From positions 832,001 through 896,000 of the forward strand of contig OZ242029.1 of the NCBI GenBank assembly GCA_965205015.1: DNA of 64,000 nt, given 5' to 3'. The notes under the pieces are model-generated. The model did not search any database. It was not told the origin of the DNA and was given only the letters and a program-made list of their open reading frames with translations. Both the position numbers and the translations under genes were made by a program. The stretch comes from Candidatus Poribacteria bacterium. GTDB taxonomy: Bacteria > Poribacteria > WGA-4E > WGA-3G. Each line of letters begins with the position of its first letter. Positions within the stretch are counted from its first letter, which is position 1. Positions 1 through 64,000 of this stretch are shown here, one piece after another.

Positions 1-42
1 GGTGAGGACTCGTTGGATCAATGCAGCATCGTCGTTTCTCAT
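1..42 (-). CDS. 5' fragment of a probable ECF sigma factor (runs off the window)
   Basis: GGAG RBS, then ATG at 42 reading MRNDDAALIQRVLT, which resembles the D..LI.R...GD start of ECF sigma factors. Only 14 codons are visible. Confidence 0.5.
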   Translation of the reverse strand, partial: MRNDDAALIQRVLT

Positions 43-146
43 TAGACATCTCCAAAAAGCTATTTTTATTCACGGAACTTATATAACTTATATAATATTA
101 TACCAGAGGCGTTTTTCTCTTGAAACATCTATTTCTTATGAGGTCC

Positions 147-1919
147 TTACTGTTTTGGAGCGTCGGATGCCGCAAATTGTAAGTGGTACAACCGAGCATA
201 GAGCCCGCCCTGCGCCAGCAACGCCTGATGCGTGCCTATTTCCACAATTTCGCCGTTCTCCATGGCAAGAATTACATCGGCATTTAGCACGGTAGACAAT
301 CGGTGTGCGATCACAAACGAAGTCCTTCCCTCCATCAACCGCTCTAAGGCTTCCGTAACGACCCGTTCCGTCTCCGAGTCCAACGCGGAAGTGGCTTCAT
401 CGAGCAGGAGAAGTTTCGGATTCCGAATCAGCACACGAGCGATAGCAATCCGTTGTCGTTCGCCACCGGAGAGCCGGATACCCCGTTCGCCTATCTCCGT
501 GGCGTAGCCATCTGTGAGTTGCGTGATAAATCCGTGGGCGTTTGCGGCTGTAGCGGCGGCAATAATATCCTCTTTTCTCACGTCCTCTGGGTGTCGTGCA
601 CCGATTCGGATGTTTTCCTCAATTGAACCCGAGAAGAGATAAGGGTCTTGAAACACTGTGCCGATCTGGGAGCGTAGGGCACTCAGATTGAGTGTCGCAA
701 TATCGTGTTCATCAACACAAATCCGTCCGTGGGTAGGGGTGTAGAGACGTGGAATAAGGTTGAGAATCGTGCTTTTCCCTGCGCCGCTGGGTCCCACAAG
801 TGCAGCGATTTGACCCGGCAACACCTCAAAACTGACGTTCTGCAGGACTTTCGAGGTTTCGTTATAACCGAAGTGGACAGCATCAAACCGGACCTGTCCC
901 CGCAAATCAACATCCTCAATACCATCAGTCGGTTCGGTTCGGTTTTCATCCAAAAAGGTAAAAACCCGTTTTGCCCCCTCACCTGTCCTCAGAAGCGTTT
1001 GATATCCATTTTGGGCTTGGTATAGGGGAACGGTGAGTAGATTCAAATAACGATTTGCCATCCATAAAAACCCGAGACTGATGTGTCCATCAAGCACCAT
1101 TTTTCCACCGATAAAAAAGAAAAGCGGATTGCCCACCCAAGAAGCAAGGGCACCCAATGCTGTCAACCCTCCGATTAACTTTTGATGGACTTCTGCACGA
1201 ATGAGGGTCTCTATTGAACGTCGGATGAATCCCATATCTCTCATCTCATGTCCAAGGGATTTAATCTCCCGGGACCCCCCAATGCCTTCTTGGAGCCGTG
1301 ACGAAATACTTTCCCTTTCCTGTAAGACCTGCTTTGAAGCGTTTTGGACAGGCCTTCGGAAGAGAACCGGGAGACCGACCACAGCGAGGGTAAACGGAAT
1401 ACTAAACAGACCCAACCATGGACTCACCCAGAACACAACGGTCAGGGTAACAGCAAATTCAATTCCTGCAAGGATAATCCACCCGCTCGTCAAAATCCCC
1501 TCAGCGGCAGAGGCTGTATCGGAATCGATGTAAGCCATGATCTGCCCGGTTGTGTGGTCATCGTAAAAACGGCACGGTAAGAATCGCAGATGTTGGTAGA
1601 CCTGCAGTTGCATATCACGGCGGGTTTGACCTGTGACCTTTGCCAAAAAATACGCGAATCCAACCGATGTGAGATAAGTGACGGTCGCAATAGCCATCCA
1701 TGACCCAACAAGAATTGGCAGAAAATCGGCATCTTTCTCACCAATGACACGGTCAAAAAACTGTCCTTCCATCCATGGGAAGACCAGAAAGGTCGCGCGC
1801 ATGCCGCCTTGGAAGAGCAGACACAAAAGGGCTAACCCCCAATACGGTTTGAGGTAACCTAACAAACGGACAGCAATTCTGCCACTTCCCAAATTTCCCT
1901 TCTTTTTCGACGCATCCAA
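147..1919 (-). CDS. ABC transporter, fused permease/ATPase (MsbA/MdlB-like)
   Basis: N-terminal TM domain; Walker A GPSGAGKS, signature LSGGERQR, Walker B LLLDE, H-loop IAHR; TTG start after an AGGAG RBS. Confidence 0.92.
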   Translation of the reverse strand: MDASKKKGNLGSGRIAVRLLGYLKPYWGLALLCLLFQGGMRATFLVFPWMEGQFFDRVIGEKDADFLPILVGSWMAIATVTYLTSVGFAYFLAKVTGQTRRDMQLQVYQHLRFLPCRFYDDHTTGQIMAYIDSDTASAAEGILTSGWIILAGIEFAVTLTVVFWVSPWLGLFSIPFTLAVVGLPVLFRRPVQNASKQVLQERESISSRLQEGIGGSREIKSLGHEMRDMGFIRRSIETLIRAEVHQKLIGGLTALGALASWVGNPLFFFIGGKMVLDGHISLGFLWMANRYLNLLTVPLYQAQNGYQTLLRTGEGAKRVFTFLDENRTEPTDGIEDVDLRGQVRFDAVHFGYNETSKVLQNVSFEVLPGQIAALVGPSGAGKSTILNLIPRLYTPTHGRICVDEHDIATLNLSALRSQIGTVFQDPYLFSGSIEENIRIGARHPEDVRKEDIIAAATAANAHGFITQLTDGYATEIGERGIRLSGGERQRIAIARVLIRNPKLLLLDEATSALDSETERVVTEALERLMEGRTSFVIAHRLSTVLNADVILAMENGEIVEIGTHQALLAQGGLYARLYHLQFAASDAPKQ

Positions 1920-2116
1920 CCCCTTGTCTCCTCTAAACGTTAACGATCACTGTTATATATAGTACTCTCCCCTTCGGAAGGTTACAAATTGTGAAGAGAT
2001 ACCCTATCAATTTACTCCATCACTATAGTGACGCGAACTGAGAAAAAAAAGGGTGCATAATTCTGCAAAAAAGCGAGAAAGTCACTAAAAAAGCAAAAAT
2101 TACGTTTTTGGAGTTT

Positions 2117-2280
2117 ATAGTAAAGTTTACACTTGACGAGACATTACGAACGGGGGAGGTTAGGAAACCGAACGAGTTGGCACGGACACATTCGACGGGT
2201 CGGTGCCAACTTCGCTGCCAGCGGGAAGGAGCGTTTTGCTTTCTATTGAAATGTCCATTTATTTTTCGGGATTTACCATA
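2117..2280. repeat. MITE/REP-like intergenic element with internal hairpin
   Basis: Ends TATAGTAAA and TTTACCATA are imperfect inverted repeats. Internal arms AGTTGGCAC and GTGCCAACT lie inside a GGAGGTTAGGAAACC-type REP. Confidence 0.45.
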
Positions 2281-2302
2281 AATATTTTTGTCGTTCTAAA
2301 TT

Positions 2303-3607
2303 CTAAGCTTTGCGAAGTGCCTCAATAGGGGTCAGCGACGAGGCCTTTAGCGCAGGATACAAACCAAACGAGATGCCGATTATCGCTGAGACGGATACCG
2401 AAATCAGGATCCACTCCAAGGAGATAACGGCGGGCCATTCGGGAACGATTTTGACGATTTTGACGGCGAGCAGCGCCATCCCTTCACCGGCGAGAATGCC
2501 TAACCCAACGCCGATTATGCCGCCGACACCACACATGATCACTGCCTCTATGAGGAACTGAAGCAGGATATCCAAGCGTTTGGCACCCAGTGCCTTCCGC
2601 AGTCCAATTTCACGAGTGCGTTCGGTGACAGCGACTAACATCATGTTCATTATCCCGATCCCGCCGACGAACAACGAGAAACCGGCGATGCTCCCTAACG
2701 TGATTTTTATGATGCTGCTGATTTTATCTAACTGTGCCATACCTTTATGCATCTCAAAGATGTAGATGAAGTCGTCTTTATTTCTATGCCGTTTTCGGAG
2801 AATAGATTTTACCTCTTCAACCGCCTTCGGAACCTCCTTGACGCTATGTGCATGAACGGTGATATTCTGAATCTCATCGGTGCCAATAAAGCGTTTTTGG
2901 CTGGTGGATATAGGAATAAAGGCAAGGCTGTCAAAACTGACACCGAACCGGAGATTTGTCCCTCTCGGCACGAATGTTCCAACAACCCTGAAGCGCTCGG
3001 TGTATCGCCTTCCGTCTTTTTTTACGCCAAACCGGTTGTGATAGTCGCTGTCTCGTGCGATTTTAATTTCTTGTCCCAATGGGGATTTATCACCGAATAA
3101 GGCGGTTGCGACCTCGTCTCCAAGCACACAAACTCTTGATGCGTTTCTAACGTCTTCATCTGTAATAAAACGTCCCTCTTTAACGTCCCAGTCCATCGCG
3201 GTGTCATAGGTGGCATCCACGCCGTTCCAGCCCGCACGGGTCTCCGTGCCGCCTGAAGCTTGGATGAGCACACCGCCCCAGTTCCAGATTTGCGGTGTGG
3301 CTGCCCGAACGGATGGACATTCTGCCTCAATTGCTAACACATCCCCATATTTCAGGTATTCATTGTGTCGAATACGGACCAGCCGGTTGTTTACGCGCTT
3401 GTGCCGAGACCGAAGCACAAAGAACTGATTTGCCCCACCTAACTTTTGTACATCTTGCCGGACAATCTCCTTGGCACCATCACCAATCGCTATCATCGCT
3501 AATACCGAAGCGATACCGATGATAATGCCGAGCATCGTCAGCAATGAACGCATTTTGTTGCGACGGATCGCAGAGATTGCGACAGATACTCCCTCGAATA
3601 TACGCAT
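2303..3607 (-). CDS. MacB/FtsX-family ABC permease
   Basis: RSLLTMLGIIIG, GGIGIMNMMLVAVTERTREIG and PIEALR motifs; GGAGG RBS before ATG at 3607. Confidence 0.93.
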   Translation of the reverse strand: MRIFEGVSVAISAIRRNKMRSLLTMLGIIIGIASVLAMIAIGDGAKEIVRQDVQKLGGANQFFVLRSRHKRVNNRLVRIRHNEYLKYGDVLAIEAECPSVRAATPQIWNWGGVLIQASGGTETRAGWNGVDATYDTAMDWDVKEGRFITDEDVRNASRVCVLGDEVATALFGDKSPLGQEIKIARDSDYHNRFGVKKDGRRYTERFRVVGTFVPRGTNLRFGVSFDSLAFIPISTSQKRFIGTDEIQNITVHAHSVKEVPKAVEEVKSILRKRHRNKDDFIYIFEMHKGMAQLDKISSIIKITLGSIAGFSLFVGGIGIMNMMLVAVTERTREIGLRKALGAKRLDILLQFLIEAVIMCGVGGIIGVGLGILAGEGMALLAVKIVKIVPEWPAVISLEWILISVSVSAIIGISFGLYPALKASSLTPIEALRKA

Positions 3608-3748
3608 TTCATCCTCCAAATTACAGTGAAATCTGTGTTTACCGATTCCCGATTAGATTTTTTAGGTCTTGTATATTAAGAAAAAAGTGTTCTTTCTTCT
3701 CGAGTATTATAGATACAATTTAGGTGCGAAAAGATTGTCTTAATTTTA

Positions 3749-3860
3749 TAGGACTTACGCACTTCACAGGTAGATGAGGTTTGTAACCGTACCGATCTCA
3801 GAGAGGGAACGTCTATATTGTCCAAAGACAGGTGTCTCGGCTTAATTTGCGCAAGTTCTG
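3749..3860. mobile_element. MITE-like element with AGGACTTACGCA-type terminal inverted repeats
   Basis: TAGGACTTACGCA ... TGCGCAAGTTCTG, enclosing a REP-like GTAGATGAGGTTTGTAACC. The same TIR occurs at 7585 and at 40920-41012. Confidence 0.55.
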
Positions 3861-4079
3861 TTGTTAATGACGCGGTTTAGGGACCAAAAGGGTGCATTAC
3901 TTTTATGAGATTTTACGCCGAACGCATGTTTTTAGTTTAGGGAGGGTCGCGCTTTCGCGGAGAGGGTCTTTGCGAATGACATCCTCTATGAAACGAGAAG
4001 CCTACTATCGCTTGTGTGAGGTTGCATGGATTCTCCAGCAACACCCCACACAAGGAAGGAAGTTAGATAGATCATTCGC

Positions 4080-5033
4080 TCAATCAGTTTCTTCGGATGT
4101 AGGTTTCTCTACAGCGTCCGCATTCAAGTATTTCAGTGGACTCTCAACAATATAATCCCCCGAATCCTCAAGGAACTGCTGCACCAGAAAGATATGTCCG
4201 GCACCCATCATCAACAGAATGCGATCATCGGCAGATTCGGTGATCCGCGTTATATTCACGAAAATCTTGAGATTTCTATCATACCAAATATGGACAAGCC
4301 AATTCACCGCCGGATATTCGTCCCCCAATCCAACACGCGCATCATGTAAATATGCTCGCTGGCTTGCCCGGCTCCATGTCGGCTGATTCAGACGTATAAG
4401 CATGTCAGTTATTGGCTCATATTTCTCCGGTTCAATCCAGACTGTACCATCCTCATCCACTATAACTTTTCCTGGATCTACGGGATGGGATCCGAGGAGG
4501 TGCTCCTGATTATGTTTTTTGGCAAAGTCAATTGTGTTTATCAAATTACTATCAATACCACCTCTAAAGATTGGATTGTCTTTACTGCTTCGGAAATAAT
4601 CCACACAGTATATCTTTGAATGTCCCAGTTGTTTTGCTAACCGAAAGCCAATCTGGTGCCCTTCGTTACGTCTCAGTTGAAATATTCCCTCCAGATAACC
4701 TTGGTAATCTGAATTAATTTCAGCATCCCGTGAGAAATCCACTTCCATTGCTATCTTGGTAGGACTAAACGCCTTGAGTTGTTCGATTAACTGCTGAATC
4801 TCGCGTTGGCGTTTGGGGGCAAGGACATCATCCATTTTGAGATTGATGCCATCCATTCCGGGATTCGATAAGTGTGCAGTACCGAGAATCATGATTGTGG
4901 GTTTTTGGGTCATTTGCGTAGTACCTCCTGTAGACAAGTCTGTCTGATCATTGCTTATGGCTGTACCGACTGTAAGCAATAAAGCGACGAATGACATCAT
5001 CAAATAGAATTGGCATTTTACTAAGACTTTCAT
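4080..5033 (-). CDS. Secreted TIKI/TraB-like (DUF5694-type) putative metallohydrolase
   Basis: Signal peptide from MKVLVK; motifs ILGTAH, IAME, EGHQIGF, WYDRNLKI, GAGH. It is a paralog of the four genes at 11349-15275. The in-frame ORF extension to 5171 is a sigma remnant. Confidence 0.8.
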   Translation of the reverse strand: MKVLVKCQFYLMMSFVALLLTVGTAISNDQTDLSTGGTTQMTQKPTIMILGTAHLSNPGMDGINLKMDDVLAPKRQREIQQLIEQLKAFSPTKIAMEVDFSRDAEINSDYQGYLEGIFQLRRNEGHQIGFRLAKQLGHSKIYCVDYFRSSKDNPIFRGGIDSNLINTIDFAKKHNQEHLLGSHPVDPGKVIVDEDGTVWIEPEKYEPITDMLIRLNQPTWSRASQRAYLHDARVGLGDEYPAVNWLVHIWYDRNLKIFVNITRITESADDRILLMMGAGHIFLVQQFLEDSGDYIVESPLKYLNADAVEKPTSEETD

Positions 5034-5073
5034 AAAACTTTTTCCTATTTTCCGCTGTGCGGTTGATTCGATT

Positions 5074-5171
5074 ATATCCTCCACATCTTCCCGATTTCCG
5101 AGTAGATAGAGGATGTGCTGATAAACCTGAACTTTGTGTTGATAGATAAGCTCAAATTTATCTTCTGTCAT
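5074..5171 (-). pseudogene. Truncated duplicate of the ECF sigma 5' end (~33 codons)
   Basis: MTEDKFELIYQHKVQVYQHILYLLGNREDVEDI aligns with MTEDKFLELVDQHKARVYQHTLYLLGNREDAEDI of 16656-17201. The DNA similarity extends into the upstream promoter. Confidence 0.85.
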
Positions 5172-5202
5172 ATTGCATTTCAGCGCATTTCGAGGTTACT
5201 GT

Positions 5203-5231
5203 TACTACAAACGAGTTCCAAAATAGTTGCA
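5203..5231 (-). promoter_or_regulatory. ECF sigma promoter copy 3 (TGCAAC-N16-TGTAGTA)
   Basis: Same -35/-10 boxes and 16-nt spacer length as the copies at 7474-7502 and 17233-17261. Confidence 0.8.
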
Positions 5232-5329
5232 CTTTTCCCAACTCAATATATAACGTGAATTCAACTGAGGACCGTAGTGAGGCGTTGGGTTCCGTTAGAT
5301 GTGTTTATCCGAAGCGACATTTGAAAAAA

Positions 5330-7330
5330 TTAGAACGCACGGATCACCTTAGCAACTAACCGCTGTTTGAATTCTTGGGCATTTGGGTCGCCGAGGATGA
5401 TGAAGAAGTCGGTGCCAGCGTACCCGGAGCGGCGCAGTGCGAAGTAGACGTTAATGCCTTCTACTTGCCAGATTAACCGACTTCCGAGACTTAAGGCAGG
5501 TGTGAAATCATAAGCAAGGGTTAGAATCTGCTGGTATCGCTGCTCGAAATGCCACTGGACTTGTGAAGTCAAACCAGCAGTGAAGCCATAAGCACGCACA
5601 TTCAGGTTTCCACTGATTTGATAAATCGGTTCACCCGCTTGTTCACCCCACTCATAATCGATACTCACGTTGTTGAAGCGATCCGAAGCACGGGCTCCCA
5701 AGCTGATCCCGAACACAGAATCTGTGAATTCTCTAAATCGACCGCCGTTCCAGAAAGTCGTAACTGAATAGTCACTGTGTGTCAAGAGTTGCGTGGCAAA
5801 CCTGATGTCGCGACTGAAAACTTCACCTTCATAGGTATTGGTAGCATCGGTATGCGCAAAGAGCATAAGACTGCGAACGATCCCCTCGCGCCACTCGTTC
5901 TTGAACGTAGCACCGAAATTTACACCGCGATACCCTTTGAAGGGATGGTAGCCGAGATTATTGACGAAATCCGGATCTACAAAAAAAACATTTGAATAGG
6001 ATTGAATGAGGGGACCGTTGTATCTCAAACCGAGGGTCCCATCTCTTCCATCTGACTCATCCGCCCAACTTTGGGTAAAATCACCGTGGACTGAAAATCT
6101 ACCGTGTCGCGCACTACCCGATACATGGCCCACATTGTTCAACGGATCGCCTCGTTTGTGATGTGATAAGAACATAGCACTGATTTTGGATGTCGCTGTA
6201 AGGGGTTGGGAGGCACTCAGGATGAAGTTCTGGTTATTTCGATGGTAAGTGCCTAAGGTACCGATGGAGGTGTTTTTCCCCAGTTTCCCAAAGAGTTTAA
6301 GCCCACCGTCCATATCCTCTATCCGTCGTGAGTGAAAAAGGTTGCCAAATGCCCCGGTGTTATAGACATTGCCACCTTCAGAAAAGAAAGGCCGGCGGTC
6401 TGAGACATAACGTTCACCGTAAGAGAAATCAATACCCTCTACCGCTTGTTCGACATTCTCAAAATCCGGGTTGACAGTGCCGATGAGCCGTAGTTGGGGC
6501 GTAACCTCATAACGGAGGTCTGCACCCGCGCGGGCAGTGGATTCCCTTCGCGACCCGGAGGTCGCTCCCACAGAAGTTTCCGTTTCGCTGATACCCCCAA
6601 TGAGATACGGTAGTATCTTGAGTTCGCGTTTTCGAGGCGGTGGCAGAACCCCGACCCAGTGGCCATCGTTCTCTTTAAATTCGTTTACCCCTAAGTTGGA
6701 CCACCACGATTTTTCGCCTGTCCGCTGCTGCTGGCGATCAAGGTTGATACCCATCCCAAGGGGTTCAGTAGTTTCGGGGTAATCCAGCATCTGCCACGGG
6801 ATTTCCATCTCCACGATCCAGCCGTCTTCCACAATCTGTGCGGCGGTTTTCCACAATCCGATCCATTCGCTTTTCTCCGCACGTCCGGTGGCGAGATGCG
6901 CGTATTTCGTGCCGAGTGGATTTACGATGAAGAAATTTCTGTCCGAAAACTGGTGCGTGTGGAACGGGTCAAGACTGAAAGATACCGAGTCTTCGCCTTG
7001 AAACCGGGTCTGATCTTTGGTTTGACGGGCGACAATTTTATCGGGCACATCATCGTAGAGATGCAGCCCAACATAAATGGCGGTGTCTGTATAAACCAGA
7101 TGCCCCACAGATTGGTTTTTCGCCGGCTTTTCGGTACGTTCATCAATGAAGGTATTCGCTTCCGGTGCGTCTTGCCAGCATTTATCATCAAGGACGCCGT
7201 CGATGGTAGGTGGGTGTTCCGTTTTAACTGCAGGAAGTTCTTTTTTTATCGCTGTGTCGTTTGAAACCGCCCAGAGCTGAGAGCCTATGGTGAGTGTTAA
7301 GGTGATAATGATTAACAAATTTCCTTTCAT
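5330..7330 (-). CDS. CBM9-like/DUF5916-type outer-membrane protein
   Basis: Signal peptide; PTIDGVLDD..W and GWIVEMEIPW (CBM9-like); TVNPDF and RRPFFSEG (DUF5916-like); beta-strand-rich C-terminus ending in Phe. Confidence 0.78.
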   Translation of the reverse strand: MKGNLLIIITLTLTIGSQLWAVSNDTAIKKELPAVKTEHPPTIDGVLDDKCWQDAPEANTFIDERTEKPAKNQSVGHLVYTDTAIYVGLHLYDDVPDKIVARQTKDQTRFQGEDSVSFSLDPFHTHQFSDRNFFIVNPLGTKYAHLATGRAEKSEWIGLWKTAAQIVEDGWIVEMEIPWQMLDYPETTEPLGMGINLDRQQQRTGEKSWWSNLGVNEFKENDGHWVGVLPPPRKRELKILPYLIGGISETETSVGATSGSRRESTARAGADLRYEVTPQLRLIGTVNPDFENVEQAVEGIDFSYGERYVSDRRPFFSEGGNVYNTGAFGNLFHSRRIEDMDGGLKLFGKLGKNTSIGTLGTYHRNNQNFILSASQPLTATSKISAMFLSHHKRGDPLNNVGHVSGSARHGRFSVHGDFTQSWADESDGRDGTLGLRYNGPLIQSYSNVFFVDPDFVNNLGYHPFKGYRGVNFGATFKNEWREGIVRSLMLFAHTDATNTYEGEVFSRDIRFATQLLTHSDYSVTTFWNGGRFREFTDSVFGISLGARASDRFNNVSIDYEWGEQAGEPIYQISGNLNVRAYGFTAGLTSQVQWHFEQRYQQILTLAYDFTPALSLGSRLIWQVEGINVYFALRRSGYAGTDFFIILGDPNAQEFKQRLVAKVIRAF

Positions 7331-7473
7331 GTGCTTATCCTTTCTTCCTTTCTGTATTGTGTGGGATTTATACCCACTTAGCTGCAACGTGTATTGGAAC
7401 CTGCCAAGTCAATAGCGAGACAACACCTTGATTGGATCGACTCACAAAAACATGGCAATGAACTTGTGGTTGG

Positions 7474-7502
7474 TACTACAAATGGGACGGGAAAAAGTTG
7501 CA
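7474..7502 (-). promoter_or_regulatory. ECF sigma promoter copy 2 (TGCAAC-N16-TGTAGTA)
   Basis: The boxes and spacer length are conserved while the 3' part of the spacer differs from the other two copies. Confidence 0.8.
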
Positions 7503-7584
7503 CTTTTTTCTTTCGAATCGGAAAGGCTTGGGATAGGGCGCGTGGAGGCAGTTTTGGGAATTGATCGGGCTGATAAAATGTGCC

Positions 7585-7710
7585 AGGACTTACGCAAATA
7601 GGCGATAAATCAAGGGAGGACTTTCGTAAGGGCGAGGTCACCTCGCTCGTACATGGATGGATAGGGACCCCGGTTCGTAGTAGCGCAATTCATTGCGCAT
7701 TGAATTGCGG
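7585..7710. repeat. MITE end plus GTAG-type REP hairpins
   Basis: CAGGACTTACGCA, followed by GTAAGGGCGAGGTCACCTCGCTCGTAC and GTAGTAGCGCAATTCATTGCGC. Confidence 0.55.
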
Positions 7711-7713
7711 CAT

Positions 7714-9516
7714 TTAAGCGTACCAAGATGCCTGGGCGTTCCACATTTCGGCATATAATCCATCAATGGCAAGCAACTCTTCGTGTGTGCCGTCTTCGAC
7801 GAGTTGTCCTTCATCTAAAACGAGAATTCTGTCACAGAGGCGGGCGACCCCAAGCCGATGCGAGATGACAAGCGTGGTACGCGATGCGTCTTTGGTGAGG
7901 AGTTCGCGGATCATTTCAACTTCGGCGACTGGGTCAATGGCGGCAGTGGGTTCATCAAATACGACGAATTGACTCTGTCGGAAAAGTCCACGCGCAACGG
8001 CGAGGCGCAGCCATTCTCCACCGGACACGTCGCGTCCGCCGAATTCGTGTCCGAGCCAAGTGTCAAGTTCTTGTGCGAAAGTAGAACCTGCTCTGTCGAG
8101 TGTGTGCCGCATAAAGGTGTCGTCTTGCATACGGTTCGGGTCAGCAAAGCCGACATTATCCCTAACAGGCAGTAGGAACTTCGTGAAGTCCTGAAAGACA
8201 GCACTCGTTGTGGGTTTTTCGGAAGCCGTAGCACCTTGCGAAAACATGAGTGTTCCGCTATCTGGAACGTACAAACCGAGCAATATATTTGCGAGTGTTG
8301 TCTTTCCAGCACCATTTTTCCCGACGAGTGCGACGGTTTCGCCAGGCACTATTTTCGCGGTAATCTCCTTGAGGGTCTGCGTCGCTGCGCGAGGGTATCG
8401 AAATGAGAGATCATTCATGGCGACTGTTATCTCTCCCGCTTCTGCAGCGAGTAGTGGCATCCCTTGTGGTTGCCCCTGGCCTTCCTGATGTTTCTCCGTC
8501 GCATCAGAAACACTAAGCTCTTGGGTGGATTGCGTTGTGAACAGCGTCGCAAGATCACGTAAGACACCGCTCTGTTCGGCGAGATTCCCCATAGAGCGCG
8601 CCATATATGAGAGAAATCCTTGTAACCCAGCGGCAGCGGCAATTAAACCCGTGAAGGTACCGGCGATTTTCTCAGGGTCGCCGTTATGTGCAACCCGTGC
8701 TGCGATGAAAACGATCACACAATATCCGAAGACAGAACTGAGGTTGGCGAGTGCGTTCCAGGCGGTTTTCCTTTTGAGGGATCCTATTTCCACCGTGGCG
8801 AGTTGACGATACGCGTTTTCCCATTTTGAAAGCAACCAACGTTGAAGTGTAAAGAGGCGGACCTCTGGACTGTTGACACGCTCGTAGAGCCGAGCTGCCC
8901 ACGCTGTCTGTGTTCGGTTGGGACGTGCTGCCGCTCGGTCTTGCTCGAGTTCAAGTCTGGCAATAGGTTTCCTTGTGAAGAGAATGATGGAGGAACTGAC
9001 CAGCAAAGCCGCCATACACCATATATCACTACTGATAATAAAGATTGCGCCCAACAGTCCGCAGACACTCGCGACACTATGGATATTATCCACAACACTC
9101 TGAAACCAACTGACGACGCGATCACTGAAACCTTGCGTTGCTCGGCTAAGATTATCGTGAAAGTCAGGGTCGAAAAAATGGAGCAGGGGTGTTTGTCCAG
9201 CTTGACGCAGAAGGTCTTGCTGGAAGTGTAGCACCGCTTTATTGGAGAACCACATCTGTGTTACGCGATTGAAAACATCGGTTAATATTTCTAAGGTCAT
9301 TAGCACGAGAAAAACACCCATCCATAAAAAGAGTCCCTCAGCATTTACTAACGCGTTTGTGAATCCGGCGATGATAACCGGCGAAAAACCGCGGTTTCCG
9401 GCGTTTATCAAACGGAGCAGAAGTATGACAAAGAGGGGAAGGGGTGCAATCCGTATAAATTGCCAGATTAAGCGAAGAACTGCGCGTCGAGGTAATGTGT
9501 TTGTGTCTCTCATCAT
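7714..9516 (-). CDS. ABC transporter permease/ATPase, second subunit of a pair
   Basis: GKNGAGKT, VSGGEWLR, VVFDEP, ISHR; ATGA overlap with the stop of the upstream paralog. Confidence 0.9.
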   Translation of the reverse strand: MMRDTNTLPRRAVLRLIWQFIRIAPLPLFVILLLRLINAGNRGFSPVIIAGFTNALVNAEGLFLWMGVFLVLMTLEILTDVFNRVTQMWFSNKAVLHFQQDLLRQAGQTPLLHFFDPDFHDNLSRATQGFSDRVVSWFQSVVDNIHSVASVCGLLGAIFIISSDIWCMAALLVSSSIILFTRKPIARLELEQDRAAARPNRTQTAWAARLYERVNSPEVRLFTLQRWLLSKWENAYRQLATVEIGSLKRKTAWNALANLSSVFGYCVIVFIAARVAHNGDPEKIAGTFTGLIAAAAGLQGFLSYMARSMGNLAEQSGVLRDLATLFTTQSTQELSVSDATEKHQEGQGQPQGMPLLAAEAGEITVAMNDLSFRYPRAATQTLKEITAKIVPGETVALVGKNGAGKTTLANILLGLYVPDSGTLMFSQGATASEKPTTSAVFQDFTKFLLPVRDNVGFADPNRMQDDTFMRHTLDRAGSTFAQELDTWLGHEFGGRDVSGGEWLRLAVARGLFRQSQFVVFDEPTAAIDPVAEVEMIRELLTKDASRTTLVISHRLGVARLCDRILVLDEGQLVEDGTHEELLAIDGLYAEMWNAQASWYA

Positions 9517-11279
9517 TGATACCACTCACTTTGTGCTGCGAACATTTCAGCGTATTTTCCATTCCGCTGTAGGAGTTCAGTGGGATTCCCGATTTCTACA
9601 ATGCGTCCACCATCCAAAACAACCACGCGATCGGCAAGCCGTGTCGGTCCGAGTCGATGGGCGATGAGCAGGGCAGTTTTACCCTCTACCAATTCAACAA
9701 ACTGCTGAAAAATTTCCAACTCAGCAAGAGGGTCAAGGGCTGCCGTGGGTTCGTCAAAAATGACAAATTCGCCACCTTCTTTTATCAGACTCCGAGCGAT
9801 AGCGACGCGTTGCCATTCACCGCCAGAGAAATCCGCACCCCCGAATTCGGGACCTAAAAGCGAACTTAGCGGGAATTTTTCTGCTGGCAATCCGACTTGG
9901 GCTAAGGTCGCTTCGGTGTGTGCATCGGCGGCAGTGGCACCGTCCAAAATCAGGTTCTCGCGTAGGGTGGTCGGATAGCGTGCCGGATGCTGAAACACGA
10001 CGGTGCAAGCACGCCGGAGGTCTTCAGATGAAATCGTGGTGGTATCAATACCATCTATCGTGATATTTCCTGCTGTTGGAGAACGCAAACCTGCTAAAAT
10101 GTGTGCCAAAGTCGTCTTTCCCGCGCCATTTTCACCGACGACAGCGAGAATTTCGCCCGGACGGATGTGAACGTTAATATCGGAGAGCGCGTCTGTGTCT
10201 GCACCCGGGTAACGATACGCGACGCTATGCAAGCGGATACCTTCACGCATCGAGTGTGGATAAGGCGTACGCGCTTCGGGAGCGTCTTCATCTTGCTTTT
10301 CTTCTAACAGACGGCGAAGGTCTTCTCCGTAGCCAGCGTGTTGGACAAAACCGATGACGAAATACTGCATCGAGTTCATACCCGCGGTGATATTCCGAAA
10401 TGCTTCTAACACCAAAGCCGCGAGTCCAGCTTCAACCCTTCCCTGTGAAAGCGATGTAACGAGCAGTGCCCCAGCGATGATGGCTACGAAAATAAATACC
10501 TGGAAAATACCTTGAGAGGCATTTCGAAAATCGATATGCAAGCGTTCCTGAAGATATTGGGCGAGGATCGTCCGCCAGCGTTGGAGAAGGGGTTCGCCGA
10601 TGGACCATAAACGGATTTCAGCGGCACTGCGCCGTTCTGTTAGAAGTTGGACGTAGTAATCCGCAAGTCGTTTGTTGCGTGTATTTTCCACCTCAAAGTG
10701 GCGCACTCGGGCGCCCATCTGAATTTCAAAAACCCGCAGCAATATTGCCCCACCGATGATGATCACGGGAATCCAAATCGAAATCAGTCCTAACACAACG
10801 GCACTGGTGAACAGGACAGGCGTGTATTCAATAAAGTTCAAGCCATTTTGCATTAATTGGACAACGCTCGAATCCCCACCAGTAACGACGCGATTGATGA
10901 GGTTATGCGATTCCTCGTCATCAAATGCCTCTAATGGTAATTTGCCTGTCTTTTGCAAAGCATCCCGCTGCAAAGCGAAACCGGCTCTAATGCGGAGTTG
11001 CTCGCGTAAAAGTGGGAGGAGTGTTAAGATCGCCTGCTCTACGAAAAAGAGGAGGCAAAGCGCAGCCAGCCATGGGACAGCACTCCTCATAATATCTGCA
11101 TCGACGAGGGTATTAACGGTTTCCCGGAGCACAAGCAGATGGGCTGCCGCAGCACCTGCATTGATGAGGACAAGGGTTATCCACACAGCGGCAATAAAAG
11201 GCGAAGCTTTTAACACCTGTCCGAACAACCAGAGTAGGTCTCGAAATGAAGGGCGCGTTAATTTTTCTTTGTCCCACAT
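9513..11279 (-). CDS. ABC transporter permease/ATPase, first subunit of a pair
   Basis: GENGAGKT, FSGGEWQR, VIFDEP, IAHR; C-terminal AQSEWY matches AQASWY of the partner. Confidence 0.9.
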   Translation of the reverse strand: MWDKEKLTRPSFRDLLWLFGQVLKASPFIAAVWITLVLINAGAAAAHLLVLRETVNTLVDADIMRSAVPWLAALCLLFFVEQAILTLLPLLREQLRIRAGFALQRDALQKTGKLPLEAFDDEESHNLINRVVTGGDSSVVQLMQNGLNFIEYTPVLFTSAVVLGLISIWIPVIIIGGAILLRVFEIQMGARVRHFEVENTRNKRLADYYVQLLTERRSAAEIRLWSIGEPLLQRWRTILAQYLQERLHIDFRNASQGIFQVFIFVAIIAGALLVTSLSQGRVEAGLAALVLEAFRNITAGMNSMQYFVIGFVQHAGYGEDLRRLLEEKQDEDAPEARTPYPHSMREGIRLHSVAYRYPGADTDALSDINVHIRPGEILAVVGENGAGKTTLAHILAGLRSPTAGNITIDGIDTTTISSEDLRRACTVVFQHPARYPTTLRENLILDGATAADAHTEATLAQVGLPAEKFPLSSLLGPEFGGADFSGGEWQRVAIARSLIKEGGEFVIFDEPTAALDPLAELEIFQQFVELVEGKTALLIAHRLGPTRLADRVVVLDGGRIVEIGNPTELLQRNGKYAEMFAAQSEWYQ

Positions 11280-11348
11280 CGTTTTCTGTCTACCTCGGTT
11301 AGTCCTAAATTACAATAGCGTGTAGGGAACGCGTTTTAGCCTTCTATT

Positions 11349-12143
11349 TCATTGTGTTTCTTCCGCACTTAAGTAGTCTAACGGGCTCTCAACGATATAA
11401 TCCCCCGAATCCTCAAGAAACTGTTGGACGAGGAAAACATGTCCAGCACCGATAATCAGTAGAATGCGATCGTCAGCAGATTCGGTGATACGGGTTAAAT
11501 TCACAAATATTTTGAGATTCCGAGCATACCAAATATGGGCAAGCCAATCTGCACCCGGATATTTGTCGTCTAACCCAATACGTGCATCATGTAAGTATGC
11601 CCGCTGGCTCGCACGGCTCCATGCAGGCTGATTGAGGCGGATATACATGTCGATTATCGGTTCATATTCCTCAGGTTCAATCCAGCCTGTCCCGTCCTCA
11701 TCCTGTGTAACTTTTTCCGGAGATCCGGGATGGGATCCAAAGAGGTGCCTCTGATTGTGTTTTTTCGCAAACTCGCTGCGGTTTATCAAATGACCTTTCA
11801 TGCTTTCAAAGATCGGATCTTGCTTTGGCCAATAATCAACGCAATACACTTTTGAATGTCTCACCATTTTCGCCAATCGAAACCCGACTTGATGGATTTC
11901 ATGGCGTTCAAGTTGAAATTCATCCTTCAGATAGGCATTGTATTCCTGCTGAAGATTGGAGTCAAGGTAGTCGACCTCAACAGCTATCTTCGTCGGCTGA
12001 AATTGAGCCAGTTGATCAGCAAGTTGTTGAAGTTCGCGCTGACGTTTAGGCGCGCGCATATCATCTATATTATCTCCATCCCAACCTGCCAAGTGGTGAC
12101 TCCCGAGAATCATAACTGTAGGTTTCGTCTGATGTTTCATCAA
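11349..12143 (-). CDS. TIKI/TraB-like (DUF5694-type) protein, no signal peptide
   Basis: ILGSHH, IAVE, EIHQVGF, WYARNLKI, GAGH; ATGA-coupled to the upstream gene. Confidence 0.82.
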   Translation of the reverse strand: MMKHQTKPTVMILGSHHLAGWDGDNIDDMRAPKRQRELQQLADQLAQFQPTKIAVEVDYLDSNLQQEYNAYLKDEFQLERHEIHQVGFRLAKMVRHSKVYCVDYWPKQDPIFESMKGHLINRSEFAKKHNQRHLFGSHPGSPEKVTQDEDGTGWIEPEEYEPIIDMYIRLNQPAWSRASQRAYLHDARIGLDDKYPGADWLAHIWYARNLKIFVNLTRITESADDRILLIIGAGHVFLVQQFLEDSGDYIVESPLDYLSAEETQ

Positions 12144-12955
12144 TTAGCATCCTCCATTTTTAAGTATTGCAGCGGACTTTCGACAATGTAATCGCCTGAA
12201 TCCTCAAGAAACTGTTGGACGAGGAAGACATGCCCAGCACCGATAATCAGTAGAATACGATCGTCAGCAGATTCGGTGATACGCGTCAGGTTAATGCAGA
12301 TTTTGAGGTTCCGAGCGTACCAACTATGGGCAACCCAATTCGCACCCGGATATTGGTCCCCTAATCCAATACGCGCACTGCGTAGATACGCCTGATGATC
12401 CGCGAGTCTACCTTCAGGCTCGTTGAGACGTATGTACATCTCAATTATAGGTTCGTATTTCTCAGGTTCAATCCAAGTTGTGCCATCTTTGTCCTGAGTG
12501 ATTTTTCCTTCTATAGGTGGGGGACGTAGGAAATGCTTCTGATTATGAGTCTCTGCGAACTTATAGCGATCCATCAAATCCCAATCAATCTTACTCTCAG
12601 GAAGACGGGGGGACCGTTCCGTCCAAAAATAATCCACACAGTGTACCTTCGGATGTCCGATCTGCTTTGCCAATCGAAACGCAATCTGATGGATTTCATG
12701 GCGTTCAAGTTGGAAGTTATCCTTCAGATACGCATTATACTCCGCTTGCTTTTCAGCGTCCCAACGTGTGTCGGATTCAATGGCTATCTTCGTCGGTTTG
12801 AAGCGCGCAAGTTGTTCAACGAGTTGCTGAATCTCGGCTTGGCGCTTTGGTGTGAGGACATCATCCATTTTTGTATTGTATACATCCGCTCCCCAGTTTG
12901 CCAAGTGCGGACTGCCGAGAATCATGATTGTCGGTTTCGTCTGATGTTTCATCAA
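12140..12955 (-). CDS. TIKI/TraB-like (DUF5694-type) protein, no signal peptide
   Basis: ILGSPH, IAIE, EIHQIAF, WYARNLKI, GAGH; ATGA-coupled to the upstream gene. Confidence 0.82.
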   Translation of the reverse strand: MMKHQTKPTIMILGSPHLANWGADVYNTKMDDVLTPKRQAEIQQLVEQLARFKPTKIAIESDTRWDAEKQAEYNAYLKDNFQLERHEIHQIAFRLAKQIGHPKVHCVDYFWTERSPRLPESKIDWDLMDRYKFAETHNQKHFLRPPPIEGKITQDKDGTTWIEPEKYEPIIEMYIRLNEPEGRLADHQAYLRSARIGLGDQYPGANWVAHSWYARNLKICINLTRITESADDRILLIIGAGHVFLVQQFLEDSGDYIVESPLQYLKMEDAN

Positions 12956-13824
12956 TCAGCATCCTCCGCCTTTAGGTATTTGAGTGGATTCTCAACGATG
13001 TAATCCCCGGAATCTTCAAGGAATTGTTGGACGAGGAAGACATGCCCGACACCGATAATCAGCAGAATGCGATCGTCAGCAGATTCGGTGATACGGGTTA
13101 AATTTACAAAGATTTTGAGGTTCCGAGCATACCAAATATGGGCAAGCCAATCCGCACCCGGATATTTGTCGCCTAACCCAATACGTGCATCATGTAAGTA
13201 TGCTCGCTGGCTCGCGCGGGTCCTTACGGGCTGATTGAAGCGTATGTACTTGTCAATTATCGGTTCATATTTCTCAAGTTTTCCTGGATCTGTAGGATCT
13301 CCGAAACGGTGATCCTCAGGAGATCCGAGAAGGTATTCCTGATTGTGAACTTTTGCAAACTCGCTGCGGTTTATCAAATGCCCTTTAATGCTTTCAAAGA
13401 TCGGATCTCGTTTGGGCCAATAATCAACACAATACATCTTTGAATGTCCGAACTCTTTTGCTAACCTATATCCAATCTGATCTCCCTCATAGGGTCCGAG
13501 TGCGTAGGTCCCGTTTAAATAACCTTGATAGCGTTTGTTTTCAGCGTCGCAACGGCTTGGATCCAACTCAACCGCTATCTTGGTAGGTTTAAATCCTTTG
13601 AGGTGTTCAACCACCTGTTCAATCTCGCGTTGGCGTTTGGTCGCGAGGACATCATCCGAAAAGTGCCAACTGCCAAGAATCATAATCGTCGGTTTTTTCG
13701 TCATGTGCGTAGTATCCTCTGTAGACGGGTCTGTCCGGTCATCACTTGCGACTGTGCCGACCGCAAGTAACACAGCGACGAATAACATTATCAAATAGAA
13801 CTCGTATTTCACTAAGGCTTTCAT
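12952..13824 (-). CDS. Secreted TIKI/TraB-like (DUF5694-type) protein
   Basis: Signal peptide; ILGSWH, IAVE, EGDQIGY, WYARNLKI, GVGH. Confidence 0.82.
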   Translation of the reverse strand: MKALVKYEFYLIMLFVAVLLAVGTVASDDRTDPSTEDTTHMTKKPTIMILGSWHFSDDVLATKRQREIEQVVEHLKGFKPTKIAVELDPSRCDAENKRYQGYLNGTYALGPYEGDQIGYRLAKEFGHSKMYCVDYWPKRDPIFESIKGHLINRSEFAKVHNQEYLLGSPEDHRFGDPTDPGKLEKYEPIIDKYIRFNQPVRTRASQRAYLHDARIGLGDKYPGADWLAHIWYARNLKIFVNLTRITESADDRILLIIGVGHVFLVQQFLEDSGDYIVENPLKYLKAEDAD

Positions 13825-13880
13825 AAAACTTCTCCTATCTGTGGTATCGGTAACCCTGCCTGAAAAAAGAAAACAACAGA

Positions 13881-15275
13881 TTAAGGCGTTTCCGCTTTGT
13901 TTGCATCCAAGTATTTCAACGGACTTTCAACGATATAGTCCCCCGATTCCTCAAGAAACTGCTGAATCAGATACACATGCCCAGCACCGATAATCAGCAG
14001 AATGCGATCATCGGTGGACTCCGTGATGCGCGTCAAATTCACAAAATTCTTGAGATTATGCGCATACCACCAATGTGCAACCCAATTGGCACCTGGATAT
14101 TGGTTTTTGAGTCCAATGCGTGCGGTGCGCAGATATGATTGATGACCGGTGTACATCTGTGCAGGCTCGTTTATCCGTATGTACATGTCAATTAGGGGTT
14201 CATATTCTTCGCGCTCAACCCAGACCGTGCCATCTACGTCCGCCCGAACTTTCACCCCGCTTGAGGAAACGCTCCATAAGAGGTGCTCCTGATTATGCGT
14301 CTCCGCAAATGTGGCGTAGTCTAATAAACTCTTATCAATTTCATCATATATCGGCCGGTGCTTTGGCCAATCAGCAACACAATAAAGCTTCGGATGTCCC
14401 ATCTGTTTGGCTAACCGAAAGCCGAATTGGTCAGGCAGGCTCCGTGTGAGTTCATAAGTGCCCTCCAAGTAGCTTTGATAGCTTGCGTTAATCTCCGCAT
14501 CATCCCTTTCGTCTACATAAACGGCTATCTTGGTGGGACTAAACGCTCTAAGTTGCTGCACCAGTTGTTCCATTTCGCGTTGGCGTTTGGGCGCGAGGAC
14601 ATCATCCATTCTTGTATTGAATACATTGATTCCCGGATTTGTGAAGAAGTCACTACCCAGAATCATGACTGTCGCTTTGTCTCGTGTGTCCCCTCTGTTC
14701 CATTGTCCTTTCAATTTGTCGCCAAAATCGATGTCCACCGCACCGAAATTGCTGAGATTCCCGAGCAATTCCTCAATGCGTTCCGGTGCGATCTCACCGA
14801 CAATGTTGACAAAGGTGGCTTCTCCAGACCTTTTCGGGATGATGATAGCGAAAATCCCGTAAACCTTCTCTTCATCAAACAGTAGATTAATCTCTACCGT
14901 TTCACCGCGCTCCTCAATTTTGACGAGGACTTCCCACTCATCGTTCTTGAGCTTCTCCTTGAAATAGTTAACTAATTTCTTCTCATCAATCGTTGCCCTA
15001 TCGTAAGTCCGGACATAGATACCGTCTAACATCTGGATCAGCTCGGCGACTTCGGGTTGATTGCTCACCGATTTGGTTACCAGACTGATGAGTTTCGAGG
15101 TTAAGTTAACCTCGACCTTTGCCTCAAGAGGTTCTGGGAAATCGAAGAGGATGAGTCCTTTTCTATCAGTCTTGTCCGATTTGTCCTGCTGCGCGACTGC
15201 TGAATGCATCAGTGTTAGCGATGCAACCAAAAACAGCAACGTGAACAGTCGTATAAAGTGCTTTTGCGGTTTCAT
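13881..15275 (-). CDS. Secreted DUF4252-like plus degenerate DUF5694-type fusion protein
   Basis: Signal peptide; DUF4252-like GIYVRTY / WEVLVKI / FVNIVGEI; C-terminal paralogous domain with substituted motif residues. Confidence 0.78.
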   Translation of the reverse strand: MKPQKHFIRLFTLLFLVASLTLMHSAVAQQDKSDKTDRKGLILFDFPEPLEAKVEVNLTSKLISLVTKSVSNQPEVAELIQMLDGIYVRTYDRATIDEKKLVNYFKEKLKNDEWEVLVKIEERGETVEINLLFDEEKVYGIFAIIIPKRSGEATFVNIVGEIAPERIEELLGNLSNFGAVDIDFGDKLKGQWNRGDTRDKATVMILGSDFFTNPGINVFNTRMDDVLAPKRQREMEQLVQQLRAFSPTKIAVYVDERDDAEINASYQSYLEGTYELTRSLPDQFGFRLAKQMGHPKLYCVADWPKHRPIYDEIDKSLLDYATFAETHNQEHLLWSVSSSGVKVRADVDGTVWVEREEYEPLIDMYIRINEPAQMYTGHQSYLRTARIGLKNQYPGANWVAHWWYAHNLKNFVNLTRITESTDDRILLIIGAGHVYLIQQFLEESGDYIVESPLKYLDANKAETP

Positions 15276-15296
15276 GGGTTCTACTCCTTATCTATT

Positions 15297-15983
15297 TTAA
15301 CGATTCGTTGTTGTATTCCCTGATTTCAGGGCATGATCCGGTTTCTCGGCGTTGCGCTTTACTTCCCACCCGTGGGACATCGGGACGTTTATCCAATTGC
15401 GAACTGTTTCGGAGATCGACTCCCTCGAATTAGATTCCAGAAGTTGTCCAAATAGAGTGCCGAGTTTCTGAAAGTCGATCTCTCCATAGATGTTCACAAA
15501 GCCCGAATTGCCATTATCGGTGAACATAACGAAAATACCGTTCACTACGCCCGGTTTTTCCGAGTAGAGCAGGCTGAGATCGAATGTATCCCTGATTTTG
15601 ATGAGATGCTCCCACTTCTCATTTGCAAGGATGCTACGGTAGTGGTCCACGATCCGGTTGAGGTCTCTCATCTCTCCATCGTAAGCCCGGATAGAGGCAC
15701 CTTTTAGCATTTCGGCATACGCCGTATATTCCGACATATCTATCGATTTATCTCCAGAAAGTTCCGGATGACTTGCGATACCGAAATTGATAAAGAGGCC
15801 TAAGAGGCTCTTGTCTAAGGTAATTTCCACCTTTGGGACAGGGGCATCCGGCAGATTCATTTCTATCTGACCCCGAACTGTTTCTCCTACGTTGCCGTTC
15901 TGGGCGTGCCCATTGGTGAAGAAACAGCAAACTGCTAAAAAGGCTATACCTGCTAAAAGGGCTGTAAGGGTGGATCTTTTCAT
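15297..15983 (-). CDS. Secreted DUF4252-like protein
   Basis: AAGGAG RBS before MKRSTL signal peptide; KVEITL, WEHLIKI and FVNIYGEID match the N-domain of 13881-15275. Confidence 0.72.
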   Translation of the reverse strand: MKRSTLTALLAGIAFLAVCCFFTNGHAQNGNVGETVRGQIEMNLPDAPVPKVEITLDKSLLGLFINFGIASHPELSGDKSIDMSEYTAYAEMLKGASIRAYDGEMRDLNRIVDHYRSILANEKWEHLIKIRDTFDLSLLYSEKPGVVNGIFVMFTDNGNSGFVNIYGEIDFQKLGTLFGQLLESNSRESISETVRNWINVPMSHGWEVKRNAEKPDHALKSGNTTTNR

Positions 15984-15996
15984 GCGTTTTTTCTCC

Positions 15997-16659
15997 TTAA
16001 TATGAACGTTGATCGGTTTTTGTATCCAGAGTGCCGTGCGGTAATCGGTCAAGACTATCCAGACTCCGATGGATTGCCGATGAAATATTTCTCTTCTGTT
16101 TTGACACATGACGGGAGGCTGTTTCAATCTGAACAAACGGACGACTTGAAACTTCATCAATCCGCACATCCGGGAGTTTCTCGTTAACAATCGTGCCGGT
16201 TCGCTCCACGGCGTAATTCAACTTACTGAGTGCATAAGCCAAGTCGCGGGAGGCTTGCTGCACTTTCAGATGCTGTTGGTACTGATAGGTCCCGAACAGG
16301 ACAACTCCGATGAGGCACGCCAACGCGCCTGCGCGAGCGAGTACCGAAGTTAAATCATCCGAGAACGTAAACAGTTGGCATATCCGATGTAGCCACTTGG
16401 GTCCCTTGTTGGGATGCGCGCGAACGTACGCCTCAACGGCGTTGAAAATTGCCGGGGATGGCTCTGGTTTCGGAAGTTCGTGTAATGCGCCGCTAATTGC
16501 TTCTGCGAAGCGAATTTCCTCTTGACACATTGAACAGGATGCAACATGTGCCGCTACCGTCGTCGCCGTATTTGCATCCAATTCATCGTCAAGATACGCT
16601 TCTAAGGTATCCTGAACTTCCGTACACGTTAAATCTGGATGGGAAGGAAATTGGTTCAT
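15997..16659 (-). CDS. Zinc-finger (zf-HC2/ZAS) membrane anti-sigma factor
   Basis: C..V...L.AYLD.EL...HVASCSMC (HxxxCxxC), one TM helix; ATGA-coupled to the sigma gene. Confidence 0.9.
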   Translation of the reverse strand: MNQFPSHPDLTCTEVQDTLEAYLDDELDANTATTVAAHVASCSMCQEEIRFAEAISGALHELPKPEPSPAIFNAVEAYVRAHPNKGPKWLHRICQLFTFSDDLTSVLARAGALACLIGVVLFGTYQYQQHLKVQQASRDLAYALSKLNYAVERTGTIVNEKLPDVRIDEVSSRPFVQIETASRHVSKQKRNISSAIHRSLDSLDRLPHGTLDTKTDQRSY

Positions 16660-17201
16660 TCGTTATCTCTCCAGTAGGGACGCAGTAACTCCCGCAACCG
16701 CTTGCGGGCACGAAATGCTGTTGATTTCACAGTTCCTTCGGGTTGTTCTAACACCGCTGCGATCTCCTTGAAACTCATGCCGTTCAATTCCCGCATAATT
16801 ATGACTGACCGCATATCTGGTGGCAATTTTTGAATCGCACACTGGACCGAGTCTTTGAGTTCTTGTTGGATCACAATCTCATCTGGTGATGGATTCGATC
16901 GACCAGAACGCGTGTGCATCAAAGTTTCGAGTTCTGTTTCGGGATCTGTATCGTCTCCGCCTGTTAAATGCACCTGAAATTTATCTCGCTTTAGCAGATT
17001 GAAACAGAGATTCTGCGCACATTTCAGCAACCATGAGTGTGCAGTCTTCGGACGCAATTTGTTACGGTGTTTCCACGCCGTAATGAACGTCTCCTGTGTT
17101 ATATCCTCTGCATCTTCCCGATTTCCGAGTAGATAGAGGGTGTGTTGATAAACCCGAGCCTTGTGTTGATCGACAAGCTCAAGGAATTTATCTTCTGTCA
17201 T
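16656..17201 (-). CDS. ECF RNA polymerase sigma factor (SigW/RpoE-like)
   Basis: DAEDITQETF..AW in region 2; SFKEIAAVLEQPEGTVKS..RAR in region 4. Confidence 0.95.
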   Translation of the reverse strand: MTEDKFLELVDQHKARVYQHTLYLLGNREDAEDITQETFITAWKHRNKLRPKTAHSWLLKCAQNLCFNLLKRDKFQVHLTGGDDTDPETELETLMHTRSGRSNPSPDEIVIQQELKDSVQCAIQKLPPDMRSVIIMRELNGMSFKEIAAVLEQPEGTVKSTAFRARKRLRELLRPYWRDNE

Positions 17202-17232
17202 GTTTCAGCTCCGCGCATTTTGAGGTTGCTGT

Positions 17233-17261
17233 TACTACAAACGAGTTGCAAAAAAGTTGCA
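17233..17261 (-). promoter_or_regulatory. Probable autoregulatory ECF promoter (TGCAAC-N16-TGTAGTA)
   Basis: About 30 nt upstream of the sigma start; resembles the B. subtilis SigW-type TGAAAC-N16-CGTA promoter. Confidence 0.82.
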
Positions 17262-17305
17262 CTTTTTTAATTTAAGCAATATTAAGAAACAAATCTCAGG
17301 TTCTT

Positions 17306-17420
17306 AGGAAAGGAGGAAGAACAAGAAGGAGGAGGAACAGGAAAGGTGGAAGAGTAGGAAGGGTGGAAGAAACATCGTGTCCGCTATCTTCCAAACTTCC
17401 ATGCTTCCAATCTTCCAAAC
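17306..17420. repeat. Inverted blocks of GGAAG / CTTCCA short repeats
   Basis: A purine-rich GGAAGA run is followed by TCTTCCAAACTTCCATGCTTCCAATCTTCCA. It can fold back downstream of the dehydrogenase gene. Confidence 0.55.
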
Positions 17421-17443
17421 CAATACGAAAGCGAAATCAGATC

Positions 17444-18403
17444 TTATTCCCATTGAAACACGCTACCCAACACACGCATCGGTTCATCGCGGAGCCATCT
17501 ATATATCTGTGGTGCCTCATCAACACTCACTCGATGTCGGATGAGGGGTGCAATTTTGACAGACCCCTGACGGAGCAATCGACAGAGATTTTCCAGATCG
17601 TCACACGTGAAGTGGCTACACTGAAGGATACTAATTTCCTTATGTTGCCCGACGTTAAAGGTGTAATTGACATCGAACCGTCCAGCAACTAAGAGCAATC
17701 TACCACGGGTTTTGCAAGCCTGGATCATCGGTGTCACCATATCTGGAACCCCCGCGAAGTCCATGACGGCATCAAAGGAACCCTCTTGAATTTGAGAATC
17801 CCACCCATCGCCACTCGTATTGAGAACCGCCTCTGCTACGCCGAGTTGGCGGCTCTGTTCCAGTCGAGATTCCTCAATGTCGCAAACTGTGACACGGGCA
17901 CCCATGGCGTTAGCGATCTGCGCCGCAAACATACCGATGCAGCCCTGTCCGACAATCAGGATTTTTTCCCCGATGCGCGGATCAACACGTCGGCAGCAAT
18001 GCATCGCGACCCCAGAAATGCCGAAGAGGGCAGCCTCGCCTGGGTCAATGTCTTCTGGCAATTTGAGCAGGAGTCCATCCTCTGGAATCGTGAACCGTTC
18101 GACATGGTTCACACTCGCATAGATGAGGTCGCCGATCTGAAGCTGCGTTACGTCCGGACCTGTTTCAATAACTCTGCCGACGTTCTGGTATCCGTCGGTG
18201 GTCGGCAACCGGTTATCGGAGGCTGAATAGTTACCACCGATCAGTTGATTTCGTTCTGTGCCGTTAGTAAGTCCAGTGAAGACGGCTTGACACAGCACTT
18301 CGTTTCCGGTAGGCGGTGCTGGCGCTTCCCAATCGGTGACAACAATTTTTTCGCGCGTTTTATCTGGCAATAATTTAACGACAAGTGCTCTCACAATTTT
18401 CAC
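17444..18403 (-). CDS. MDR-family (zinc-binding dehydrogenase-like) oxidoreductase
   Basis: GTE, GYQNVGRV, GQGCIG Rossmann motif; GTG start after an AGGA RBS. Confidence 0.85.
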   Translation of the reverse strand: MKIVRALVVKLLPDKTREKIVVTDWEAPAPPTGNEVLCQAVFTGLTNGTERNQLIGGNYSASDNRLPTTDGYQNVGRVIETGPDVTQLQIGDLIYASVNHVERFTIPEDGLLLKLPEDIDPGEAALFGISGVAMHCCRRVDPRIGEKILIVGQGCIGMFAAQIANAMGARVTVCDIEESRLEQSRQLGVAEAVLNTSGDGWDSQIQEGSFDAVMDFAGVPDMVTPMIQACKTRGRLLLVAGRFDVNYTFNVGQHKEISILQCSHFTCDDLENLCRLLRQGSVKIAPLIRHRVSVDEAPQIYRWLRDEPMRVLGSVFQWE

Positions 18404-18523
18404 CGTTCCTTTAAATAAAAAATTTAATGCGTGACCTCCGTTTAGACTACCCGAAACACTTAGATGTGTCAAGGATTTTAAGAATTTTTGGCTGCCATCG
18501 TGCGCGATTTGTAAAAAAACCTG

Positions 18524-18552
18524 TTGACAGGTCGTCACACTTTTGATATAAT
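18524..18552 (+). promoter_or_regulatory. Consensus sigma70 promoter
   Basis: TTGACA-N17-TATAAT upstream of 18639. Confidence 0.8.
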
Positions 18553-18638
18553 TTTTTAAGATTTTTGCACCAAAAACAGTGGGAAGCGATTGTATCTATT
18601 TTTCATTTTTCACGTTACTTTATTAAGGAGAATCCGCA

Positions 18639-19517
18639 ATGCCGAAACGCGTTAATAAAGCGATTGAATTGTTAGCAGACGACCTGCCTGTCTTCTATAC
18701 GGGCAGTCACACGGGCGCGAACCTGAACTATGACGCGGGTCGCGCGATGGCAAAAACTTGGGCAGACTACATCAATGTCGGCATGGAGCATGGGAGCTTC
18801 GATCTCGCGGGATTGGATAGTTTCATGCGTGGACTCGCTGACGGCGGTCCCACCAATAGCGGACACCAAACCCCGGCTATTATTGTTGAATTGCCAGTAG
18901 ATGGCATCAGCGCAGATGTGATTCGCGCCAACGGTTGGCAGATGCGGCAACTCCTTGCACGCGGTGTGCACGGCTTGCTGCTGTGTCACGCTGAATCCCC
19001 AGAAGCCGTCAAAGCGTTTGTTGAAGCATGCCGTTATCCATTCCAGACGATCGGCGTTGGCACACAATTGGATGTCGGAAGACGCGGCTCCGCCGGACAA
19101 GGTTCCGCTGCACCGATCTGGGGCATCTCCGTTGACAAATACCTGGATGTCGCTGATCCATGGCCCCTGAACCCGGACGGTGAACTGCTCTTGGGTCTCA
19201 AATTCGAAAACAAGCGCGCGTTAGCGAACGTCGAGATCACGGCACAGGTCCCCGGAATCGCCTTCGCCGAATGGGGTCCGGGTGACATGAGTATGTCATT
19301 TGGCTACAAGAATGCACCGAGCCCACGTCCACAGGAATTGGAAGATGCCCGGAATCGCGTCTTTGCGGCGTGCAAATCCGCCGGTATCGCATTTTTGGAA
19401 AGCACTTCACCCGATACAATTGAGGCGAGCATCGACGCGGGTGTCAGGATCACCGGTGGCGGCGAAGAAGCTGCACGCATCGGAAGGGCGTACGCCGGTA
19501 GAACAATGCCTGTCTAA
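18639..19517 (+). CDS. HpcH/HpaI aldolase/citrate lyase family protein
   Basis: MEHG, LLARGVHG, ACRYP, GPGDMSMSFG; TAAGGAG RBS. Confidence 0.85.
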   Translation: MPKRVNKAIELLADDLPVFYTGSHTGANLNYDAGRAMAKTWADYINVGMEHGSFDLAGLDSFMRGLADGGPTNSGHQTPAIIVELPVDGISADVIRANGWQMRQLLARGVHGLLLCHAESPEAVKAFVEACRYPFQTIGVGTQLDVGRRGSAGQGSAAPIWGISVDKYLDVADPWPLNPDGELLLGLKFENKRALANVEITAQVPGIAFAEWGPGDMSMSFGYKNAPSPRPQELEDARNRVFAACKSAGIAFLESTSPDTIEASIDAGVRITGGGEEAARIGRAYAGRTMPV

Positions 19518-19562
19518 AACCTACTTGTAAACCAAGATCCAAAACACCAAGTCTGAAACATG

Positions 19563-19673
19563 GTAGGGGTGCGGGGATTCAGTCTGGGAATAGACTGGAT
19601 TTCGTCTGGGAATAGACTAAATCCGTTCCTTGTATTACATTTCCGTTCCTTGTACTACATTCCCAACCCCTAC
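19563..19673. repeat. GTAG REP with nested tandem repeats
   Basis: GTAGGGG...CCCCTAC encloses two copies of GTCTGGGAATAGACT and two of TCCGTTCCTTGTA(T/C)TACATT. Confidence 0.65.
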
Positions 19674-19744
19674 AGTAGGGAACTCCATATAAAGGCACGT
19701 CAAGTCCTCAACCTACACCACTTAACCGCAAGGAAAATTAAAAA

Positions 19745-20479
19745 ATGGCATTAACAGAGCAGGAAATGTTGGCAGAATTGCGCAAATATGATACGCCTTC
19801 AATTACAAACGTGGTTGCCACCTATCCGGGGAGTCCCCATTGCCTTGGACTCTACAACCCGTGGACAGAGAATTGGTATACGGATACAACGATCCGCTGT
19901 ATGTATCCTGAGCTTGGAGCCATCGCAGGTTATGCGGTGACGTGCGTCTACAGCGTACCGGATCCGAACTACTCGGAACTCTCCTTTATGGATGTCATCG
20001 ATGCACTCGGTGCCTCCAAACAACCGACAATCTTCGCATTTGAGCAGAAGTTCCCGCCTGAGCTCGCCAATAAGGTCGGTTTAGCAGGCGGCAACATGAC
20101 AGCGGCGATGAAATCAGTCGGCTGCTTAGGTGCCATTTCAAACGGACCCTCACGCGATATTGACGAAATCCGTCCAATGGAATTTCAGTATCTGTTAAGC
20201 GGCATTACACCCGGACACGGCGCGATGGCGGTTCAGGCTGTCAACGTCCCCGTCTCAATAGGCGGCATGGATGTCGCGCCCGGCGAAATTATCCACATGG
20301 ACGAGAACGGCGCGTGCAAGTTCCCAGGCGATCAGTTGGAGGCGGTCCTGACAAACGTCAAGGCGTTGCTTAAAGAAGAGGGGGATCGGATAGGGAAACT
20401 GCTCTCGGGTCCCAAAACAGCGAAACAGGTCCGGGCAATTTTCAGTGGACACTCTTACGCGGAAGACGAGGAAGAATAG
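19745..20479 (+). CDS. RraA/HMG-CHA aldolase family protein
   Basis: GYAVT, GGNM, GPSRDIDEI, PGEIIHMDENG. Confidence 0.85.
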   Translation: MALTEQEMLAELRKYDTPSITNVVATYPGSPHCLGLYNPWTENWYTDTTIRCMYPELGAIAGYAVTCVYSVPDPNYSELSFMDVIDALGASKQPTIFAFEQKFPPELANKVGLAGGNMTAAMKSVGCLGAISNGPSRDIDEIRPMEFQYLLSGITPGHGAMAVQAVNVPVSIGGMDVAPGEIIHMDENGACKFPGDQLEAVLTNVKALLKEEGDRIGKLLSGPKTAKQVRAIFSGHSYAEDEEE

Positions 20480-20502
20480 CGGTTTTCTTTACGGAGGCAC
20501 GC

Positions 20503-21108
20503 ATGGCATCCGCTGCAGCACAAACCTCTCTGACACCTGAAGAATACCTCGCTTTTGAACGCAAAGCGACGACGAAACATGAATACCTCAACGGACAGAT
20601 CGTCGCAATGTCCGGCGCAAGTCGCGAGCATAATCTCATCGCTGGCAACATGTTTAATGGGCTTTACACCCAATTGATAGATGGCGCGTGTGAAACTTAC
20701 ATCAGCGAAATGCGCGTGAAAAATCATCAAACACACTCCTATACATATCCAGATATCGTTGTTGTCTGTGATGAACCGCGCTTTGAGGATGATGTTTTCG
20801 ATACGTTGCTTAATCCGATTGTGCTTATTGAAGTGCTTTCGCCATCTACCGAGGCGTATGATAGAGGCGAGAAATTCGCACACTATCGGCAAATTACTTC
20901 TTTGCAAGAATACGTCCTTGTTTCACAGGATCGGATGCGTGTGGAGCACTATCTTCGGCAAGGGACCCAGTGGCTCCTCACTGAATTTTGTGGACTTCAG
21001 GAAGTGCTGTCCCTCGTTTCAATTGGCTGTGAACTCCGTTTGTCGGATATTTATAGACGCATCACATTTTCTGAGGAGTCCACCCCTTCAACAGAAGTCG
21101 GGGAGTAA
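20503..21108 (+). CDS. Uma2 (DUF820) family endonuclease-fold protein
   Basis: HEYLNGQIVAM, YPDIVV, IEVLSPSTEAYDRGEKF. Confidence 0.92.
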   Translation: MASAAAQTSLTPEEYLAFERKATTKHEYLNGQIVAMSGASREHNLIAGNMFNGLYTQLIDGACETYISEMRVKNHQTHSYTYPDIVVVCDEPRFEDDVFDTLLNPIVLIEVLSPSTEAYDRGEKFAHYRQITSLQEYVLVSQDRMRVEHYLRQGTQWLLTEFCGLQEVLSLVSIGCELRLSDIYRRITFSEESTPSTEVGE

Positions 21109-21111
21109 ATT

Positions 21112-21690
21112 ATGGCATCCGCTGCAGCACAAACTTACCTGTCCCCTGAAGAATACCTCGCTTTTGAACGCAAGGCGACGACGAAACACGAATATCTGAA
21201 TGGACAGATCGTCGCAATGTCCGGCGCAAGCTTCGCGCATAATTTCATCACGGTGAACATAGCAACTTCTCTTAACGTTCAATTGATGGAAGGGGAATGT
21301 CGAGTCGCCACCAGTGATATGCGGGTGAAGGTTACGCAAATAAATTCCTATTTTTACCCCGATGTCGTCGTTGTTTGCGGTGAGCCGCGTGCTGAAGATG
21401 ATACTTTTGACACCCTTCTGAATCCAACGCTCATCGTGGAAGTGCTTTCTCCATCAACGGAAGGTTACGATAGAGGGGAGAAATTTGAGCATTACCAGCA
21501 AATTGCTTCCTTAAAAGATTACATTCTCATCTCCCAAGACGAGATTCGCGTTGAACATTACCGTCGTCAAGAGTCCGAGTGGCTGCGGAGCGAGTTTCGG
21601 GAACTTGAGGATGTCCTATCGCTTCTTTCTATAAACTGTGAACTCCGTTTGCAAGATGTCTACAGACGCGTCGAGATCGCTTCGGGTTAA
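21112..21690 (+). CDS. Uma2 (DUF820) family protein, tandem paralog
   Basis: Same motifs; the first ~39 codons are nearly identical to the 20503 gene. Confidence 0.92.
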   Translation: MASAAAQTYLSPEEYLAFERKATTKHEYLNGQIVAMSGASFAHNFITVNIATSLNVQLMEGECRVATSDMRVKVTQINSYFYPDVVVVCGEPRAEDDTFDTLLNPTLIVEVLSPSTEGYDRGEKFEHYQQIASLKDYILISQDEIRVEHYRRQESEWLRSEFRELEDVLSLLSINCELRLQDVYRRVEIASG

Positions 21691-21700
21691 TCCTAAAAAT

Positions 21701-21729
21701 TTGAAATAAGTAGCAACTTGGGGTATAAT
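21701..21729 (+). promoter_or_regulatory. sigma70 promoter of tyrS
   Basis: TTGAAA-N17-TATAAT. Confidence 0.65.
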
Positions 21730-21824
21730 AATGTCGGATGAGAATATTCCAGTAGGAAATCCTTTCCCCAATTTCTGCATTAATGAATAGAACCAAGCAC
21801 ACTTAAATCATAACAGGACAAAAA

Positions 21825-23099
21825 ATGGATAACGTCTTCGAGGAACTGAATAAACGGGGTTTTATCAAACAGACCACAAAGGCTGAACAGGTGACACGCC
21901 TGTTAGGTGAAGAACAGGTCACTTACTACGTCGGCTTCGATCCGACAGCATCGAGTCTGCATGTCGGGAGCCTGGTCCCGATAATGGCGATGGCACACCT
22001 GCAACGCGCCGGGCATAAACCGATTGCAATTATCGGGGGCGGCACGACAATGATTGGCGACCCAACGGACAAGACTGAAATGCGTCCAATGTTGTCGCAG
22101 GAACAAATCTCAACCAACGGTAAAGGCATCCTATCGCAGTTGCAACGTTACTTAAATCTTGATGACGGCATAGCAAATAATGAGGGATCCCAGTCTGGAT
22201 CAAAAACCGGAGGGTTTCTTAACAACGCCGACTGGCTGCTATCTGTAAACTATATCGAATTCCTACGCGACATCGGCAAACACTTCCGGGTGAATGAAAT
22301 GATTAAGGCAGAAGGCTACCGACAACGTCTTGACCGTGAACTCGGACTTTCATTCCTCGAATTTAACTATCAACTGCTCCAAGCATACGATTATTTATAT
22401 CTTTTTCAGAAGTACGGGTGCCGTCTCCAACTCGGTGGGGACGACCAGTGGGGCAATATTCTTGCAGGTGTTGATCTCGTCCGTCGCGTCGAAGGTGAAC
22501 GCGTCCACGCCGTCACTTTTCCGCTACTCACGACAGCGAGCGGCGCGAAGATGGGAAAAACCGCAGGCGGTGCAGTTTGGCTCGATGCACAACGGACATC
22601 CCCGTATGAATTTTATCAATACTGGATCAATGTCGACGACCGCGATGTCTCCCGATTTTTAGCGTATTTCACCTTCCTTCCAATGGACGAGATTCGACGC
22701 CTCGGTAACTTGGAAGATGAAGCGATTCGGGAGGCAAAGGAAGTCCTCGCGTATGAAACCACAACACTTGCCCACGGAAAGGCAGAGGCAGACAAAGCGC
22801 AAGCAACATCACGCGCCGCGTTTGGGGGTGGGAACCTTGATGAAGTCGCAATGCCGACTTCGGTTATCGCACCAGAACGACTCGCCAGCGGGATTCCGAT
22901 CATGGAACTCTTCCATGAAGTCGGGTTAGCAAATTCACGGAGTGAAGCGCGGCGGCTCGTCCAGCAGGGAGGCGCCTACATCAACGAAAAACAGTACCGG
23001 GCGATAGATACGGTTGTTGGTAGCGACCTGCTTGAGGAGAATGCTTTGCTCCTCCGCGCTGGAAAGAAACGTTACCACCGCATTATTATTGAAAATTAA
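21825..23099 (+). CDS. tyrS: Tyrosine--tRNA ligase
   Basis: YVGFDPTA.SLHVGS, QLGGDDQWGN, KMGKT, C-terminal S4 domain ending AGKK. Confidence 0.97.
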   Translation: MDNVFEELNKRGFIKQTTKAEQVTRLLGEEQVTYYVGFDPTASSLHVGSLVPIMAMAHLQRAGHKPIAIIGGGTTMIGDPTDKTEMRPMLSQEQISTNGKGILSQLQRYLNLDDGIANNEGSQSGSKTGGFLNNADWLLSVNYIEFLRDIGKHFRVNEMIKAEGYRQRLDRELGLSFLEFNYQLLQAYDYLYLFQKYGCRLQLGGDDQWGNILAGVDLVRRVEGERVHAVTFPLLTTASGAKMGKTAGGAVWLDAQRTSPYEFYQYWINVDDRDVSRFLAYFTFLPMDEIRRLGNLEDEAIREAKEVLAYETTTLAHGKAEADKAQATSRAAFGGGNLDEVAMPTSVIAPERLASGIPIMELFHEVGLANSRSEARRLVQQGGAYINEKQYRAIDTVVGSDLLEENALLLRAGKKRYHRIIIEN

Positions 23100-23208
23100 T
23101 TATAACTATAGAAATTCTTACAGACGCGCTTTCGAGCGTATATCATCATAAAATGGTTATCAGTGTGTTTTGTTTGGGCGTATTGACAACCAAAGGGGTA
23201 CTACGAGT

Positions 23209-26200
23209 ATGACGATTGATAATCCGAACGGGGTTGAGGAAGAGGCAACCTCTCCAAAGCATTATAGCGGAGGTAATCGGGTGGGACTCACTTTCACACC
23301 CTATTTTACCACGCCCGGCGTTCATCCCTACGACTTGTTGGACTGGGAACGCCGTGACGCGGTCATTTACAATGAAAAGGGTGATGTCATCTTTAAACAG
23401 GAACAGGTTGAAGTACCGACAGACTGGACGCAGCTCGCGACAGATATTGCATCATCAAAATATTTCCGAAAAGCCGGAGTACCCGGCGCAGCATCGGAGG
23501 ACAGTGTTCGCCAATTGGTTACCCGTGTGGCGCGTACGCTTCGTCGCGCCGGCGAAGAATTCGGCGGGTATTTTGCGACGCCTGAAGACGCAGAGATGTT
23601 TGAGATGGAATTGACGCATATCCTCGTTACACAACGGGGCGCTTTCAATTCGCCTGTTTGGTTTAACTGCGGCTTGTGGCATGAATATCATATCGAGGGG
23701 GGCGGCGGCAACTATTATTGGGACAGAGACGCACAGGCAGTCAAGGTCACTACCAACGCGTATGAACACCCGCAAAATTCCGCCTGCTTCATCCAAAGCG
23801 TTGAAGATTCTCTGGACTCTATGTTGGAACTCCAGAGAGCCGAAGTGCGTCTCTTTAAATATGGCAGTGGTACAGGCTCCAACTTCAGCAAAGTTCGTGC
23901 AAAGGGTGAACTCCTCTCCGGCGGTGGTGAGAGTTCCGGCGTCCTCTCATTCCTCGAAGGCTTCGATCGGTGGGCAGGCAGTATCAAATCTGGGGGCACC
24001 ACAAGACGCGCAGCCAAAATGGTTATCCTCGACATGGATCACCCAGAAATCGCTGACTATATCGACTGGAAACTCAGAGAAGAGAATAAAGCGAAAGCAC
24101 TCATCGCCGCAGGATACCCCGCCGATTTCAATGGGGAGGCATACAGCACTGTCAGCGGACAGAACAGCAACAACTCCGTCCGGATTCCAGATGATTTCAT
24201 GAGTGCCTACTTACAGGGAGATTCATGGAAAACGACGTACCGCACAAGTGGTGAAGTCGCCGATGAGTATGACGCCAGAACACTGATGGAAAAGATCGCC
24301 TATGCCGCTTGGGCATGCGCAGATCCGGGGGTCCAGTTTGACAGCACAATTCAGAAATGGCATACCTGTAAAAACACGGGCAGAATTAACGCAAGTAATC
24401 CGTGCAGTGAATACCTCTTCTTAGACGATTCTGCCTGTAACCTCGCCAGTATTAACCTTGCCAAATTCTTGAGAGATGATAACACCTTTGATATTGAGGG
24501 TTTCCGCGCGACCGTTCGTGTGTTCGCCACTGCGATGGAAATCATCGTAGATCTCTCCTCATACCCAACCGAAGGTATAGCACAGCGTTCTCATGAATAT
24601 CGTCCCCTCGGACTCGGTTATGCGAACTTGGGCGCACTCTTGATGCGTTTAGGGATTCCTTACGACAGCGACCAAGCGTATGCCTACGCCGGTGCGATTA
24701 CTGCCATCCTGAGTGGTAAAGGGTATCAAACAAGTGCCGAAATTGCGGGGAGCATGGGTCCTTTTGCGGGGTACGCGAAGAATAGCGACTCAATGTTAGA
24801 CGTCATGCGGATGCACCGCGATGCTGCCTACAGTATCGATCCGACAGCATGTCCCCCCGACCTTTTGGATGCTGCACAAGCGGACTGGGATACCTGTGTT
24901 GAAAAGGGAGAACGTTGGGGGTATCGGAATTCCCAAATCAGTGTTATCGCTCCAACGGGAACCATCTCTTTCCTGATGGATTGCGATACGACAGGGATTG
25001 AACCGGAGTTCGCTCTCGTTAAATTCAAGAAGTTGGCAGGCGGCGGGTATATGAAAATTGTCAACCAGAGCGTCCGCGATGCCTTGCACAACTTAGATTA
25101 CACACTCCAGCAAACTGAGGCTATCATTAAGTATCTCATCGGAACGGGCACTTTTGAAGGGACACCGCACATCAATGCGGATACATTGAAACGGAAAGGC
25201 TTCACACTGGAAGATATCGCCCGCGTTGCGGAGATGTTACCGAGTGCCTTCGACCTGAACCTCGCCTTCGCACCCGGCTTTCTCGGAGAAGCCTGTCTTG
25301 AGCGGTTGGGTATCACCGAAGAAGAAGCAGCAGATCCGAGTTTTGACCTTCTCTCTGCAATTGGATTTAGTGAAGATGAAATTAGTATTGCTGAAGAAGT
25401 CATCTGTGGTACAGGCACGGTTGAGGGCGCGCCGCACCTCTCACCGACGCACTATGCCGTTTTCGATTGCGCCGTCCAGTGTGGGAAGCACGGAACGCGT
25501 TACATAAAGCACATGGGACCGCTGAAAATGATGGCAGCTGTGCAACCCTTCATCTCTGGTGCTATCTCCAAGACCGTCAACGTCCCGCACGACGCAACGG
25601 TAGATGACATCAAAACGTTATACGTGGAAGCGTGGCGGCGCGGTGTCAAATGTCTCGCCGTTTATCGGGATGGTAGCAAAGGTAGCCAACCGCTTTCAAC
25701 CCGAAGCCAACAGGATGCGGAGAGTGAAACCGATGAGACTATCGCCGATACGCTCACTGAACGTCCCATCAGGAAGCGTCTCTCTGACACGCGTTCCTCT
25801 CTGACCCACAAATTTAGCGTTGGGGGTCATGAAGGCTACATCCATGTTGGATTCTATGAAGACGGTAGCCCCGGAGAAGTCTTCCTCCGCATGAGTAAAG
25901 AAGGCACTGCCGTCTCTGGACTGATGGACTCTGTCGCGGTCCTCACCTCTATTGCGTTGCAGTACGGCGTGCCGTTAGAGTCGCTCGTTAATAAGTTCAG
26001 CCATGTCCGGTTTGAACCGTCAGGCTTTACATCTAACCCTGACATTCCGATGGCGAAGTCGATTATAGATTACGTTTTCCGGTGGCTCGGCACACAGTTC
26101 CTCACGCAGGAACCACAAGCCGGGAACATGATAGATATGGATGAAGAGATGGTACCCCCTGAGGAACTCCATCCCTACGGACACGGGAGTAACGGTGAAA

Positions 26201-26343
26201 CGGATTCATGGTCGGCGCATGAGAAGCAGGTCGTTCTCGAATATGCGGATGCACCGCCCTGTCTCGAGTGCGGTGCCCTGATGATGAGAAGCGGGGTCTG
26301 CTATCGCTGCGCAAACTGCGGCGCAACGAGTGGATGCTCCTAA
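23209..26343 (+). CDS. nrdJ: Adenosylcobalamin-dependent (class II) ribonucleotide reductase with TSCPD and C-terminal Cys cluster
   Basis: FNSPVWFN, SACFI, SNPCSEY, IAPTGTI, GAISKTVN, YRDGSK; C-terminal CxxC...CxxC...GCS. Confidence 0.95.
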   Translation: MTIDNPNGVEEEATSPKHYSGGNRVGLTFTPYFTTPGVHPYDLLDWERRDAVIYNEKGDVIFKQEQVEVPTDWTQLATDIASSKYFRKAGVPGAASEDSVRQLVTRVARTLRRAGEEFGGYFATPEDAEMFEMELTHILVTQRGAFNSPVWFNCGLWHEYHIEGGGGNYYWDRDAQAVKVTTNAYEHPQNSACFIQSVEDSLDSMLELQRAEVRLFKYGSGTGSNFSKVRAKGELLSGGGESSGVLSFLEGFDRWAGSIKSGGTTRRAAKMVILDMDHPEIADYIDWKLREENKAKALIAAGYPADFNGEAYSTVSGQNSNNSVRIPDDFMSAYLQGDSWKTTYRTSGEVADEYDARTLMEKIAYAAWACADPGVQFDSTIQKWHTCKNTGRINASNPCSEYLFLDDSACNLASINLAKFLRDDNTFDIEGFRATVRVFATAMEIIVDLSSYPTEGIAQRSHEYRPLGLGYANLGALLMRLGIPYDSDQAYAYAGAITAILSGKGYQTSAEIAGSMGPFAGYAKNSDSMLDVMRMHRDAAYSIDPTACPPDLLDAAQADWDTCVEKGERWGYRNSQISVIAPTGTISFLMDCDTTGIEPEFALVKFKKLAGGGYMKIVNQSVRDALHNLDYTLQQTEAIIKYLIGTGTFEGTPHINADTLKRKGFTLEDIARVAEMLPSAFDLNLAFAPGFLGEACLERLGITEEEAADPSFDLLSAIGFSEDEISIAEEVICGTGTVEGAPHLSPTHYAVFDCAVQCGKHGTRYIKHMGPLKMMAAVQPFISGAISKTVNVPHDATVDDIKTLYVEAWRRGVKCLAVYRDGSKGSQPLSTRSQQDAESETDETIADTLTERPIRKRLSDTRSSLTHKFSVGGHEGYIHVGFYEDGSPGEVFLRMSKEGTAVSGLMDSVAVLTSIALQYGVPLESLVNKFSHVRFEPSGFTSNPDIPMAKSIIDYVFRWLGTQFLTQEPQAGNMIDMDEEMVPPEELHPYGHGSNGETDSWSAHEKQVVLEYADAPPCLECGALMMRSGVCYRCANCGATSGCS

Positions 26344-26403
26344 TCTCTTTCGTAGCCGTCAGCCATCAGCAGTCGGCAGTCAGTTTCCAAAGATCATTAC
26401 GGC

Positions 26404-26447
26404 CCACACGCCGCTGGCGAGGTTTCAAACCTCGCCAGCAAAGGATG
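26404..26447. repeat. REP-like hairpin, second copy at ~40955-40998
   Basis: GCTGGCGAGGTTTCAAACCTCGCCAGC stem-loop followed by AAAGGATG in both copies. Confidence 0.7.
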
Positions 26448-26709
26448 AGGATAAACCGAATTATGCAAAACAGACCCAGCATTAAATTGCTTGCGCCTCA
26501 ACAGAAACGTCCGTTCGGTGCTGTAGGTTCACCAAAGCGTGATACCGTTAGCACAAGACTAACAAGCATTCCTACCTGCCCCCCCCCACTTCACACCCGT
26601 TAAGCGCGCCTTTACAGAAAACTTCATACAACTCGAACAACGGTTGCGGCTGCCTCCGTTTTTCCGCGCCTGCATGCCCTTCGGCGTATGTAAGGGATTT
26701 TTTTATCCT

Positions 26710-29700
26710 ATGAAGACAAAACTTTTCCCTCTGTTTCTCATAGGTGTCCTTCTCCTTCTCGTCCCGCTGCGTCAGGCGAGCTCTCAGAACGTGAACGTTC
26801 CTGATGCCAATTTAAGAGCGGCAATAGAGAGCGCGCTCTCTCTCAGTGCAGGTGACCCTATCACAGAAACAGCGATGGCGGGGTTGACAACACTGACAGC
26901 AAGCGGCGTGGGCGTGGAAGACCTCACCGGATTGGAATACGCGACAGGGCTACAGCATTTGGATCTCTCTTCCAACCCAATTACGGACATCAGCATCCTT
27001 ACACAAACCAACTTTCCGAATCTGAAGTCCTTAGACATAACGGATACATGGGTTCGGGATTTCTCGGCAATTGATGGAGAATATTGGACCAGGAAGTTTA
27101 ATGAGGATCAATCTAACAACAGACTATATATATGCAGTAATGCCTTAGAAAATTGGGATTACGATGGTAACAATGATGGCGATCCCCTGGGTAAAATTGA
27201 TCTGCAGACTTTTGATTGGATTGATCCGGCGGACTGGACGGCGAGCGATAGGGAGAGGATCAAGGAGCAACTCGAAAAACCTACCTGTGCGCCTGTGTTT
27301 ACACTGACCGGGGACGACACATCCGTTAGGTTAGTGGTCGATGCCGATGCAGACCTGCTGGGAACCAGAGGGACCGTAACCTACGTCTACCGTTATCGGA
27401 AGAGTGGTGAGAGCTGGCCCGACACGAGTACGGATACATTGACCCCTCTGTGGACAGGTGGTTTTCCTCATGCTACTCCACCGGGTGAAGACATGGAACC
27501 AAACTATCAAGGTGTTATTGAGCCCACACAGGTTGGCGAGGGCGGGCCCGAATATGCCGCTGACATCACGGGACTTGATCCGAGTGCCGTATACCATTTC
27601 CAAGTGTTCGGTTCCGTTTTCGCTCCGGGCAGCCCGAATCGTCAGATCTATCCACCCGGGAGTGAAGTAAAATGCTGGTCTACATCAGACCAATCAGTCG
27701 TAGACTGTCCGGAGGACCCGCCCCCCACGACAAGCATCCCTCACGGACTGACGGTACTGACGGTGACGTTTGCGGACTACCCTGAAGAGAAACCAGTTGA
27801 TGAATTGACGCTCACGATCAGATTCTCCGAACCCGTCATCGGTTTCGAGAAAGAGGACATCACGGTAGAGACAGAACTCACCAGCGGGAAAGGGGACGCA
27901 ACCGTGACAGACTTGACCCCCGAAACACCAATACACCCCGATAGACCCGACCCTGACCCCATACAGACCTACACCGCAACCGTGGCACTCCCCGACCGCG
28001 CAAGAGGCACCGTGACACTCATCGTCCGAGCAGATGCCGCAACCAACCCAACGGAGACGAGAGGTCCCGCTTCAGATACCCCCTCCGACCCCATCGAGTT
28101 CGGACGCAGACGTGTGATCGTCTGTCCACCATCTGTCGTGCCTATGGAGACAGTCATCTTCAACGAGTTTCGAAATGCTGAAAACGATACACACGACTGG
28201 ATCGAACTGAAAAACATCTCCGATGAAGACGTCTCTCTCGCCGAATGGGAGATCAGTCTTGTCGTCCCGCACGCCATCAGTCCGGCGGCACCGCAACAGG
28301 AAATCTTCGCAATGGATCGGGAGGTCGTCGCCTTTGGAGACTATACACTCCCCGCAGGGGGTATCCTGCTGATCGTCAATACCCACCCCAGTGAGACGGA
28401 TCTGATACGCGGGCAGGACATCGAAAATCCCAACCGCAACCCCGATCTCCTCCCCCACTATCTCATCGCACCGGAGATGAAGTTGCCGAGTACCCCGTAT
28501 CTGATCATCCTCCGGAGTGTGCGCGATAAGAACGGTCAACACGAAGGCTTTGAAGACCTCGCAGGCGATTACCACAAAGACGATGTCAACTACGCTACCA
28601 ACATCTGGCCCCTGCTCTGTACCCCTGTCTATACCGGCACAGAGGCACGGTTCACCGTAGGCGACATCTATCAGCGGGTCATGGTGCCAAAGTTTTCGTC
28701 AAGAACCCTGGACACCACGCCACAGCCGGAGAAACGCGGCTACCTGGAGGGTGCCTGGATCTTGAGCGACTATCACAGCGGGTTAGGCTATGACCCCGAG
28801 GCACCCCCCGAAAAGAGTCTCGGCACGCCGGGGTATCCGCTGCCGGGACAACCGACTGAAAAGGGATGGGGAAACATCAGTTTTTCTGAGGTGATGTATG
28901 CGACGAACGATAACGGAGGACTCTCGCAGTGGATAGAACTCTATAACAACACCTCCGAGATCGTGGACCTCACGGATTGGGAGCTCATGATTGAGGCACG
29001 CGACAGCAAAACCGTCCGACGCTGGACATCGCTTCGATTCAAACCGCTACACATCAGACCGAACGCAACCGTGCTACTGGTGGGGCGGAACGCCCGAACC
29101 TCAGGGAACATCCCTGCCGATCGGATTTACGATCTCTACCGTCGCAACATTGCGGCGTTTCGGCGACTCGGCGAGGGTGCGAACCGATTCCTCGGATGGG
29201 AGGGGTTTGCGCTGCGGTTGTTCTCCCCCGACGGCACTTTGGTGGATGTGGCGGGGAACCTCGATGGACGACAAACGCACGATAAACCGAAGTGGGAGTT
29301 GCCCGACGGGTGGACGGAAACCGGGACGCGTACCTCGTTGATCCGGGGGTATGATGCGCGTGTGCCACGGTTAGGGACGCTGTCGGGCAGTTTCGTACGG
29401 GCGGCGGATACAGCGTTGCTCAAGGGATATTCGTATTGGGGACTTCCGAACGATAATGGGACCCCGGGGTATCGGCGGGGGAGTCCGTTGCCTGTAACGC
29501 TGTCGAGTGTGCGTGCGGATCGTGCCGAGGGTGGGGTTGTAGTGAACTGGACGACAGCATCGGAGATGGAGAACGCCGGGTTTCATGTGCTGCGAAGTCA
29601 ACACCGAGCGTCAGGGTTCCTACGCGTGTCTCCGAGCCTGATTGCGGGTGCCGGGACGACGGCGGAGCGACAGAATTATATCTATCGAGATACCACGGTA

Positions 29701-29847
29701 CAACCGAATGTCCCCTATTACTACCGGATAGAAGAGGTCTCGTTATCGGGGGAACGTCGGGGGGTGGCGACTGTGCGGCTACGCGGGCACGTTTCAGCAG
29801 CGAATAAGCTGCTTTGGAAATGGGCGGATGTCAAAACCGAGAAGTAA
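26710..29847 (+). CDS. Large secreted/surface protein: internalin-like LRR, Ig-like and two lamin-tail-like domains
   Basis: Signal peptide; VPDANLRAAI and DLTGLEYATGL (LRR); IFNEF..WIELKN and ISFSEVM..QWIELYN (lamin-tail), each closing in GTPG; PLPVTL..WTTASEMENAGF. Confidence 0.8.
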   Translation: MKTKLFPLFLIGVLLLLVPLRQASSQNVNVPDANLRAAIESALSLSAGDPITETAMAGLTTLTASGVGVEDLTGLEYATGLQHLDLSSNPITDISILTQTNFPNLKSLDITDTWVRDFSAIDGEYWTRKFNEDQSNNRLYICSNALENWDYDGNNDGDPLGKIDLQTFDWIDPADWTASDRERIKEQLEKPTCAPVFTLTGDDTSVRLVVDADADLLGTRGTVTYVYRYRKSGESWPDTSTDTLTPLWTGGFPHATPPGEDMEPNYQGVIEPTQVGEGGPEYAADITGLDPSAVYHFQVFGSVFAPGSPNRQIYPPGSEVKCWSTSDQSVVDCPEDPPPTTSIPHGLTVLTVTFADYPEEKPVDELTLTIRFSEPVIGFEKEDITVETELTSGKGDATVTDLTPETPIHPDRPDPDPIQTYTATVALPDRARGTVTLIVRADAATNPTETRGPASDTPSDPIEFGRRRVIVCPPSVVPMETVIFNEFRNAENDTHDWIELKNISDEDVSLAEWEISLVVPHAISPAAPQQEIFAMDREVVAFGDYTLPAGGILLIVNTHPSETDLIRGQDIENPNRNPDLLPHYLIAPEMKLPSTPYLIILRSVRDKNGQHEGFEDLAGDYHKDDVNYATNIWPLLCTPVYTGTEARFTVGDIYQRVMVPKFSSRTLDTTPQPEKRGYLEGAWILSDYHSGLGYDPEAPPEKSLGTPGYPLPGQPTEKGWGNISFSEVMYATNDNGGLSQWIELYNNTSEIVDLTDWELMIEARDSKTVRRWTSLRFKPLHIRPNATVLLVGRNARTSGNIPADRIYDLYRRNIAAFRRLGEGANRFLGWEGFALRLFSPDGTLVDVAGNLDGRQTHDKPKWELPDGWTETGTRTSLIRGYDARVPRLGTLSGSFVRAADTALLKGYSYWGLPNDNGTPGYRRGSPLPVTLSSVRADRAEGGVVVNWTTASEMENAGFHVLRSQHRASGFLRVSPSLIAGAGTTAERQNYIYRDTTVQPNVPYYYRIEEVSLSGERRGVATVRLRGHVSAANKLLWKWADVKTEK

Positions 29848-29945
29848 TCAGGGGCATTGCGTGAGAAATCGCGACCGGGAGGTCCCTCCTACCGGGACAC
29901 ATCAGGAAGCGGATTAAATGCCTCTGCGACGGCACATTAATTTTC

Positions 29946-29974
29946 TTGCTTTAAGTTGACAGATAGGTTAAAAT
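29946..29974 (+). promoter_or_regulatory. sigma70 promoter of rnpB
   Basis: TTGCTT-N17-TAAAAT about 7 nt before the P1 helix. Confidence 0.65.
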
Positions 29975-29981
29975 AGAAAGG

Positions 29982-30337
29982 CTTGAGTTGAGTAGACGGT
30001 CGCGTCCCATCGGGATGAGGAAAGTCCGGACTCCACAGGGCAGGATGCTGGGTAACACCCAGGAGCGGCGACGCTATGGAAAGTGCAACAGAGAGGAGAC
30101 TACAACGCCTACTTCATAGACTCAGTTGGGCGTTGTACAGGTGAAACGGTGCGGTAAAAGCGCACCAGTCCATAAGGTGACTTATGGAGCTTGGTAAACC
30201 CCGTCTGGAGCAAGGTAAATGGGGGATATATACAGGTGTGCCCGCCTCGTCCCCAGGTAACCGCTTGAGGTGGATGGTAACATCCATCCCAGATGAATGA
30301 TCGTCATATACAGAATCCGGCTTATTCTCAACTCAAG
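29982..30337 (+). ncRNA. rnpB: RNase P RNA (bacterial type A)
   Basis: GAGGAAAGTCCGG, GGAAAGTGCAACAGA, GTGAAACGGTGCGGTAA, GGTAAACCCC, GAGCAAGG, ACAGAATCCGGCTTA; terminal P1 helix CTTGAGTTGAG / CTCAACTCAAG. Confidence 0.97.
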
Positions 30338-31917
30338 TCCTTTAACGAGAATCCGCCGCCGCCCGGCGTTTCTATCCGAATGACATCACCCTCGCGCGTG
30401 GAAACAGATACCTTACCCGCTAATGGAGTTTCTTCTCCATCAGAAATTAGAACGTTGCGCCCCGGTTTTCCGGGTTCACCGCCTTGCAAGCCGTAGGGAC
30501 CCCGTTTTCGCCGTTCCGACAGGAGGGTAACCTCCGCATCCGTAAGAAGTCGCAGTGCCCGAATGACGCCTGCACCGCCTCGGAACTTTCCTGTCCCGCC
30601 TGTTCCGCGTCGAATTGCATACGCCGCTACCTGCATCGGATAGTTCGTTTCGATCGCCTCTATAGGTGTGTTCATCGTATTGGTCATATGCGTATGGATG
30701 GCATCAATTCCGTCTCGGTCTGGGCGCGCGCCCATCCCGCCTGCAATCGTCTCGTAATAAGTAAAGTCCTTCCCGCGCGAAGCATCATACCCCCCTATTG
30801 TGATATTATTCATAGTGCCGGAACTCGCAGCGGGAATCTGATCCGGACAGGCTTGCGCCAACGCCCCCAGCAAAACATCAACAATACGCTGCGATGTCTC
30901 AACGTTTCCCCCGGCAACCGCTCCCGGAAACCTCGCGTTCACAACGGTTCCCTCTGGGGCAACGACTCGAATCGGCTCCAAACACCCAGCATTGGCGGGA
31001 ACGTCTGCACCGGCGATACATCGAAAAGCATAAAAAACAGCGGAGAGTGTAATCGCGTAAATCGCGTTCACTGAACCTCGAACCTGCGGGTCGGTACCAG
31101 TGAAGTCAACCAATGCCGTATCGTCTTCGATCTCAATCGCGACCCGTATCTCAATAGGTTCATCGGTGATCCCGTCATTGTCAAGCACATCGGTGTATGT
31201 ATAGCGTCCATCCGGGATTTCCCGAAGGCGTGCTCTGACCATCCGACTTGCGTACGCGCAGAGTTCCTGCATGTACTCCGTAATTTCTGGCGCGCCATAC
31301 TTGTCCATCATCTCCTGTAATCGCCGTTCACCGACGCGGTTTGCGGCGAGTTGCGCTTCCATATCGCCACGGCGTTCCTCAGGCGTACGGACATTCGCGA
31401 GGATGAATTCCCAGAGGTCGGTGTCCAATTCTCCACCACGGATGAGTTTAACGGGTGGAATTCGGATGCCTTCCTGAATAACACTCGTCGCAATCGGCAT
31501 TGAACCGGGGGTCATCCCGCCCACATCGGCGTGATGGGCACGATTCGCAACAAAAAAGACGGGTTTACTTCCGGATTCGTTCTCACTCTCACCCGAGAAG
31601 ACAGGCGCGACAAGCGTAATATCGGGGAGGTGGGTGCCGCCGCGATAGGGGTCATTCAGCGCGATCATATCACCCGGTGCCATCTCGGTATGGGCAATCG
31701 CAGCGAGAACCGAAAGTGGCATAGAACCGAGATGCACAGGAATATGCGCCGCTTGTGCAACCATTTTACCCGTGTTATCAAACACGGCACATGAAAAATC
31801 AAGCCGTTCCTTGATATTCGGTGAGAACGCCGTGCGTTGTAGCGTTACGCCCATCTCCTCGGCAACCGAGGTCAGCATATTCTTGTAAAGTTCAAGTTTG
31901 ATTGGATCAGCTGTCAT
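30328..31917 (-). CDS. Hydantoinase B/oxoprolinase family protein
   Basis: SPNIKERLDFS, HIPVHLGSM, NDPYRGGTHLPD, TPGGGG. Confidence 0.93.
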   Translation of the reverse strand: MTADPIKLELYKNMLTSVAEEMGVTLQRTAFSPNIKERLDFSCAVFDNTGKMVAQAAHIPVHLGSMPLSVLAAIAHTEMAPGDMIALNDPYRGGTHLPDITLVAPVFSGESENESGSKPVFFVANRAHHADVGGMTPGSMPIATSVIQEGIRIPPVKLIRGGELDTDLWEFILANVRTPEERRGDMEAQLAANRVGERRLQEMMDKYGAPEITEYMQELCAYASRMVRARLREIPDGRYTYTDVLDNDGITDEPIEIRVAIEIEDDTALVDFTGTDPQVRGSVNAIYAITLSAVFYAFRCIAGADVPANAGCLEPIRVVAPEGTVVNARFPGAVAGGNVETSQRIVDVLLGALAQACPDQIPAASSGTMNNITIGGYDASRGKDFTYYETIAGGMGARPDRDGIDAIHTHMTNTMNTPIEAIETNYPMQVAAYAIRRGTGGTGKFRGGAGVIRALRLLTDAEVTLLSERRKRGPYGLQGGEPGKPGRNVLISDGEETPLAGKVSVSTREGDVIRIETPGGGGFSLKDLS

Positions 31918-31991
31918 TATGACGAAGGTGAGTTATATGGATGGATTGATATAGGTAGTTCAGATCCTCAAATCAGTAAGTGATTAAATCT

Positions 31992-32198
31992 TTAGTTCTT
32001 CACCAGAGCGATAATCGAGACAATCACAGCAATCACAGCACAACCGATAGGTATCCATTCCTTGAATGCTAAGCGTCTGCCTTTCAACTCTGCGACACCG
32101 GTTTCAACGTTTCGTAACCGGCTGTCAATACTCTCAAGCCGATTCTCAATTCTATCAAAGCCTTGCTTCATTAATCCGTAAAGTTCTTCAATAGTCAT
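31992..32198 (-). CDS. Small coiled-coil protein with C-terminal TM helix
   Basis: GAGGTG RBS; heptad pattern, then a hydrophobic tail; own TTGACT-N17-TACAAT promoter at 32232-32260. Confidence 0.65.
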   Translation of the reverse strand: MTIEELYGLMKQGFDRIENRLESIDSRLRNVETGVAELKGRRLAFKEWIPIGCAVIAVIVSIIALVKN

Positions 32199-32343
32199 GA
32201 TGTTCACCTCATGTGAACCTAAATTTTAAGAATTGTACTACATTTTCGAGAGAAAGTCAAATTCATTTTCAATCATCTCAATCCTTGCATTTTAACATCG
32301 CCTGCTATAATATGCAAGGAAAGATTCGTTAGGAGAACTCCAA

Positions 32344-33309
32344 ATGAAAAAAGTCAATATTGCGCTTATCGGCGCGGGCGGGATGGCAAACGGTGTCCAT
32401 TATCCGTCGCTCAGAGAGTGTGAAGATGTGAATCTTGTTGGATTGTGTGACGTAATCCCATCAAAACTTCAGGCAACAGCAGAACGCTTTGAGATTGAGG
32501 AAACGTTCACTGACTATAAACAGATGCTGGAGAAGACGAGTCCGGATGCGGTGTATATCCTCATGCCGCCGCAACATCTATTTCCGCTCGTCATCCACTG
32601 TCTCTCGCAACAGCATCACGTTTTTATTGAGAAACCACCCGGCGTTACACTCCACCAAACCAAGGAAATGGCACGCGCCGCAGAGAAAAACAACTGTAAG
32701 ACGATGGTAGGTTTCAACCGTCGCTTTATCCCTCTCTTGCGAAAGGTCAAAGCAATCGTCGAAAAGCAAGGTCCGATCCTTCAGTGCATGTCAACCTTCC
32801 ACAAAAACACACCCGACGCACACTATTACGACGGCGTGATAGATGTCCTAACATGCGATGCAATCCACGCCGTGGATGCACTCCGATGGCTTGGTGGTGG
32901 TGAGGTGAAAGCCGTCGCAAGCGACATCAACAGTTTCTATTCCGAGCGTGAGAATAGTTTCAATGCCCTTGTTAAATTTACCAGCGGTGCCTCCGGTTAT
33001 CTCTGTACCAACTGGGCAGTCGGCGGGCGTATCCATACATTTGAGATGCACGCGCGTGAGATTTCCGCCTATATTAATCCCGATGCCGGCGGACGTGCGG
33101 TCCTTCACACCCCCAACGGTACAACTGAAATTACCCCTGAAGACGCCGCGGGATCTGAGGCGACACATAGGTCTTACGGATTTTATGGAGAGAGCAGACA
33201 TTTCGTCGATTGTATTCACCAGAACCAGCAGCCGTTAACCTGCTTCGCGGACGCAGTCAAGACGATGGAACTCGTGGCAGCTATCTATCAAAACCGGATA
33301 GACGCTTGA
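32344..33309 (+). CDS. Gfo/Idh/MocA oxidoreductase
   Basis: IGAGGMA, EKPP, VGFNRRF, AIHAVD. Confidence 0.92.
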   Translation: MKKVNIALIGAGGMANGVHYPSLRECEDVNLVGLCDVIPSKLQATAERFEIEETFTDYKQMLEKTSPDAVYILMPPQHLFPLVIHCLSQQHHVFIEKPPGVTLHQTKEMARAAEKNNCKTMVGFNRRFIPLLRKVKAIVEKQGPILQCMSTFHKNTPDAHYYDGVIDVLTCDAIHAVDALRWLGGGEVKAVASDINSFYSERENSFNALVKFTSGASGYLCTNWAVGGRIHTFEMHAREISAYINPDAGGRAVLHTPNGTTEITPEDAAGSEATHRSYGFYGESRHFVDCIHQNQQPLTCFADAVKTMELVAAIYQNRIDA

Positions 33310-33331
33310 ACGCCCAGCACGAAAAATCAAT

Positions 33332-33347
33332 TGGCATCTTTCTTGCT
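33332..33347 (+). promoter_or_regulatory. Candidate sigma54 (-24/-12) promoter ahead of the dcw cluster
   Basis: TGGCAT-N5-TTGCT with exact GG-N10-GC spacing. Confidence 0.5.
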
Positions 33348-33387
33348 AAGATGATATTATAAAATGGTAGGGACCCTTGCGAACGCT

Positions 33388-34347
33388 ATGAATACACACC
33401 ACATACCCGTCTTATGTGATAAAGTCATTGATTTTCTCCGTCCAAAATCGGAGCGTGTTTACATAGATGGCACTGTGGGGTTAGGAGGGCATAGTGCTGC
33501 TATTTTAGAGACTTCCGCACCGAACGGACGCGTGATCGGAATTGATTTAGATGTTGAGGCTCTCAGTATCGCAAAAGGTAGATTACAGGTCTTCGGGGCG
33601 CGTTATTCTCTCATTAACGGCAATTTTGCTGAGATGGATGTCTTATTGGAAACCAGACACTCAGTTCACGCGGTAGACGGTATTCTGCTTGACTTAGGGG
33701 TATCTTCTCTGCAACTGGACACACCACACCGAGGTTTCAGTTTCAACCATACCGGTCCGTTAGATATGCGCATGAATCCACGGCAGGTGTTAAACAGCGA
33801 GCGAGAAGCGAGAATCCTTACAGCTATGCAGGTCGTCAACGACAGTCCAATGGATGCCCTCGTTGATATTTTTAAACGGTATGGCGAAGAACGATTCGCG
33901 AAACGGATTGCACATCGGATTATTCAGACGAGACAAAAAACACCGATAGCCACAACAACGCAACTCGCAGAGATTGCTAAGCAAGCCGTCCCCAAGAGCA
34001 GATCCAAAATTCATCCGGCAACTCGTATATTTCAGGCACTCCGCATTCATATCAACGCCGAATTGGAAAATCTCGCGATCGCTTTAGACGTTGCAATACA
34101 ACTTTTGAAACCGGGCGGTTGCCTGTGTGTCATCACATTTCATTCACTTGAAGATAGGATCGTCAAACACCATTTCCAGACCTGCGCACGGGCGTGCGTC
34201 TGTCCACCCAAAACGCCCGTCTGTATTTGTGAACACACCGCGTCTCTGGAAATTCTCACGAAGCGTCCCATAGTACCAGATGCCCTTGAAGTTGAAAATA
34301 ATCCGCGAGCACGCAGTGCTAAATTGCGCGTCGCTCGCAAGTTGTAG
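33388..34347 (+). CDS. rsmH: 16S rRNA m4C1402 methyltransferase
   Basis: HIPV, DGTVGLGGHS, DLGVSSLQLD, PLDMRM, FHSLEDRIVK, NPRARSAKLR. Alternative start at 33364. Confidence 0.96.
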   Translation: MNTHHIPVLCDKVIDFLRPKSERVYIDGTVGLGGHSAAILETSAPNGRVIGIDLDVEALSIAKGRLQVFGARYSLINGNFAEMDVLLETRHSVHAVDGILLDLGVSSLQLDTPHRGFSFNHTGPLDMRMNPRQVLNSEREARILTAMQVVNDSPMDALVDIFKRYGEERFAKRIAHRIIQTRQKTPIATTTQLAEIAKQAVPKSRSKIHPATRIFQALRIHINAELENLAIALDVAIQLLKPGGCLCVITFHSLEDRIVKHHFQTCARACVCPPKTPVCICEHTASLEILTKRPIVPDALEVENNPRARSAKLRVARKL

Positions 34348-34471
34348 GGTAAGGTGTCTCTACTTCGCGCCCTACCAAAGAAAAATGTATCTTAAATACA
34401 ATATTCAACGTTTAAAAAAAAGAGTTTTTGCCACCTGTGGAAGCACCCTCTCTCTATAGAATATTGAATAC

Positions 34472-34798
34472 ATGCAAACATTACATAATAGTCATTCGAC
34501 ACGCATTACCAATACAGAAGACCCAAAACCGAAAAGGAGATTCCCGTTAGCCTATATTGTTCTGGTGCTATCTTTCTGCACCTTCGCTGGCAGCATCTGG
34601 TTCTCATCTTACGCCAAAAAGGTTGCTTTGCATCGACAACCGACTTACGAGAGGCAGAAGCGTCAAATTCAGGACGAAATTCATCGACTTGAATTGAAAG
34701 AATCAACCTTAACGGGTGTCCAAAGGATTCGGAAAATCGCGACCGAATTCGGAATGGTTGCACCCACCGAAGCCTCACAAGTCGTCTGGGATAAATAA
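34472..34798 (+). CDS. ftsL: Cell division protein FtsL-like
   Basis: Lies between rsmH and the PBP; single TM plus coiled coil ending RIRKIATEFGM..P. Confidence 0.7.
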   Translation: MQTLHNSHSTRITNTEDPKPKRRFPLAYIVLVLSFCTFAGSIWFSSYAKKVALHRQPTYERQKRQIQDEIHRLELKESTLTGVQRIRKIATEFGMVAPTEASQVVWDK

Positions 34799-34972
34799 AG
34801 GAAGGGTTCCTGATACCACATACTCACATCTCTGTTGCTTTTGAAATCATCCTGTGCAATCTCTTTCTTCTTCGCTTAAGCGCAGTGTTCGTAATGAAAT
34901 GGAGAATGGATAAACGAAAAGGTACTTCAAAGTCGAAACCGAGCTGACCGAACCGCAAGGTATAATTAAAAA

Positions 34973-36757
34973 ATGAAAAATAATTCGCATTTATCTATTC
35001 CCCGACTGGCTTTCGTGCTTATTATACTTCAGATAAGTTTCCTCTTATTGATAGGTAAATTGTTCAAAGTTCAGATATCGAGCGATGTTGAACATCAAGG
35101 ATTCGCTGGACACCCTTGGGGCCCCGCGCGCACAGCAGCGGTAAAACGAGGCAAAATTTTGGACAGACACGGCAATGTTTTAGCCTTGAGCCGTCACAGC
35201 CTCTCCGTCTATGCCGACCCGAAGTATATGAAGACGGATCCGAGTGAAGCCGCGCGGAGACTTGCCCCGGTTTTAGGTGTTCCCGAATCCGAATTGCTGA
35301 CCAAACTTCGCCGCAAGGATAAACGGTTTGTATGGCTCAAAAAGGATATGGATTACGAATTGCTTGATGAGATTCGAGCAATTGAAAAAGACATCCGCGG
35401 CATCAAACATGAGGTCGAACAGCAACGCTCCTATCCGAAAGGGCAACTCGCCGCCCAAGTCATTGGACATATAAACGATCAAAATATGGGTGAGGGAATC
35501 GAGTACCAGTACAACAATTATCTTTTGAACGCGAGGCAGCGACAAGCCGCGCGGCGGGCAGAAGCCGCCCGTAACGAACCCATAAACTTGCTAACCAAGG
35601 GTGACTCTACCGACGATTATGGATACAGTGTCGTCTTGACTATTGACGAATATATTCAGCACGTCGCTGAAAAGGAACTAACAGCAGCCTGTCGAAAGTG
35701 GAACGCCCCACGAGGAACCGCCATCGTCTTGGCATCAAAAACCGCTGAAATATTGGCACTCGCTAACTACCCCTCTTACGATTTGAATCATTATACACTC
35801 GGGAGTGAGCAAGCAAAAAGGAATTTCGGTGTTTGGTTCGCGTATGAACCCGGCTCGATCTTTAAAATCGTTGCATCCTCCGCTGTCCTGAACGAAGGTA
35901 TTATGAGCCCCGAGTCAACGGTTTTTTGCGAGAACGGACGATACCAACTCCCAAACGGTAGAATCATCCGAGACGTATCCGGGAAAGGATGGCTTACCTT
36001 AGAAGAAGTCCTCCACAAATCGAGTAATATCGGTATGATTAAAGTCGTCAAGGAATTGGGATATGAGCACCTTAGTACCTACATCAACAAGTACGGCTTT
36101 GGAAAGGCAACCGGTGTAGACTTGCCTTATGAGCACAATGGAAGTCTTTATGCCGTAAAACACTGGGATACACACTCTCTTGGCGCCGTCCCTTTTGGAC
36201 AAGGGATTATGGTGACCCCTCTTCAAATGGTGAGTGCGCTAAACGTCATTGCGAACGGTGGAAAACTCCTCCGCCCACATATTACCCGAGAAATTCAGGA
36301 CAGTAGCGGAAAGGTGATTAAAAAGAAATATCCCATTGAAGTCCGGCAGGTCATCCGTCCGAGAGTCGCAAAACAGATGACTGAGATACTCGTCGGTGTC
36401 GTTGAAGGGGGTAGCGGCAGGCGGGCACGTGTTGAAGGCTATCGCGTGGCAGGAAAAACAGGAACAGCCCAAAAAGCTGAAAAACATGGGAAAGGCTACG
36501 CCGGAAAAGAGATTATGTCCTTTATGGGATTCCTACCAGCCGAGAACCCTATGGTCTCAATAATCGTTATGCTTGATGAACCGAGGGGGGCACGTTTCAG
36601 TGGACAAATCGCCGGACCCCTCTTTCAGCAAATCGCTGCGCAAACCGTGCAATACTTGAAGCAAACCGAGTTCTTCGGACCCGAACTTCAAAAACCCTCC
36701 GACTTCTCATCTGTTGTGAAAAAACAATCACCAACGCTGAAAGGAGAGGGGCTATGA
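34973..36757 (+). CDS. ftsI: Class B penicillin-binding protein (septal transpeptidase)
   Basis: RGKILDRHG, EPGSIFK (SxxK), KSSN (SxN), GKTGTAQ. Confidence 0.9.
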   Translation: MKNNSHLSIPRLAFVLIILQISFLLLIGKLFKVQISSDVEHQGFAGHPWGPARTAAVKRGKILDRHGNVLALSRHSLSVYADPKYMKTDPSEAARRLAPVLGVPESELLTKLRRKDKRFVWLKKDMDYELLDEIRAIEKDIRGIKHEVEQQRSYPKGQLAAQVIGHINDQNMGEGIEYQYNNYLLNARQRQAARRAEAARNEPINLLTKGDSTDDYGYSVVLTIDEYIQHVAEKELTAACRKWNAPRGTAIVLASKTAEILALANYPSYDLNHYTLGSEQAKRNFGVWFAYEPGSIFKIVASSAVLNEGIMSPESTVFCENGRYQLPNGRIIRDVSGKGWLTLEEVLHKSSNIGMIKVVKELGYEHLSTYINKYGFGKATGVDLPYEHNGSLYAVKHWDTHSLGAVPFGQGIMVTPLQMVSALNVIANGGKLLRPHITREIQDSSGKVIKKKYPIEVRQVIRPRVAKQMTEILVGVVEGGSGRRARVEGYRVAGKTGTAQKAEKHGKGYAGKEIMSFMGFLPAENPMVSIIVMLDEPRGARFSGQIAGPLFQQIAAQTVQYLKQTEFFGPELQKPSDFSSVVKKQSPTLKGEGL

Positions 36758-38304
36758 AACTTCATGAACTGCTCCGCGGACTTAACATTACCACAAGTTC
36801 TGGATCGCTGGATACTGATATTACGGGTGTTGTCAGCGACAATCGGAACGTCGAACTCGGTAATGCTTTTGTCTGTTATCAAGGCATCAACGTAGATAGC
36901 CATGATTTCATTCCAGATGCACTTCAAAAAGGAGCAGCAGTTGTCATTGGCGAAAAACCGATAACACCTATAGCGATACAAGGAACACCGACGACCTATG
37001 TGCAAGTTCCCTGCGGGCGCCGAGCCCTATCCTTGATCGCTGCCAATTGGCACGGAAACCCCGCAAAACACCTTAAACTCATCGGTATCACAGGCACCAA
37101 TGGTAAAACCTCAACGGCACACCTCATACACGCCATATTCAAGGCAAGCGGACAGAAAACAGCACGCATTGGAACGGTCGGCCACCAGTACACAAACGCC
37201 CAAGGCAAAGAGGAAACAGTCCCTGCCTCCCTCACAACCCCCGATGCGCTCGCACTCCACGCACTCTTCAAACAGTTTACGCAGGACGGTATAGCGTCCG
37301 TTACGATGGAAACCTCCTCCCAAGGGTTAGCACTGCAGCGACTGGCAGGGCTTACCTTCGATACCGCTGTTTTTACCAACTTCACTCAGGACCACCTCGA
37401 TTATCATCAAACGATGGAAGCATATTTAGAGGCGAAACTGATGTTGTTCAAGCAACTCCACAAGGAAGGCATCGCGATCTTGAACGGCGACTCACCCGTA
37501 GTAGCGCGCATCGCCGATGCCTGCTCTGATGTGCGCCTTTTGACGTACGGACTCGATAAAAAAGCAGATTTACACGCCGAGGATATTAATTTTTCTCATA
37601 ATCGATTGGCGTTTACAGCGGTTACGCCAGAGGGACGCATCCCCGTTAAGTTACGACTCCTCGGAGAATACAACCTTTACAATGCCCTTGCTGCCATTGC
37701 TGTTGGACGCCGTTACGATTGTCCGATCCCAGCAATTCAGGAAGGTCTCGCCGCGACTGTCGTTCCCGGTCGGTTTGAGCTCATTGATCAAAAACAGGAT
37801 TTCGCTGTCATCGTCGACTATGCACATACACCTGATGGCTTAGAAAATGTGCTGACTGCTGCTAAGCGCGTCGCTAAACGGAATCTCATCTGTGTTTTCG
37901 GATGCGGTGGCGATAGGGATAACGGCAAGCGTCCGAAGATGGGAAATATTTCTGCACAAATTGCGGATTATAGCGTGATTACCTCCGACAATCCGCGTAC
38001 CGAGGACCCTGATGAAATCATCGCGCAAATTGTGTCAAATTTACCACATGATACCAAATATGTGTGCATTCGCGAGAGGCGCGACGCTATCCACCACGCA
38101 ATCGCGACGGCAAAATCTGGTGATGTTGTTGTCATCGCAGGTAAAGGACACGAAGATTACCAGGAAATTAATGGTGAAAGATTTCCCTTCGACGATCGGG
38201 TCGTGGCTTCAGATTTTTTGGAAATGGCAATCAGCAATCAGCAGTCAGCAAAAAATGAAAACCTCTTAACTGATGGTGAACCGATGGTTTCCGATAGCCT
38301 TTAA
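36754..38304 (+). CDS. murE: UDP-MurNAc-tripeptide synthetase (meso-DAP type)
   Basis: GTNGKT, DHLDYH, DYAHTPD, DNPR motif, AGKGHE. Confidence 0.96.
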   Translation: MKLHELLRGLNITTSSGSLDTDITGVVSDNRNVELGNAFVCYQGINVDSHDFIPDALQKGAAVVIGEKPITPIAIQGTPTTYVQVPCGRRALSLIAANWHGNPAKHLKLIGITGTNGKTSTAHLIHAIFKASGQKTARIGTVGHQYTNAQGKEETVPASLTTPDALALHALFKQFTQDGIASVTMETSSQGLALQRLAGLTFDTAVFTNFTQDHLDYHQTMEAYLEAKLMLFKQLHKEGIAILNGDSPVVARIADACSDVRLLTYGLDKKADLHAEDINFSHNRLAFTAVTPEGRIPVKLRLLGEYNLYNALAAIAVGRRYDCPIPAIQEGLAATVVPGRFELIDQKQDFAVIVDYAHTPDGLENVLTAAKRVAKRNLICVFGCGGDRDNGKRPKMGNISAQIADYSVITSDNPRTEDPDEIIAQIVSNLPHDTKYVCIRERRDAIHHAIATAKSGDVVVIAGKGHEDYQEINGERFPFDDRVVASDFLEMAISNQQSAKNENLLTDGEPMVSDSL

Positions 38305-38309
38305 AAAAC

Positions 38310-39071
38310 ATGCAGAGTACGGAGATTAACGGTCTGAAAATCTCATATCAGGTTGGCGGAGAGGGCGACGTCGTTCTCCTTCTGCATGGCTGGGGTGGAG
38401 AAGCGGCGAGTTTTCAACCCGTCTTTGATTGGCTCACACAATCCCACAAAGTCTACGCACTGGATTTGCCAGGGTTCGGTCAAAGTCAGATGCCACCTAC
38501 AGCATGGAACACCTCCGATTACGCCCAGTTCGTTATAGCGTTTCTGGAGAAGTCTGGCATTCCGAAGGCTCACTTCATCGGTCACTCCTTTGGCGGTAGA
38601 ATTGCGATTATCGTATCAGCGGAATACCCTGAAAAAGTCGATAAACTTATCTTGGTTGACAGCGCGGGAATCAAACCCCCTCGCTCCGCAAGATACTATC
38701 TTCGCGTAGGTTTGGCAAAAATCGGTAAATTGCTCCGCCGATGCGGGAAATACGGTATCTTTGTCGCAGACGCGATGTCCGCACGTGCCGGCTCGAAAGA
38801 TTATCAGAACGCTGGAGATATGCGTGCCACACTCGTCAAAGTCGTGAATCAAGATTTGCGCGCATTCTTGCCACGGATAATCGCACCAACCTTACTCATC
38901 TGGGGGGAAGACGACAACGATACACCCGTGGCTTTCGGACAAATTATGGAGAAAGAAATACCTGACGCCGGATTAGTCGTCCTAAAGGAAGCGGGGCATT
39001 TCTCGTACCTTGATCAATTTCCGCAGTTTTGTCGAATCGTCGCAAGTTTTTTGAAAATCGCTGGAGAATAG
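38310..39071 (+). CDS. Alpha/beta hydrolase
   Basis: LLHGWG, GHSFGG nucleophile elbow, WGEDD.DTP, AGHF. Confidence 0.9.
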   Translation: MQSTEINGLKISYQVGGEGDVVLLLHGWGGEAASFQPVFDWLTQSHKVYALDLPGFGQSQMPPTAWNTSDYAQFVIAFLEKSGIPKAHFIGHSFGGRIAIIVSAEYPEKVDKLILVDSAGIKPPRSARYYLRVGLAKIGKLLRRCGKYGIFVADAMSARAGSKDYQNAGDMRATLVKVVNQDLRAFLPRIIAPTLLIWGEDDNDTPVAFGQIMEKEIPDAGLVVLKEAGHFSYLDQFPQFCRIVASFLKIAGE

Positions 39072-39254
39072 CATTTTAACCATCAACTCGGGTTTCCTTT
39101 GAATATTGTATCGGAGGCGAGTTGATGGTTAACCGCAAACCACACGCCGAGACCTGCGTCGCAATTAGCAAAGAGACTTCTATTAAACGAGAACCTTTTA
39201 ACTGATGGCTTCCGACTGCTGAAAGCCATTAAAAGGAAAATTGGAAAATTGGAA

Positions 39255-40904
39255 ATGATGAGTACAGTGTTTTTCTACTTCACGCTGCTAACCTGTTTCG
39301 TAAGGGCTGTTGTCAGGACGACGCGTGGTCTCCATATGCTCCAACTCGATGGCTATAAGACGGGTCGGTACCTGAAATGGATGCCTCAGCACTTGAAGAG
39401 TTGTTTTGAAATCAAGGAGATTCTCATTATTGGTGGGCTTCTCATCTTGACCGCGTTCTATCCACAATATAACGATACGTGGTTGTTCCCTATACTGTGT
39501 TTGGCTTGGGGCGGGTTCCAAATCTATATGAGCACACAACGGAAAAAGGTAGAAGCCAAAAAACCACTCGTTTATACGGCACGCGCGAAACGGGTGTTCG
39601 GACTCTCAATCTGCTTGCTCATCGGTATCGCGACAACACTCCTGCTGATAGCACAAACAAGTCCGTGGCGTATCGCGCTCTTCCTCTTTAGCGAATTAAC
39701 TGTCCTTAATTTAACAATTGCGAATCTTCTTATCTATCCTTTGGAGCGTACCATAAATGGAGCATATCTCCTTTCAGCGAAAAAGCGAATCAAGACGCTC
39801 CAACCCAAAGTTATCGGGATTACAGGAAGTTACGGCAAGACGAGCACGAAATATATTCTACATCAGATTTTGTCTCAAAAATTTAACACGTTGATGACAC
39901 CCGACAGTTACAATACACCCATGGGTATCTGCAAAGTCATCCGCGGGGAACTTACCGCCGAACATGAGATATTTATTGTCGAAATGGGGGCTTATAAACG
40001 TGGCGACATCCGAGAGTTGTGTAATTTAGCATCCCCTCAAATCGGCATTCTCACCGCTGTTGGACCTCAGCACTTGGAACGATTCAAAAGTATAGAGAAT
40101 ATTGCCAAAACGAAATATGAGTTGATCGAGTCTCTCCCACCGGGTGGGCTCGCAGTTTTCAACTGCGACAATGAAATCTGTGCTGGACTTGCCGATAAAA
40201 GGGAGCAAACTGGAAACTCAGTGCGTCGGTACGCGACAGAACCCTTTCCTGTAACTTCGGCTGCTGAGCGTGCTGAGTTAACCGCCACGGACATTCAACA
40301 CACCGACGCAGGACTTGCTTTCAGATTACATACATCCGTCGGTACGGAAACCGAAATTCGGACCCAACTTTTGGGGAGGCATAATGTATCCAATATCCTT
40401 GCTGCAACGGCAGTTGCAATAGAATGTGGGATGACGCTTGAGGAAATTCGGGTAGCAATCGCTAATGTTGAATCCGTGCCCCACCGCTTGCAATTGACTG
40501 CCAGTGAAGGCAACGTAACCATCATTGACGATAGCTTCAACTCGAACCCAGTCGGCGCGAAAGCCGCCCTTGAAGTTCTCACGGAAATCCAAGGTGGGAA
40601 AAAAGTGTTAGTGACACCTGGAATGGTAGAACTCGGGGAAAGGGAATACGAAGAAAATAAGCGTCTCGGAGAACACGCAGCCGATGTCTGTGACCTGGTC
40701 ATTTTAGTCGGACCCAAGCGGACGACTCCGATTTTAGACGGTTTGAAAGCCGTCCAATATCCGATCCAGCAAATCATTGTCGCACTCAACTTGGAAGAAG
40801 TCAAACAACATTTAGCAACACAGGTCGGAGCCGGTGATGTCGTCCTTTTTGAAAACGACCTGCCGGATAACTACAATGAGGAACAGCAATCGGCTATCGG
40901 TTGA
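39255..40904 (+). CDS. murF: UDP-MurNAc-pentapeptide synthetase with N-terminal membrane domain
   Basis: GITGSYGKT, VEMGA, IIDDSFNSNP, PGMVELG; about 170 aa hydrophobic N-terminal extension. Confidence 0.9.
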   Translation: MMSTVFFYFTLLTCFVRAVVRTTRGLHMLQLDGYKTGRYLKWMPQHLKSCFEIKEILIIGGLLILTAFYPQYNDTWLFPILCLAWGGFQIYMSTQRKKVEAKKPLVYTARAKRVFGLSICLLIGIATTLLLIAQTSPWRIALFLFSELTVLNLTIANLLIYPLERTINGAYLLSAKKRIKTLQPKVIGITGSYGKTSTKYILHQILSQKFNTLMTPDSYNTPMGICKVIRGELTAEHEIFIVEMGAYKRGDIRELCNLASPQIGILTAVGPQHLERFKSIENIAKTKYELIESLPPGGLAVFNCDNEICAGLADKREQTGNSVRRYATEPFPVTSAAERAELTATDIQHTDAGLAFRLHTSVGTETEIRTQLLGRHNVSNILAATAVAIECGMTLEEIRVAIANVESVPHRLQLTASEGNVTIIDDSFNSNPVGAKAALEVLTEIQGGKKVLVTPGMVELGEREYEENKRLGEHAADVCDLVILVGPKRTTPILDGLKAVQYPIQQIIVALNLEEVKQHLATQVGAGDVVLFENDLPDNYNEEQQSAIG

Positions 40905-40919
40905 CAGTCTTTTTAATAA

Positions 40920-41012
40920 TAGAACTTACGCAATTTCTATGGAAGCTCTACGGTCCACACGCCACCGGCGAGGTTTCAAACCTCGCCAGCAAAGGATGCT
41001 GCGTAAGTCCTG
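40920..41012. mobile_element. 93-bp MITE with TIRs, 5-bp target duplication and internal REP
   Basis: TAGAACTTACGCA ... TGCGTAAGTCCTG flanked on both sides by AATAA. Confidence 0.7.
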
Positions 41013-41077
41013 AATAATTCGCAAAGCGTTAGATTAAGCGGTTGGTTCTCTAGCGATTTTCGTGAAGGAAAAATTAA

Positions 41078-42304
41078 ATGTCAAAATACAATGTAGCCCT
41101 TATATTTGGCGGATGCACACCTGAACATGAAGTCTCAATCGTAACTGCACACCAAGTTTGTCTCGCCCTACAGGACTTTAGTGACGGATCAGGGGGGCAT
41201 CACGTTACCCCTATCTATGTCACAAAAAATGGCGAGTGGTTAACCGGCGATGCCCTTCGCGATTTGTCCACGTTTACCGACGGAAATCTGCCACATCCAA
41301 CCGACTTCGACAAAGTCAGCGTTGAATTTCATCCGAACCCGCAATTCGTTGTTACCACAAAACATTGGCTGGGTCAAAACATTCAGAAAAGAACTGTTCT
41401 TCCGGTAGATGTCGTCTTTCCAGCAATACACGGTATGCATGGCGAAGATGGAACGCTTCAAGGTTTACTTGAACTTATGAATCTCCCCTACGTTGGTGCG
41501 CGAGTCGTCGGCTCAGCTGTCGGTATGGATAAAATCATGATGAAGGCGATTCTCAGCGAAAATGAGCTGCCAATACTTCCCTATTTCTATTGGTCCAATT
41601 ATGACTGGGAGACGCGCCGTAACGAACTTATTAAAGCGGTGGAAGCATCGCTTTCTTACCCACTGTTTGTGAAACCTGCAATGAGCGGCTCAAGTATTGG
41701 GGTCAGCCACGTTAAAAATCAAGATGAACTTTGCGCTGCTGCGGAAGTTGCCGGACATTATTCGCGCAGAATTCTCATCGAAAAGGCGGTCAAGAATCCC
41801 CTCGAAATCAACTGTGCTGTAATGGGTACGGACGATCCCACCGCCTCTGTCTGCGAGCAACCTGTGACGCGGGAAACCAACTTTCTCAGCTTTGACGATA
41901 AATACATCCATCAAAATGGAGAATCTTCAGGAATGGCAGGTGCAGAAAGGAAAATTCCTGCACCCATTTCAGAAGAATTGACGTTACATATACAAAACCT
42001 GGCAATACAGACCTTTCAGGTTTTAGATTGCGCTGGTGTCGCACGTATCGACTTCCTCGTAGATGCAAACGAGAACGTTTATGTGAATGAAATCAACACC
42101 ATTCCCGGGTCATATAGTTACTACTTGTGGACGCATCAAGGCATTGCGTTTCCGCAACTCGTATCCGAACTCATCGATTTAGCATTTACGGCACATGCAC
42201 AGAAAAATGCGCTAACCTACACATATACGACGAACCTCCTAAGCCAAGCAGGAGCGAGTTTTGCCAAATTGAAGAAGGGTGACAAGTTCGGAGACACCGC
42301 GTAA
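41078..42304 (+). CDS. ddl: D-alanine--D-alanine ligase
   Basis: EHEVS, HGMHGEDG, GSSIGV, FDDKY, NEINTIPG. Confidence 0.93.
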   Translation: MSKYNVALIFGGCTPEHEVSIVTAHQVCLALQDFSDGSGGHHVTPIYVTKNGEWLTGDALRDLSTFTDGNLPHPTDFDKVSVEFHPNPQFVVTTKHWLGQNIQKRTVLPVDVVFPAIHGMHGEDGTLQGLLELMNLPYVGARVVGSAVGMDKIMMKAILSENELPILPYFYWSNYDWETRRNELIKAVEASLSYPLFVKPAMSGSSIGVSHVKNQDELCAAAEVAGHYSRRILIEKAVKNPLEINCAVMGTDDPTASVCEQPVTRETNFLSFDDKYIHQNGESSGMAGAERKIPAPISEELTLHIQNLAIQTFQVLDCAGVARIDFLVDANENVYVNEINTIPGSYSYYLWTHQGIAFPQLVSELIDLAFTAHAQKNALTYTYTTNLLSQAGASFAKLKKGDKFGDTA

Positions 42305-42400
42305 AACGGTTACCGGGTGTCAGGAGAGCGTGTGGCAGCTGCAATAGCTTTGAATACCATAAACTGCTCTTAACCGATAACTGACAACTGACAACTAAAA

Positions 42401-43504
42401 ATGTTTTACCATCTGTTCTATGAGAATCTCGTTGAAGTCTTTTCGCCATTCAACATTTTTCGCTATATCAGTATTCGAGCGATTTATGCAACGGCAACAT
42501 CACTGATTATCGCGCTTGTTTTGGGACCGTTCATGATAAATCGGCTCAAACAGCTTCGGATCGGCGAACATATACGCGCAGAGGGACCACAAGATCACCA
42601 AAGCAAAGCAGGGACGCCAACAATGGGCGGCGTGCTCATTATCGTTTCCGTCCTGATATCGGTAGTGTTCTGGTCGCGTTTGGATCAACCCTACATCTAC
42701 TTGATGATTCTAACAACACTCTGGTTCGGCGGGCTCGGATTCTTAGATGATTACAGTAAATTGGTAAAACAACAATCCTTAGGACTTCGAGGTTGGCATA
42801 AAATTGGACTTCAAACAGTAGGCGCGTTAGTGATTGCGGGTTATCTTTACCAATGGGGTCCCGCGCACACTGGAGATCTAACAACACGGACATCGCTGGC
42901 TCTCCCTTTTTTCAAAGATGTCCACCCAAACTTAGGTATCCTGTTTATCCCGCTCACAACGTTGGTCATCGTTGGAACCTCTAATGCCGTCAATCTTACG
43001 GATGGAATGGATGGATTAGCAATTGGATGCACCTTGTTTGTTGCGGGAACCTTAGGCATCGTCGGGTACATGACAAGTCACAGTGAGATTGCAGCGTACC
43101 TGAACATCTTTCATCTACCCGTCGGTGGAGAAGTCACAACAGTTTTCTGTGCAGCGTTAGTCGGGGCGGGTTTGGGATTTTTATGGTACAATGGGCATCC
43201 TGCCCAAGTCTTTATGGGAGACACCGGATCGATGGCACTCGGTGCCACACTTGGGACGGTGGCAGTGCTTATAAAGCAGGAATTTCTACTCCTGATCGTC
43301 GGTGCCATTTTCGTCGCTGAAACATTATCGGTCATCATCCAAGTCTGGTCATTCCGTACATTTGGTAAACGTGTGTTCAAAATGTCTCCGATCCATTATC
43401 ACTTCCTGCTCTCAGGGTGGAAAGAATCCAAAGTTGTCATCCGATTTTGGATCGTTGGGCTTATTTTGGTCTTAATAGCCTTAAGCACATTGAAACTTCG
43501 GTGA
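42401..43504 (+). CDS. mraY: Phospho-N-acetylmuramoyl-pentapeptide transferase
   Basis: GTPTMGG, FLDD, NAVNLTDGMDGL, FMGDTGS. Confidence 0.97.
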   Translation: MFYHLFYENLVEVFSPFNIFRYISIRAIYATATSLIIALVLGPFMINRLKQLRIGEHIRAEGPQDHQSKAGTPTMGGVLIIVSVLISVVFWSRLDQPYIYLMILTTLWFGGLGFLDDYSKLVKQQSLGLRGWHKIGLQTVGALVIAGYLYQWGPAHTGDLTTRTSLALPFFKDVHPNLGILFIPLTTLVIVGTSNAVNLTDGMDGLAIGCTLFVAGTLGIVGYMTSHSEIAAYLNIFHLPVGGEVTTVFCAALVGAGLGFLWYNGHPAQVFMGDTGSMALGATLGTVAVLIKQEFLLLIVGAIFVAETLSVIIQVWSFRTFGKRVFKMSPIHYHFLLSGWKESKVVIRFWIVGLILVLIALSTLKLR

Positions 43505-43572
43505 GGAGAATAGCAATCAGCAATCAGCCTCAGAAAAGATACCGTCGTTAACGCGGTCTTTGCCGATGCCTG

Positions 43573-45021
43573 ATGGCTAAGAAAAAAGTGCAATTACAAG
43601 GAAAGCGGGTTACAGTTTTTGGCTTGAATCGAAGCGGGATCGCTGCGGCGAAATTACTCTATTCACAGGGTGCCGTTGTTACGCTTACAGACACGCGTTC
43701 TCGTGAAGCACTCTCTGCAGAAATTGAGGCACTCAATGCGTCCTCAGACCCAAGCAAAGCACAGACTGTTAACGGTAGGCTTGCAGACACCTGCAGTCCG
43801 TATCGCACATATTTTAGTGGACACCCTCTGGAATGCATCACAGATGCAGATCTTATAGTGGTCTCTCCAGGTGTACCCCTTGATATCCCGATCCTGTGCA
43901 AGGCGCGGGCGCGAAACCTCCCAATCCTCGCAGAATTGGAGATTGCCGCGAGCGTATGTCCGGCAACTATTGTCGCCATCACTGGCACGAAAGGTAAATC
44001 AACAACGACACTCCTCACAGCTGCCATACTAAAATCCAGTGGTAGATTTCCAAACGTTCGTGTTGCTGGCAATATCGGCGTCCCATTGGCAGCAGAGGTT
44101 CAAAACCTGACACGTCGAGATATAGTCGTTGTTGAAGCAAGCAGTTTTCAGTTGGAGAGTACCGTAACGTTTCATCCGAAAGTTAGCGTTGTGCTTAATT
44201 TATCTCGCGACCATTTAGACAGACATGGAACAATGTCCTCTTATCGCGAGGCAAAACAGAAAATCTCTGACAATCAGACAACTACAGATTGGATAGTCCT
44301 CAACGCCTCAGATGCATCTGTCAAGGATTTCGCAGTATCAACATCGGCGGAAGCGGTCTATTTCACAGATAAAGGGCTTCCCGAGAATTCGTCGTTCTCC
44401 GGAACATTTAGAGAGGGTGCGGAACTTTTCGTCCAGCGGAATGGGACACGTGAAAAAATATGTGACATCGTGGACCTTCCACTCCCAGGAGCACACAATG
44501 TACAGAACGTCCTCGCTGCTATCGCCGTAGGACGCATCTTTGGTGTAACAGGAACAGAAATCCGAGAAGCACTTCAAGGTTTCGATCGGTCGCATCCCGC
44601 TTTATTCCATGCTTTTGAGTTGGTGCGAACCGTAGAAGGCGTTCGGTTTATAAATGACTCAAAAGCGACAAACGTGGCGGCAGTCAAAGCAGCTCTTGAA
44701 TCATTAGCAGATGCTCAAGTTCTACTGATAATGGGAGGGTATGATAAAGGCAACGACTACACACCTTTGCGTGAAATTGTTCAAACGCAGGTTAAAGGGG
44801 CAATAATGCTCGGAGAGTATACCCAAGACATTGAAAAGACGCTCGCCAATACCACGAAAATAATGAAAGCGAAAACAATGGCAGAGGCTGTGCAGGTGGC
44901 ATATAAACACGCGGCACCGGGCGATGTCGTGCTGCTGTCTCCGGCAAATGCCAGTTTTGACATGTATTCCGATTATAAAGCAAGAGGCACTGACTTTAAA
45001 AAAGCAGTTGATGCACTTTAA
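43573..45021 (+). CDS. murD: UDP-MurNAc-L-Ala--D-Glu ligase
   Basis: VVSPG, GTKGKSTT, EASSFQL, DHLDRH, NDSKATN, SPANASFD. Confidence 0.96.
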   Translation: MAKKKVQLQGKRVTVFGLNRSGIAAAKLLYSQGAVVTLTDTRSREALSAEIEALNASSDPSKAQTVNGRLADTCSPYRTYFSGHPLECITDADLIVVSPGVPLDIPILCKARARNLPILAELEIAASVCPATIVAITGTKGKSTTTLLTAAILKSSGRFPNVRVAGNIGVPLAAEVQNLTRRDIVVVEASSFQLESTVTFHPKVSVVLNLSRDHLDRHGTMSSYREAKQKISDNQTTTDWIVLNASDASVKDFAVSTSAEAVYFTDKGLPENSSFSGTFREGAELFVQRNGTREKICDIVDLPLPGAHNVQNVLAAIAVGRIFGVTGTEIREALQGFDRSHPALFHAFELVRTVEGVRFINDSKATNVAAVKAALESLADAQVLLIMGGYDKGNDYTPLREIVQTQVKGAIMLGEYTQDIEKTLANTTKIMKAKTMAEAVQVAYKHAAPGDVVLLSPANASFDMYSDYKARGTDFKKAVDAL

Positions 45022-45070
45022 CCCCAAAGTCGTCGGCACACGCCGTGTGTCGTTATAACAGTATGAAAAA

Positions 45071-46339
45071 ATGGCACGCAACTACCAAAACTCTACCCAT
45101 AGCAATAGGAACCGCAAATCCAAGCCTAAATCTGGGTTCAAATGGACAAACACGCGCGTCTATTCCGTTGTAGAGGAGCAGCAGAAACAAGCAGCGCCCG
45201 CTCCCCCTCCGCAAAGATTCGGGCGAATGGATAGAGGGTTGATCGCTCTTACACTCTGCCTCATCGCAATAGGCATTCTGATGGTATACAGCGCAAGCCA
45301 TCTCTTATCTTCAAGACACTATGACGGTTATAGTTACCGCTATCTACAGATACACATCGTTGCCTGTGCGATTGGCTTAGTGGGTATGTTTTTTACTTCC
45401 CATCTACCTTACAGATTTTATGCAAGGTTCGCAAATCTCTTTTTGATACTCGCCTTTATAGGGTTATTATTGGTTTTCGTGCCAGGTTTAGGCGCAAGCG
45501 TACAAGGGGCAGAAGGCGGTAGATTTAGACGCTGGATCCGGATTGCGAATCTACCGATCCATTTTCAGCCCGTGGAATTTGCGAAAATAGCGTTGGTTAT
45601 ACATGTGGCGAATTTCATCAGTCGTAACCCAGAACGGGTCAAGAGTTTTTTCAACGGGGTACTGCCGAATATCTTAATTGTAGGTGCCGCTTTTGGTCTC
45701 GTGTACATCCAACCGGATTTCGGTTCAGCGGCCCTACTCGTTCTAACCGTCTGTATCGTGCTATTTGTCGGTGGTATGCGTATCTGGCAGGTGTTAGCAC
45801 TTGGGGGGGCAGGTGTAGGGCTTTTCGGTCTGTTGATAATTCGGGATTCCTATAAACTCAAACGGCTCATGGATTATTTGGCAATGTTGAAATCTCCGGA
45901 TGCAACGAACTATCAGTTAACACGATCGCTGGACGCCCTCGAAAGTGGTGGACTGCTCGGTTTAGGGATCGATAGCAGCCTTCAGAAAATATCGCGTCTC
46001 CCCTATCCACACACAGATTTTATTTTCGCAGTGTTAGGTGAGGAATTCGGATTTATCGGGGCTGTGACTGTGACGTTTATTTTCATGCTTTTTATATGGC
46101 GAGGACTCCACATTGCCCGACACGCCAGTGATCTATTCGCCTCTTTGCTCGCCATCGGAATTACAACACTCATCGGCTTACAGACATTCATTAACATCGG
46201 TGTTGTAACAGGTTTACTGCCGACAAAAGGGATCACATTGCCGTTTATCAGTTATGGGGGTTCATCAATCGTTCTGAGCTTGGTAAGCGTCGGGATCCTT
46301 TTGAATGTATCACGGAGCAGCAGTAAAAACGTAGATTGA
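45071..46339 (+). CDS. ftsW: SEDS peptidoglycan polymerase
   Basis: MVYSAS, FQPVEFAK, QPDFGS, HTDFIFAVLGEE, PFISYGGSS; dcw position. Confidence 0.93.
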   Translation: MARNYQNSTHSNRNRKSKPKSGFKWTNTRVYSVVEEQQKQAAPAPPPQRFGRMDRGLIALTLCLIAIGILMVYSASHLLSSRHYDGYSYRYLQIHIVACAIGLVGMFFTSHLPYRFYARFANLFLILAFIGLLLVFVPGLGASVQGAEGGRFRRWIRIANLPIHFQPVEFAKIALVIHVANFISRNPERVKSFFNGVLPNILIVGAAFGLVYIQPDFGSAALLVLTVCIVLFVGGMRIWQVLALGGAGVGLFGLLIIRDSYKLKRLMDYLAMLKSPDATNYQLTRSLDALESGGLLGLGIDSSLQKISRLPYPHTDFIFAVLGEEFGFIGAVTVTFIFMLFIWRGLHIARHASDLFASLLAIGITTLIGLQTFINIGVVTGLLPTKGITLPFISYGGSSIVLSLVSVGILLNVSRSSSKNVD

Positions 46340-46378
46340 TATCAAACCGATAAAACAGAACACCAGGTCTGAAACGTG

Positions 46379-46405
46379 GTAGGGGCTGGGTAACCCAGCC
46401 CCTAC
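46379..46405. repeat. GTAG-family REP palindrome
   Basis: GTAGGGGCTGGGTAACCCAGCCCCTAC is a perfect stem-loop. Confidence 0.8.
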
Positions 46406-46423
46406 AGAAGGCAGCGCTACGAA

Positions 46424-47656
46424 ATGGAACATGAAATTCAAGCAACCGACGACCGTAGCTTATCGGCACTGAAACGGCGTGCGACAGAAAAAAGAATCAT
46501 TATTGCGGGCGGCGGGACAGGCGGGCATATCTATCCCGCTATTGGTATCGCCCAAGCACTGCAACGCTTAGATGCTGCCGTCGACATTGCATTCATTGGC
46601 GGTGCGGACAAGTTGGAAGCAACGCTTGTACCACAACACGGATTCCGTTTCCTGCCTATTTCGGTTGCGGGGCTTCCGCGTCGCCTCACTTTACAGTGGC
46701 TACCAACCCTTTGGAAGGCGTCTCATGGACTTATTCAGTCATTACGATATATGAAGGCGTTGAAACCAGACATTGTTATAGGAACGGGCGGATATGTTTC
46801 GGGTCCGGTTCTGTTAGCCGGTCTTCTGTGCCGGATTCCAATTGCGATCCAAGAACAAAATGCTTCTGTTGGCTTAACGAACAGTATATTGGCACGATGG
46901 GCGGATGCCGCCTACCTTGCCATGGAATCGGTTCGCGAGCACAATTCGTTCCGACGCACCACACGCATAGAGATTACAGGAAATCCGATTCGTCCTGCAA
47001 TTGCTGCATTCCCGAGGTGCGAAGAAACCTATAGAAGATTCGGGTTGTACCCAGAGCGAAAAACTATTTTTGTGATGGGGGGAAGCCAAGGAGCTCACGC
47101 TATCAATGAAGCGATTGTTGCTGCGCTGCCACACTTCGTCGAATATGCCGATCAAATCCAGATAGTTCATCAAACGGGGGCAATGGAAGTAGACAAGGTT
47201 CAAGACGCGTATGATCGGATCCTCGCGCCGCATCGAACCGCCAACTCGACTCCCAGACAAGACAGCAAAGCACGAGTTGGAGGTTCGGGATTCCTATACT
47301 GTGTCAAACCTTTCTTTGAGACTGTTGAAGAAATCTATAGCATCGCGGACATCATGGTGTGCAGAGCAGGCGGAATGACGATTGCTGAGGTCACTGCATG
47401 CGGCATCCCGGCAATCTTTATACCCTTACCCTCGCAAACCGGAAATAATCAGGTACTAAACGCTCACACCGTTGCAGAAGCAGGCGCGGCTGTTGTCCTT
47501 GAACAAGGCACTTTCACAGTAGAGACATTGGTTAAAAACCTAACGAATATGATCTTGGACGAAAATAGACACGAACGAATGGTAACCGCAAGTCGAGCAC
47601 TTGGCAAACCAAATGCCAGCGATGACATTGCCAAGTCGATTTTTTTAATTTTTTAA
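46424..47656 (+). CDS. murG: Lipid II GlcNAc transferase
   Basis: GGGTGGHIYP, GGYVSGP, QEQN, GNPIR, GGSQGA, RAGG. Confidence 0.96.
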   Translation: MEHEIQATDDRSLSALKRRATEKRIIIAGGGTGGHIYPAIGIAQALQRLDAAVDIAFIGGADKLEATLVPQHGFRFLPISVAGLPRRLTLQWLPTLWKASHGLIQSLRYMKALKPDIVIGTGGYVSGPVLLAGLLCRIPIAIQEQNASVGLTNSILARWADAAYLAMESVREHNSFRRTTRIEITGNPIRPAIAAFPRCEETYRRFGLYPERKTIFVMGGSQGAHAINEAIVAALPHFVEYADQIQIVHQTGAMEVDKVQDAYDRILAPHRTANSTPRQDSKARVGGSGFLYCVKPFFETVEEIYSIADIMVCRAGGMTIAEVTACGIPAIFIPLPSQTGNNQVLNAHTVAEAGAAVVLEQGTFTVETLVKNLTNMILDENRHERMVTASRALGKPNASDDIAKSIFLIF

Positions 47657-47848
47657 TTTTACCTTGCGGAGAAATAACGGACGTTATAACTATCGGATGC
47701 GTTCCTTAAATCCGCCCTCCATTACATTACGGGCTACAGTTCGAAAATTAACTTAAGACAGCAGCCTGCAACAACGGCGCAGGCGGATTTGAGAAAAAAC
47801 CGTCAATAAACCAATTGCCTGATTTAACGCCTTGCGAATAATTAAAAA

Positions 47849-49213
47849 ATGTTTGGAAAAACACGACATATCCATATTATCGGCATCGGTGGCGCTGGCT
47901 TAAGCGGCATCACTGAAATCCTGCTGGACCTCGGATTCCACGTAACAGGCTCCGATATCCGCAAGTCATATACGACGGAACACCTGCGTGGACGCGGAGC
48001 AACCATCTATTATGAGCATGCAGCATCACACATACAGGGTGCTGATGTCGTCGTTATGTCTCCGGCTATTCCACCTGATAATCCAGAACTTCTCGCTGCA
48101 GAAACGCAAAAAATTCCAATCGTCAGAGGCGCAGAGATGCTAAATGAAATTACGCGCATGCGCTATAGCGTGGCTGTCAGCGGAACACATGGAAAAACAA
48201 CGACAACCGCCATGACTGCGACAGTCCTTGCCAGTCTTGATCCAACGGTCGTTGTAGGTGGGAAACTTATGAATGGCAGCCATGCTCGAAGCGGCGAAGG
48301 TGACGTTATGGTCGTCGAAGCGGACGAGGCATATGGCTCTATTGAGATGTTTTATCCCACTGTTGCTGTTGTTACGTCAGTCGATGCCGACCATCTGGAT
48401 TATTACAATAGCGTTGATGAGATTGGTGAAACTTTCCTCAAATTTATCAATAAGGTCCCGTTTTATGGCATCGCAGTTCTCTGCTTAGATGCTGAAAATA
48501 TTCAGAGGTTTATCCCGCGGATTAAAAAGCGTTATATTACTTATGGACTCGAAACGCGAGCGGATTTGACGGCTGAAGGCATTACTGTAGAAGGTCCGAC
48601 CTCTCGGTACCGAGTTCGCAAAAATGGACACCTCTATGGCGAAATTCACCTTAAAATGCCGGGGCGCCATAATATTTCTAACTCTTTGGCAGCGATAGCC
48701 GTTGGACTTGAACTTGATATTCCGTTCGATCAAATCCGGGAGCGACTTGAGTCATTTCAGGGAGTCCACCGCCGATTTGAAATACTTGGTGAAGCCAACA
48801 ACATTATTGTCGTTGACGATTACGCACATAATCCAGCGAAGTTGAAAGCCGCATTGAGCGGGGCGCGCGACGGTTATACACGTCGTATCGTCGCCGTCTT
48901 TCAACCGCATCGATACCAGCGTGTCAGAGATTTAGCAGATGAGTTTTCTCGCGCTTTCTATCAAGCAGATGTCCTCATTGTTACCTCAATCTATGGGGCT
49001 GGTGAGGAACCTATTGAAAACGTTACGGCTGAAAAACTGGTAGAAGCGATACAATCACACGGACATCGTCAGGTCTTCTATGTACCAGACGCAGATAAAA
49101 TTACAGATGTTTTGATGAAAATAACACAACCAGAAGATATCGTCATTACGCTGGGCGCCGGAGACATCAGTAAAGTAGGACATGAGTTCCTAAAGAGACT
49201 TCAGGCAGAATAG
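47849..49213 (+). CDS. murC: UDP-MurNAc--L-Ala ligase
   Basis: IGIGGAG, GTHGKTTT, EADE, DHLDYY, DDYAHNP, FQPHRY. Confidence 0.97.
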   Translation: MFGKTRHIHIIGIGGAGLSGITEILLDLGFHVTGSDIRKSYTTEHLRGRGATIYYEHAASHIQGADVVVMSPAIPPDNPELLAAETQKIPIVRGAEMLNEITRMRYSVAVSGTHGKTTTTAMTATVLASLDPTVVVGGKLMNGSHARSGEGDVMVVEADEAYGSIEMFYPTVAVVTSVDADHLDYYNSVDEIGETFLKFINKVPFYGIAVLCLDAENIQRFIPRIKKRYITYGLETRADLTAEGITVEGPTSRYRVRKNGHLYGEIHLKMPGRHNISNSLAAIAVGLELDIPFDQIRERLESFQGVHRRFEILGEANNIIVVDDYAHNPAKLKAALSGARDGYTRRIVAVFQPHRYQRVRDLADEFSRAFYQADVLIVTSIYGAGEEPIENVTAEKLVEAIQSHGHRQVFYVPDADKITDVLMKITQPEDIVITLGAGDISKVGHEFLKRLQAE

Positions 49214-49286
49214 CCATCAGAGGTCAGTGCTCCGTCAGACAACCTCTTTGCCGAAAACCGATGGCTGATAACTGAAAGCCATTAGG

Positions 49287-50312
49287 ATGTGGATTCAATT
49301 GACTGCAAATCAACGACTCACCCTTATAGGTACAAGAGAAGCCGGAAGAAGGTCTTCGGTCTTTGGGAAAAAAAAGCGTAATGAATACACCCGGCAGACT
49401 TCAATGCCTGCGCAACGGCTTGGTAAACACCCCAACGCCAAAATATACATGTGGCGGCGTATCATTCTCGTCATCGCGGTTCTGGTTACTTTATCGTTCG
49501 CAGGAAAAATAGTTCTCGGTTTTTTTAGTGCCGAATACGTTTCACTTGAAGTTTCAGGGAATATGCACTATACTGATGTACAAATCTATGATGTATTAGG
49601 TGAGAAGTTAGAAAATATCGTCACAGATTCCGAAGAACAAACAGCTGACTACCTAAAGGAAAGTTTAAGTTACATTAGAGAAGCACACGTCGTTAAACAT
49701 GTAATGAAGCGGGTACTCACCATCGAAGTCACTGAACGTGAGCCTTTCGCTCTCCTGAGGTTCAGTAACGCTTCGCAAGCGGATATACCGAAGGTACAAA
49801 CATTAGGGAATCAACCATCTGTCGTAAGCGCGTTACGCAATGGTGATATTTCGTTTTTTCTGGTAGATAGTGAAGGACATGTGTTAAAAAATATAGAGGT
49901 TAGAGAAACAGGTCAATGGAGATCCGAAGGACTTGAAGAAATGGTCATACTTCCGGTAGTAAGTAATGAACTACCGAGAATTGGTACTCCCTTTCAAAGC
50001 AGCGAGGTTAAATTAGGATTAGAGATTTTAAAGACTGCCTTACTTCAGGAACCAGCACTTGCGGCACAAATACAGATTATTGATGCAAGTGACTTCCAAA
50101 AAATTAAACTACAGATTGATGCCCTGCCTATACCAATATGGCTCGCTGGAGATGCCATTGAATCCGGGCTTCATCACACCGCCCTGCTTTTAAAACAGCA
50201 AAAAACTCGGATCCTTGAACTTATTGGTGAGATTCCGAGTGCAAGAAAGCCATATCTTGACGTAAGGTACCAAGACACACTCTACTTGGGGGGGTACACC
50301 GCAGGCAAGTAG
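49287..50312 (+). CDS. ftsQ: FtsQ/DivIB-like cell division protein
   Basis: Lies before ftsA; single TM, EVSGN (POTRA), IEVTEREP, YLDVRY. The start is uncertain. Confidence 0.72.
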   Translation: MWIQLTANQRLTLIGTREAGRRSSVFGKKKRNEYTRQTSMPAQRLGKHPNAKIYMWRRIILVIAVLVTLSFAGKIVLGFFSAEYVSLEVSGNMHYTDVQIYDVLGEKLENIVTDSEEQTADYLKESLSYIREAHVVKHVMKRVLTIEVTEREPFALLRFSNASQADIPKVQTLGNQPSVVSALRNGDISFFLVDSEGHVLKNIEVRETGQWRSEGLEEMVILPVVSNELPRIGTPFQSSEVKLGLEILKTALLQEPALAAQIQIIDASDFQKIKLQIDALPIPIWLAGDAIESGLHHTALLLKQQKTRILELIGEIPSARKPYLDVRYQDTLYLGGYTAGK

Positions 50313-50375
50313 CTCTATCCTTATAGCACCTAACGGTTTCTCTTGATATTTGAAGAAGGAGGTGAAAATATTTAA

Positions 50376-51602
50376 ATGCCAAAACAAAATATTATCGCCG
50401 GACTTGATATCGGTTCGAGCAAAATTTCAGTAGTTGTTGGGAATACACTGCACGGAAACGTCCCCAAAATAGGAATTATCGGCGTCGGTCATGCCGCCTC
50501 GGAAGGCCTTCGGAGAGGCGTTGTCGTTGACATCAACCAAACAGCCGAGGCTATTCGTAAAGCCATCTCCAGTGCTGAATTAATGGCAGGTGTAAAAATA
50601 GACTCCGTCTGCGTTGGTATTTCCGGTGAACATGTTATTGGGCAAACGTCCCATGGGGTTGTCTCTGTGGCAAATACCGAGATTTCGCAGGACGATGTTG
50701 ACCGAGCGATGATAGCTGCAAAGGCAATCTCTATTCCCGCAGACAGGGAAATACTGCACGTCATTCAACAGAATTTCGTCGTTGATGCCCAGAGTCGTAT
50801 TCGGGAACCTGTCGGTATGTCAGGCGCGCGTCTTGAAGCTTACGCCTACATCATTACAGGCGGCACAACGGCTATTCAGAATTTGCTCAATAGTATCGAA
50901 AAAGCGGGCGTGCCCATCGTTGAAACGCTTGTTGCTGCACCCCTCGCAGCAACACAAGCTACCATTTCAAAGGATGAGCGTGAAGTCGGTATCGCACTCG
51001 TTGATATTGGTGATGGAACAACTGAAATTATCGTCTACAAAGAAGATTCTATCGGACATACAGCAGTAATTCCTGTTGGCGGACAGCACGTTACCAACGA
51101 CATTGCGCAATACTTAAAAGTTACCCTTCCAGAAGCGGAGGCACTTAAACTTCACCGCGGTTGTGCTTGGACAGAATTAATTGATCCTGACGAAGTTAGA
51201 TCCATCCCAGTCGCGAGCGACTCAACGCCACCACGCTTCATCGACCGGATTGAACTCGCCCAAATTATTGAGTACCGCATGGCTGAAATCTTGGACGCAA
51301 TCGGTGACGAATTAGGGGATATTCCACTGCCAGGGGGTCTTGTACTCACTGGGGGTACCGCGCTTATGGACGGTTTGCAAGAACTCGCTGAGGCTATGCT
51401 CCAATTGCGCGTCCAGATCGGATACCCGCGTGGCTTGCAAGGCTTGACAGACCGAGTGAATCATCCGATGTACTCGACAGGCATAGGACTCGCTCTTTAC
51501 GGTGAGACGCTGCGGCAGTTAGAACGTGAACACAACACACGTCAGGGCGGGAACGCCTTTGGATCATTCCTGCAGCGGGTCAAGGAATGGTTTGGATATT
51601 AA
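50376..51602 (+). CDS. ftsA: Cell division protein FtsA
   Basis: GLDIGSSK, VDIGDGTT, GGQHVTNDIA, VLTGG, C-terminal amphipathic RVKEWF. Confidence 0.97.
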   Translation: MPKQNIIAGLDIGSSKISVVVGNTLHGNVPKIGIIGVGHAASEGLRRGVVVDINQTAEAIRKAISSAELMAGVKIDSVCVGISGEHVIGQTSHGVVSVANTEISQDDVDRAMIAAKAISIPADREILHVIQQNFVVDAQSRIREPVGMSGARLEAYAYIITGGTTAIQNLLNSIEKAGVPIVETLVAAPLAATQATISKDEREVGIALVDIGDGTTEIIVYKEDSIGHTAVIPVGGQHVTNDIAQYLKVTLPEAEALKLHRGCAWTELIDPDEVRSIPVASDSTPPRFIDRIELAQIIEYRMAEILDAIGDELGDIPLPGGLVLTGGTALMDGLQELAEAMLQLRVQIGYPRGLQGLTDRVNHPMYSTGIGLALYGETLRQLEREHNTRQGGNAFGSFLQRVKEWFGY

Positions 51603-51659
51603 GGGGCCTCCCGATTATCTAAGAGGACGAATCCACTTATGCCAAACTTGCCGTAACGC

Positions 51660-51688
51660 TTGACTTAATCTTGCTAATAGCGTATAAT
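51660..51688 (+). promoter_or_regulatory. sigma70 promoter of ftsZ
   Basis: TTGACT-N17-TATAAT. Confidence 0.7.
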
Positions 51689-51805
51689 TTAATGTGAAAA
51701 AGCAAATTCATGAAAGTTAATAAGGAACCTCGGTCCGGAGATCGAGGCTATAATGATAGGAGGAATTAGGTTGCTGTGCCATTGTTATAGTAACCGAAAT
51801 CCAAA

Positions 51806-53110
51806 ATGATAGAATTTGAACAGGAAGAATTTGAAAGTTTACGCGCCAAAATTAAAGTCATTGGAGTCGGTGGAGCAGGGGGAAACGCTGTCAAACGCAT
51901 GATTGAGGCGGGACTTACCGGCATAGAATTTTATGCTGTCAATACAGATCAACAAGCACTCGTGACCTGTCTTGGCGCGACGCAAATCCAGATTGGCGTT
52001 AACACGACGGAAGGCTTAGGTTCCGGTGCCAACCCCGACATTGGCAGAAAAGCCGCCGAAGAAGACAGGGAACATCTCCAAACGATTGTAGAAAACGCAA
52101 ATATGGTCTTCATCACCGCAGGTATGGGCGGTGGAACTGGCACCGGCGCAGCCCCACTCATTGCTACACAAGCAAAAGAACGCGGGGCACTTACGATCGG
52201 GGTCGTAACACGTCCTTTCAACTTTGAAGGACAACGTCGCGCAGACACCGCCGAGGCAGGCCTTGAGGAACTTCGAGATGCTGCTGACTCTGTAATTGTC
52301 GTACCAAACCAGCGACTCATCGATACCATGGACAGGAAACTTCCAATCCGAGACGCTTTTCGCATGGGAGACCAGATTCTCTTACACGGTGTTAAAAGCA
52401 TATCCGACATCGTTACGGAATCCGGCGAAATTAATGTTGACTTTGCCGACGTTGAATCGATTATGCGAAACGCAGGAAGCGCATTGATGGGCATGGGGCA
52501 CGCGACAGGAGACAACCGGGCTCAAATTGCCGCGGAACAAGCGATCAGCTCACCCCTTCTTGAGCAAACTAACATCGCTGGCGCCGTTGGTATGATTGTG
52601 AACATAACCGCCCCCCCCGATTTCATGATGCACGAACTCGATGACGCTATGGGTGTCATTCAGGATACAGCGCCCGATGCACAAATTATTTTTGGACTTG
52701 TTTATAAAGATGAATTGGAACTCGGTGATGAAGTCCTGGTGACGGTCATTGCAACCGGATTTGATACTGTTGGGGCGGAAGGCTACGGCATCGACAACAG
52801 AAGCACATCCGCACGATATGCTGACCCAGACACCTATCAAAGGCAGCCCCAGGCTCCTTCGGAACAGCGGTCATCAAGGCCAAGCAGAGTACGACAGAAT
52901 ATTGCCGGGACGCCATCCGATAGCCCCAGGATTCCGGGTCGTCGGCAAAGGGGAACCAAGGTCGAACCTCCCGTAGAGGAGGAGAAGGCACCGCCAAAGA
53001 ACCAACAGAAACCCACTCGAGGAAGAGAGCAAGGCTCGCAACAGCGTGAAACGGATTGGGAAATTCCGGCTTTCCTGCGCGTTCAAAAAAGACGTGGGAA
53101 TAAAACCTGA
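51806..53110 (+). CDS. ftsZ: Cell division protein FtsZ
   Basis: GVGGAGGNA, GGGTGTG, INVDFAD, C-terminal DWEIPAFLR. Confidence 0.98.
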   Translation: MIEFEQEEFESLRAKIKVIGVGGAGGNAVKRMIEAGLTGIEFYAVNTDQQALVTCLGATQIQIGVNTTEGLGSGANPDIGRKAAEEDREHLQTIVENANMVFITAGMGGGTGTGAAPLIATQAKERGALTIGVVTRPFNFEGQRRADTAEAGLEELRDAADSVIVVPNQRLIDTMDRKLPIRDAFRMGDQILLHGVKSISDIVTESGEINVDFADVESIMRNAGSALMGMGHATGDNRAQIAAEQAISSPLLEQTNIAGAVGMIVNITAPPDFMMHELDDAMGVIQDTAPDAQIIFGLVYKDELELGDEVLVTVIATGFDTVGAEGYGIDNRSTSARYADPDTYQRQPQAPSEQRSSRPSRVRQNIAGTPSDSPRIPGRRQRGTKVEPPVEEEKAPPKNQQKPTRGREQGSQQRETDWEIPAFLRVQKRRGNKT

Positions 53111-53117
53111 GGCAACA

Positions 53118-54887
53118 GTGAACCTACATCAACATTATCAACACTTGCGCAGTGAGGAACACGGCGCACATCATAACTTCAGAAAACCCAACAAATTCGC
53201 GCTTGTCTATCCAAGCACGTATGCTCTTGGTATGTCGAGTCTCGGTGTTCAAGTTATGTACGCAACGCTTAACAACCGCCCGGATACCGCTTGCGAACGG
53301 GTTTTTATTCCCGAGCCTGACTATCTGCGTAAACTTGCCTCCCAAAAAAAGGCGCTTTTCTCGTTTGAAACGCAGACCCCTTTGAACCAATTTGACATCA
53401 TCGGGTTCTCAGTCTCCTTCGAATCAGATTATGTGAACATTCCTCGCACGTTAGCGTTGGCGAACATTCCACCGCTTGCGTCGGAAGCACGCCATCACGA
53501 TGATCGGGATCGCGGGACCTCCAAAGAAACACGAACGGAATGGGATCCGCTCGTCATCGCGGGTGGCATCAATATTTCCTATAACCCAGAACCGATCGCC
53601 GATTTCGTTGATGTGTTCGTCATTGGAGAAGCCGAACTCGTCATCCACCAACTCATGGCGCATTTCAACGAGTGGAAAAGATCCGGCGCACCGAAGCGTG
53701 AATTGCTTGAAACCCTCGCAACTGTGCCAGGGCTTTACGTACCACATTTTTACGACGTCAGCTATCGCGAGGATGGTACGATTGATGCCGTCTCCCCAAA
53801 GTCCAGTATATCGCCTCAGATTCGCGCAGGAGCCGTTCCAAGACTTGATGATGTCGAAACCTGTACGCACATCCACACCCCCAATACCGAATTCGCAAAT
53901 GCACATCTCATTGAAATCGTGCGCGGGTGCGGTCGGCAGTGCCGTTTCTGTGTCGCAGATTATGCCCGTCGATGGCCGAGACACCGCTCTGTAGAGAGTA
54001 CGCTCGCGCTTGCGGAACGCGCACGCGGCATTACAGATAGAATAGGACTTGTCGGTGCCTCTATCTCCGACCATCCACACATCGATGAAATTGCTACAGG
54101 TCTCGTCGAACGTGGCTTTCGCATCTCTTGTGCTTCACTCCGCGCCGAAACCGTTCGAACGCCGCTCCTCGACGCACTTGCAGACAGCGACCAAGGCACC
54201 ATCACTATTGCGCCAGAGGTTGCGACTGAAGAACTTCAAAAGGTTGTTAATAAAGCGATTCCACGGGAACGCCTCTACTCTGTTTTTGAAGAAGCATTGA
54301 AACGTGATATCCTCAACCTGCGTTTATACTTCCTCATCGGTGTCCCACATGAAACACCAGCAGACGTGGAAGCGATTGTTGATATGGCAAAGGAGATGCG
54401 AACGATACTGCTCCCGCATGCCAAACGAACCGGAAAAATCGCGCGCATCAACTTTACCATTTCACCCATGGTGCCAAAACCCCATACCCCTTTCCAGTGG
54501 GTAGCGATGGAACCCCCGAAAATCATCTCCCGAAAACTTGATTTCCTGAAACGCGAAATTAATCGGCTTGGCAGCATAAAAGTTGGCTCCGCCAGTGCCA
54601 GACTCGCACACCAAGAAGCCGTTTTCGCACGCGGCGACCGGCGACTTGGAAAAGTTATCCTTGACCTCGCACACGGGGTCCCATGGAACCAAGCCTTCCG
54701 GAATCATGAATTAATCCCACATTTTTACGCAACACGGCAACGTCCACTGCATGAAGTCAATCCATGGGACCACATCGACCTCAACGTTAAACCGCAATTC
54801 CTACAACTTGAGTTCCACAAGCACGAAAAAGGGTTCACGACCAGCGAATGCGATACGACCGTCTGTAAAAAGTGTGGGGCTTGCTAA
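53118..54887 (+). CDS. Radical SAM protein with B12-binding-like N-domain
   Basis: Y.LGMSSLG, CERVF, RGCGRQCRFC (CxxxCxxC), PKPHTPFQW, C-terminal C...C..CGAC. GTG start is inferred. Confidence 0.88.
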   Translation: MNLHQHYQHLRSEEHGAHHNFRKPNKFALVYPSTYALGMSSLGVQVMYATLNNRPDTACERVFIPEPDYLRKLASQKKALFSFETQTPLNQFDIIGFSVSFESDYVNIPRTLALANIPPLASEARHHDDRDRGTSKETRTEWDPLVIAGGINISYNPEPIADFVDVFVIGEAELVIHQLMAHFNEWKRSGAPKRELLETLATVPGLYVPHFYDVSYREDGTIDAVSPKSSISPQIRAGAVPRLDDVETCTHIHTPNTEFANAHLIEIVRGCGRQCRFCVADYARRWPRHRSVESTLALAERARGITDRIGLVGASISDHPHIDEIATGLVERGFRISCASLRAETVRTPLLDALADSDQGTITIAPEVATEELQKVVNKAIPRERLYSVFEEALKRDILNLRLYFLIGVPHETPADVEAIVDMAKEMRTILLPHAKRTGKIARINFTISPMVPKPHTPFQWVAMEPPKIISRKLDFLKREINRLGSIKVGSASARLAHQEAVFARGDRRLGKVILDLAHGVPWNQAFRNHELIPHFYATRQRPLHEVNPWDHIDLNVKPQFLQLEFHKHEKGFTTSECDTTVCKKCGAC

Positions 54888-54902
54888 AAGGAGGAATCTA
54901 CA

Positions 54903-55679
54903 GTGCTTAAATTTGGAAAATTTATAGGCGGACTCGTCGCAATATGCGCCCTGTTTACCTTTACGATACCTTCGCATGCTGGGTTAGATGACAAATCCCT
55001 CGTCTTATACCTCTCTTTTGACGAAGGAAAGGGAGCGAAAACCGCAGATGGTTCTATACATGGTCATGATGGCGAATTTGTCCAAAATCCCAAATGGGTA
55101 GATGGGCAGTTCGGTAAAGCATTGGAATTCGATGGGACCAAGGGAGACCATGTCATCGTGCCTATCAATGACACTTTACAGCTCAGAGAACAGTTCTCTG
55201 TCGCTTTTTGGGTGAAACGTGGCAAAGCCCAAATTCGGGATTGGAATTACATGGTCGCAGCCGGCTCCTTGAAATGGGCAACAATTTTTAAGAATGGCGG
55301 CAGTATGACCTATTTCTGGTCGACATCTGGCGGCGCTTGGGCACAGAAAGCCGTCAGTAAGGACATTCAACCCGAAGACTGGGTGCACATGGTGGTCACA
55401 CATGATACCAAATCAAAAGTGGTCATCTACAACGACGGAAAAGAAGCCGGCGGTGGAGCGAAACCGCCACCTGTTGATGAAATTGACGGTTCGATTATGG
55501 TCGGTGCCCGCCACCCCGGTCAAGAATTTTTCACCGGTACCATCGACGAAGTGTTTCTCTTTAATCGAATCATCACGCAAGCGGAAATCGATGACATTAT
55601 GAATGGCGATTTCCTGCCAGTGGAACCCGCAGAGAAACTCGCGACGACATGGGGTAGCATTAAAGCCGATCGCGATTAG
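54903..55679 (+). CDS. Secreted LamG/concanavalin A-like domain protein
   Basis: Signal peptide; LYLSFDEG, GKALEFDG, FTGTIDEV; C-terminal PVEPAEKLATTWGSIK. Confidence 0.88.
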   Translation: MLKFGKFIGGLVAICALFTFTIPSHAGLDDKSLVLYLSFDEGKGAKTADGSIHGHDGEFVQNPKWVDGQFGKALEFDGTKGDHVIVPINDTLQLREQFSVAFWVKRGKAQIRDWNYMVAAGSLKWATIFKNGGSMTYFWSTSGGAWAQKAVSKDIQPEDWVHMVVTHDTKSKVVIYNDGKEAGGGAKPPPVDEIDGSIMVGARHPGQEFFTGTIDEVFLFNRIITQAEIDDIMNGDFLPVEPAEKLATTWGSIKADRD

Positions 55680-55733
55680 AAATACGCTTGACAAGGGCGG
55701 TCCCAACGCCGCCCTTACACCAGAGAGAAGCGT

Positions 55734-56894
55734 ATGCTGAAATATCTCGCTATATTCATCCTCTGCAACACTTTTATAAATATCACTTTCTCCGATTCTT
55801 CACTCGCTGAAAAGCATTATAAAGATGCCACCACCTACCACAATCTCGAAGAATTTGAGCAAGCCATTGCCGAATACAGACAAGCCCTCGCGCTTAATCC
55901 AAATTCCCCCATCATCTACAACAGACTCGGTGTCGCATATTCCGAACTGAAGCAATACGATGCCGCACTTGATGCCTATCAGAGAGCACTCGTGTTGTCT
56001 CCCATGACGGCTGAACCGCACTATAACATGGGACTGGTTTACCTCAAGCAAGGCGATCTTCCACGTGCCCTCAAGGCGTTTAAGCGCGCGACCACTATGA
56101 ATACAGAGTGGGGTGAGGCGTATACCGGACTCGGCGAAGTCTACTTGAAGCAAGGTGATTTCGGACAAGCCATCCACGCCTATAAACAAGCCACCCGTCT
56201 CAATCCAAACGGAAATCCGAGTGCCATTTTGGGATTAGGTAAGGTTTATGCAAGGCAGGAACGGTGGGATGAGGCAATCACCGCCGTTGAGAAGGTAATC
56301 GAAATCCAAGGAGATAACACAGAAGCGCATTATCAACTCGCCCAAATTTATATCAAACGCGGCGAAAAGAAAAAAGCCGCCGCAGCGATGGCGTTCTTCA
56401 AAACCCTTCGTCAAACAGACCCACTCCTCAAAGAAGCCGAAGTATGGGTCAAAAGACATCCGAATGACGCAAGAGGCTATAACAATCTCGGTATCGTTTA
56501 TCTTGCTCGTCGTCGTTCTGAGGACGCAATTGCAAGCTACAAACGCGCTATTTCCCTTGTCCCCGATTTAGCCACTGCACACTACAATTTAGGGCACGCC
56601 TACCATAAGCAAGGAAAAATGAATCTCGCTATCGCGGCTTACAAACAAGCACTCACCATCGATACGACCCTCGCGATTGCGCATAATAACGTCGCTGTCT
56701 GCTACATAGAATCGGGGATAGATGTGAACCAAGCACTCTCTCATGCCCGAACCGCTGTTCGCCTTGTCCCGACTGAAGCGAACTATTGGGATACGCTCGC
56801 CCAAGTTTGCACCGTTCTTGGATTGGAAAACGAGGCGCAACACGCACGTGCCCGTTCGATAAAAGGGCAGAAAGGGTATTCCCAAAAAGAATGA
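55734..56894 (+). CDS. Tetratricopeptide repeat protein
   Basis: Repeated YxNLG..Y...G...A...YK.A pattern; N-terminal signal-like segment. Confidence 0.9.
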   Translation: MLKYLAIFILCNTFINITFSDSSLAEKHYKDATTYHNLEEFEQAIAEYRQALALNPNSPIIYNRLGVAYSELKQYDAALDAYQRALVLSPMTAEPHYNMGLVYLKQGDLPRALKAFKRATTMNTEWGEAYTGLGEVYLKQGDFGQAIHAYKQATRLNPNGNPSAILGLGKVYARQERWDEAITAVEKVIEIQGDNTEAHYQLAQIYIKRGEKKKAAAAMAFFKTLRQTDPLLKEAEVWVKRHPNDARGYNNLGIVYLARRRSEDAIASYKRAISLVPDLATAHYNLGHAYHKQGKMNLAIAAYKQALTIDTTLAIAHNNVAVCYIESGIDVNQALSHARTAVRLVPTEANYWDTLAQVCTVLGLENEAQHARARSIKGQKGYSQKE

Positions 56895-58591
56895 AATACC
56901 GCTGCTATATGGTCCTCTTTTTCCTTCTGAGCATACCCACTTCCGCAGAGGTCCAATTCGTTGACGTGACCGCCGCTGCAGGAATCACATTTCGGCATGT
57001 CGATGGCAGAACCGGTGAGAAGTACCTCCTCGAAACGCTCGGTTCCGGTGCACTCTTCTTCGACTTTGATGTTGATGGCGCTTTGGATCTGTATGTAGTG
57101 AATGCTACACATATCCCCCCACCCGCGAGTGAAGGGACGCCTCAGACATACATCCCCCGAAACAGACTCTACCGAAACGCCGGCAACGGAATTTTTACGG
57201 ATATGACAGATAGTGCGGGAGTCGGAGATATTGGCTATGGCGTTGGATGTGCAGCCGCCGATGTTAACAATGACGGCTATCCCGAAATCTACGTAACCAA
57301 CTATGGGCCGAATCGCCTCTATTACAACAACGGTGATGGTACCTTTACGGATGTGACGCAAAAAGCCGGAGTCGGCGATGAACGTTGGGGCACAAGTTGT
57401 GCGTTTCTGGATTACGATTTAGACGGGTATATTGACCTATACGTCGTCAATTACATGAAATTCTCCATTGCGGAGAACGAATGGTGGGAAACTCAAGGTA
57501 TTAGAACCTATTGCAGTCCGACAGATCAGATCGCCGGCAGCCACTTTGTAAGCGAGCCTGATATCCTCTATCACAACAATGGCGACGGAACCTTCACAGA
57601 TGTCACCAACACTGCGGGCATTTCACATCGTGCCCTCGGCCTCGCCGTCGCAGTCGGAGACTACAATAACGATGGTTACCCAGACCTACACATCGCCAAC
57701 GATATGGAAGCCGACCTCTTTTACCACAACAACGGCGATGGCACCTTTACCGAAACCGCTGACTTCACCGGGACAGGGTATGATGAAAACGGTTTCCCAG
57801 GAAGCGGTATGGGAAACGCATTCGGGGATTACAATAACGACGGTTACCTCGACCTCGTCGTCAGCAACGCCTCTGGACTGCCTGCCCTGCTCTATCAAAA
57901 TGAAAACGCTGCATTTTTTACCGATGTCTCTTTCGTTTCAGGAATCGGAGCAGTGACGCTCCCCGACTTTAAATGGGCGGTCGAATTCTTAGACTATGAC
58001 AACGACGGTCTCCTTGACCTCTTCGTCGCGAACGGACATCTTCAAGAGAACATCTCGCTCTTTTCAGAGGGCACCTATCCACAGATGGATTTGATGTTCC
58101 GCAACATGCGCAGACAGGACGGCACACACCATTTTACTGATGCGTCTACCCAAGTCGGATTGGCAGAACTCCCCAAAAAAGTCAGCCGCGCTGCCGCATT
58201 CGGGGACTATGACAACGACGGAGATATTGATATTTTCCTCAACAACTCCAATCAACACGCAACGCTTCTCCGAAACGAGGGTGGTAATAGCAATCACTGG
58301 TTGACAATTCAACTCATCGGTACCCGAAGCAACGCGTCCGGTATCGGTACAAAAATAGTTGTAAAAGCGGGAAATTTGTCCCTCACCAAAGAAGCACGGA
58401 GTGGTGCGAGTTACCTTTCACAAAGTGACCCCCGGGTTCATTTCGGGCTTGGGGAAAATTCAAAGGTTGATACCTTGGAGATCCACTGGCAGAGCGGGCT
58501 TACAGAGCGGTTTTCTAATCTAAAGTCAAACCAAATTCTTCGTATTAAAGAGGGACATAAGATTTTGACATACCCCAAAGGAACTGAATAG
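56891..58591 (+). CDS. CRTAC1-like FG-GAP repeat protein with ASPIC/UnbV domain
   Basis: Repeated DYxNDGxxDL; C-terminal SYLSQS...HFGLG...W.SG; ATGA-coupled to the TPR gene. Confidence 0.9.
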   Translation: MKYRCYMVLFFLLSIPTSAEVQFVDVTAAAGITFRHVDGRTGEKYLLETLGSGALFFDFDVDGALDLYVVNATHIPPPASEGTPQTYIPRNRLYRNAGNGIFTDMTDSAGVGDIGYGVGCAAADVNNDGYPEIYVTNYGPNRLYYNNGDGTFTDVTQKAGVGDERWGTSCAFLDYDLDGYIDLYVVNYMKFSIAENEWWETQGIRTYCSPTDQIAGSHFVSEPDILYHNNGDGTFTDVTNTAGISHRALGLAVAVGDYNNDGYPDLHIANDMEADLFYHNNGDGTFTETADFTGTGYDENGFPGSGMGNAFGDYNNDGYLDLVVSNASGLPALLYQNENAAFFTDVSFVSGIGAVTLPDFKWAVEFLDYDNDGLLDLFVANGHLQENISLFSEGTYPQMDLMFRNMRRQDGTHHFTDASTQVGLAELPKKVSRAAAFGDYDNDGDIDIFLNNSNQHATLLRNEGGNSNHWLTIQLIGTRSNASGIGTKIVVKAGNLSLTKEARSGASYLSQSDPRVHFGLGENSKVDTLEIHWQSGLTERFSNLKSNQILRIKEGHKILTYPKGTE

Positions 58592-58800
58592 CCTTAGTTC
58601 TTTATAAATTTAACGACTTGTGTTAGCTCCCTATATGTCTTTGTTGTTTTCACAACGATTGGGTTTTGTATTATACACATATCGTCCCTACGGAACTGAA
58701 GACTGTATCTATCCATACGAAACACTGATAAAACGTTCCGCTTCTGTGAAACAATGTTTTGTGATAGACCCAAGTCTAAAGACTTGGGCTTCTGCAATCG

Positions 58801-60012
58801 TTATGCAGAAGCATTTGTGGATTTCAGAATCGGATGGTTGGATTCAACGGAGCAGCCTACGATCTTGTCAAACAAAACAATAGGACTTACAACCCCTAAG
58901 CCAAAGGAAGCTATCCCTTCCTTAAGAATGTTCAGCGCAGCGTTCTCGTCTCGGTCCAGGTGCGTATCGCAACTTGGACACCTCCAAGAACGATCTGCTA
59001 ACGTGAGGTTTTGATTTTTATGTCCACAAACACAACAGGCTTTTGTCGTCGGAGACCACCGATTGATTTTCAGCACGGAGCGAATACGCTTATGAGACTG
59101 GTGCTTGAGTTTCCGCAGGAACTCACCAAACGCAAGATCCGAGACCTGTTTCCCCCACAAGCGTTTCATACCCGCAAGGTTCAGGTCCTCAAAGAACAGT
59201 ATATCAAACTTACGACACAGTTCTATCGCCAGTTTCCAATGGTGATCTGTCCGTTGGTTCGCCGTTTTCTTGTGGATACGCGCAACGGTCTTGCGTTCCC
59301 TCTCTTGGTTGTTAGACCCTTTGACCTTGCGGGAATACGCCTTTTGGGCTTTCGCTAACTTCTCAGCGTTCTGTTTGTAGAACATCGGAGACGTATATCT
59401 ATGACCATCACTACCAATCAGAAAGTCCTTGATACCCATATCAAACCCTTCAGCTTGACCCGTCTTGGGTTCGATCTTGATTTCGGTATAGTCTTCTGTC
59501 AGCGTAATATACATATCTCCGAGGGCATCTCGTGTTACGTGAACTTCGATGATTTGTCCCTCGATTTCACGATGCAGGGCGAAGCGATACCAACGTCCAT
59601 TCAGTCGGATTTTATAGGTCGGGTGATTTCTTTGGTTTTTCTGCTTATCCAACACTTTTTCAAGTTTGACCTGTTCACCCCGAAACGTCATCCCTTTGTG
59701 TTTCTTACACGACTTGAACTTCGGGTGACCTCTGCCCAATGTTTTCATTTCACGAAAAGTTTGTGCTAACCGTTTTAGCACATTTTGCAACGCCCAAGAG
59801 TAAGGGATATTCCAATGCTGATACTTCTCAAGTTTCTTCAGTTTCGTCAAATGTTTCGACAGTTTCGCATACGAAAGTCCTTTACCATAGCGGCGGTAAT
59901 ATCGCATACAGAGTGCCAAAAAATGATTTTTCACAACGCCACAGATATTGCAATCGTCGTGCAAGTGACGCAACGTCTTATCCTTGAAAAGTTTATGTTT
60001 TGTGTTTCGCAT
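58801..60012 (-). CDS. tnpB: RNA-guided endonuclease TnpB
   Basis: RuvC-I GFDMG, RuvC-II FEDLN, Zn finger CCVC / CPSC, RuvC-III DRDENAA. Confidence 0.95.
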   Translation of the reverse strand: MRNTKHKLFKDKTLRHLHDDCNICGVVKNHFLALCMRYYRRYGKGLSYAKLSKHLTKLKKLEKYQHWNIPYSWALQNVLKRLAQTFREMKTLGRGHPKFKSCKKHKGMTFRGEQVKLEKVLDKQKNQRNHPTYKIRLNGRWYRFALHREIEGQIIEVHVTRDALGDMYITLTEDYTEIKIEPKTGQAEGFDMGIKDFLIGSDGHRYTSPMFYKQNAEKLAKAQKAYSRKVKGSNNQERERKTVARIHKKTANQRTDHHWKLAIELCRKFDILFFEDLNLAGMKRLWGKQVSDLAFGEFLRKLKHQSHKRIRSVLKINRWSPTTKACCVCGHKNQNLTLADRSWRCPSCDTHLDRDENAALNILKEGIASFGLGVVSPIVLFDKIVGCSVESNHPILKSTNASA

Positions 60013-60111
60013 GGTTTATCAAGTCTCAAGTCTTTAACCCCTATACAGTGGGTGGGACCGACACGTAACCTTGCGGTTATGCTGTATATGTCGGTCCAAC
60101 TTGATATTCTC

Positions 60112-60141
60112 ATTATATCACACTTTCGGACCAAACGTCAA
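60112..60141 (-). promoter_or_regulatory. sigma70 promoter inside the IS left end, driving tnpB
   Basis: TTGACG-N18-TATAAT. Confidence 0.6.
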
Positions 60142-60784
60142 GCAAAAAATGAACGCTTTGGTCCTTTCCAAGAGGGCGAGACTGTATCCCAAAGCTAAAG
60201 CATTGGGTTTTCGTCTCGGAAGTTTAGATAAAAAGTTATTTAGCACCAGTCGTAGGTTTAATTTGACTTTATTCGCTGAAATATCGTATAATTAACGTGA
60301 ATTCGACAATAAAAAGCCCTATAGACATCCGTTGCATCAATAGGAGCATCTTTATAGCATGAACACCCGACCCCTCAATACGGATTTCTCATTACAAAGT
60401 CTTGCGGTCCCGAGCTGGGATGTCCTACCATGCTTTGCTGTGTGTAATCTGCGCGCATCATCTATACGCCCTGAGATGTTACAACAAGATATAACCATCA
60501 CCCCCCCCCACTTTACGCGAGTTAAGTAAACCTTACCTAAACAACTTATTGCTGCAATGTGCACAAGGACCCTCTTCCTTCGCGCCGCGTAGTCCCCCTA
60601 ATGCCGCCCCTTGGACATTCTTCACATACAGATGTCCTCAAGGGCTATTTCTGTTCTGCAAGCATTTTTCGCAGCTGCCTGTCCGTCCTACCGGAGCATA
60701 TTCACTCCTGCTACCGCTGGCACAGGCCCCACACTCCCTCACAGGGCGAACGTGCCACAATTAGATGAATACAAAAGGAGAAAC

Positions 60785-61138
60785 ATGAGAGACAAAATTA
60801 TTTTTTTCATACTCGGTGCTTTACTCGCAACACTCGCATATTCCGCAGGTGGTATCCAACTTTCTGCTGACGATGATATAACCCTTTTTGAAAAGTTACT
60901 TGTCAAAGACCTTTTGATTACAGACTCCCTTCAAATCGGAGTCAAAGATTCAAACCTCAGAATTCTCATAAGAAAGACAGAAGATTATGCTGCCATCATC
61001 TTGCAAAATCAAGAAAACGACGAACGTATCACACTTAACGTTTCCAAAGACACTGGACCATTTATTGGGATTCGAAACAAGCATAAGAAAACGCGATTTA
61101 TGGATGCCAACAGCGTCAATCGTATACACCAAGAGTAA
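60785..61138 (+). CDS. Small exported hypothetical protein
   Basis: AAGGAG RBS, MRDKIIFFILGALLATLAYSA signal peptide, beta-rich body. Confidence 0.7.
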   Translation: MRDKIIFFILGALLATLAYSAGGIQLSADDDITLFEKLLVKDLLITDSLQIGVKDSNLRILIRKTEDYAAIILQNQENDERITLNVSKDTGPFIGIRNKHKKTRFMDANSVNRIHQE

Positions 61139-61168
61139 ACAGCAAAAATTCAGAGGTCATAAGAACCT

Positions 61169-61933
61169 TTACGTATCACTATCAGGGATCTCTGGCCAAT
61201 TGTGTTCCGGTGAATATCCTAAATCCGCTTCCGCGGGTCGCCACGCGAAACGGGAATCCGCACGACCCGCGACAGCATTATAAGAACCATACCGGACTGT
61301 CTCTGTCTCAATCGCGCGAGCAACACACTGCGCAACATCTCTCGGATCCACGTAAACGAACCAAGGATCTGTCACAATATCAGGAGCCGTCGGACCGGGA
61401 TTCTGTCCGTCGCCATCTATAACACCCGGACGGACATGAATCACGTCCAATCCATGCGCTTGATGATACGCCGCTCCGATCTGTTCACCGAGATACTTCG
61501 CCAGCGCGTAGTAAAGATCTCCCGGACCGAATTGGAAGTCATCGTCCACCTTGTAAGGCAATTCAGCACTTGGGGCAGGTGGACACGCCGAAATACTTGA
61601 GATGTTCACCAATTTTTTGACGCCTTGCTTCACACAGGCTTCCGCGACGTTCCATGTCCCTTTCACCATAACATCCGCAAATAGCGAAGCCGGTTTATCA
61701 GACCGTCCCCGTACCAGCGCAACAAGATGGACGACAGCGTCTTGATCCGTACACGCTGCCTCGATTTCAGCAGCATCCGTCACATCCGCCTTGATAAAAT
61801 TCGTGCCTGAAACCGTCCGATCCAGTTCAACAATATCAGTGAGCGTAAGGTCATACTCACCACGCAACCGATCAATGATAAACTGCGCCAGATATCCATT
61901 CGCACCCGTAATCAAAATCTTTTCAATCGACAT
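61169..61933 (-). CDS. NAD-dependent epimerase/dehydratase (extended SDR)
   Basis: ITGANGYL, NISS, YALAK (YxxxK). Confidence 0.9.
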   Translation of the reverse strand: MSIEKILITGANGYLAQFIIDRLRGEYDLTLTDIVELDRTVSGTNFIKADVTDAAEIEAACTDQDAVVHLVALVRGRSDKPASLFADVMVKGTWNVAEACVKQGVKKLVNISSISACPPAPSAELPYKVDDDFQFGPGDLYYALAKYLGEQIGAAYHQAHGLDVIHVRPGVIDGDGQNPGPTAPDIVTDPWFVYVDPRDVAQCVARAIETETVRYGSYNAVAGRADSRFAWRPAEADLGYSPEHNWPEIPDSDT

Positions 61934-61984
61934 TGGTTTTCCTTAAAGGTAGTAGGCACACGCCGCTGTGCCGTAACAAGGCAT

Positions 61985-62326
61985 TTACGCGAAAGAGGCT
62001 TCCGTTTCATAGAGTGTCTCATTGAAGCCAACAAAGAAAACATTTCCGCTTTGTATCGTCGGCGCCCGGAGGCTACCGCTCCGCCCCATTACCACTTTTA
62101 GGATCGATTCCTGTGTGTCTTCGGTCGGCACGAAGGTTTCCACACGCTTCCCTTTCGCAACAACGATTCGCTCCGCACTGCCCATTAAATCCCATACCGC
62201 CGTTGCATCCATTCGCTCTTTCCGGGCATCAGTCCGACTTTCTGGCTGTAATTCGTGTTCGTCAAGAAACTCTTGAACCTTTTTACACGAGGTTCAGCTA
62301 CTCCGAGAATAAATCCAATCTATCAT
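61985..62326 (-). CDS. ArsC/Spx-like thioredoxin-fold selenoprotein (UxxC), in-frame TGA at codon 11
   Basis: AAGGA RBS, then MIDWIYSRSS-U-TSCKKVQEFL continuing in frame into the 75-aa ORF (GRSGSLRAPT..VGFN); hairpin 3' of the UGA. Confidence 0.85.
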
Positions 62327-62346
62327 TTTTTAATTTTCCTTTTACC

Positions 62347-63354
62347 TTATAGGTCCCCAACGTTAATAAATCTGCCGGTATCACGACTCTGGACGGCTGC
62401 ATCAATTAGGGCGAGTGTCTCCATTGCATCGGCGAATGACGAGCGAATCAGTGTCCTGTCACCTGTTTCAATGGCACGCAACCATGCGCCGGATTTATCC
62501 AATCCCAGACTGTTTTCGGAAACCCCCGGTTCATTGACAACCTCACCGTTAAGGTATCCACGGATAACGTTATCCGTCATCTTCGCGTGCAATCGCAGAT
62601 GCGGTCCGACGACTTCAACCTCAAAACTAAATCCCTCGGTCCCACAATGATTCATGTGTGTTCCAAAAACGCCGTTGTCCAATTGATAGGTCATTTGAAT
62701 GGCATTTTCGGCATCGAATTCCGTGCGTTCTAATGCCATGTTCTTAGCGGCGAGGGCGTGTGCTTGCACCGGTTTCGGATTTCCCATTACAAAACGTGCA
62801 CAATCCAGCACATGCACCGCTTGTTCCGGCAAGGGACCCCCGCTGATCTCATATTGTAGAAACCAAGGCGACATCCGGAAACTTAGGTAATAATCAACAG
62901 TACACACCGTCCGGACGAGGTGGACCGTTTCCGAAGCGATTAACACCTTCAGTCGTTCATAGAGCGGATGGTAGCGAAGTTGGAACCCAACAGCGGAAAT
63001 GACATCCGCTTTCTCGATGCATGCAAGGCATTTTCTACCTTCAGCCATGTCCAAGGCGGGCGGTTTTTCAACCATCACAGGAATGCCGCGGTCGCACGCC
63101 ATTTGGATCGGTTCAAGACGGACAGGGGGTGGTGTCGTGATAACCACCCCGTCCATGTCCACATCGAAAAAGGCATCCAACGCCGTCGTCGCAAGTGCTG
63201 ATTCGGCATGCGCGGCGAGTTCGCGCGCTGCTTCAAGTCTCACATCATGGACGGCGACAACACGCGCACCGTAATTGGTCATCGCACCCTGATGATGCCT
63301 TCCCATACTACCAGCACCAATAATGCCTATTGCTAACGGTTTTTGAGAGCTCAT
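62347..63354 (-). CDS. Gfo/Idh/MocA oxidoreductase
   Basis: IGAGSMG, EKPP, VGFQLRY, EQAVHVLD. Confidence 0.92.
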   Translation of the reverse strand: MSSQKPLAIGIIGAGSMGRHHQGAMTNYGARVVAVHDVRLEAARELAAHAESALATTALDAFFDVDMDGVVITTPPPVRLEPIQMACDRGIPVMVEKPPALDMAEGRKCLACIEKADVISAVGFQLRYHPLYERLKVLIASETVHLVRTVCTVDYYLSFRMSPWFLQYEISGGPLPEQAVHVLDCARFVMGNPKPVQAHALAAKNMALERTEFDAENAIQMTYQLDNGVFGTHMNHCGTEGFSFEVEVVGPHLRLHAKMTDNVIRGYLNGEVVNEPGVSENSLGLDKSGAWLRAIETGDRTLIRSSFADAMETLALIDAAVQSRDTGRFINVGDL

Positions 63355-63360
63355 TGTATT

Positions 63361-64000
63361 GTCAAACTACCCAAGCCTAAAGACTTGGGCTTGCCTTAAA
63401 CAACAACTGTGTTGCGTTTTGCAAGCCCGCGTCTCGTGCTTCGTTGGTGTTTCTCGCTTCACAGAGAGTGGTAACCCACTGCTCTCCACGAAGGACAGTA
63501 GCTGCCCTGAGAAGTATGTTTATCGCAGCGTTGTGGTCCCAGTCTAACGAAGTGCCACAAAAACTACAGTGAAAGGTGCGTATCGCTAAAGAGAGTTTCT
63601 TTGGCGACTTCTTGCCACAAGCCAAGCATGTTTGCGAAGTGTTCTTGGGATCAACTTGGTGGAAATGCAGACCGTCTCTTTCGGCTATGTCTGCACACCA
63701 TTTAAAGAAGATACCCCAAGAGGCATCCGAAATGCTCTTGCTGAGGTGTTTATTCTTTACCATATTAGACGTGCTTAACTCCTCTGCCACTAAAACATTG
63801 TTTTCTTTATGATGATAGAGTTTATAGACGAGTTTGCCGATAAAGTCTTTGCGTTTGTTCGCGGTTCGCTCATGGTGTAAAGCGAGGGTGTGTTGGTGTT
63901 TCTTTCTTCGGTGGCTCCCTAACTTTTTACGCGATAGGTCTTTCGAGTGTTTTCGGAGCAAACCTTCTGCTTGGCGATACCAGCGCGGGTTATCTTCCTT
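63361..64000 (-). mobile_element. Second IS200/IS605 element (right end and 3' half)
   Basis: CAAGCCCAAGTCTTTAGGCTTGGGTAGTTTGAC right end. Confidence 0.85.
63377..64000 (-). CDS. tnpB: TnpB, 5'-truncated by the window edge
   Basis: Frame is open to 64000 (KEDNPRWYRQAEGL...); AEEL, SISDASWG, TSQTCLAC, CSFC, DWDHNAA. Confidence 0.9.
   Translation of the reverse strand, partial: KEDNPRWYRQAEGLLRKHSKDLSRKKLGSHRRKKHQHTLALHHERTANKRKDFIGKLVYKLYHHKENNVLVAEELSTSNMVKNKHLSKSISDASWGIFFKWCADIAERDGLHFHQVDPKNTSQTCLACGKKSPKKLSLAIRTFHCSFCGTSLDWDHNAAINILLRAATVLRGEQWVTTLCEARNTNEARDAGLQNATQLLFKASPSL

Follow-up and report, generated by a model that had tools for sequence, protein, structure and literature searches.

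A DUF4252-DUF5694 fusion in an ECF sigma factor operon of Candidatus Poribacteria carries a conserved domain that is very probably a pseudoenzyme

In BlaR1 and MecR1, a sensor domain related to a resistance enzyme switches on that enzyme's expression, and BlaR1 does so as a single membrane protein that becomes covalently acylated and includes a protease domain. FecA-type outer-membrane transducers carry an N-terminal signalling domain that acts on FecR/FecI; a small N-terminal periplasmic module, found on varied receptors, here works by way of an ECF sigma/anti-sigma pair. Porphyromonas gingivalis has two sigma-hypothetical-DUF4252 gene triplets (PG0214-0216 and PG0985-0987) that are co-induced according to the accessible part of the source, and a full-text search found DUF4252 mentioned in passing in 6 papers, in two of them only as a row of a gene-expression table. 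The Ere (EreA-D, Bcr135/136), TIKI1/2 and RRSP hydrolases are built on an alpha/beta fold whose sheet is parallel. The available text of one study describes active members of the TIKI/TraB superfamily as having a 2His/2Glu set plus a basic residue, all required in RRSP, and the PMT C1/C2 domain as lacking the 2His/2Glu set and inactive (PMC6254334). In EreC, as the available text of a second study has it, H50 is the proposed base, H289 and E47 have assisting roles, the transition state is stabilised by R261, and the E78A variant has lost all activity (PMC7979712).

The window analysed here is a 64,000-nucleotide stretch of a Candidatus Poribacteria contig; all features described below lie on its reverse strand. 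Within it, the gene at 13881..15275 encodes a 464-residue protein made up of a signal peptide, a DUF4252 head (residues 30-191; 14703..15188), a flexible linker and a DUF5694 tail with replaced codons (residues 198-464; 13884..14684) that appears catalytically disabled. The first-pass annotation had assigned a catalytically dead, DUF4252-fused paralog to 13881-14670; the replacements it described do lie there, but that range spans only the DUF5694 half, and the whole gene is 13881-15275. Both assignments are well above the Pfam cut-offs: DUF5694 (PF18950) matches residues 259-456 with E = 2.2e-41 and 142.7 bits (cut-off 27.5), and DUF4252 (PF14060) matches residues 55-170 with E = 1.7e-13 and 51.2 bits (cut-off 23.9). 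In the AlphaFold2 model of the fusion (pLDDT 85.9, pTM 0.65) both domains are confident, and the linker between them, at about residues 178-199, has low confidence. That the protein is exported, as had been proposed, is supported by its hydrophobic N-terminal signal, which is modelled as a helix at residues 4-22 followed by a disordered stretch. All named database relatives of the fusion come from Candidatus Poribacteria, which are sponge symbionts. Among the matches listed, none of 13 long DUF5694 proteins from other lineages carries DUF4252, so that within this set the fusion appears confined to Poribacteria.

The first gene of the operon encodes an ECF-type sigma factor (16656..17201; Pfam Sigma70_r2 and r4_2). 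It is followed by the gene for an anti-sigma factor (15997..16659; Pfam zf-HC2) with one membrane helix at about residues 103-125, a hydrophobic peak at residue 103 and a 95-residue tail outside the membrane, of which residues 128-205 are nearly invariant in 14 orthologs. Together these genes are an ECF module, with sigma regions 2 and 4 and an adjoining zinc-finger membrane anti-sigma factor. A stand-alone exported DUF4252 protein (15297..15983; Pfam DUF4252) comes next, and then the fusion. The gene order is that of the P. gingivalis operons PG0214-0216 and PG0985-0987, and the nearest specific NCBIfam model of the window's sigma factor is NF058625 sigma_PG0214 (105 bits, below the cut-off of 130); the P. 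gingivalis operons differ in that DUF4252 stands alone there. Downstream of the fusion lie three DUF5694 paralogs with an intact H/E/E/R/H set, of which the first is exported, to judge from its hydrophobic N-terminus (12952..13824), and the other two lack an export signal (12140..12955, which overlaps both neighbours by 4 nt, and 11349..12143). They are followed by an overlapping pair of half-size ABC exporter genes (9513-11279 and 7714-9525, together 7714..11279), likely a heterodimer. Pfam ABC_tran matches both; ABC_membrane falls below its cut-off in 9513-11279 (22.2 versus 28 bits) and is not listed for 7714-9525, and matches to MsbA and type I secretion models are far below their cut-offs. 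Beyond the exporter are a CBM9 + DUF5916 protein (5330..7387; Pfam) and a fifth DUF5694 paralog, also with the intact set (4080..5236, with the gene at 4080-5171 and a likely true start at 5033).

A scan of contigs returned 13 further Poribacteria loci with the fusion, which with the window give 14 orthologs. In all 13, the order is dehydrogenase, sigma, anti-sigma and then the fusion, with a stand-alone DUF4252 gene between anti-sigma and fusion in ten and absent in three; stop and start codons overlap at the fusion's place after sigma/anti-sigma in two of the 13. On the 3' side of the fusion there are zero to five DUF5694 genes, followed by the ABC pair in the 11 loci long enough to include it (two of the 13 stop short of this point) and usually by a CBM9 gene. 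Some of the intact-set paralogs have a hydrophobic N-terminus and others lack it. Upstream of the sigma gene lies a conserved 42-bp element (17225..17266) that may serve the sigma operon as promoter or operator: each of the 13 related loci has it at this place, with 0-8 mismatches, and further copies precede extra DUF5694 genes and a CBM9 gene. The window itself has a weak copy upstream of the CBM9 + DUF5916 gene (7466-7507, 9 mismatches). Sigma-70 and terminator scans of the operon gave nothing above the shuffled expectation, and a literature search found nothing on ECF sigma factors in Poribacteria.

We compared the fusion tail with the four unfused DUF5694 paralogs of the window (12952-13824, 12140-12955, 11349-12143 and the distant copy 4080-5171), in all of which the H, E, E, R, H set is invariant. 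In this five-paralog alignment, with codons checked, the four motif changes read in the first-pass annotation occur in the fusion only: LGxxH becomes LGSDF (F210, codon 14646-14648), IAxE becomes IAVY (Y253, 14517-14519), ExxQ becomes LPDQ (L280, 14436-14438) and WYxRN becomes WYAHN (H406, 14058-14060). GAGH is unchanged, as had also been seen, and the second histidine of the set, H433 of the GxGH motif (13977-13979), is retained. Beyond these four changes, two more conserved residues are replaced, in D217N (codon 14625-14627) and I410N (14046-14048); the six family-conserved positions replaced in the tail are accordingly H210F, D217N, E253Y, E280L, R406H and I410N.

These positions are among the least variable of the whole family. 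A family profile search of 1.84 billion representatives yielded 2337 members at E <= 0.001, 150 of them listed, and we counted conservation over the 149 listed representatives besides the fused one (<=50% identity, gapped rows skipped). The first histidine is present in 143/143, the first glutamate in 147/147, the second glutamate in 146/147, the arginine in 142/143 and the histidine at 433 in 142/143; the full H-E-E-R-H set is found in 134 of the 149, and the other 15 comprise 12 with gaps only and 3 with a single change. All six positions replaced in the fusion are near-invariant in this diverse set. Losses in the fused clade are concentrated at such sites: when positions were taken as fully replaced, 5 of the 16 most conserved (conserved both family-wide and among Poribacteria paralogs) were lost, versus 7 of the 123 positions that are constrained but less conserved (Fisher p = 0.005), a contrast that weakens to 5/16 versus 16/123 (p = 0.07) under the looser criterion of being kept in <80% of fused sequences. 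A pseudoenzyme would be expected to look like this, with its scaffold retained and its most invariant polar residues gone.

On DUF5694 itself, a full-text literature search found no paper. Searching PDB sequences with the fusion, and likewise with a family profile built from 128 sequences, returned nothing relevant; VapC30 (E 0.29) and RecX (E 0.41) were set aside as chance-level matches. Foldseek with the model of the intact paralog 11349-12143 (pLDDT 90.4) gave no match at E <= 0.001. The best was 2rad_B (E 0.021), and the Ere-family entries 2rad, 2qgm, 6xcs and 6xcq and ChaN (2g5g) were among the best, at E 0.02-0.43 and TM 0.26-0.36, with unrelated folds also in the top ten. Sub-threshold Pfam matches of DUF5694 members included TraB_PrgY_gumN in 35/128 and ChaN in 2/128, alongside an unrelated terminase model in 14/128, and an Atlas search for DUF5694 produced a lead to TraB scoring 0.80. 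On this weak but consistent evidence, DUF5694 looks like a TIKI/TraB/erythromycin-esterase-type fold. The intact paralogs share with the Ere, TIKI and RRSP hydrolases the motif order GxxH, E, basic residue, GxxH; unlike them they have the extra invariant residues E280 and D217, and neither sequence nor fold comparison gave a significant match.

By order and spacing, F210 of the fusion would correspond to H50 of EreC, Y253 to E78, H406 to R261 and the retained H433 to H289. The distance from the arginine to the second histidine is 27 residues in DUF5694, 28 in EreC and 29 in RRSP. The proposal that the lost residues are the TIKI/Ere catalytic His-Glu pair and basic Arg is thus borne out in order and spacing, whereas the superfamily link on which it leans is weak (best Foldseek E 0.02). 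In both models the replaced positions fall at strand ends or helix starts along one sheet edge: 210 after strand 201-208, 253 in strand 249-255, 280 at the start of helix 280-292, 406 in helix 394-416, and the retained 433 just past strand 424-430. Judging from these models, the six replaced positions may line one pocket.

To follow the replacements across orthologs, we put the five proteins of the window into one alignment with the 120 top-ranking homologs. This alignment holds 61 true DUF4252 fusions (60 database proteins and the window's), and the expectation that orthologous fusions share the same losses held without exception: H210, E253, E280 and R406 are kept in 0/61, so that the fusions, in contrast to Ere, TIKI and RRSP, have neither the histidine of the first GxxH nor the glutamate paired with it nor the basic residue. 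At positions 210/253/280/406/433, 40 fusions read F-Y-L-H-H, 10 F-Y-Y-H-H and 3 F-H-Y-H-H; the remainder are five single variants and three truncated rows. By comparison, 61 of 63 unfused Poribacteria rows have H-E-E-R-H. The two exceptions, P0060 and P0062, are unfused rows with fused-type residues and look like chimeras or fragments.

The same alignment bears on the idea that the tail is a neofunctionalised enzyme, in which Y253, H406, N410 and N217, together with the retained H433, Q283 and N407, would form a new active site for another chemistry or substrate. The replacement residues are polar and, Y253, H406 and N410 among them, 92-98% fixed in the fused clade, the exception being position 280, which varies (L in 42, Y in 16 and others in 3, I, S and R among them); selection on the tail, described below, is also as strong as on the intact-set paralogs. 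Position 210, however, is F, S or L, none of them catalytic, and we know of no precedent for such a neofunctionalised site. Moreover, the accessible EreC work makes the equivalent of H210 the proposed base and finds that loss of the glutamate equivalent to E253 abolishes all activity (PMC7979712). We consider a new active site quite unlikely.

In order to assess constraint, we calculated pairwise Nei-Gojobori dN/dS over the 14 orthologs (91 pairs for the dead tail). The values were 0.22 for the tail, 0.07 for the DUF4252 head, which is the most constrained part of the protein, 0.10 for the sigma factor, 0.24 for the anti-sigma factor and 0.14 for the first ABC gene. Reciprocal-best pairs of intact-set paralogs gave 0.14, at higher dS than the dead tails; in matched dS bins, the tail had 0.21, 0.24 and 0.17 and the intact-set paralogs 0.19, 0.17 and 0.17. 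The dead domain is therefore under purifying selection (0.17-0.24) much like that on its intact relatives (0.17-0.19), as the first-pass annotation had asked of a true pseudoenzyme. In a quick maximum-likelihood tree, the 14 dead tails form one branch (SH-aLRT 100, stem length 0.46) nested inside the Poribacteria expansion of DUF5694. A single well-supported branch indicates that residue loss was a single old event, maintained since; by the same token, the many fused sequences are not independent support. That the tail is a decaying relic carried along by a functional head would agree with its dN/dS being three times that of the head. Against it, none of the 61 sequences has a broken reading frame, the scaffold retains 118 of its 139 constrained positions (11/16 + 39/47 + 68/76), dN/dS equals that of the intact-set paralogs and the model is confident, which leaves decay an extremely improbable explanation, close to refuted.

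Because the residues are lost in 61/61 fusions, with a single origin and purifying selection since, a conserved pseudoenzyme is well supported, and for the ancestral reaction the fusion tail is very probably just that, as far as its sequence can tell. Retention of the dead domain by selection implies a non-catalytic role, and the fusion probably binds rather than cuts its target. Such use has relatives: PMT C1/C2 and ChaN have the hydrolase fold without the catalytic set and put it to non-catalytic use. They differ from the fusion in that they are not in sigma factor operons, not fused to DUF4252 and not found beside intact paralogs.

The head offers clues to what that role may be. The only Foldseek match of the fusion model at E <= 0.001 was DcrB (6e8a, E = 1.9e-4), followed by weaker matches to EagT6 (6xrf), PA94, Mog1p (1eq6) and LpqN, and on this modelled structure the DUF4252 head is of the Mog1p/PsbP/DcrB-like fold class. 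DcrB itself is described, in the part of the source available, as a periplasmic protein anchored in the membrane, from a family that associates with membrane-anchored complexes (PMC7716261). At least 120 longer proteins carry this head, 57 of them dead-hydrolase fusions and 63 with other tails; of the 63 listed, 46 have a CBM9 and/or an Omp85-type barrel (about 810-860 aa), 2 have CBM9+LamG and 15 are shorter or unassigned. Over residues 1-191, the window protein shares 76% identity with the start of a CBM9+Omp85 protein, and the likeness ends exactly at the junction. Unfused head homologs of about 200 aa are 42-54% identical to the fusion head, and the neighbouring stand-alone DUF4252 protein is 27% identical to it. 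The CBM9 part of the 5330-7387 protein is 55% identical to the CBM9 of the DUF4252-headed barrel proteins.

These data suit two accounts of the pseudoenzyme. In one, the tail does not signal: its job would be to bind or sequester a compound or to serve as a scaffold, the head only docks, and the sigma factor is controlled otherwise. Pfam names ChaN as a haem-binding Tiki-superfamily protein, and a head that also sits on outer-membrane-type barrels suits docking as well as signalling. Further precedent comes from the inactive PMT C1/C2 domain of the same superfamily (PMC6254334) and the association of DcrB-type proteins with membrane-anchored complexes (PMC7716261), both as given in the accessible parts of those sources. 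The partners of such a scaffold or regulator could be the intact paralogs, the ABC exporter or the CBM9 barrel protein. What speaks for a regulatory tie instead is circumstantial: the fusion is fixed after sigma/anti-sigma in 13/13 loci, and DUF4252 is tied to ECF operons in another phylum. We regard the non-signalling account as rather unlikely, with more in its favour than a new active site.

The best single reading is that the fusion is a sensor that signals to the anti-sigma factor, to which we give a probability of roughly 0.45. The support for such a relay is circumstantial: synteny in 13 genomes, the constrained head, the presence of the head on CBM9+Omp85 barrels and the common upstream element. 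On this reading, the DUF5694 tail descends from a duplicated hydrolase-like paralog and, keeping the scaffold, has lost the residues of the ancestral chemistry (the GxxH histidine, its glutamate partner, the second invariant glutamate, the arginine, D217 and I410). Its most likely role would then be to bind the compound, or compound class, on which the intact paralogs act. The head, as an interaction module on a flexible linker, might couple ligand binding to the outside tail of the anti-sigma factor or to the stand-alone DUF4252 protein, leading to release of the ECF sigma factor. Freed sigma would presumably drive its own operon, including the DUF5694 paralogs and the ABC exporter pair, and perhaps the extra DUF5694 and CBM9 genes that have the same upstream element.

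One part of the first-pass proposal, that of a periplasmic pseudoenzyme binding the same substrate, cannot apply to all intact paralogs: 11349-12143 and 12140-12955 lack an export signal and are predicted to be cytoplasmic, so the compartment is not common to the fusion and all intact paralogs. The proposed sensor would resemble BlaR1 and MecR1 in using an enzyme-related domain as receptor for the enzyme's regulon, and would differ from BlaR1 in that a separate anti-sigma factor would pass on the signal. With FecA it would share a small N-terminal periplasmic module, carried by varied receptors and acting by an ECF sigma/anti-sigma pair; unlike FecA, the fusion has a Mog1p/PsbP-like head fold and neither a TonB box nor a TonB-dependent barrel. 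A literature search found nothing on periplasmic pseudoenzymes tied to anti-sigma factors. Should the dead domain prove to be a receptor, bacteria would have in it a clear example of how a resistance-type enzyme became sensor of its own regulon, and it could serve as a ligand-fishing handle for the substrate of an enzyme family expanded in sponge symbionts.

Whichever account applies, the fusion links DUF4252 and DUF5694, two families without known function, and ties a class of ECF-accompanying proteins (in Bacteroidota and Poribacteria) to defined output genes. It also provides a testable idea for DUF4252, namely a docking or signalling head. A wider reading, which we hold to be doubtful, takes DUF4252 as the periplasmic signalling head of an undescribed form of extracytoplasmic signalling, in which interchangeable tails report to a zf-HC2 anti-sigma factor and the dead hydrolase is an enzyme-derived receptor. 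The tails that would be interchanged are CBM9+Omp85 barrels, CBM9+LamG and the dead hydrolase, with the junction at residue 191. Were this so, the hydrolases and exporter would be induced by their own substrate, perhaps a lactone or peptide of the sponge holobiont. In a FastTree of 133 heads, those of the dead-hydrolase fusions fall together with two barrel-type heads nested among them, and deeper branches are barrel-type or unfused. There are hints, to be taken as a lead only, that dead-hydrolase fusions and barrel-type head proteins occur in different genomes: among contigs longer than 1 Mb, the 16 lengths recorded for one set and the 14 for the other have no value in common.

The fifth paralog retains a trace of the sigma gene. 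A copy of the 42-bp element with 3 mismatches lies upstream of it (5195-5236), and element and first ~34 sigma codons are duplicated before it as one stretch (5072-5236), with 88% identity over 168 nt to 17099-17266. The database protein P0119, which looked like a fusion yet has all of H-E-E-R-H, turned out to be a paralog of this 4080 type with an N-terminal sigma-gene remnant rather than a DUF4252 head.

Nucleotide comparison within the window identified a second copy of the sequence leading into the ECF-type sigma factor gene (16656-17201, minus strand), with 17099-17266 (-) and 5072-5236 (-) matching at 88% over 168 nt. The duplicated segment consists of the 65 nt 5' of the sigma gene together with its first ~34 codons, and the duplicate lies 5' of the DUF5694 paralog at 4080-5171 (-). 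The longest reading frame of this paralog therefore begins with a remnant of the sigma factor, and its true start is likely at 5033. A further, weak copy of the upstream element is located at 7466-7507. Because a 42-bp core of the element is kept 5' of the sigma gene in all thirteen related Poribacteria loci that hold the fusion (L001-L013), and is also found before other DUF5694 genes and one CBM9 gene, this core may serve as the promoter from which the sigma factor drives its own gene, and it may mark the sigma factor's regulon.

The DUF5694 genes themselves are variable in number. Each genome whose locus reaches the ABC genes carries from one to five of them between the fusion and the pair of half-size ABC exporter genes (at about 11400-16900 of the locus). 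Exported and signal-less kinds are intermixed, and the overall pattern suggests that DUF5694 paralogs are gained and lost fast. The stand-alone DUF4252 gene is absent from L005, L011 and L012 (region around 9300-10010 of these loci), and in L005 and L011 the anti-sigma gene runs into the fusion, its stop codon overlapping the fusion's start.

The fusion has its DUF4252 head in common with proteins bearing other tails. Together with its signal peptide and linker (14703-15275, minus strand), the head is 55-84% identical to that of 63 other proteins among the matches listed (P0327-P0389), of which 46 have an Omp85-type barrel as the tail, two have CBM9 plus LamG, and 15 are shorter or unassigned. 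Many of the 46 listed barrel proteins contain a CBM9 domain, and the head/tail junction falls at the identical residue in the fusion and in the listed other-tail proteins.

Four database homologues may represent either recombination between paralogs or assembly artefacts. P0060 is active-type at its N-terminus (H210, D217) and dead-type, with conserved residues replaced, in the remainder; P0062, recorded from Geodia barretti and annotated as a nisin transporter, consists of a dead-type fragment fused with an ABC ATPase; and P0379 and P0380 are barrel-type proteins whose heads nest within those of the dead fusions.

The active DUF5694 paralog 11349-12143 has Tetrahymena mitochondrial complex IV subunits (7w5z_E, 8bqs_DQ and 8b6h_DQ, at ranks 2, 7 and 11) among its top fold matches, beside Ere-family entries. 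Elsewhere in the window, two tandem paralogous reading frames, 20503-21108 (+; 201 aa) and 21112-21690 (+; 192 aa), are almost the same at their N-termini.
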